Both the position numbers and the translations under genes were made by a program. From the NCBI GenBank assembly GCA_029856435.1, contig JAHQXB010000163.1, positions 1 to 34,759 of the forward strand: a DNA stretch of 34,759 bases, written 5' to 3'. The first letter of the stretch is position 1. Each line of letters starts with the position of its first letter. The notes under the pieces are model-generated. The model did no database searches and was not told where the DNA came from. It saw only the letters and a list, made by a program, of their open reading frames with translations. The DNA comes from Candidatus Jordarchaeia archaeon. Lineage in GTDB: Archaea > Asgardarchaeota > Jordiarchaeia > Jordiarchaeales > Jordiarchaeaceae. Shown one piece after another: positions 1 through 34,759 of this stretch.

Positions 1-509
1 TCAAGAAGCATACCATGTATAGGAAGCGGTGGGGGTGGAACCGCGAACTGAGCTACACCGACTGGAAGAGGATAGTGTCTCTAATAAAGTATAAGAGCTG
101 CGTGGAGCTTTTAAGTCCCCGTCTGGCCTCTAAGACCTGCTCTGTGTGCGGGTGGTTGAATAAAGACCTGAGGGGAGCGGTCTTCAAGTGTTGGCGGTGG
201 GGCGTTGTAATCGGTCGTCAGCTCAACGCAGCCATAAACCTTCACCTAAGGATGGAGGGTCTTTCTCCCCACCCGACCACGTTCTTCCGCTCGATCGTGA
301 GACCTCTCCTGCACTCCTCACGGCGTTGGCGGCAACACCCGCAGGAGAAGTGGTCAGTGAAGAAGCGGAGACGTGGATTCGTGAAGGTGGGGAGCGGGTT
401 CACCCTGACTGGGGTGGAGTGGAAGGCGGCTGATGAGCTCGCGAGGCCGCCGCATGATACTGTGAAGTCCCAACTCCTATGTAATTCTATGAATTTCTAC
501 ATAGAGTAG
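1..509 (+). pseudogene. tnpB: TnpB (IS200/IS605 OrfB) C-terminal part, truncated by the window edge, apparently inactivated
   Basis: The frame is open from the window start. Motifs NRELSYTDWKRIVSLIKYK, SKTCSVCG, FKCWRWG and GRQLNAAINL match the TnpB zinc finger and RuvC-III region. The second CxxC reads CWRW (TGG at 198-200) and the usual RuvC-III Asp is Gly (GGT at 213-215). Confidence 0.8.
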
Positions 510-510
510 A
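395..510 (+). ncRNA. Candidate reRNA (omega-RNA)/right-end region overlapping the 3' end of tnpB
   Basis: GC-rich hairpins overlap the ORF 3' end: CACCC/GGGTG near 403-418 and GGCGGC(425-430)/GCCGCC(446-451). TnpB guide RNAs are known to derive from this position. Exact boundaries were not determined. Confidence 0.35.
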
Positions 511-661
511 ACCCCAAGGCCACATTTTTCCATGAATTCATCCCATTTTTTTAAAGAGATATAGAATTTCTTAATTGAAAAGATTTTTGATTCTGAAATT
601 ATCTTTATTGTTATCAAATTTAAAAACAGTATAGTTTAAGGAAAACTGGGAGTTGCAGTTT

Positions 662-1531
662 ATGAATAGGAATATTTTGAGGATTGTGGCACATGGAGAC
701 TGGGATGGGGTGGTGGGAGCGGGACTTCTCGCACGTGTTTATGATGTGCCTCTGGAGTTTCCTCTCGAATTAGCGGATTTAGTTATTGAGGATGCAGCCT
801 GCATTGAGATTACTCCTGGCCGTGTAAGCAGTATAAGGAACTCTATCATAATTGACCATCATGCAACTGAAACCCACCCATATACAGATGAGAAGGGAAA
901 CGTTTGGATTCTTAACCCGGAGTACCGGGCGGTTTCCTCCCTAATAGCAGACCAATGGTCACTGGAATTTCCAAGTGAATGGAGAACTGCTATAGAGGAG
1001 GTGGACACAGCAAACCTCAACTCACCACTGAGCAAAACATTATGGAAAGCCTATCGTGTGGATGCTAAAGGCTTTCCCCGCCAAAAAGTCGCAGAAATGG
1101 TCAAGAAAGGAGAATGGGAACAGCTCGGTAAATGGGCTTATGAGAAGAAAGAGGAGTACCGGAAAGTGGAGGAAAAAACCAAAGAGCTCCTCGGCAAAAG
1201 CACCAACCTAACTTCGGAGTCGGTCTATTTCACCTTCCAGTTCAGCAACCGTTGGGAGAGGGGAGCCTCCAAGGACGCCATGCTCCTACTAGAGGAAAAG
1301 AATCCCATAGTGGTCGCCATAGCGGTTGAAGAAAAGGGCATCAAGGGTGGAACCATAGCCACAAGGAGAAACATTGACCTTACCAAAGCCTATGAACACC
1401 TGAGAAAAAAGGGCTACACCTCCGGCGGCCACAGAAACGTTGGAGGGTTCCAAGCCTTAAAGCCAAAAACCTTGGAGCAGACCCTAAGGGATTTGAAAAG
1501 TGCTTTGGAAAATCTGAAAGAAGAAACTTGA
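662..1531 (+). CDS. DHH-family phosphoesterase (DHH/DHHA1-like)
   Basis: Motifs HGDWDG, IIIDHH and C-terminal SGGHRNVGG. ATG at 662 preferred over TTG at 653. Confidence 0.75.
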   Translation: MNRNILRIVAHGDWDGVVGAGLLARVYDVPLEFPLELADLVIEDAACIEITPGRVSSIRNSIIIDHHATETHPYTDEKGNVWILNPEYRAVSSLIADQWSLEFPSEWRTAIEEVDTANLNSPLSKTLWKAYRVDAKGFPRQKVAEMVKKGEWEQLGKWAYEKKEEYRKVEEKTKELLGKSTNLTSESVYFTFQFSNRWERGASKDAMLLLEEKNPIVVAIAVEEKGIKGGTIATRRNIDLTKAYEHLRKKGYTSGGHRNVGGFQALKPKTLEQTLRDLKSALENLKEET

Positions 1532-1578
1532 AAAGTAGAATATTTGTTTCTCGTTTTTCGGATTAATCTAGTCTTTCT

Positions 1579-2805
1579 TTAAATAAGCTCCATTATAAGT
1601 ATGGAGGCTAGTAGGGCTAGGGAGGTTATAGTGTCTGCAAGTGAGGTTTCCACTGGAATAACAAAATTGTCCGGGTCTAACCCCCTCTTAAAAGTCAAGA
1701 TAGCAATGAAAAGAGTCAGCAGAAGGATTATGGAAACCGCAATTAGATTGGTGAGCAACAGTAAAGCAGTGAGCCTCAAGAACTTTTGTAGGGTAAAGAT
1801 GTTGTTTATAACTAGTGAGCATAGGGCGTATATAAGAAACATTATTATTGAGGCGATCCATGTTGAAAAAATTCTCCTAGCATGGTTTTTCATGCTGGAT
1901 AGTGATGGTTCAAGGAGGCCAAGTATAAGCTTTGTGGTGGCAGTGGAGCCGACAACCGAGCCAACATCGCCCACAGTGTCAATTAAGGCGGGGTACACCG
2001 TATAAATTTCCAATCTACTGCCCACGGTTTCGCTGATTACCCTCAAAAATGTCCCAGTAAAGTTCACAATAAATGCCACCAACACCAGGGTGAGCAGAGA
2101 CTCCTTTATTGTTTTTTCAAATTCCCGCTCACGAATACTTTTTGGCAAAACAGCTAGCGACAATACTAGCAGCAACATTCCAAATAGCATGGTCGCGTGT
2201 CTGCCTCCAGGTCCCAACAGAAAAAACAGGTTAAGGGTAAAGGAGTAGCATAGGGTGATGAAAATGTCTGCCACCGTAGACATCACGGGATAGGTGATAA
2301 TATCGGGGTCCAAACCCTTTTTAAATGAAATAAAGGATACCTGAACGGTAACCAGAGACAAAGGCAAACCCAAAAACATGGTGGAAGACGCGACAACTAG
2401 AATATCCCAAAAATCCCCAAAAGTTAAACCCCAAAAAAAGACTCCTAAAAATAAGGACACCAAACTTATCACAAAGCTCGATATCAATGTCAAAACTATT
2501 GCTGCTTTGAAAAGCAGATAGAAATCCTTGGTGTTTCCTAAAATCCTCGGATAGGCAGTACCCAAATGCAGTGCGGTGCCTAAACGTCCACTAAGCAAAC
2601 CACTAATCATACCCCTCACAGTCAAAATCCCCGGATATATAGCCAGAGCCCAACGGGAAAGCTGAAACACGTCAAGCTGGTAAGCCACAGTGAAGCCCGC
2701 AACAATCCCCCCAAGATTAAAAAGGAGAGCTAACAGAGCCTCCCCGAAGTATCTTGGCAACAGAATATTTCTCCAAGAAATAAGTGTAGCCTTGACAGAC
2801 TTCAT
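1579..2805 (-). CDS. MgtE/SLC41-type divalent cation (Mg2+) transporter, duplicated membrane domain
   Basis: Highly hydrophobic, with two GLDPD repeats and YPALIDTVGDVGS. ATG at 2805 follows a GGTGG RBS. Confidence 0.8.
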   Translation of the reverse strand: MKSVKATLISWRNILLPRYFGEALLALLFNLGGIVAGFTVAYQLDVFQLSRWALAIYPGILTVRGMISGLLSGRLGTALHLGTAYPRILGNTKDFYLLFKAAIVLTLISSFVISLVSLFLGVFFWGLTFGDFWDILVVASSTMFLGLPLSLVTVQVSFISFKKGLDPDIITYPVMSTVADIFITLCYSFTLNLFFLLGPGGRHATMLFGMLLLVLSLAVLPKSIREREFEKTIKESLLTLVLVAFIVNFTGTFLRVISETVGSRLEIYTVYPALIDTVGDVGSVVGSTATTKLILGLLEPSLSSMKNHARRIFSTWIASIIMFLIYALCSLVINNIFTLQKFLRLTALLLLTNLIAVSIILLLTLFIAILTFKRGLDPDNFVIPVETSLADTITSLALLASILIMELI

Positions 2806-3666
2806 ACTGTCCACCTTCCAATAACAGAGAAGCAGCACCAGAATTATTCAAGCACGCTACAAATTAAGCTAGAAAATCTGGAGTCCGCACCACACACATG
2901 GGGAGGCAACATTGGAAATTTTACATGTTCATTACGCCACATTCACTCTGTGTAGCTGCTCTTTAAGCATTAAAGACCCATTACCACCAATTGAGAATAG
3001 CGAAAAGTACATCAACACACACGCAATCCTTGCGCAATCACCTGCCTGAAAGCTTCATACCGTTACTTAGGTATGTCTTCAAAGAGTTGAAGCAAAACCA
3101 AAATATAAGGTTAACCCTGTTTCAGCACTGTTTCCTCCAAGCATCACCTATTTATGGGATGGTGCTGTTTCATGTCTCCCCCTGCCCTCTCCACCTTAAA
3201 TTTGTATTTCCCCTCTCATAAAATACGATTTCAAAACTTTAAATAAACGCGCACCTACCCTCAATAAGTGACACTGAATTAACAACACTACCTATTCCGG
3301 CAATGCTGTGGGCGGTATACTTCTAAACGTTTGAGGTTAATGATTTTTATTTTTAGGGTACTAGGGGGTGCCAGTTCTCAAATTAGTAATTCCATCGCTT
3401 CCTAGAAGCTTTTTGAAAAAACGCCAAACAGTAAATACCAAAATTCCTTCTGCGTTGCGTCATCATCTTTAAATTAATACAGTAGGGGGATGGCTGATTT
3501 TCTTAATCAAAATTTTTATATACAATTTTTTATTTAGTATAAGCATTGCAGTTCATTTACTTATAAATTTTTAAATAGTTCTCGCATTAATGTTTTATTT
3601 TGTGGAGGGCGTAGTTGGTGTCTTAATCTAGCTGTTTATGCTTAAGGCGTTTTTTGGGGTGATGTT

Positions 3667-5061
3667 TTGGTTGAAGAGTTTGACGTTATAGTGGTTGGTT
3701 CTGGTTCAGGAATGATTGTGGCTTCGAATGCTGTTGAAAGCGGTTTGAAAGTGGCCTTGGTTGAGAAGGGACCCCCTCTGGGTGGAACTTGCCTCAATTG
3801 GGGTTGTATTCCTTCAAAGATGCTCATCTACCCGGCGGATGTCGTGACCATGATTAAGGAAGCGGAAAAAATTGGCATCAGGGCCAAAATAGAGAAAATC
3901 GATTTTCAAAAGATTATGCACCGAATGCGTCACCTCATCAGCGAGGAGAATCGAGGAATGGCTTTAGGGGTGGAGCGGGATCCAAATATTAAGTGGTTTA
4001 AAAACATAGGCGAATTCGTCTCCGATTACACTATGAAGGTGGGAGACCGAAAGATTAGGGGCGAAAAAATCTTCATAGTTTCTGGAGCCAGGCCTTTTAT
4101 TCCTCCAATTAAGGGTATCGATGGTGTAAACTATTTGACCAATGAGACCGTGCTGGAACTAGAGGAGCTACCTTCAAGTATTATCATCATTGGTGGGGGA
4201 TATGTGGGCTGTGAATATGGCCACTTCTTTGCGGGAATGGGTAGTGAGGTTACAATAGTGGAGTTGGGTCCCAGACTTGTGCCGGGCGAGGAGCCCGAAA
4301 TATCAGAGCTACTCAAAAAGGAGATGGGAAAAAGAATGAAGATACTCACGAATCACCAAGTAGTTGAGGTTGGGGAAAAAAATAAGGTAAAGACGGTGGT
4401 GGCCAAGGAAACTACCAGTGGGAAGGTTAAAGAGCTGTCAGCTGAGGCCTTAATGGTTGCTGTGGGCCGCAAGCCCAACTCTGACTTACTTAAGCCGGAG
4501 AAAACTGGTGTAGAGGTAGATAGTAAGGGATTCATAAAGGTGAACGATTACTTGGAAACCACCAAGAAGAACATTTGGGCTTTCGGAGATGCCATTAATA
4601 AGCAGATGTTTAGACACGCAGCCAATTACGAGGCACAGGTGGCATGGCATAATGCCTTCAGCGACCACAAGGTGCCAATAAACCTCTCTGCGACACCCCA
4701 CGCGGTTTTCACGCATCCCCAAATAGCGTCGGTTGGCTTAACCGAGGAGCAGGCGAAAAAGGAAGGACGCAAAATTTTGGTGGGTTACTACCACTTTAGA
4801 GAGACCGCCAAAGGCTCAGCGATGGGAAACCCTGAGGGATTTGTGAAGGTCATAGTGGAGCAAAGCACGGGGAAAATTCTGGGCGGACATATAATTGGCC
4901 CCTTTGCACCTGAACTCATACAGGAGATTGTAAACGCTATGGCTTATGGGAATGGTTCCTATGCCCCCATCATTAGGGCTATGCACATTCACCCCGCAGC
5001 CACAGAAACAGTTAAGTGGGCTTTTGGCAACCTGAGAACAGTGGACGATGATTCCATTTAG
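3667..5061 (+). CDS. Flavoprotein disulfide reductase (dihydrolipoamide dehydrogenase / mycothione-reductase-like)
   Basis: GSGSG FAD loop, GGTCLNWGCIPSK redox disulfide, GGGYVGCE NAD-binding loop, C-terminal HPAATE (His-x4-Glu). TTG start after GGGGTGA. Confidence 0.85.
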   Translation: MVEEFDVIVVGSGSGMIVASNAVESGLKVALVEKGPPLGGTCLNWGCIPSKMLIYPADVVTMIKEAEKIGIRAKIEKIDFQKIMHRMRHLISEENRGMALGVERDPNIKWFKNIGEFVSDYTMKVGDRKIRGEKIFIVSGARPFIPPIKGIDGVNYLTNETVLELEELPSSIIIIGGGYVGCEYGHFFAGMGSEVTIVELGPRLVPGEEPEISELLKKEMGKRMKILTNHQVVEVGEKNKVKTVVAKETTSGKVKELSAEALMVAVGRKPNSDLLKPEKTGVEVDSKGFIKVNDYLETTKKNIWAFGDAINKQMFRHAANYEAQVAWHNAFSDHKVPINLSATPHAVFTHPQIASVGLTEEQAKKEGRKILVGYYHFRETAKGSAMGNPEGFVKVIVEQSTGKILGGHIIGPFAPELIQEIVNAMAYGNGSYAPIIRAMHIHPAATETVKWAFGNLRTVDDDSI

Positions 5062-5075
5062 GGAGTGATGTTGGA

Positions 5076-5360
5076 ATGGATGTGGTAAAAGTTCCAGGTA
5101 GCAATAGGAAGCATAAGGTTCGCATGTATGCTTTGAGCACCTGTATCTGGTGTAAGCGGACAAAACAGTTTTTGAAGGATAACAACATAGAATACGAATA
5201 CGTGGATGTGGACCTGGCGAACAGGGAGGACTACGAACAAATCAGGCAAGAGATTTTGAGTAGGGGAGGAAGCCTCTCCTTTCCAGTAATAATAATAGAT
5301 GATAACAAGTTAATTAATGGTTTTCGTGAAAACGATTTGAGGGAGGCTTTAGAGATTTGA
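5076..5360 (+). CDS. Glutaredoxin/NrdH-like redoxin
   Basis: CIWC active site, SFPVIII cis-Pro region, 94 aa, GGAGTGA RBS. Confidence 0.85.
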   Translation: MDVVKVPGSNRKHKVRMYALSTCIWCKRTKQFLKDNNIEYEYVDVDLANREDYEQIRQEILSRGGSLSFPVIIIDDNKLINGFRENDLREALEI

Positions 5361-5908
5361 CCACTCTGGAAGAGGTTCAAAAAAGAGCGGAAAGCGACGC
5401 AAAAACTTACGGCTACTACCTAAACCCAGACCCAGAATTTCTCAAAGGGCTCATCGAGGGACTTAAGAAAAACTGGGACCGCTATGGCTATCCCTCCTGT
5501 CCCTGCAGATTGGCCTCAGGAAACATTGAAATCGACCGCGACATAATCTGTCCCTGCGATTACCGAGACCCCGACGTGGCAGAGTACGGACAGTGTTACT
5601 GCTCCCTATACGTCAGTAAAGAGGTGTACGAAGGTAAAGCCCCCCTAAGATCAATTCCGGAACGCAGACCCAAAGAAAAACAAATCAGATCCTTCGAAGC
5701 CGCCAAGGCCCCCACCAAAAAGGAAAAAGCTGAAGGGGAGATAAAATTGGAAGCCGAGAAACCTATTACAATTGAGAAGAGGTTGTGGTACTGTAAGCAG
5801 TGTGGCTACGTGGTCTACAGGGAGGACCCCCCATACATTTGCCCCATATGCAAGGCGAAGAGGGAAATGTTTTCCGAAATAAAAATAGTCATCTCCGACA
5901 AGAGATAA
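5357..5908 (+). CDS. Ferredoxin:thioredoxin reductase catalytic subunit fused to a C-terminal rubredoxin-like domain (FDR-like)
   Basis: CPC...CPC...CYC motifs, then a K/E/A/P-rich linker and CKQC...CPIC. Overlaps the glutaredoxin stop by 4 nt (TTGA). Confidence 0.85.
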   Translation: MTTLEEVQKRAESDAKTYGYYLNPDPEFLKGLIEGLKKNWDRYGYPSCPCRLASGNIEIDRDIICPCDYRDPDVAEYGQCYCSLYVSKEVYEGKAPLRSIPERRPKEKQIRSFEAAKAPTKKEKAEGEIKLEAEKPITIEKRLWYCKQCGYVVYREDPPYICPICKAKREMFSEIKIVISDKR

Positions 5909-5984
5909 AAAATAGGATGCAAGAAGATAATTTTCCAAAAATAGTTCTTTAATTGAGAGCTTTAAATAATAAGTTGTTTCTCCT

Positions 5985-6260
5985 TTATTTTTTTGTCTTC
6001 TGTTGTTCTTCTGTGCCTCGGGTGCAAAAGTAGTCCTTGGTGAATTTCATTTCTTTCCATACTGGGCAGTCTGGACACTGACAGCCTACTTCCTCAGTTA
6101 TCTTTTTACTTTTTCCCCTTAGGGGGTGGCAGTAGACTATGTAGGTGTCAGGTTCTCCTAGGCTGGCGTAAGTTGGACAGTCCCTGCAGATACATATATT
6201 TTCAAATCGCTTCAACTTCTCCTGAGCCTTCCCAAGTTTTTCCCCGCGTGATCTAGACAT
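5985..6260 (-). CDS. DUF2769-like Cys-rich small protein
   Basis: CICRDCPTY...YC...GCQCPDCPV...YFCTRG pattern. ATG at 6260 is preceded by GAGGTGA. Confidence 0.7.
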   Translation of the reverse strand: MSRSRGEKLGKAQEKLKRFENICICRDCPTYASLGEPDTYIVYCHPLRGKSKKITEEVGCQCPDCPVWKEMKFTKDYFCTRGTEEQQKTKK

Positions 6261-6501
6261 AGATTTCACCTCATTTTAACCCTTCTAAAAATGTTAGGAT
6301 TAGAATAAATTTTAACTTATAAAGCTTTACTAAAAAATCGTTTACACAAATATACTATTCATTTGAAATGTGAATACACATTCATAAATGGGGATTGTAA
6401 AGCCACTTACGAAGTCGTAGGGGGGAAATATTTTTCAATAACCACTTATTTCAAAGGCATGGAACAAGAAGGAAAGGAAACATTTTTCGGGAGGTGGAAA
6501 A

Positions 6502-7134
6502 ATGGAACCGAGGAAGACCAAAGTTTTAGTAGTGTTTTACAGCATGTATGGTAACACCGCTAAACTAGCAAAGGCTGTAGCTGAAGGAGCCCAACAGGTA
6601 GAAAATGTTGAAGTTTCCCTAAGACAGGTGGAGGAACTTATCCCCAAAGAAATTATACAGGCAAACGAGAGAATGAGGAAAGTCAAGGAGGAGCTGAGGG
6701 ATATTCCCCTCGTAACAGATAAGGATCTAGTGGAAGCAGATGGAATAGTGTTCGGTTCACCCACACGCTACGGAAACATGGCTGCCCAGATGAAAAATTT
6801 CATTGATAAAACCGGCGCTCTTTGGACACAGGGAAAACTGGTAAATAAAGTTGCGGGTGTATTCACCAGCACCAGCACACTCCACGGAGGGCAGGAAACC
6901 ACGCTCATAACAATGATGATACCCCTTTTACACCATGGCATGATAATAGTTGGTATTCCATATGCCATAGAGCCGAGGCTATTTTCCACAGAAGTGGGTG
7001 GAGGCAGCCCATATGGTGCGTCTTCCATATCTGGACCCAACTCCGAAAGAGAACCAACAAAAAATGATTTGGAAATTGCGAAAACCTTAGGAAGGAGAGT
7101 AGCGGAAATAGCTAAGAAAATATCTCAAAAGTAG
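6502..7134 (+). CDS. wrbA: NAD(P)H:quinone oxidoreductase, WrbA type
   Basis: FYSMYGNT, GSPTRYGNMAAQMK, HGGQETT and GGSPYGAS motifs; GGAGGTG RBS. Confidence 0.9.
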   Translation: MEPRKTKVLVVFYSMYGNTAKLAKAVAEGAQQVENVEVSLRQVEELIPKEIIQANERMRKVKEELRDIPLVTDKDLVEADGIVFGSPTRYGNMAAQMKNFIDKTGALWTQGKLVNKVAGVFTSTSTLHGGQETTLITMMIPLLHHGMIIVGIPYAIEPRLFSTEVGGGSPYGASSISGPNSEREPTKNDLEIAKTLGRRVAEIAKKISQK

Positions 7135-7196
7135 GTACAACTAATTGATTGCCAAAATTTGAAAAAAAATTAGGAGCAAAAAAATCTTTTTTAGTT

Positions 7197-9197
7197 TTAG
7201 GTAACTCGCACCAGGCTTTCCTGTAGTTTGCCGTTCGCCTGTTCCTCTTTTTTACCATTTTTTCCATTTAGGGGCTGCAGTCCCAATCTTTGTTCAGCAG
7301 CTTGTAGGATAGCACCCAACATTTCAGAGTAGGACATTCCAGCGATTTTTGCCATTTTAGCAAGGTGTCCGTCCCAACACCATCCAGGGTTGGGGTTTAC
7401 TTCGAGAAGTTTTGGGTTTCCATTAGAGTCAAGCCTCCAGTCGAAGCGGCAGTAGTCTCTGCATTCCAGCCTCTGGAACAGGGTAATGCACCACTTTATG
7501 ATTTTACTTTTTACGTCTTCTGACAGATCTGCGGGTATAGATTTTATGTTCCAGTAGGGAGAATCTGGTAGCCACTTGGCTTCATATCCACAGATTTTAG
7601 GGAGCCCCTCTGGCAGTGAAGAGTAGTCCTCCTCGGTGATGGGCAGTACTGTGTAAGACTCTGGGGGGTTACCAATTATGCCTACACTAAGATCTTTGCC
7701 GGATAGAAATTCTTCGACTAGGATGGGCCTGTTGTACCCGAATTTTTCACGTATCTCGGAAATTGCATTGATGAGTTCTTCGGGATTGTTTACCACACAT
7801 CTCTGCGTGATGCCGAAGCTTGAGTCACCAAAGTTTGGCTTTACCAGAGCTGGGAAGACGAAGGTTAAATCGTATATGGAGTCTTCAGGTTTAACGAAGA
7901 TAGCTCTGGGAACTGGGATTCCCATCTCGTTGGCTATACCTCTTACCAGAGACTTGTCATAACAATGCGCAAGACACTGGGGACCGGAGCCGGTGTAGGG
8001 TATGCCTAGCTCCTCCAGTAGAGCAGGAATGTGTAGTTCTTTTCTGGGATCGTTAAAGAAACCTTCATCGCACAGGTTGAAGACGTAGTCTATCTTGCCC
8101 CTTAATTTCATTAAGTCTTGGATGAGGGTGTCGTGGTTGTGCAGATATGTGAAGTTGTAACCTTTGAGTTCTCTGAGAGCGTCCTTCATTTGGTCGATCG
8201 TGTAGATGTCGTCGTCGTCAAATCTTGCTCCCGGTTTGAGGCGGTCTGGCTTTGAAGGGTCACCGGTTATCACTACTACTTCTCTCAGCTCCTCTTTGGG
8301 TCTTTTCTTGATGGGTGTCCACTCTTTTCTGACAACACCTGTGATTATGATCCGTCTCTCCATCATACCTAGGTCTTGGTTACGCTGGGAAGAGGAGGCA
8401 ATTTCGGTGTGTATTGTTACATCGCTTAATCCCGCCTGTTGTAGAATATGGGTTATGCTATCTCTAGTGTAAAGTCTTTCGGCGTAGAATTGGTCGGCTA
8501 TTGTACCTTTTTCTACGTTGTTAATTATTTCACGGGTTATGAGACGTTGGCCATCGGCAGAAATGGAGCGTTCCCTGCACACGAAATGCTTTTTGTCTAT
8601 CCACTCCCATGAGCGTGGCTGATAGTGTTTCTTCAAGTATTCGCCATCAGCAACATCTATGAGTAGTTTGCCCCAGGGTTTGAGCACCCTGAAAGCCTCT
8701 TTAAGAACTCTAACGTCGTCCTGAACTGTTTCAAAGTAGCCAAAACTGTTCCCTAGAATCATAACCACATCGAAGGTATCTGGCGCATATGGAAGTTTTC
8801 TTGCATCGCCTTCCCTGAATCGAACATTTAAGCCTTCCTTTTTAGCTTGCGTCTTCGCCTTTTGAATTAGGTAGTGGGAGCGGTCCAATCCTTCAACATT
8901 CTTGAACCCTCTTCTTGCCAGTTCTAGAGAGTGACGCCCTTGTCCACAGCAACAATCCAGAATTCTATCGTCTGGTTGAAGATTCAGAATCGAAGAGAAG
9001 AGATCCACCTCTTCTCGGGTGATTTTCTGGTCGTCTACTACATCCCCATCAGTTTTTAGATAAAGGGAGTTAAAAATACGCCGCCACCAATCAGGAGGAA
9101 CATACTGCTCGAGATCATCGATAGGCCCTAGAACTTTTAATTGAGACTTACCATTTTTCCCCCGCGAGGGGGGTTTATCCCCTGCCTTTTCAGTCAT
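7197..9197 (-). CDS. Class I SAM-dependent methyltransferase fused to a D-alanine-D-alanine ligase-like ATP-grasp domain
   Basis: N-half: ILDCCCGQGRH, GLDRS, EGDARKLP. C-half: VFNLCDEG, YTGSG...DK, VKP..GDSSFGI, VEEF, YEAKW, RFDWRLD...LLEVNPNPG. Confidence 0.85.
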   Translation of the reverse strand: MTEKAGDKPPSRGKNGKSQLKVLGPIDDLEQYVPPDWWRRIFNSLYLKTDGDVVDDQKITREEVDLFSSILNLQPDDRILDCCCGQGRHSLELARRGFKNVEGLDRSHYLIQKAKTQAKKEGLNVRFREGDARKLPYAPDTFDVVMILGNSFGYFETVQDDVRVLKEAFRVLKPWGKLLIDVADGEYLKKHYQPRSWEWIDKKHFVCRERSISADGQRLITREIINNVEKGTIADQFYAERLYTRDSITHILQQAGLSDVTIHTEIASSSQRNQDLGMMERRIIITGVVRKEWTPIKKRPKEELREVVVITGDPSKPDRLKPGARFDDDDIYTIDQMKDALRELKGYNFTYLHNHDTLIQDLMKLRGKIDYVFNLCDEGFFNDPRKELHIPALLEELGIPYTGSGPQCLAHCYDKSLVRGIANEMGIPVPRAIFVKPEDSIYDLTFVFPALVKPNFGDSSFGITQRCVVNNPEELINAISEIREKFGYNRPILVEEFLSGKDLSVGIIGNPPESYTVLPITEEDYSSLPEGLPKICGYEAKWLPDSPYWNIKSIPADLSEDVKSKIIKWCITLFQRLECRDYCRFDWRLDSNGNPKLLEVNPNPGWCWDGHLAKMAKIAGMSYSEMLGAILQAAEQRLGLQPLNGKNGKKEEQANGKLQESLVRVT

Positions 9198-9734
9198 GAT
9201 GTTTTTGCGCCTCTATTATAAGTGGCCTACACCTATTTATTGTTTCGTAATTCACCTTTTTGATTCTAAATTACACTTGTATTTTTTATACTTACGTTTT
9301 TATGATAACGTTTTAGTATATAAAAATTATCATTCATATCACCCCCACAATTTTGTTAAAACATGCCGCTTTCCGCTTTTTGGCCCCACATGTTTAGGCC
9401 GCACTCCTATTTGTAGGGATTTGTTTTTGTGGCCGGCTTTGAGAGAAACAATTTCCCCACTTTTTTAAACATCTTTGTGTGGAAAAATGGAGGCAGGAGG
9501 GGATGCGGAGGCAGGCTAAAGGCAAGGTCACCACAAAAATTCAGCCCCCCGGAGTGTTGCTTAAACATATGGTTTGGCCAAAAAACTATTTTAAAACTTC
9601 CTTTTGAAGGCTCAAAATTAAAAATGGAGCCCTAATAAAGCCCCTTCTCCAAACACCAAAATAAAGGGAAAAAGGGCGTGTACACATGTTACTTTGAATC
9701 CCCCTACATGGAACACGTGTACCATAGCTCAGAA

Positions 9735-9869
9735 GGCTTGCCAACTGTCTGGTTTTCCAGCTGAAAGCAGGTAGCAAAACCTCACGCTGGCAAGTTGGTG
9801 GTTACGAAGAGCAACAGCAAACTCGGCTTCACGTCCGCTAAAGGGGGGCGGGAGCTTCGGCGGGTTTAC
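9735..9869. other. Candidate structured RNA or non-autonomous IS200/IS605-like remnant
   Basis: Stem CTTGCCA(9737-9743)/TGGCAAG(9788-9794) encloses small hairpins (CTGG-TTTT-CCAG, CTG-AAAG-CAG, GGT-AGCAAA-ACC). It is followed by TCCGCT-AAAGGGG-GGCGGG and a cUUCGg loop. GC-rich island in an AT-rich spacer. Confidence 0.3.
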
Positions 9870-10256
9870 AGGCACATATAGGCTAGGTTGGCTTTATTTG
9901 GTGTGGTTGTGATTGCAAAATTTGGGCTCACTAAAAGCCTTTCAGAAGGGGGTGGCTGGAATTTTGGTCAGGGGATTTATTTTTGCGTTAGGCATAATCC
10001 AATGGGGCCTCGTCTTTAAGTGTGTGGCTTCCCTTTATGCATGATCTTTTGTTCCTCTCAAAAAAAGGAGGCTTTACATGGCTTCCTTCAATATAAGCCT
10101 TAAAAATGGTAAGACTGGCTAACCTTGCACACAATTCATGTCAACAAACTACATACTTACGGCAAGGTTCCTAATTCAATGGTAGAAACATTTTTTATTT
10201 TCATATGCTACTATTCAATCATAACTGGGGATGAATACAGATTCACGCAAGGAGGA

Positions 10257-10397
10257 ATGTGTTTTTTGTGGGAAGAACTGCCTATTTGTGAAAATTGTGG
10301 CAAGTTTATAGATGATTGTGATTGTAAATGTCCATACTGTGGTGAGGCTGCGGATTGCCACTGCTGTGTGGGAAGAGAAGCTACAACTGGCGGATGA
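10257..10397 (+). CDS. Small Cys-rich protein (46 aa, 10 Cys) ending in -TTGG
   Basis: MCFLWEELPICENCGKFIDDCDCKCPYCGEAADCHCCVGREATTGG, with GGAGG directly upstream. An alternative TTG start at 10266 gives better RBS spacing. Lies 44 bp upstream of OFOR alpha. Confidence 0.7.
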   Translation: MCFLWEELPICENCGKFIDDCDCKCPYCGEAADCHCCVGREATTGG

Positions 10398-10441
10398 GAT
10401 CTCAAACCAAATCAGATAGAATTCTTTGGTGATGACACGAA

Positions 10442-12379
10442 TTGTTGAGAGAAGATTTTGTATGGATGGCTGGCGGGCCTCAGGGCAGTGGTGTTGATTC
10501 GGGCACTAACATATTTGCCCGTGCTTGCTGCTATGGAGGGCTTCACGTATATGGAAAAAGAGAGTACCACTCCAACATTAAAGGACTGCACAGCTATTTC
10601 CAAGTCAGAGTTTCGCCTAAAGAAATTCAGGCGGATGTAGATCGTGTTGATTTACTTGCTGCATTCGATGCAGAAACCGTAGTGAGACACATATGGGAAG
10701 TTTCCCCAGGCGGGGGAATAATTGTCGATGCGGAAACGCTGGAAACCAAAATTGACGAAATCAAAACTTTAACCTCGGCTTTCAAAGCTGATTTTCAAAA
10801 AAATTTGGAAAGCAGGGGAGTTAGGGCGGAGACATTAGACGAACTGCTAAAAGCAGCCAAAAAAGAAAATAACATTAAGGTTTACGCCATACCCTATACC
10901 GATGTTCTAAGAGAGGTTGCTGAGGAGATTCACGAGGAGAAACTAAGCCGATTAACACGAATGATAAACGTATTAACCTTGGGAGTTTCCCTAGCCCTAG
11001 TTAACTATGAAAGGGAGCCCGTTGAAAGAGCCATCAAAACCATTTTCGGCGAAAAAAACAAAATTGTACAAATGAACATTGTAGCCTTCGACAAATCTTA
11101 CCGGTACGCTAGGAGAACCTTTGGGGATGACTTTGGCTATAAACTAGAAACGATTTCCACAGAGGAGAAAAGAATATTTCTGCAGGGAACGCAAGCTGTA
11201 GCCCTGGGAAAACTAGTTGGAGGCTGCAGATTCCAGTCCTACTACCCGATAACTCCCGCGGCCGACGAAAGCGAATACTTGGAAGAAAACGAGATACTAG
11301 AGTTAATAGGCGATAGGAATCCTGGCTCCATACTTGTTATGCAGACAGAGGATGAAATAGCAGCCATCAACATGGCCATTGGAGCGGCTCTGACTGGAGC
11401 TAGAGCAGCAACCAGCACCTCTGGCCCAGGTTTTTCATTAATGGTGGAAGGTTTGGGATGGGCGGGAAATAACGAGGTGCCAGTAGTGGTAAACTATTAT
11501 CAGCGTGGTGCACCGTCAACGGGTCTGCCTACCCGTCATGGACAGGCGGATCTTAGATTTGCGATGCATGCTTCTCATGGGGAGTTTCCCAGAATAGTTT
11601 TGTGCTCTGGCGACATCCAGGAGTGCTTCTATGATGCGGCGAGAGCCTTCAATTATGCTGAGCGTTACCAGATGCCTGTTATCCACCTAATTGATAAGGC
11701 CTTAGCTAACAGCAGTAAATCTTACAAAATGTTTGACATCAACCAGATTAGGATAGAACGCGGCCAACTGCTAGGCGAAAAGGATGTCGGGAACGAGGAG
11801 TATTTGAGATTTAAATTCACGGAGTCCGGATTGTCTCCCAGGGCTCCGCTGGGAACGTCCAACATTGTTTTCTGGAATTCGGGGGATGAACACGACCCAC
11901 TTGGACATATAAATGAGGAGTCCACTAATAGAACCTTGATGCTGGAAAAAAGGATGAAGAAACTGGAATTGGCAGACAGGGAGATTCCTTTGGAGGAAAG
12001 GGTTAACTTTTTTGGAGACGAGGAGGCTCCTAACACCGTTGTGAGTTGGGGTTCACCTAAGGGTGCAGTAATTGAAGCCTTGGAGAGAATACTTGGAGAA
12101 GGCTACAAAATGAACTTCATACAGGTGAGAATGCCCCTACCTCTCCCCAAAGACTACTTGGCTGAGAAACTGGAGAGGGCTGAGAAGAAAATTGTTGTTG
12201 AGGGTAACTATATGGCGCAATTAGCGGGAGTAATTCGGGAGCAAACTGGCATAGACATGGATTATTTCGTACTAAAGTGGAATGGCCGACCAATATCTTC
12301 AGACGAGGTTTATGATGCGTTTAAACTGATTATGGAGGAAAAGGCTCCAAGAAGGCAGGTGTTGAACCGTGGTTCTTAA
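10442..12379 (+). CDS. 2-oxoacid:ferredoxin oxidoreductase alpha subunit (gamma-alpha fusion, Sulfolobus/KorA type)
   Basis: [44 protein letters not shown] motifs. Confidence 0.92.
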
Positions 12380-13337
12380 AGCAGCAGACTATAAAAGCAC
12401 ATACTTTGCAGATTGGTGTCCGGGATGCGGAAACTTTGGCATACTTTCAGCCATGCAAATGGCGCTTGCAGAACTGCAATTACCGCGCCACAAAACAGCC
12501 ATATTTACAGGAATAGGGTGCAGCGGTAAAATGGCCCAGTGCCTAAACATTAACGGGATCCATGTACTACACGGCAGAGCATTGCCCTACGCCATTGGAG
12601 CAAAACTAGCTAACCCTGAACTGGAAGTGATTGCAGAGGGCGGAGACGGAGACGGCCTCGGAATAGGAGTAGGACACTTCGTAAGCGCCGGCAGGAGAAA
12701 CATAGACATAACATACATTATCCATGACAATGGAGTCTATGGATTAACTAAAGGGCAGGCGTCCCCCACCCTTGAACTGGGACTACAAACCAAGTCTTTG
12801 CCCAAACCCAACATAAACGCAGCAATTAACGCGATAGCCATAGCTCTAGCAGCAGGCTACACGTTTATCGCCCGGGGATACGCTTACGATGTCCGACACC
12901 TAAAAGAAATGATAAAAAGAGGAATTCAGCATAGAGGACTGGCTCTAATAATTGTTCAACAGCCATGCCCCACATATAACAACATCAACACAAAGGAATG
13001 GTATGGAGGGGAAGACCGCATAGATCCCAAAACCGGAAAGCCCACACCCAGACTGTACAAGCTTGAAGAAACTGGCTACGATGGAGTAGTTCACAGTCCA
13101 GACGAGGCTTTTGAAAAGCAAATGGCGGCTTTAACCAAGGCTCAGGAGTGGGGCGACAAAATACCCATAGGAGTATTCTACCAGAACGAGTTTGAACCCA
13201 CCTACCAAGATAGAATAGTGAAAAGAATACCAAACTACCTGCAAAGCCCACCAGCCAAACAGCCCATCAGTGACCAACAAGGCAAACCAATCACAAACAT
13301 AACCGCCCTACTTGAGAAACTTAAAGTCACTGGTTAG
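12369..13337 (+). CDS. 2-oxoacid:ferredoxin oxidoreductase beta subunit
   Basis: [19 protein letters not shown]...[11 protein letters not shown] (TPP binding), PCPTYN. Overlaps the alpha stop. Confidence 0.92.
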
Positions 13338-13505
13338 GACCCAAGGAAAGACAAAAAAGTTAGGGGGCTAGCTCAAAATGAAGGGAAATTTCTAGGCTCT
13401 CCAAATACATGTTATTGTCAGCCAATCTGGATAGAAGCTCCGAAATATTTTCATTTTTTATTTTTTGTTATTCCTTAATCCTCTAAGGTTTGCCCTTTTT
13501 ATGTG

Positions 13506-13820
13506 TTAGCTGGTTTTTATTTTTATTGCATTAACTGGGCATTGTTCTTCACAAGCCATACATTGGATGCAGTCCTCTTCTCTAGCGGGGTCAGATTTCT
13601 TTTCGGAAACTGGATGATTGGGTGCGTCTGCCCATTCAAAAACTGACACGGGGCATACGTCGATACAAACTCCGTCCCCTTCACAAATGTCCCAATCAAC
13701 TGCCACATTGGTTCCATGAATACCCAGTTTTTCTGGTGGCTCAACAGGTCCCCATACATTGTGATTTTGGTGTCTACCCACTATTCTGCGACTCTTTTCA
13801 AAATTAGTATCTATAGGCAA
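13506..13820 (-). CDS. zfx: Zinc-containing-type dicluster ferredoxin ([3Fe-4S][4Fe-4S])
   Basis: N-terminal His-rich extension ([23 protein letters not shown]), CEGDGVC..VCP (Asp replaces the second Cys), [15 protein letters not shown] start after GGAGGG. Confidence 0.85.
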
Positions 13821-13914
13821 AAATATCCCTCCTATGGATTTTAGAGAGAATTGCTATTAATATCTCTTCCCATTTTTTTTAAGGGAAGGCAAAAATTGGA
13901 GAACTGGATCTGGA

Positions 13915-13939
13915 TGCAAAATTCACGGTGAATTTTGTA
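13915..13939. promoter_or_regulatory. Perfect palindrome CAAAATTCAC-G-GTGAATTTTG (operator or terminator hairpin)
   Basis: 10-bp arms at 13917-13926 and 13928-13937, between the MBL-rhodanese stop and the ferredoxin promoter. Confidence 0.4.
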
Positions 13940-13968
13940 GAGGAGAAGAAATGAAGGGTATTTTTTGA

Positions 13969-15348
13969 CTATTGCTTTGTTTTCTCTATGGGATAGCCGG
14001 CCTCCTTCCAGGCCATTATTCCGCCTAGTACGCTTGTTACTTTTTCGTAACCATTCATTTTTAGTATGCTGGCTGCGATGCTGGTTTTATATCCCGAGTC
14101 GCAGTACACCACTACGTGTTTTTCTTTGGGCACTTCCCTTAATCGGTTTTTTAGGTCTCCTACCCAGATGTGGTGGGCGTTCTTCACGTGGCCTTCCTGC
14201 TCCCACTTGTTTTCGTCTCTTACATCGAGGATAAAAAGGGACTTGTCTTCAAGGTTCTTTTCAAATTCGTGAACAGACCAAGTATTTACCTTTTCGACTT
14301 GTTCGGCTTCCCTGTACCAAGCAGGAAATCCTCCGGCTAGGTAGCCTTGGAGGTTGTCGTAACCTAGGCGAATAAAGTATCTCACGGTTTGGTCAAGGGC
14401 AGCATTGCCATCAGTGATGATAATAATTGGGTCTTCATAGTTTAGCATCCAGCCTATGAAGAGTGGCAGGCCGCTTCGCCATATATTTATGCTTTTGGGC
14501 ACATGTCCCCCCGAGAAACCTGTGGGCATCCTCGTATCCACGATTTGGGCACCGTTTTCGCGGTGCTTTTTTAGTTCTGCTACATTTACTGCTTTAAGAG
14601 GGGGTAAGCGTTGTAGGAGGGGAGGACCCTCTTTGTTGTACTCTTCCATTTTTCTAAAGTATGGGGGTCTATCAAGCTTCTCCCTCATTTTGCGGGCAAC
14701 AAATGCCGCTTTATCTTTTAGTTGTAATGCCTTATTAGTTTTCTTTTCAAACCCTATTGTGGTGTATTCAAGGTCTCCAATCGCCCCTCCACAAACGGAG
14801 CCCTTTCCATGAGCTGAGCAAACAATGACTCCCTCACCCAATTTTAATAGTTTGCCAAAAAGGCTATCATATAAATTGCTTGCTAACCTTTCCTTTTCTT
14901 TTTCTCCATAGAGGTCTGTTCTTCCAACATCTCCCGCAAACAGGGTGTCACCAGTAAACACCATGTACACTTCGTTGGAGGATTCTCTATCCTTTAAGGT
15001 AATTGAGATGCTTTCATCAGTGTGCCCCGGTGTTTCAAGTACTTCCAATTCCAGCATACCTACCTCAAATTTGTCTCCTTCCTTTACTCCCCGCCCATAG
15101 GAGAAATCTAGTCTTGAGCCATGATGAATTTCTGCACCAGTCACGTTTGCCAGTTCCAATGAACCGACAACGTAGTCCTCGTTCCTGTGGGTTTCAAAAA
15201 TGTGAGTAATTCTTACTTCATACCTGTTTGAGAGATCAAGATAAACGTCTATGTCTCTTCTCGGATCAATGACTGCAGCCCGATTTCCAGAACCCACAAA
15301 ATAGGAGTTATGCGCTATTATTTCAGACTTCACCTTCTCAAATATCAA
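13969..15348 (-). CDS. Metallo-beta-lactamase-fold hydrolase with two C-terminal rhodanese domains
   Basis: AVIDP, THRNEDY, TPGHT, FTGDTLFAGDVGR, HGKGSVCG; rhodanese IVDTR...GHVP and ILDVR...YCDSGYKTS. TTG at 15348 after GGAGG. Confidence 0.85.
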   Translation of the reverse strand: MIFEKVKSEIIAHNSYFVGSGNRAAVIDPRRDIDVYLDLSNRYEVRITHIFETHRNEDYVVGSLELANVTGAEIHHGSRLDFSYGRGVKEGDKFEVGMLELEVLETPGHTDESISITLKDRESSNEVYMVFTGDTLFAGDVGRTDLYGEKEKERLASNLYDSLFGKLLKLGEGVIVCSAHGKGSVCGGAIGDLEYTTIGFEKKTNKALQLKDKAAFVARKMREKLDRPPYFRKMEEYNKEGPPLLQRLPPLKAVNVAELKKHRENGAQIVDTRMPTGFSGGHVPKSINIWRSGLPLFIGWMLNYEDPIIIITDGNAALDQTVRYFIRLGYDNLQGYLAGGFPAWYREAEQVEKVNTWSVHEFEKNLEDKSLFILDVRDENKWEQEGHVKNAHHIWVGDLKNRLREVPKEKHVVVYCDSGYKTSIAASILKMNGYEKVTSVLGGIMAWKEAGYPIEKTKQ

Positions 15349-15478
15349 TCCAAAAACCTCCACAAAAAATTATTCAAAACTTTTAACAAAACCACACACT
15401 ACACATTTCAAACCAATTTGAAATAAGAAAAAAATGGTTGAGTCCCACTCAAACATGGTAGAAATAGGGGTCTGAGAT

Positions 15479-16348
15479 TTAGCGTGGGTTTTTTCCCACC
15501 ACTGTTGGATTTTCGGGGTAGGCTGTCCACTCTGTGAATGAGCCTTCGTATATTTTTACTTTGGGGAATTCCAGGTAATATTTGAACAGGAGGAACTCAT
15601 TTGTTGCTTCTCTCCCTGTTCCGCAGGAACAGATTATGGTTTTGTCGGGCGTAACTTTGCTGGCGTCAAGTATGGCCTGAATCTCTTTATCGGGTTTAAG
15701 CAGTCTTTTGTTTTTGGCGTCCATAAAGTTTGCCCAAGGTAGGTTTATTGCCCCCGGTATGTGGCCAGGCTTAATCCAGGGTCCTTGGCCCTCGTAAACG
15801 GGTGCGGGGCGGGCGTCCAAAAGAATCACATCTTCCCGATCCTTTATTTTCTTGAATTCCTCATATTCGACGTAGAATTCTTTGCGGACTTGGACCTTGA
15901 AGTTGGATTCTTCTATTTTGGGAAATTCTTTGGTGAGTTTTTTGCCCTCCTCCTTCCACTTGTCAATGCCTCCGTCAAGAATGTAAACATTATTGTGTCC
16001 GAAGCGAATCAGGGTGTAGGCTACCATGGTCTGCTCTAAACCATCACCCCAACCCTTAACGGGCCCTACACCAGTATAAACGACCACTGGTACATCTGGC
16101 TTGAGGCCGTTTCTGCGGAAAAGTGCTTGGGCAACCTCTTTGGGAACGTATTTTCCAGGGATTCCCTTATAAGGGACGCGGAACAGTTTCTCGCTTATAT
16201 AAACTGCTCCGGGTATATGCTCCTGAATATAGTCGTGGATGTCGGGCTGAGTATCCAGTATCATCAAATTTTCCTCTAGGTGCTCCTCCAACCAGTCGGT
16301 TGAAACCCATTTCACTATACCCCTTCCATAAGGATATTTCTTAGCCAT
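15479..16348 (-). CDS. Thiosulfate/3-mercaptopyruvate sulfurtransferase (tandem rhodanese)
   Basis: VSTDWL, EHIPGA, LDGG..KW, LLDAR, GHIPGA, active-site [17 protein letters not shown]. Confidence 0.9.
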
Positions 16349-16558
16349 AAAAACAACGCCTCCTCAAAATCATAAATTAAAATTGACCTCCCAGTCTAAT
16401 TCAATTTAAATTATGAATATTATCTAATACTAGATATCCATTTTAACTTTGCCCTAAAATCCTCCACCCCACCCGAAGGCTCCACCAAAAAATAGAAAAT
16501 GGGTGGTGCAGGGATTTCGACCAAACTATAAACAGTAGATAATTGTGGAGAAAGCCTT

Positions 16559-17107
16559 CTAGAAGGATTTGAATTTTCCTTTGGGGGAGTTGTATATGGA
16601 GCACTTGTTTGGAGTTTCACCTTTGGGGGTGTAGCCACACACGGAGCACATGTTTATTGGTCCAAAACTGGCGTCTTTGCCCTAGTCTACAGATTTTTTG
16701 CCTTTTCATATAAATCAAGATGGGTGGGTCTTCTCAGCTACAAGAGCCTACTCAAAACTATTCGCTGCAGCCTTTTCGTCTTGAAGATTAGCTACAGCAA
16801 TGTAGGTGGGGTACATCTCGTTGACTTCGAAGGTTTCCCCATCAATTCCCGCTTGAAGATCCTCATAAGTGTTTGTGGTTCCAAAGATGGCTCCAGAAAT
16901 GGTAACGGCTTCCCCCCTGCTTTTTATAATGCGGTAGTGGTTGCCTGCATGAAACTTCTCGGCAAAAGATGTTGCCTGAAACAATCGGACAACGTTGGGA
17001 AACTTGTTCTTCTCTGCTCTCTCTGAATAAATTAAATATCTCATGTGAGCCTGGCCCTCTTCAGCATAAACACTTCTAAGATTAGTTTCAGTCATTTCCT
17101 TAGCCAT
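16559..17107 (-). pseudogene. rbr: Rubrerythrin pseudogene
   Basis: ETNL..EGQAHMRY, AEKFHA and E..EVNEMYP are followed by TAG (16748-16750) where Trp is expected, then ALVAEKTH. Further stops at ~16715, ~16706 and ~16682, a compensated frameshift (DLYEKAK), and a degraded rubredoxin tail CSVCGY...KCSIY...KFKSF*. Confidence 0.85.
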
Positions 17108-17153
17108 AAAATACGCCCTCCAATATTTTAAAAATTGATAGTATATCATATAG

Positions 17154-17237
17154 GGGAAGAAGTATATTCATTTCCTAATCATTTGTGGAAAATAAATCCC
17201 CACGGATTTAGGAAAACACTCTTTAAATCTTCTTCCC
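17154..17237. repeat. Long imperfect inverted repeat (~84 nt)
   Basis: Nested arms GGGAAGAAG(17154-17162)/CTTCTTCCC(17229-17237), TTTCCTAA(17171-17178)/TTAGGAAA(17208-17215) and GTGG/CCAC. Confidence 0.6.
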
Positions 17238-17505
17238 AGAATTAGTTTGGTTCGTGCATTTGAGGACCAAGGGGCCTTCAACGTCAAAAAAGCTGAATTT
17301 AAGTTTAACGCGTTGATAAAAAACTTGAAACAGCCCCCTTTTTCAGAAAAGGAGTCTTATAAAACCAGATCTATTCTCACTGGTCAAACGTGGGCAAGTT
17401 AGATTTTGGTTTCCAAGAGATTAAAAAAGTTTAAGAAGCAAGTTTTACAATGGTTTTCAAACAAGCTATTATAACGGGAAAATATTTTGTTGCGTGGTAG
17501 GTTTT

Positions 17506-19896
17506 ATGAAAGCCTCCCAGGATGTTAAGGGTAAGCTTATTGTTAAGGCGGTTAGAAATGTTAGAAGAGGCTATACGAAGGATGAAGCCACAAGGGGCAT
17601 GTTTCGTCCAGGAATCAAGTTGGATTTACAGAGGTCACGCCTAATAACTGAATCGTACAAGATGACTGAAGGCGAGCCCATGCCCATAAGGAGGGCTAAG
17701 GCTCTAGACCATATCCTCAGCAATTTAAAGATTTATATTCAGCCCTGGGAACGCATAGTGGGTAACCACACTGAGGAGCCCAGCGGTCTCTTTTTCCCCA
17801 TAGATATGAATTGGAGAAGCGTTTGGAGGGCTGTCAATTCTGTGGAGGGAAAAGGCCTCCTTGACGATGATGGGCGAAAAGAGTTGGAGGAACTCTGCAA
17901 ATACTGGGATGGTAAATGCATGAGTGATAGGCACAAAAACTTTTTTGGCGGAGAATTAGCCAAATACTGGAGGTATGATGGAACCTTCCTGTGGACCCAC
18001 TGGTCAGAGTTAGGAGTGCCTGATTACGAGAAACTGTTCCGTGTCGGGCTCAAGGGCCTAATTAAAGAAGCAGAGAATAAGCTGGAAGAAATAGAGAGGG
18101 AAGTTCCCCGCAGCTACGTGGAAAAGAAGGAATTCCTACTAGGAGTTATAATCGCACTCAAAGCAGTCATAAAATATGCCCACAGATACGCTAAACTCGC
18201 CAGAGAAATGGCTGAAAGGGAAACCAGAGATAAAGAGTTGAAGCAGAGGCTTCTGGAGATTGCTGAGAACTGCGAATGGGTTCCAGAAAACCCGCCTCGC
18301 ACATTTCTGGAAGCCCTACAGTTCTTCTTCATCATCCACCTGGTACGCTACGTGGAATATTCCACGTTGGGAATTGGAGTGAGGTTCGACAAGGTTTTTG
18401 GGCCCTACTACGAAAAGGATATCGCTGAGGGACGCCTCACAAGAGAGGAAGCCTTAGAACTGTTACAGTTGCTCTGGGTTAAACTGCACGAATTGGGGCT
18501 AATTTATTCCCCCCTACTTACAGCTATTTATGGGGGCGTAGCCTCCCTCCAAGCCATCACAATAGGTGGAACAGACTCAGAAGGCAGGGATGTTACAAAC
18601 GAAGTTAGCTACCTTGTTCTAGACACCGCCCTATCTATGCGCACCCTTGAGCCGAGCATCGCCCTGCGGGTTCACGATGGCACTCCAGACGAACTCTTGG
18701 AGAAGGCTGTCGATGTAATACGTACGGGCATAGGGTACCCTTCACTATTCAATGATCGAGCCATTATTCCCCTACTTCAGAGGTGGAATGTGCCCCTAAA
18801 GGATGCCCGTGACTACTCTGTAAGTGGCTGTGTCTACATAGAGATTCCCGGAAAGTGTATGGCCCGCCGCGCCCCGGGGGGCATCGTCCTACCTAAATGT
18901 TTGTGGTGGGCTCTTCACCAAGGCAAAGACCCAAAGACTGGGGAGCAGAGGGGTGCGCCCACGCCGGATCCCCGAACTTTTAAATCTGTGGAGGACGTGA
19001 TGAACGCTTATCTGGAGCAAGTGCGGTTTTTCTTTGATAAACAGTTGAAGTTGGAAGATACTTGCCGTGAACTCTACGAGAAGTATCTTCCAAGGCCCTA
19101 TTACTCGGCAATTCTGGACGGCTGTATAGAGAAGGCGATGGATTGCAGAAAGTGGGCCTATCCCACTAACTCATTCTGCGTAATTATTGGTCCCACAAAT
19201 GTTGCGGACTCCATAGCGGCTATTAAAAAGGTGGTTTTTGAGGATAAAAAGGTCACCATGGAGGAACTCATAGAGGCCATGGATAATAACTGGAAAGGAT
19301 ATGAGCACATTAGGCAGTTAATGCTCCAGGCGCCCAAGTATGGAAACGATGACGACTATGTGGATGAAATAATGAATGAGGTGCAAGTAAAAACAGAAGC
19401 AGTGATAGAATCATTCAGGGATCGCTTTGGACATCCCTGCCGTGGTGATGGGAGCGGTGTTTCTGCCACCTATGGTGTTGCTTTTGACACCCCTGCAACT
19501 CCTGATGGGCGCTTCGACGGGGAACCATTCGCAGATGCCACTCTCTCCCCCATGATGGGCAGAGATCAGAAAGGGCCCACTGCTGTTCTCAGCTCTGCTG
19601 CCAAAGTCGATGCAGTTAAAACTTACAATCATCTGCTTAATCAGAAGTTTTTGCCAAGTTATCTTGAGGGCGATTACAAACCCGTTTTTATACAGTATCT
19701 CAAAACTTGGAGAGAAATGGGAATACCCCACATACAATTCAACATTGTGGACAAGAAAACCCTAATCGAAGCCCAGATGAAGCCTCAGGAGCACCAGGAC
19801 CTTATTGTACGTGTTGCGGGTTATAGTGCCTACTTTGTGGATCTCAGTAAGGGATTGCAGGACGCAATAATAGCAAGAACCGAACAAAAGTTTTAA
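17506..19896 (+). CDS. Glycyl radical enzyme (PFL2/BssA-like superfamily), substrate unknown
   Basis: C-terminal LIVRVAGYSAYF glycyl loop (Gly codon 19819-19821); thiyl loop SGCVYIEIP (Cys codon 18829-18831); IRRAKAL, PKYGNDDDYVD and ATPDGR motifs; ~796 aa. Confidence 0.93.
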   Translation: MKASQDVKGKLIVKAVRNVRRGYTKDEATRGMFRPGIKLDLQRSRLITESYKMTEGEPMPIRRAKALDHILSNLKIYIQPWERIVGNHTEEPSGLFFPIDMNWRSVWRAVNSVEGKGLLDDDGRKELEELCKYWDGKCMSDRHKNFFGGELAKYWRYDGTFLWTHWSELGVPDYEKLFRVGLKGLIKEAENKLEEIEREVPRSYVEKKEFLLGVIIALKAVIKYAHRYAKLAREMAERETRDKELKQRLLEIAENCEWVPENPPRTFLEALQFFFIIHLVRYVEYSTLGIGVRFDKVFGPYYEKDIAEGRLTREEALELLQLLWVKLHELGLIYSPLLTAIYGGVASLQAITIGGTDSEGRDVTNEVSYLVLDTALSMRTLEPSIALRVHDGTPDELLEKAVDVIRTGIGYPSLFNDRAIIPLLQRWNVPLKDARDYSVSGCVYIEIPGKCMARRAPGGIVLPKCLWWALHQGKDPKTGEQRGAPTPDPRTFKSVEDVMNAYLEQVRFFFDKQLKLEDTCRELYEKYLPRPYYSAILDGCIEKAMDCRKWAYPTNSFCVIIGPTNVADSIAAIKKVVFEDKKVTMEELIEAMDNNWKGYEHIRQLMLQAPKYGNDDDYVDEIMNEVQVKTEAVIESFRDRFGHPCRGDGSGVSATYGVAFDTPATPDGRFDGEPFADATLSPMMGRDQKGPTAVLSSAAKVDAVKTYNHLLNQKFLPSYLEGDYKPVFIQYLKTWREMGIPHIQFNIVDKKTLIEAQMKPQEHQDLIVRVAGYSAYFVDLSKGLQDAIIARTEQKF

Positions 19897-19904
19897 ACTA
19901 AAAA

Positions 19905-19922
19905 GGCGGTGGGATTTCCGCC
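19905..19922 (+). other. Small GC-rich hairpin between GRE and activase genes
   Basis: GGCGG-TGGGATTT-CCGCC just after the GRE stop. Role unknown (mRNA stability or attenuation). Confidence 0.3.
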
Positions 19923-19952
19923 ACTGTTATTGGAGATGTTGCTTGAAATGGA

Positions 19953-20882
19953 TTGTTAAGGGTGGGTGTAAAAAATCTGAAGTTAAAGGGACTTATTTTT
20001 AATATTCAGAGGTTCAGCATTCATGATGGGCCTGGAATAAGAACCACGGTTTTCTTGAAGGGGTGCCCTCTGAGATGCCTTTGGTGTTCCAATCCTGAAT
20101 CTCACGAGCCCTTTCCTACTATTATTGTTCGAGACATTAAGTGTGCTAAGTGTGGAAGCTGCGCTTTGGTGTGTCCTGTGGGTGCCATAAGCTTTGACAG
20201 GGAGAGGGGAAGAGTGATTAACTGGTCGGCTTGTAATCAGTGCTTGGTTTGTGTGGATGCTTGCAAATACCGGTCGCTTAGCATTTGTGGAAGACATATG
20301 GATGTTGATGAGGTTCTTGGGGAGGTGTTGAGAGATGTGCCCTTCTACAAAAATTCTGGTGGTGGGGTGACTGTTTCGGGGGGTGAGCCTCTATTACAAT
20401 GGGAGTTTGCTTCTGAGCTTTGTAAAACCTTTAGGGAAAACAAGCTCCATACTGCTCTCGAGACGTGTGGCTTTGCTCCCTGGAAAATTTTTGAGAGGGT
20501 TTTGGAACATGTGGATTTGGTTCTTTATGATGTTAAGCACCTTGACCCCGTGAAACACAGGGAGGGTACTGGTGTGGATAATGAAGTGATTTTGGATAAC
20601 CTTCATAAAGCAGCAAAAAGGAGACCGGTCTGGATTAGGGTACCCTTAATTGCGGGTTATAATGATTCAAAAGAGCACATTAAAAGCGTGGTGAATTTAG
20701 CCAGAGAGGTGGACGCCAAAAAGATTTCATTGCTGCCCTACCATGAGGGTGGGAAGTCTAAGTGTGAACAAATTGGAAAAACTTATCCCATTCCAGACGC
20801 TAAAGCCCCCCCAGAAGAGTATGTCAAAGAACTAAAAAAGTATATTACAGAGTTAGGAGTGGAAGCAACCATAGGTCACTAG
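19953..20882 (+). CDS. Glycyl-radical enzyme activating protein (radical SAM) with 2x[4Fe-4S] ferredoxin insert
   Basis: IQRFSIHDGPGIRTTVFLKGCPLRCLWCSNPE; CAKCGSCALVC and CNQCLVCVDAC; GVTVSGGEP. Exact start uncertain. Confidence 0.93.
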   Translation: MLRVGVKNLKLKGLIFNIQRFSIHDGPGIRTTVFLKGCPLRCLWCSNPESHEPFPTIIVRDIKCAKCGSCALVCPVGAISFDRERGRVINWSACNQCLVCVDACKYRSLSICGRHMDVDEVLGEVLRDVPFYKNSGGGVTVSGGEPLLQWEFASELCKTFRENKLHTALETCGFAPWKIFERVLEHVDLVLYDVKHLDPVKHREGTGVDNEVILDNLHKAAKRRPVWIRVPLIAGYNDSKEHIKSVVNLAREVDAKKISLLPYHEGGKSKCEQIGKTYPIPDAKAPPEEYVKELKKYITELGVEATIGH

Positions 20883-20971
20883 TGACAGGTAAATATGACC
20901 AAAAGACTTTTCAATTATGGGTAAAGCATGGTATTTTAACTAGGAATTAGTTAATTTAGAGGTGTCAAGGT

Positions 20972-21628
20972 TTGGAGATAAAGGCTCTCGTCTTTGATTT
21001 GGAGGGTACACTTTACAACTCTAGGGAACTTGCCAATGAGTGGCGTGTTCAGGTATTTAAACTACTCAAGGAGAAAACGGGGAGAAGCGAGGAGGATATT
21101 TTGAAAGAATTTTTAAAGATAACTGAAGAATTAAGGGGGCAAGGCTTCAGGAGACCGCCCGTTTCTATGATAGTGGAAAAAGTGGGAATAACTAGGGAGG
21201 AATTCTACAAAGCGATAGACTCGGTGGATGCTAAAAAATTTTTGAAACCAGACCCGGAACTGAAACAAGCTTTGGAACATATGAAGAAGCGGTGGAAGCT
21301 GGCTATGCTTACAAATCTGAGCCGTAAAAGTACTCTCAACATAATTGAAGCCCTGGGCTTAGAACCAGAGATTTTTAATCCCCTGATTACTGCGAGTGAA
21401 ATGGAAAAAGGAAAACCTGACCCGGAACCCTTCAAAAAAATAATTGAGGATTTAGACTTGGAGCCCTCATCCATATTGATGGTGGGTGACAGTGTTTCCT
21501 CGGACCTGGCACCCGCCAAGAAGTTGGGAATGAAAACCGCTCTTGTCAGCGAGAAGGAAAGCTCCCCCCTAGCAGACATAAAAGTTAAAAACATCGTAGA
21601 ATTAAAAGAAATCCTTGAAAACAAATAA
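20972..21628 (+). CDS. HAD-superfamily hydrolase (subfamily IA-like)
   Basis: VFDLEGTL, LTN, KGKPDP, MVGDS...DL...KKLGM motifs. Confidence 0.88.
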   Translation: MEIKALVFDLEGTLYNSRELANEWRVQVFKLLKEKTGRSEEDILKEFLKITEELRGQGFRRPPVSMIVEKVGITREEFYKAIDSVDAKKFLKPDPELKQALEHMKKRWKLAMLTNLSRKSTLNIIEALGLEPEIFNPLITASEMEKGKPDPEPFKKIIEDLDLEPSSILMVGDSVSSDLAPAKKLGMKTALVSEKESSPLADIKVKNIVELKEILENK

Positions 21629-22010
21629 AAACTATCCATTTAAACACAATCTTTAGTTCGAAAATCAACCACTTACATACATAAATCTGACTTAAAAAAA
21701 TAAGGAGGATAAAAGCTATTCAAGAAAACTTGGAATTCTTTTCTCAAGTGAAAAAGGGCTAATTACCGCTTGAAAAACCTCAATTAACTTCCCCAAAAAT
21801 AATTGAATGTTAGGGTCACACTTTTTTTGAGACGAATTCAGGCAACCTTTTGTATCCCCACTATTCTCTAAAATAGGCTTAATTTTTCAAGATTGGTAGA
21901 GATGTTGATTTTTCTGCTCTTACCTCTTTTTTTGGGCCGGAACATGAAACCTATTCCACAAAGATTTTTCTGAAGAAGCGAAAGAATCTAAAAACCATTC
22001 AGGTAGACAT

Positions 22011-22028
22011 CAAAAACTTTTTATTAAG
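22011..22028 (+). promoter_or_regulatory. Candidate BRE/TATA promoter of the FAD oxidoreductase gene
   Basis: CAAAAA followed by CTTTTTATTAAG, about 65 bp upstream of the TTG start. Confidence 0.4.
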
Positions 22029-22090
22029 TTGCTCTTCCTAAGATATGAGAAGTCGTGATTCTGTTATCCTCTCTTTTGGAGTGATGAGTT

Positions 22091-23575
22091 TTGTCTGAGA
22101 AATTTGATGTGGTAGTTATTGGCGCTGGTTTAGGTGGGCTCTCCTCAGCCGCCACCCTAGCTAAAAACGGTCTGAGCGTTTTGCTCCTGGATAAACACTA
22201 CAAGCCGGGTGGATATGCAACTTCCTTTGTTAGGGGTAGGTTTGAGTTCGAAGTGGCGCTCCATGCTCTCTCTGGACTGGATCTTGACCGTAAGCGGGGT
22301 TACATGTACCGAATGCTTGAGGAGCTTGGAATAACGAAGAGGGTGGAATTCGTTAAACTTTCCACGCTCTACAAGTCAGTCTACCCAGATTTTGAGTTTG
22401 TGATGCCCGCCGGAAGAGAGAATATTGAGAATGTTCTATTTGACACTTTTCCCAAGGAATCTGAAGGCATTAAGCGTTTCCTTGACCGAATAAGTGCTAC
22501 AAACGCTGTTCTCACCGGGCTTCAGAGAGGGGGAGTGACAAAAGAGCAGATTCAGGAACACTTTGTAAAGTATCAAGATAAGACACTTGCAGAAGTGTTA
22601 AATGCCGACGTTAAAGATGTTAGGGCTCGCGCAATCCTCTCCCAGCTTACTGGCTACTTTGGACTTCCACCCTCAAAGGTTTCCTACATAATAGCTGCGT
22701 CTGGCCTAGACACCTACTTCATGTATGGCGGAGCCCAAATAAGGGGTACCTCCCACACCTTGGCAAATGCCTTCGTAGAGTCCATTACCGAATTTGGGGG
22801 AGAAGTTAGATTAAGCAATGGAGCAAAGAAAATTCTCACAGAAGAAGGCAGAGTAACCGGAGTTGTAACTGAGAAAAACGAGAAAATACAAACAAATTAC
22901 ATAGTTTCAAATGTTAACCCCTTTGCACTATGCAACTTAATAGGCCTAGATAAGATGCCTGAGTCCTTCTTGGAGAAGCTACGCTCAAAGCCCATAGCCA
23001 TAGCAACAGTCTGTGTTTACTTGGGACTGGATGTACCGTACACTGAGCTGGGACTGGATGAATTTGAAATGTTTATTAGCTCAAGCTACGACTTTGACCG
23101 ACTCTACAAAATGAGAAGTCTGGAGCCAACCGAGATTGGACTTGCCACCTACAACCTGGCTTACTCTGAGGCCTCACCGCCCGGAACAACCATTGTGGTG
23201 CTTACCACCATCGCTAATGGCGATGCCTGGACAAAACTGAATCCCGCACAGTACTTTGAAACCAAGACTAGAGTTGGTGACAGAATATTAAGGATCGCTG
23301 AGGAGAAAGTTCCAGGATTAAGGGAGCATATTGAGGTGGTGGAGGTAGCCACACCAATCACAAATATGCGGTACACGGGGAATCCTGAAGGCACAATACT
23401 TGGAACCCCTTACACTCCCGATAACATCCTTGGAAAACGCTTGCCACAAGATGGCCCATTTAAAGGGCTTTACCTTGCCGGAGCCTGGACCCAGGTTGGT
23501 GGAGGATACCAAACCTGCTTGATGTCTGGAAACTGGGCCGCAAACAAGATTCTCAGCGAGTTTAAAAGAAAATAA
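22091..23575 (+). CDS. Phytoene desaturase / retinol-saturase-family FAD-dependent oxidoreductase (COG1233-like)
   Basis: VVIGAGLGGL...DKHYKPGGYATSF..GRFEFEV, VATP.T..RYTG and LYLAGAW...GGG motifs; GGAGTGA RBS. Confidence 0.85.
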   Translation: MSEKFDVVVIGAGLGGLSSAATLAKNGLSVLLLDKHYKPGGYATSFVRGRFEFEVALHALSGLDLDRKRGYMYRMLEELGITKRVEFVKLSTLYKSVYPDFEFVMPAGRENIENVLFDTFPKESEGIKRFLDRISATNAVLTGLQRGGVTKEQIQEHFVKYQDKTLAEVLNADVKDVRARAILSQLTGYFGLPPSKVSYIIAASGLDTYFMYGGAQIRGTSHTLANAFVESITEFGGEVRLSNGAKKILTEEGRVTGVVTEKNEKIQTNYIVSNVNPFALCNLIGLDKMPESFLEKLRSKPIAIATVCVYLGLDVPYTELGLDEFEMFISSSYDFDRLYKMRSLEPTEIGLATYNLAYSEASPPGTTIVVLTTIANGDAWTKLNPAQYFETKTRVGDRILRIAEEKVPGLREHIEVVEVATPITNMRYTGNPEGTILGTPYTPDNILGKRLPQDGPFKGLYLAGAWTQVGGGYQTCLMSGNWAANKILSEFKRK

Positions 23576-24054
23576 AAAGAATTAGTGTGTCCACATTCAA
23601 GGATTTAGAAAAGCCCTTACAAAAAGTGAGTAGATAAGAGGGGTAGCCTGAACTTTAAAATCCTTTACTACTAACATGATTTAGGAGAGAAGGTGTTAAA
23701 ACTGCTTCCATTTAGAAAGTTTGTTAACTTGATTCCAACTGTTAACAGGGCTTAAAGAAAAACCATTAAAATTATTATTCTTTAAAAACAGCCGTACACA
23801 TAACATGTGCCGTGCAGCCGATTCCAGCCAAGGATGCGGGAAATTCGAAAAAAACCAAAGAGGGCAGGGCCACAACCGCAATAGTGTTCGAAAAATTGGG
23901 TTGAGGGAGCGGAGTGGGCTTATCTGGAGGCTTGTTTGCGCACTTGTTTTTCTCGCCAAAAACAGCCACAGAGCACATAATTTTCCCTTAAGTAAAAACG
24001 GCTAAAAACATCTTTCGAACAGTATTGGCCACAACTGGGAAAATCCCTCACCAA

Positions 24055-24167
24055 AAGCAGGGGAGATGTGTCTGCTTCAACCGTTCCCCGGGCGAAAATC
24101 TCTCCATGAAACCGGGGAAGGAAGACCCAAATTTATGCAAGGTTAATGCTGGGTCAGAACGGGTCTT
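24055..24167. ncRNA. Candidate structured RNA: three hairpins, two with complementary loops
   Basis: Stems AAGCAG/CTGCTT, TTCCCCGG/CCGGGGAA and AAGACCC/GGGTCTT. Loop 1 GGGAGAT is complementary to loop 2 ATCTCTC. Confidence 0.35.
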
Positions 24168-24340
24168 GGAATTATTCTAAATTCTTTTATTCACAGTTAT
24201 GAGTAGTATTCTCCATTCTTTGTAGCTAAGATAATTGTTTAACGGAGAAGCTTCCTAGTTAGGGATGTGGATAAATCTAATATATTTCCAGTAAAACTTT
24301 ATTTTTTGCCTACACCGATGCTTTGGAAGTCTGTGTTTTT

Positions 24341-25864
24341 ATGACAGTTACTTTATCTCCCGAGAAGGTTTCTAAGGGTTTAAAAAACATAATTTATGAT
24401 GGTGTTTGCTCCCAATCTCTATTCACCCTGACCGGTGGCCCATTTCTAGTGGCTTTTGCACTTATTATGGGGGCGGATAATGCATATATAGGTTACATTA
24501 CTGCGGTATCTTTTCTAAGCCAGTTGATTCAAATCCCCACCATATACTTGATTGAAAAGCTTGGCAGGAGGAAGCTCATAACAATACTAGGTTCCCTAAC
24601 AAGCCGAGCTTTGTGGATTATTATTGCTCTTATGCCCTTCTTTGCCCCACAGAACCTACTTCTACTGATTAGCGTTTTTTCCGCTAGCTCTATGCTCGCC
24701 AATATATCTGCGTGTAGCTGGAACTCCTGGATGAGAGATTTAGTTCCCATGGAAACCCGTGGAACGTTTTTTGCAAAAAGGTTCAAGCTGAGTTACTCTC
24801 TAAGCTCTACGCTGGGCATTCTGGCTGGACTTTATATTGATAACTTTGGCGGGGTATCCTCAGAGACGCTAAAAAGTTACTCGGTAATCTTCATCATAGG
24901 AGTAATCTTTGGGATGGTGGGTGTTTTTTTCATTACCCGCATCCCTGAACCTAGCATGGTAAAATCAAAATTCAGCTTCGAACTCCTAAAACAACCATTC
25001 GTGGACAAAAACTTCAGAAAACTGCTCTCCGCCCTTGGCTTTTGGAGTTTTGCCTCTAACCTTGCCACACCATTCATGGCTGTTTACATGCTATCAGTAT
25101 TAGATCTGAACATAGCTTACGTCATGCTTTTCACAATAATTACCCGAATATCCAACATTTATTTCATGGGACCGTTTGGAAAACTAACTGACAGGTTTGG
25201 CAACAAGCCTCTGCTCTCAGTAAGTGCTAGTGTTTTCGTAATTACCACTTTTGCTTGGACATTCACCACGCTCCCCCAAAAGCATATTTTAAGCCTGCCA
25301 ATTCTATTTGTTTTGAGCATATTTCTGGGTATGTCAAATGCGGGCACGGACTTAACCACCCTAAATATTGCTGCTAAATTATCTTACCCTAAGCCCGCTT
25401 CCACCTACCTAGCAAGCGTAGCGATTGTAACTTCCATAGCCTCTGGCATTGCATCAACTCTTGGAGGACTTTTTGCAGACTTTTTTGTACAAAAGCAATT
25501 ATCCCTAACTCTGGAGTGGTCACAGTATGGAATATCCGCCAAGGTGCCGATTCTGTCCTTCGAGGGATTAGATTTCCAATTTATTCTATCATCCCTCGTG
25601 GGCGTATTCTCGGTGGCTTTACTGGGACACGTGGAGGAGGTCGGAGAAGCTCCCCGAAGCATCGTGATTCATGAACTCATAGGTTGGCTGAAAAAAGACG
25701 CAGGACAACTAACTGTAATTGGAGGACGCATCCGTTCCTCACCCCAAATCTTCTACGCACCCATTAGATATTTAAGCAAATATTTCGAGTCACACAAAAA
25801 TAGTTCAAAAAAAGAAAATCGAAAACACAGAGATGACCACTCCACCGATTCAATATTAAAATAG
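24341..25864 (+). CDS. Major facilitator superfamily transporter
   Basis: About 12 hydrophobic segments; motif-A-like IEKLGRRK and LTDRFGNK. ATG at 24341 preferred. Confidence 0.85.
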   Translation: MTVTLSPEKVSKGLKNIIYDGVCSQSLFTLTGGPFLVAFALIMGADNAYIGYITAVSFLSQLIQIPTIYLIEKLGRRKLITILGSLTSRALWIIIALMPFFAPQNLLLLISVFSASSMLANISACSWNSWMRDLVPMETRGTFFAKRFKLSYSLSSTLGILAGLYIDNFGGVSSETLKSYSVIFIIGVIFGMVGVFFITRIPEPSMVKSKFSFELLKQPFVDKNFRKLLSALGFWSFASNLATPFMAVYMLSVLDLNIAYVMLFTIITRISNIYFMGPFGKLTDRFGNKPLLSVSASVFVITTFAWTFTTLPQKHILSLPILFVLSIFLGMSNAGTDLTTLNIAAKLSYPKPASTYLASVAIVTSIASGIASTLGGLFADFFVQKQLSLTLEWSQYGISAKVPILSFEGLDFQFILSSLVGVFSVALLGHVEEVGEAPRSIVIHELIGWLKKDAGQLTVIGGRIRSSPQIFYAPIRYLSKYFESHKNSSKKENRKHRDDHSTDSILK

Positions 25865-25904
25865 ATAGTTCCAACGAATAATACTTTTTTGAAGAATAGA
25901 AAAA

Positions 25905-27053
25905 TCAATCAAAATTGGGTTTATGGTACTTTTTTTCTTCTTCGGCTAACTGTCTTAGCAATTCCCTCTGGCGTGGAGTTAACTTTTCGGGAACACGCAC
26001 TATAACCCTCACAAATTCGTCTCCTCTCTGGCCACTTGATATGTCAGGCATTCCCCTACCTTTTAACCTGAACACAGTATGGCTTTGCGTGCCCGGAGGT
26101 ATTCTTAGCTCAGCCTTACTATTTATTGTTGGAACCTCAATTCTTGCGCCAAGAGCGGCCTGTGTGAACGTTATGGGGACATCCACTAATAGATCGTTTC
26201 CCTCCCTTTGAAATATGGGATGGGGTTTAATGTGTGTTACCACATATAAGTCACCTGGGGGACCTCCCCTTATGCCTGGTTCACCTTCACCCTTTATTCT
26301 AATACGGGTGCCATTGTCCACCCCGGGAGGTATGTCCACTGCTATTTTGCGTTTAATGTGAACCTTTCCTGAGCCCTTACATTCATGACACGGGTACTCA
26401 ATTATTTGTCCTCTCCCTCCACACTTGGGACAGGTTGTGATTTGCACAAATCTTGTGGTTGCCGATTCCCTCACATGTTGCAGTTGACCCGTGCCTCCAC
26501 ACTGTGAACATCGAGTGGGCTGTTTTCCGGGCTCAATCCCTGTACCTTTACAGGTATTACAGTCTCGAGCGTGGGGAACACTTATCTCTGTTTTTAGTCC
26601 CGTAAACGCCTGTTCCAAGGTTATTTCCATGTCGAACCTCAAGTCATCCCCTGGTATAGGGCGATTATCCCAGGATTCCCATCTTGCCCTGCGGCCCCGC
26701 TCTCGACCACGCCCAAAGAACATATCAAATATACTGTCAAAACCTCCGAAGCCAAATTCGAACCCCAGATCTCTGAATATGCTGTCGAAGTCGGTGCCTC
26801 TGAATATGTCTTCCTGCGTGTATCTACCGCTTATTCCCGCGTGTCCAAACATGTCGTACTGCCGCCTCTTCTCATCATCAGACAGCACCGCGTAGGCTTC
26901 TGATATTTCCTTAAATTTCTCCTCTGCGTCTGGCGACTTGTTACGGTCTGGATGGTACTGCATAGCCAATTTGCGGTAAGCGTTTTTTATCTGTTCCTTT
27001 GTAGCATCTCTCGGAACACCCAGCACATCGTAATAATCTCTCTTATTAGACAT
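25905..27053 (-). CDS. dnaJ: Chaperone DnaJ
   Basis: [13 protein letters not shown] region, four CxxCxGxG repeats. Confidence 0.97.
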
Positions 27054-27128
27054 AGTTGTTCCCCTTTAAAACAAAGAAGCTTCACAAAAGTTCATTTACT
27101 CAAAGAATAAAAAAATGGGAATCATTTT

Positions 27129-29033
27129 TTAGCTTTTCTCCTCATCCACAACCTTGAAGTCTGCGTCAACCACCTTTTCCTTTTTTCCTCCTGCGCTAGA
27201 GCTTCCCGCAGCTCCTGCGCCTGCTGCTCCTGCCTGACTTGCTTGAGCCTGCCTTGCCTGTTCCTGAGCCACCCTCTGATAAACAGTTGTGCTCACTTCT
27301 TGTAAGACGTTCTTTAGGTTTTCAATCTTGCTTTTTATTGGCTCTATTTCTTTCTTGCCCAGTGCTTCTTGAAGCTCTTTTACCGCCTTTTCTAGTCGTT
27401 CTTTTTGATCTGAGCTGATTTTGTCGCCCAAATCCTTTATGGTTTTGTTCGTGGTGTATATTAGGGAGTCAGCCTCGTTTCTGGTCTCCGCTTCTTCCTT
27501 CTTCTTGCGGTCCTGTTCGGCGAACTGTTCAGCTTCCCTTATCATGCGTTCCTTCTCCGCTTCTGAGAGTTTGGTTGTGGCTGTTATGGTTATCTTCTGC
27601 TCGTTCCCCGTAGCCAAGTCCTTAGCAGACACATTTAGTATTCCGTTCGCGTCTATGTCAAATGTAACCTCGATTTGAGGCACTCCCCTAGGTGCAGGTG
27701 GGATACCTGTAAGGTTAAACATTCCTAGGGAAACATTATCCGCAGCCATAGGGCGTTCTCCCTGAACGACGTGGATGGTTACTGTGGTTTGGAAGTCAGA
27801 AGCAGTTGTGAATATTTGACTTCTCCTAGTAGGAATAGTGGTGTTTCTCTCAATTATTTTTGCTACTACTCCTCCCAGTGTTTCTACTCCTAGAGAGAGA
27901 GGAGTTACGTCTAGTAGTAGAATGTCAGTTACTTCTCCTGCTAGAACTGCGCCCTGTATAGCGGCGCCCATAGCTACGCACTCCATCGGGTCTACTCCTC
28001 TTTCCGCGGGCTTGCCCATAAAGTCCTCCACAAACTTGCGCACTATGGGCATTCTGGTTGGTCCACCCACTAGAATTATTTTGTCTATGTCCTTTGGAGT
28101 GAGTTTAGCATCGGAAAGAGCTTGCCTCATGGGTTCACGGCAACGTTCAATAATTGGAGCAACTAGTTCCTCTAATTTGGCTCTTGTGAGGGTCATGTTT
28201 AGATTCTTTGGGCCGCTGGCGTCTGAGGTTATGAATGGAAGGTTTATGTTTGTTGTCAACATGGTTGAAAGTTCTATCTTCGCCGTTTCTGCGGCTTCCC
28301 TTATTCTCTGCATAGCTGTCTTGTCTCTTCGTAAATCGATTCCCGTACTCTTCTTGAACTCCTCAACTATGTAGTCGACAATTGCGTTGTCCATGTCTGT
28401 ACCGCCAAGCTGTGTGTTGCCGCTGGTGGATTTTACTTCGAAAACGCCGCCGCCAAACTCCATTATGGTAACATCAAGGGTTCCTCCGCCAAAGTCAAAG
28501 ACCATGATTTTCATTTCTTTTTCGGCCTTGTCTAAACCATAAGCCAGAGCAGCTGCTGTTGGTTCATTTATGATTCTCACAACTTCTAGGCCAGCGATGG
28601 TCCCAGCGTCTTTAGTTGCCTGTCTCTGGTTATCGTTAAAGTAGGCGGGAACTGTAATCACTGCCTTGTTAATCTTTTCTCCCAGAAAGGTTTCGGCGTC
28701 TCTCTTTATCTTCTGGAGTATAAATGCGGATATTTGTTGGGGAGTGTACTCCTTGCCTCTGATTTTAACCTTGTAGTCGGTGCCCATTTTTCTCTTAATA
28801 GCCATCACTGTTCCCTCAGGATTTGTGATCGCTTGTCGTCTCGCCGGTTCACCCACTAGGAGGGTGCCGTCCTCAGTAAATGCCACAACTGAGGGAAAAG
28901 CTTTACCATAAAGTGTAGTACCCTCAGCACTGGGAATTATCACGGGCCGTCCAGCTTCCATGACGGCAGCCGCAGAGTTGCTAGTACCCAAGTCTATACC
29001 AATAATTTTTTCCTTTTTACTCTCCTTAGACAT
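27129..29033 (-). CDS. dnaK: Chaperone DnaK (short archaeal/Gram-positive type)
   Basis: [49 protein letters not shown] at 29033 after GGAGG. Confidence 0.98.
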
Positions 29034-29061
29034 TTTTTTGCGCCTCCATTTATTTATAAGA

Positions 29062-29667
29062 TTAGCATGAACCTCCAATGGGTTTTTTGGCAACTACAAC
29101 GGTGCTTGGTCTAACGACCTTACCATTGAGCATGAAACCCTTCCTAGTTTCCTCAATAACGGTGTTGTTAGGGTGCTCCTCTGTTTGAACTACAAGTGCA
29201 GCTTCATGAAGCTCGGGGTTGAAGGGTTTGCCCAAAGCTTGAATCTCGCTCAGCCCCTCTTCGCACAATAGTTTTTGTAATTTGTTATAAACCATTTCCA
29301 CCCCTTCCACCAAAATGTCTTTCCTTTCAGCCTCTTTCCCATTCTTGATTGCTAATTCAAGTTCGTCCAGTATGACTAGAAGTCTGGTGATCAATCTTGC
29401 TTTTTCCCGGCTTGCTATTTCTTCCTTCTCTCTTTCCACTCTTTTCCTATAATTTTCAAAATCCGCCTGCAAATACTTTAACCTGTTTAGGTACTCATCT
29501 GTTTTTTTCTTCTCCGCCTCTAGTGATTTTGAAAATTCTTCTGCCCTTTTTTTCTCCTCCTCTAAGCATTTCTCCAGTTCTTCTACATTTTTGGATTCTT
29601 CTTGGCCTTTCTTCATAGTATTCTTGTCTTTGTTTCCCCCGTGTTCCTCTTTTTTAGAACTTTCCAT
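29062..29667 (-). CDS. grpE: Nucleotide exchange factor GrpE
   Basis: [36 protein letters not shown]. Confidence 0.95.
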
Positions 29668-29760
29668 AAAATTTCACCACCAGTTTCCAGATTATTACAG
29701 TTTTTTGCAGTGTCGGATGCTTCAAAATTTGAGATGTTCTATTAATCACCGAATTGGGTT

Positions 29761-30462
29761 TTATTTAGATTTGTCAACCTTCACCTCTATGCTCTTAAGG
29801 CCTCGTTCTATGAGTTTTTTTATGACTTCTCTGACTTTGTTCTCTCTCATGTCTAGCTGTTCAGATATTGCTTCGCAACTGGTTGTTTTCTGATCCAGAA
29901 TTCTGTACATTACTCTCCGTTCCGGCTGCGGAAGGTCACTCATCAGGAGACCCGCTTCTTTCATAGCCATGTTTCTGATTAGGAGCATACCAGCGCGTTT
30001 TTCTTCGAGAGAGTTGATTTCATCTTCAATTTCTGAAATTAGAATATTTAAACCATCCAGCTTTTCACCCTTCTCTTTCAGAGCTCTTATTTCCTCGAGC
30101 CTTTTTTTAAATTTTTCCAACCCCAAATCACTATAGGCCAATTCTTGAGAGTTATCCAAACACCTCAGTGACTCAAGGTAAAGGTTGGGGCCAAAATCTA
30201 TCCTTAAAGAATAGAATTTTTTGATGGAGTACTGCTTCCTTTTGGGACCGGAAGGGCTCTCCCTCTCTACGCTCTCAATTATTCCTCCCATCTCCATGTT
30301 TTTGAGGTGCTTGTTCACATTCTGCTGTCCTAATCTCAGCTCCTTGGATAGCTGTAAAGCGTAAGTAGGCTCCTCGCTAAGCTTGCGAATAATCTTCCTT
30401 TTAATAGGATTATCAAGAACTGACATTACAGTCTCTAACTCTTCTTGGTTGCAGTTTTCCAT
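29761..30462 (-). CDS. ArsR-type winged-HTH regulator, Phr/HSR1 (COG1777)-like heat-shock regulator
   Basis: VLDNPIKRKII..L...P....QLSKEL..GQQ.V.KHL..ME..GIIES...GPKRKQY resembles the Pyrococcus Phr N-terminus as recalled; coiled coil and a second HTH-like C-terminus; first gene of the grpE-dnaK-dnaJ run. Confidence 0.75.
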   Translation of the reverse strand: MENCNQEELETVMSVLDNPIKRKIIRKLSEEPTYALQLSKELRLGQQNVNKHLKNMEMGGIIESVERESPSGPKRKQYSIKKFYSLRIDFGPNLYLESLRCLDNSQELAYSDLGLEKFKKRLEEIRALKEKGEKLDGLNILISEIEDEINSLEEKRAGMLLIRNMAMKEAGLLMSDLPQPERRVMYRILDQKTTSCEAISEQLDMRENKVREVIKKLIERGLKSIEVKVDKSK

Positions 30463-30584
30463 ATATCCCACCACGCTCCGGGCATACTTTATTTAATCCG
30501 GATAATGATTACGAAACTTTATTGGGGCTGATTATTTTTAATTCGGAATGTTTCTTGCGTGTATCCTAACATATTAAATTTAGG

Positions 30585-30622
30585 TATACAACTTGAATAA
30601 TTATACAAATTCAAGTTGTATA
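30585..30622. promoter_or_regulatory. Perfect 14-bp inverted repeat, candidate heat-shock operator
   Basis: TATACAACTTGAAT-N10-ATTCAAGTTGTATA, directly downstream (minus strand) of a TTTAAATTTTTATA TATA-like run at ~30629-30643. Confidence 0.7.
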
Positions 30623-30976
30623 GTTAAAGTATAAAAATTTAAACATTTCGGTCAACAAACAACTATCACCAGAAACTCAGATTCGCCTTCCCTCGCAAAG
30701 AATTGCTTATAAAAGGCTCTTCTCTCAGTTAAGCCCAAAAAAGAAAAAAGGAGAAGCGAACCGCAATGTTAAGGAAGTTGGATATAGACTATCCATTTAA
30801 TTTTTTCCTTTTCGCTTTCAGGGAACATGGTTTTTTCCGCCTTTTTTGGGAAAAGAAGCCTTAAATAACCCCCCGGGTTAGGGAGAGGTTTAGGAAAAAA
30901 ATTAGTGAGAAAATCTATAGTTCTTTGTTCTCCAGCAATGCAAAAATATAAGCGCAAAAATACCGAGTATTCCTTT

Positions 30977-31717
30977 TTATAAAGTTTCTGCCTTCCTCCA
31001 GAAGTAGGAGTGGAGGTCTGTTAACCATTTGTAGGAGACCTGATCGATGCAGCCTATCATATAGGACATATCTATGTTTCCCTCGACTGAGGGGAAACAA
31101 ATTCCACCCGCTTGGTCGAGCACTCCTATAACAAGGTCTACTTTTTCCAAGAATCTTGTGAAGTGACTGCCATATTGCTCAAGTTTTTTGAACTGTTGTG
31201 TCTCAATAATGGATTTGGGGAGAATGATTCTTATGTCAACACTCCTTCCTGTGAGTCTTTCCAGCACCGGAAATACTCGGTGAAAAATCTGTCTGGACAG
31301 AGTCCACAGTCTAGATTGGGTTTCTTCCATATATTTCTCTTGGATGTTAATAATTCTATAGACACCCTCCACCATCACTGAATCTTTTAATTCTCCTAGT
31401 CTATGGATGAATTCGGGGGGAATAGCTGTTAAATTGTGACTCACAAAGTACTCCCTATGCTTCGTTAAGAAATTGAATACGTCCAGTGATTGTAGTATCA
31501 GTTTACCATAGGGCGTTACTTCATAGAAGCCCTCAGAGGTTTTGTTAACAATTTCCTGAGACACCAACCTGTTAAGTTGCCTAGAAACCTCGGGAGTTGT
31601 GATATCCACCTCCCTTGAAATGTCAGATAGCCTCCTAGGCTTCTCATTAATAAGCATCAGTAAAGATAACCTCTCCACAGAAGCCAATTCAAACAATAAC
31701 TTAACAATCTCCTGCAA
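30977..31717 (-). CDS. Archaeal winged-HTH transcriptional regulator (COG4742/DUF1724-like)
   Basis: LLFELASVERL..L...P..LSDI...EVSRQL.RL, YEVTPYG, YFVSHNLTAIPPEF..RLGEL. TTG start at 31717 inferred. Confidence 0.7.
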   Translation of the reverse strand: MQEIVKLLFELASVERLSLLMLINEKPRRLSDISREVDITTPEVSRQLNRLVSQEIVNKTSEGFYEVTPYGKLILQSLDVFNFLTKHREYFVSHNLTAIPPEFIHRLGELKDSVMVEGVYRIINIQEKYMEETQSRLWTLSRQIFHRVFPVLERLTGRSVDIRIILPKSIIETQQFKKLEQYGSHFTRFLEKVDLVIGVLDQAGGICFPSVEGNIDMSYMIGCIDQVSYKWLTDLHSYFWRKAETL

Positions 31718-31926
31718 CCAAAAATCAACTCCGCCAGAACCCAATTCCAAATATTTAAACCGATGCTTAAGAATTAGTACTGATAATAAAAAGGTAGTAA
31801 ACAAGTACTATAAATTGTTTCCTATCTGAAAATTCCAAAATACACCAAGAAGAATTTTTACACCCTCATAATGCTTTAAAAATTGATTAAATGTTTTTTA
31901 AGACAATAAAAAAAGAAAGTGGAGAG

Positions 31927-32712
31927 TTATTTCCCGAAGAATTTGGGTTGCCTCTTTTCTAGGAAGGCTGAGGTGCCTTCCACCATATCTTGAGTTCCAA
32001 AAAGGATTCCAAACACTCCAGATTCTAGAACCAATCCCACGTCTAGTGGAACTTGGGTTCCAAAGTTGCAGGCGTACTTAGCCATTTTGAGGGCTACTGG
32101 TGGGCCTTCAGCTAATCTGTTGACAAATTTTTGTACTTCTTCCTGGAATTTATCCGCGGGAACCACCTTGTTTACCAGACCTATGCGGTATGCTTCTTCC
32201 GCCGAGATACGATCGCCCAGCATGCAGAGTTCCTTGGCTCGTCCCAGACCTATGAGTCTGGAAAGTCTTTGGGTTCCTCCTGCACCGGGAATCAAGCCCA
32301 GCCTTATTTCAGGCTGCCCAAACGCGGACTTATCGGTTGCTATTCTGAAATCGCAGGAAATGGCAAGCTCACACCCTCCACCTAGAGCAAAACCATTGAT
32401 TGCCGCAACAATGGGCTTGGGAAACTTCTCCATCTTCTCGGTAACTTCAACTATTTTTCTTATAATATGAAACATGGTGTGGGGACTTTTCCCTTGGAAC
32501 ATGGTTATGTCTGCTCCAGCACAGAAAGCCCTATCTCCTGCACCTGTTAAGACTAGTACTCTAATTTCCTCATCGTTCCAAAGTTTGTCCAACACATCGC
32601 CCAATTCCTCTATCAGAGTTAGGGATATGGCATTAAGCTTATCTGGTCTATTAAAAGTCACCCACGCAACAGGAGGCTTTCTCTCAAAAATTATGTCCTT
32701 ATAACTGCCCAT
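31927..32712 (-). CDS. Enoyl-CoA hydratase/isomerase (crotonase family)
   Basis: NRPDKLNA, AFCAGADI, GFALGGGCELA (Glu), FGQPEIRLGLIPGAGGTQRL (Glu). Confidence 0.93.
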   Translation of the reverse strand: MGSYKDIIFERKPPVAWVTFNRPDKLNAISLTLIEELGDVLDKLWNDEEIRVLVLTGAGDRAFCAGADITMFQGKSPHTMFHIIRKIVEVTEKMEKFPKPIVAAINGFALGGGCELAISCDFRIATDKSAFGQPEIRLGLIPGAGGTQRLSRLIGLGRAKELCMLGDRISAEEAYRIGLVNKVVPADKFQEEVQKFVNRLAEGPPVALKMAKYACNFGTQVPLDVGLVLESGVFGILFGTQDMVEGTSAFLEKRQPKFFGK

Positions 32713-32752
32713 TACAAATCATCTCCGTTAAATCAAATTAAATTTATTATAA

Positions 32753-34529
32753 CCCATTTTTCGCAGATTTAACTTTTATATTTTTGTGCTGCTTATTTTA
32801 CTGGAATTATATGAAACTGCTGAGCGTCAAAAGCAAGGGCGTGAACCAGCTTACAGTCATCGTGCCAATAATGAGGAAGCTTAACATAGCTGGAGAAGTT
32901 AACAGACGCTGCGGAGCAAGCCCCACCAACCAGTCCAGGACCAGCCACGGAAGCACCGTTGAAGCCCTCAATAGCCAACCGCCTAACCAGCCCCACCATG
33001 TACCGCGTCAGCACCTGGGCTGAAGACCTAGCAGTCGAAGAAACACTGGAAATCCCCCAGAATTCCTCAACGACGACGACAGAAATAGCCCGAACCCTAG
33101 ACACCCTAAACCCCACATACAGGAAATAGAGGCCACCATCGCCGCGAACGCCATCAACCGAGTTCAAGGTGAGCAAAGCTCGTACACTGGGACACAACCA
33201 TCCTCCTCTTCCAAGGAGAATACAAGGAGAGCGAAATCGTCAAGTTCGGCTACAGCAGAGACCACAGACCAGACAAGAAGCAGATCGCAACTAGTCTTGA
33301 TGTAACACATGAGGACGCCCCCTCATACACGAAATCCACCCCCGGAAACACGCCCGACCAGAAAACCGTGGAATCAAACATGGGAGCCCTCCAAGCCCGC
33401 CTCAAGGAGTCAATCTTCATAGTAGTGGGGAACCGAAAGATGCTTGAGGGGAAAAACCTCAAGGCGATGGTAAAACGGTGCCAGTTCGTGGAGGCCCTCA
33501 AACTCAACAATGGACTAAAAGATATGATGGTATACATTCCCTAGAAGGACTACAAGAAACTCAACTGCCGGGGCAGAAACGGAGCCAAGTTCTTTGCTGC
33601 TGAGAGAACCCCTAAGGAGCTGAAAGTGAGGGTGATCATCATCTGGAACCAGGACAAGGCTCCCAAGACGCCAAAAACCGGAAGAAGAAACTGGGAAGGA
33701 TGTTCAAAGCCCTCAAAAAGGTAAGGGGCAAGCTCAACACCCGCCGCTACAAGAACAAAACTATTCCCAAGAGCAGATAAAAAGGGTGGTGAAGGGGGGA
33801 ATACAAGAAGTGTATACGCTGGGAGCCCTCCGGAGAGGAGGGGAAAACCCACCTACACTACACCATAAATTGGGAGGAGCTTGCAAGGATTAAGGCGTTT
33901 TAGGAGAAATATGTTTTGGCGACAAACAGGGAGGAAGTACTCTAGGGTGTGTGCCACATGCCTATAAGAGCCACCACGAAGTTGAGAACGCCTTCAAAAA
34001 CCTGAAGTAGCGCACAAAGGTTCACCCCATCTTCCTCCACAAGGATACGCGTGTCACATCCTTGGTCTTCATCATGGTACTGGCCCCCATGGTCTACTCT
34101 CTCCTTCAGACGCTGTGTAGGAGGCAGGGAGTGCAGATAACTACCCACCCCCTCTTCTGGCTCTTCAGAAGGGTGAACCTTCTCCACCTTTCCCTTGCAA
34201 GGCGGAGAGCTGTGGCTGCTTGAGGATCCGCCGCCTTCCCTCAAGCTCGTACTGGACCAGCTTGGGCTTCTCCACCTCGAACAGTACATCTCAGTGCCTA
34301 TGCCCATCAATCCCAGTCGAGAATAGGAAGAGGGTGAGCATGCCTGTTGGTGCTAAAACCGTTTCGATGGAAGCTCTCAAGGAAGAAGCAGGCATATAGC
34401 GCGGAAAAGTGGGGCCTTGGAACTAAAAGCGGGGAAAGAATGTTTCAAGGTGTTTGGAGGACACAAAACGGATGTAAAGGGCCTACATCCTCCAGACAAA
34501 ATAAAAAATTCAAATCTGCGAAAAATGGG
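32753..34529 (+). mobile_element. IS1634-family insertion sequence, decayed (1777 bp)
   Basis: Perfect 18-bp TIRs CCCATTTTTCGCAGATTT (32753-32770) / AAATCTGCGAAAAATGGG (34512-34529). Flanks TTATAA (32747-32752) and TGATAA (34530-34535) form a 6-bp TSD with one mismatch. Internal A/C-rich composition differs from the host. Confidence 0.88.
32811..34326 (+). pseudogene. IS1634-family DDE transposase pseudogene
   Basis: Fragments across frames: MKLLSVKSKG..., HWDTT.LLFQGEY, FGYSRDHRPDKKQI, PGNTPD, VVGNRKM, KYVLATN, YKSHHEVENAFKNLK*, PIFLHK..RV..LVFIMVLA. Multiple frameshifts and stops. Confidence 0.88.
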
Positions 34530-34713
34530 TGATAATACCTCTCGGTTTTTCTTTTTTTCCGTCAAAACCTAAATAAAATTAAAAATTCTAGGAACGTAGG
34601 CTTCTTTGTTCCTTTTTGAAATTCGTCCTAAATATACTGTTGAGAATAAAGTTTAAAGGGTGGCAAATGGAGTTAAAACACAATTTTTGAATATGTTTTA
34701 GGAATTGATTTTC

Positions 34714-34759
34714 ATGATGGATTATGATTTTGACGCGGTAATTGTAGGTGCCGGTATAG
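34714..34759 (+). CDS. N-terminus of an FAD-dependent oxidoreductase, running off the window
   Basis: In-frame ...DFDAVIVGAGI at the window edge is a Rossmann GxG start; only 15 codons are visible. Confidence 0.6.
   Translation, partial: MMDYDFDAVIVGAGI

Follow-up and report, generated by a model that had tools for sequence, protein, structure and literature searches.

A stand-alone glycyl radical enzyme in a Jordarchaeia genome and the mainly bacterial G-C-V-Y family to which it belongs

A stretch of 34,759 nucleotides from a Candidatus Jordarchaeia archaeon (GenBank GCA_029856435.1, contig JAHQXB010000163.1), called the window below, encodes a glycyl radical enzyme (GRE) that is a stand-alone, alpha-only enzyme with its own activase and belongs to a tightly conserved family marked by a G-C-V-Y Cys loop. 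Judged by its sequence, it is not a pyruvate formate-lyase (PFL), not an eliminase or isomerase of the CXE type and not a known decarboxylase, and it is very probably an uncharacterised, carboxylate-handling member of a non-CXE superclade related to the X-succinate synthases (XSS). As to its reaction, we tentatively favour a radical mechanism like that of XSS, in which a C-C bond is formed to fumarate or another 2-enoate, without beta and gamma subunits.

The gene pair and its surroundings

The GRE reading frame is free of stops from 17494 to 19896 on the forward strand (Table 1). A GTG at 17494 would yield 800 aa, and the ATG at 17506 is the start that matches the N-terminus of the family; residue numbers used here count from the GTG, and subtraction of 4 gives the numbering of the 796-aa form. 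The features of the PFL-like GRE superfamily are all present, namely the R-V-x-G-[FYW] glycyl loop, a mid-chain Cys loop, a PFL-like fold and a cognate radical-SAM activase, and Pfam detects both the PFL-like (PF02901, 575 bits) and the Gly_radical domain (PF01228, 93 bits). The initial annotation had described an intact GRE of about 796 aa with an RVAGY loop and a single-Cys loop, which the frame, the domains and the motifs bear out, and the Arg-Arg codons lie where it had placed them. The AF2 model, whose Gly domain has low pLDDT, matches solved GREs with TM 0.83-0.89; Foldseek against the PDB returned this range for every GRE class, so that the fold does not discriminate between classes.

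Table 1. Features of the window in and around the GRE locus
Feature	Positions	Strand	Remarks
Rubrerythrin gene	16748..17149	-	divergent, upstream of the GRE; context
TATA-like box (ATTATAAC)	17466..17473	+	read directly from the sequence
GRE gene, G-C-V-Y family	17506..19896	+	796 aa from ATG; PFL-like and Gly_radical domains
W170-S-E172	18001..18009	+	alignment columns
Cys (thiyl) loop G-C446-V-Y448-I-E450-I-P-G-K-C-M-A-R458-R459-A-P-G-G	18826..18882	+	
Cys codon of the loop	18829-18831	+	
Tyr codon of the loop	18835-18837	+	
Arg-Arg codons of the loop	18865-18870	+	
Glycyl radical loop V-R-V-A-G776-Y-S-A-Y-F	19807..19836	+	invariant in the family; V-R-V-A-G776-Y part 19807-19824
Radical-SAM GRE-activating enzyme, two-cluster ferredoxin insert	19953..20882	+	TIGR02494 357 bits (cut-off 174)
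HAD hydrolase	20972-21628	+	co-oriented with the GRE; context only
CrtI-like FAD oxidoreductase	22091-23575	+	co-oriented with the GRE; context only
MFS transporter	24323-25864	+	co-oriented with the GRE; context only

The activase gene starts 56 nt 3' of the GRE gene. Its TIGR02494 match and two ferredoxin-type Cys clusters agree with the activase with a 2x[4Fe-4S] insert that had been read behind the GRE, and none of the equivalog models reaches its cut-off with this protein. From established GRE chemistry, the activase and SAM would generate a radical on Gly776, which would in turn produce a thiyl radical on Cys446. The TATA-like box, about 35 nt 5' of the GRE ATG, is a possible archaeal promoter, from which the transcript would be nearly leaderless. 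The rubrerythrin encoded upstream may serve in oxygen protection; related GRE loci also have other oxygen-stress genes as neighbours. A pathway made up of the GRE with the HAD, CrtI-like and MFS genes was considered and rejected as a conserved system, their synteny being confined to three near-identical Jord/Freyarchaeal MAGs; five further Asgard loci lack these genes next to the GRE, and so does every bacterial locus, with the exception of one HAD gene 5 kb away.

The statement that no Cys-rich small-subunit gene accompanies the GRE-activase pair also stands. Such an ORF is found neither in the 344-nt spacer upstream of the GRE nor between GRE and activase, and a same-strand scan of 13 family loci detected no conserved one; in four of these loci it picked up chance ORFs that overlap other genes. 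The same scan detected flanking 55-80-aa ORFs with four Cys in the BssA and MasD-like control loci; unlike these, a deep XSS-like locus (L172) showed no flanking small Cys-rich subunit ORFs. Small subunits were likewise not seen adjacent to the GREs of five Asgard C-M-V-P loci.

Class, family and phylogenetic position

Among 121 family sequences, the motif G-C-V-Y-x-[ED]-x-P-G-K..R-R is invariant but for a single replacement at the R458 position (Arg in 120 of the 121); C, V, Y, P-G-K and R459 occur in all. The second residue after the Cys (C+2), Glu in the CXE motif, is therefore always Tyr448, and a review of June 2026 that covers every GRE class lists no characterised class with this loop. 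The GRE also scores below every NCBIfam equivalog cut-off, including those for HypD (516 against 1100 bits), CutC (437 against 1050), HpsG (554 against 1000), HpfG (455 against 1000) and PflD (411 against 1109). The earlier conclusion that it is neither a PFL nor a GCVE eliminase is upheld by the motifs and by these cut-offs.

The family comprises more than 120 clusters (at 90% identity) with 66-96% identity, mostly from Desulfobacterota-like bacteria, Syntrophales, Chloroflexi and Bacillota. Of 301 sampled genomes from one Desulfobacterota-like phylum, about 7% carry the family, often with two or three copies each, and its conservation across domains is very high (62-70% identity). In the family tree, Asgard members occur in two clades apart from each other. 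The family is thus mainly bacterial and was acquired by Asgard archaea through horizontal transfer at least twice, and the archaeal GRE clade proposed initially has to be abandoned. No paper describing the family was found in the literature; one on the benzene 'Magic' gene cluster proved unrelated. An initial scan with bssA primers returned mostly chance matches in GC-rich DNA, and about ten of the loci encoded GREs.

In an IQ-TREE LG+G4 tree of 50 rows, the family (18 rows) and XSS (12 rows) are each monophyletic and are sisters, with support of 100/99 for the XSS clade and the same for the clade uniting the two. The superclade of XSS and non-CXE GREs was recovered at 99 both by FastTree (98 rows) and under LG+C20 PMSF, and in these two trees, with more clades added, the family and XSS fall in sister subclades. 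The nearest relatives of the family are uncharacterised non-CXE GRE clades of its own subclade, with 40-49% identity. The HPAD branch falls outside the clade of XSS plus family; the trees were built without PhdB, IAD, AAD and IslA sequences, and PAD was compared by motif only. The suspected alliance with fumarate-adding enzymes is thus well supported in three trees, and the phylogenetic check places the family beside, rather than inside, the XSS clade.

Active site, gene context and the candidate reactions

In the alignments, the Arg-Arg pair coincides with the fumarate-binding Arg508 of benzylsuccinate synthase (BSS) to within one or two columns: hhalign profile-profile alignment places R458 on BssA Arg508 and MAFFT with intermediate sequences places R459 there, while other MAFFT runs move the column to A457 or P461. 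The approximate placement first made by eye agrees with the first two of these alignments, and the instability of the column weighs against an addition reaction. The structures of BSS (TutD/BssA; PDB 4PKC, 5BWE) and MASS (MasD; PDB 9O8U) share as fumarate contacts only the Cys-loop oxyanion hole and this Arg, the MASS counterpart Arg492 binding one fumarate carboxylate (PMC12358834; PMC11194802). Four BSS pocket residues (I384, L391, I617, V709) are identical in the GRE, whose pocket is apolar, and the segments EPSI, GYPS, PDGRF.GE and TW...H.QFN, whose resemblance to BssA had been noted by eye, indeed align more closely with BssA than with glycerol dehydratase. The invariant family motif, the trees, the Arg pair, the published structures and the pocket count in favour of radical addition. 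Against it stand the replacement of the XSS-wide C-[MI]-S-P loop by C-V-Y-[ILM] and of Trp613 by Phe (Phe561), and the lack of the beta and gamma subunits that, according to the review, every characterised XSS possesses. In the proposed mechanism, the carboxylate of a substrate or co-substrate would be anchored by Arg458-Arg459, Tyr448 and Glu172 may stand in for the acid/base residues of eliminases, and the product would be a carboxylic acid.

The gene context adds to both sides. In bacteria, the genes that recur around the GRE encode TetR regulators, acyl-CoA ligases, acyl-CoA dehydrogenases and SCPx-thiolase/DUF35 pairs: a co-oriented ligase lies directly beside the GRE in six independent loci, and by raw counts, made without a background control, an acyl-CoA dehydrogenase lies near 9 of 32 loci and an SCPx-thiolase (with DUF35) near 4. 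The acid product could there be activated with CoA by the adjacent ligase and then degraded through acyl-CoA dehydrogenase and SCPx-thiolase/DUF35. One locus carries the genes for acyl-CoA dehydrogenase, DUF35, thiolase and GRE 5 kb from a MasD-like XSS, and the family occurs in 5 of 12 XSS-bearing genomes against 17 of 289 others, a co-occurrence in which genome size and relatedness are confounders. In archaeal loci, only the activase is conserved beside the GRE, and the other Asgard neighbours are unrelated housekeeping or repeat proteins. Addition is disfavoured by the genes for a mutase, a carboxyltransferase and a BbsEF-type CoA-transferase not being seen near family loci, by LivJ-type solute-binding proteins in four loci, which suggest a polar acid taken up by the cell, not a hydrocarbon, and by the cross-domain identity, which suggests one common substrate. 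An assignment of the TetR neighbours to FadR was rejected; the link to long-chain acyl-CoA sensing is weak, because only the TetR of one locus (L008) exceeds the FadR equivalog cut-off, the others scoring 45-59 bits against 200.

The first alternative, less likely although credible, is a new type of eliminase or isomerase with a hydrophobic hydroxy- or amino-acid as its substrate, in which the Arg pair would bind the carboxylate, Glu172 and Tyr448 would replace the C+2 Glu, and the enoate or oxo-acid product would be reduced or CoA-activated. E172 is invariant, and W170 nearly so, in a 25-sequence family alignment, and its column is that of a catalytic residue in eliminases, occupied by His164 in glycerol dehydratase, Asp216 in CutC, Arg176 in PFL and Ser199 in BSS. 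OYE/enoate-reductase-like genes lie directly downstream in two loci and in the neighbourhood of a third, and these, HpaB/4-hydroxybutyryl-CoA-dehydratase-like genes, the LivJ-type proteins and the ligases would all fit, as would the invariant Tyr448 and the top PDB sequence match, glycerol dehydratase (477 bits). However, the six known C-O eliminases, CutC, the C-S lyases and the three isomerases all retain CXE (review), the family branches with XSS outside the eliminase and isomerase clades, and the pocket is apolar, with glycerol dehydratase His164, Ser282, Tyr339, Asp447 and Tyr640 replaced by Glu, Gly, Leu, Ala and Ser.

Somewhat less probable again is a single-subunit decarboxylase of the aryl- or alkyl-acetate type, similar to AAD, which would work by hydrogen-atom transfer with Tyr448 as proton donor and the Arg pair holding the carboxylate. 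A single subunit, an apolar pocket and a carboxylate anchor suit such an enzyme; PaaK-like ligases occur in three loci, and C+13 (R459) corresponds to PhdB Trp495, counted from Cys482, which is catalytically essential together with PhdB Tyr691 (review). Yet the scores fall short of the model cut-offs for both HPAD (328 against 1150 bits) and IAD (432 against 1100), HPAD lies outside the clade of XSS plus family, and the residues differ: C+2 is Tyr, where HPAD and IAD have Glu, and of the PAD set Gln484/Trp495/Tyr691 the first is absent and the second is Arg. A hydrocarbon product, moreover, would have no need of adjacent CoA ligase, dehydrogenase and thiolase genes.

A true alkyl- or benzylsuccinate synthase, as claimed for similar GREs of Asgard Hermodarchaeota that were annotated as Ass/Bss at 29-33% identity to AssA/BssA (PMC8163825), is very unlikely: the present enzyme has a comparable identity of about 31% to BssA, but this is no higher than its 34% to glycerol dehydratase, and the position outside the XSS clade, the absence of the C-M-S-P loop and of Trp613 and the missing small subunits all speak against it. 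An ordinary PFL or glycerol dehydratase, as suggested by the database names 'formate C-acetyltransferase' and 'PFL/glycerol dehydratase family' and by TIGR01774 being the best NCBIfam model, is refuted by the motifs (G-C-V-Y with a single Cys in place of the PFL Cys-Cys pair, no CXE, all glycerol dehydratase substrate-binding residues lost) and by scores of 96 against 994 bits for TIGR01255 (PFL) and 586 against 678 for TIGR01774.

Significance and comparison with known systems

Extended from this enzyme to the whole family, the addition reading becomes slightly less probable: the family may be a subunit-free GRE hydroalkylase, widespread in anoxic sediments, which Asgard archaea received from bacteria and which adds a carbon radical to fumarate or another 2-enoate by means of an Arg-Arg clamp and the Cys-loop Tyr. 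According to the 2026 superfamily review, entire clades of GREs, and every archaeal PFL-like GRE, still await an assigned function. If the hydroalkylase reading were true, no archaeal PFL-like GRE would have been assigned a function before this one, and C-C bond formation of the X-succinate type would be possible without beta and gamma subunits. Assigning the reaction would reveal either a reaction new to GREs or a far simpler hydroalkylase, of relevance to anaerobic carbon cycling, bioremediation and C(sp3)-C(sp3) biocatalysis, for which the multi-subunit XSS are hard to handle, and would correct the habit in the literature of naming Asgard GREs 'Ass/Bss' on about 30% identity. As a widespread cousin of XSS without helper subunits, belonging to an oxygen-sensitive type of radical enzyme, the family is a good target in the search for new anaerobic chemistry; its abundance, its conservation across domains and the combination of a Tyr at the eliminase Glu site with Arg-Arg at the XSS fumarate site (by alignment, within one or two columns) deserve attention.

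Among known systems, PFL2/PflD of Archaeoglobus fulgidus (PDB 2F3O) is likewise an archaeal GRE of debated function without small subunits, but it has a G-C-V-E loop (as read from the AfPFL2-like sequence used), belongs to another clade and matches the present GRE with 401 bits. The CXE 1,2-eliminases (PDB 1R8W, 5I2A, 6VXC, 5FAU), which include the B12-independent glycerol and diol dehydratases, score highest in both the sequence and the Foldseek comparison (477 bits, TM 0.88) and share chain length, the G-C-V start, loop length and the general activase type; they differ in the catalytic C+2 Glu, which is Tyr in the family, in five glycerol dehydratase active-site residues and in clade. The uncharacterised non-CXE clades have C-M-[WIVQ]-P, C-A-V-I, C-V-S-W, C-V-G-W and C-V-R-W loops and include an Asgard C-M-V-P subfamily; their C-M-x-P groups retain the P-G-K-N and [HR]-R motifs, and the clades differ from the family in Cys-loop residues. 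From XSS, finally, the family is set apart by its place in the sister subclade, with G-C-V-Y instead of [LA]-C-M-S-P, Arg-Arg at C+12/13 instead of a single Arg at C+15, Phe instead of Trp613, no beta, gamma or delta subunits and about 31% identity. With XSS it shares the non-CXE superclade, an Arg just after the Cys loop, a partly identical apolar pocket, the BssA-like segments and, in some bacteria, downstream genes of the CoA-dependent beta-oxidation type.

The glycyl radical enzyme and its activase

The glycyl radical enzyme (GRE) and the radical-SAM activase that follows it form a genuine, intact pair. Translated from the ATG at 17506, the uninterrupted reading frame gives 796 amino acids, in agreement with the N-terminal consensus of the family; residues are numbered here from the GTG at 17494, and four must be subtracted for the 796-residue form. 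The GRE matches the Pfam PFL-like (575 bits) and Gly_radical (93 bits) models, and the activase reaches 357 bits on TIGR02494 (cut-off 174). The 344-nt spacer upstream of the GRE carries a TATA-like box about 35 nt 5' of the ATG and no Cys-rich reading frame. All that the initial annotation described seeing here, including the two loops and the ferredoxin-cluster activase, is confirmed.

Features of the GRE locus and of related loci
Feature	Position	Strand	Details
GRE reading frame	17494-19896	+	
Thiyl loop	18826-18882		G-C446-V-Y448-I-E450-I-P-G-K-C-M-A-R458-R459-A-P-G-G
Loop position 455	18856-18858		
Glycyl loop			V-R-V-A-G776-Y-S-A-Y-F
Radical-SAM activase	19953-20882		56 nt 3' of GRE; two ferredoxin-type clusters
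Rubrerythrin gene	16748-17149	-	beside GRE locus
Further GRE, same genome (L160)	C142:3855-5894		
Further GRE, same genome (L162)	C82:6772-8751		
Further GRE, same genome (L163)	C46:11799-13259		
Hemerythrin gene, Syntrophales locus L002	8350-8892		beside related GRE
Bacterial locus L185	G387:C19:57000-76900		

Rubrerythrin beside the window locus, hemerythrin in the Syntrophales locus and AhpC adjoining three Asgard C-M-V-P GRE loci (L182-L184) place oxygen- or peroxide-defence genes near oxygen-sensitive GREs of unrelated genomes, which could reflect protective co-localisation or chance. The 3.5-Mb window genome holds four GRE paralogues in total; the other three are PFL-like with Cys-X-Glu (CXE) loops (G-C-V-E, G-C-V-E and G-C-L-E), one of them a 996-residue protein with a long extension at its N-terminus, and one having an R-V-T-G-Y glycyl loop.

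A conserved cross-domain family allied with the X-succinate synthases

The G-C-V-Y GREs are a conserved family with a non-CXE loop that spans both domains. A protein search yielded over 120 clusters, 66-96% identical to the window GRE, from Lokiarchaeia, Hodarchaeota, Thermodesulfobacteriota, Syntrophales, Chloroflexi, Bacillota and metagenomes, the nearest named genomes being Ca. Freyarchaeota and Jordarchaeia MAGs (97% identity). G-C-V-Y, P-G-K and R459 are invariant in 121 of 121 family sequences, R458 is Arg in 120, and 111 have Glu or Asp at position 450. Ten members have Cys instead of Glu at position 450; at position 455, Cys occurs in the window's clade (Jordarchaeia/Freyarchaeota and Lokiarchaeia) and Asn (P-G-K-N) in 117 of the 121. 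Clustering at 50% collapses the entire family to one representative; beyond it, at 40-48% identity, come numerous uncharacterised GREs whose differing loops are likewise non-CXE (C-M-W-P, C-M-I-P with A-R-R after it, C-M-Q-P, C-A-V-I, C-V-S-W, C-V-G-W, C-V-R-W and C-V-R-P).

The window GRE falls far under the cut-off of every NCBIfam equivalog, including HpsG (554 bits against 1000), HypD (516 against 1100), CutC (437 against 1050), IAD (432 against 1100), PflD (411 against 1109) and HPAD (328 against 1150). Judged by sequence score, the solved GRE classes are roughly equidistant from it (glycerol dehydratase (GDH) 477 bits, A. fulgidus PFL2 401, MasD 382, TutD 371). For residue comparisons, GDH, HypD, CutC, YbiW, PflD and PflB were taken from plasmid records, while benzylsuccinate synthase (BSS) was represented by a TutD orthologue found with the bssA primer (1621 bits to 4PKC), the MasD-type synthase (MASS) by MasD-like sequences (773 bits to 9O8U) and HPAD by a sequence exceeding the HPAD model cut-off. 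In this alignment not one GDH eliminase residue is kept: the window GRE has Glu for His164, Gly for Ser282, Leu for Tyr339, Tyr for Glu435, Ala for Asp447 and Ser for Tyr640. According to the June 2026 review by the Drennan, Andorfer and Backman groups, CXE is kept by all C-O, C-N and C-S eliminases and by the three isomerases, the Cys-Cys pair belongs to PFL and TdcE, the arylacetate decarboxylase PhdB (PAD) uses Gln484, Trp495 and Tyr691, and the functionally characterised PFL-like GREs are all bacterial. On this basis, the C-V-Y loop lies outside every characterised class.

In a 50-row tree (IQ-TREE, LG+G4, ultrafast bootstrap/SH-aLRT), the family (100/100) and the X-succinate synthases (XSS; 100/99), comprising BssA-like and MasD-like sequences and a deep G-C-I-S-P form, are sisters at 100/99; neither HPAD, an HpsG-like sequence nor any CXE enzyme falls within this group. 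A FastTree analysis with some 60 representatives of neighbouring clades added and a 37-row LG+C20+F+G4 PMSF tree agree on a superclade (support 99) that splits in two, one subclade containing all XSS with C-M-S-P, C-M-A-P, C-V-S-A and C-V-R-P forms, and the other the G-C-V-Y family, the C-A-V-I and C-M-[WIVQ]-P groups that are its sisters, and the C-V-[SGR]-W forms. Because it falls in the other subclade, the family is a cousin of XSS and not XSS itself. A deep-branching XSS-like GRE (L172, G371:C5; loop G-C-I-S-P-A...R-A-R-R-D) has no small Cys-rich reading frames adjoining it, and could represent a stage between XSS proper and the clades that lack small subunits.

Of 400 Asgard genomes, nine carry the family at 62% identity or more: four out of the six that belong to the window's genus, and five out of 135 from a single other family. 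In a Desulfobacterota-like phylum it is present in 22 of the 301 genomes, several of which have two or three copies, and in a sample of 301 Chloroflexota genomes the seed genome is the sole carrier. The family tree splits the Asgard sequences into two clades, one uniting the window with one Lokiarchaeial and one Hodarchaeal sequence and the other nesting beside a Syntrophobacterales sequence. The family is thus chiefly bacterial and entered Asgard archaea at least twice. The initial annotation had proposed an uncharacterised archaeal GRE clade with features of fumarate-adding enzymes; "uncharacterised" stands, with C-V-Y in no known class. The trees bear out the alliance with XSS, though outside the XSS clade, and model scores and motifs the view that the enzyme is neither PFL nor a CXE eliminase, whereas "archaeal" is not supported, the distribution being mainly bacterial.

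An Asgard subfamily at 46-49% identity to the query (N-N-C-M-V-P...P-G-K-N..H-R) occurs in six Asgard genomes. Its loci L180-L184 (G725, G803, G789, G784 and G864) have an XSS-like Cys loop, and the GREs are repeatedly neighboured by a DUF255 thioredoxin-like protein, AhpC peroxiredoxin and nitroreductase.

Gene neighbourhoods

In bacteria, the family is linked to CoA-dependent acid catabolism. Across 32 family loci, including those from the related-locus and genome-set searches, raw counts taken without a background control set give an activase in 17, a TetR regulator in 10, an acyl-CoA dehydrogenase in nine, an AMP-forming acyl-CoA ligase in eight (the immediate co-oriented neighbour in six independent loci), an SCPx-type thiolase in four (its DUF35 OB-fold partner clear in one and faint in the rest), a LivJ-type solute-binding protein in four, a PaaK-like ligase and an OYE/enoate-reductase-like protein in three each, and an HpaB/4-hydroxybutyryl-CoA-dehydratase-like protein in two. 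One Syntrophales locus has the order TetR, GRE, activase and ligase. At L185 the order is acyl-CoA dehydrogenase, DUF35, SCPx thiolase and G-C-V-Y GRE. The alpha gene of a MasD-like alkylsuccinate synthase is found on the same strand 5 kb away, separated from this string by genes for a multihaem cytochrome and a Fis-type regulator. Of the 12 sampled genomes with an XSS, five also have the family, compared with 17 of the other 289 (Fisher p = 7e-4); genome size and relatedness confound this comparison. In archaea, GRE and activase alone are conserved, with unrelated neighbours elsewhere. HAD, CrtI-like and MFS genes were rejected as conserved partners, their synteny being confined to the window's own genus.

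One Anaerolineales locus (L008, G003:C10) packs two full G-C-V-Y GREs and a truncated third into 10 kb, the copies being separated by a CoA ligase gene and a tandem pair of TetR genes, and tandem copies likewise occur in G344:C19 and G601:C141. At L011, from an uncultured deltaproteobacterium, GRE, activase and ligase are each broken into two or three reading frames, which could represent pseudogenisation or long-read indel errors.

Active site and proposed chemistry

According to the MASS structure paper (PMC12358834; see also PMC11194802), BSS and MASS have just two fumarate contacts in common, the oxyanion hole of the Cys loop and a single Arg at C+15 (BSS Arg508, MASS Arg492); the rest of the contacts differ. 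Both enzymes have a 3-4-residue insertion in the Cys loop, and therefore the Arg508 column shifts between alignments: its counterpart is A457 or P461 in two MAFFT runs, R459 when C-M-V-P intermediates are added, and R458 in hhalign (25-sequence family profile against 9-sequence XSS profile). Counted from the catalytic Cys, R459 (C+13) coincides with CutC Thr502 and PAD Trp495, the latter catalytically essential (Drennan, Andorfer and Backman groups, June 2026), and by this analogy an Arg of the pair likely faces the active site. A crystal structure exists for CutC T502A. An AF2 model from 25 family sequences (pLDDT 80, pTM 0.86, glycyl domain poorly predicted) gives Foldseek TM scores of 0.83-0.89 across all GRE classes (GDH 0.88, HypD 0.89, BSS 0.88, MASS 0.89), and fold comparison alone thus does not tell the classes apart.

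The Arg-Arg pair probably holds a carboxylate in a pocket that is apolar elsewhere, and the reaction product would pass into a beta-oxidation-like route. For the reaction itself, our leading, still tentative, reading is that fumarate or another enoate undergoes an XSS-like addition in which no helper subunits take part. An eliminase or isomerase reaction on a hydrophobic hydroxy- or amino acid seems rather unlikely; it would be based on Tyr448 and on Glu172, the counterpart of BSS Ser199. Decarboxylation of the HAT type is less probable again, and the probability left over by all the readings named here goes to a chemistry of a kind yet unimagined. A true XSS is very improbable for a family that sits in the sister subclade and lacks C-[MI]-S-P, Trp613 and the small subunits, and an ordinary PFL or dehydratase is scarcely credible with 96 bits against 994 on the PFL model TIGR01255, 586 against 678 on the PFL2/glycerol-dehydratase subfamily TIGR01774, and the GDH eliminase residues replaced.

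Small 4-Cys reading frames accompany the BssA and MasD-like control loci, and no conserved ones lie beside 13 G-C-V-Y or five C-M-V-P loci. In place of the XSS-wide loop and Trp613, the family has C-V-Y-[ILM] and Phe561. It shares I384, L391, I617 and V709 with the BSS hydrocarbon pocket and has Tyr for F385. The evidence thus shows an XSS-allied family without small subunits that keeps a conserved Arg-Arg pair near the column of the fumarate-binding Arg.
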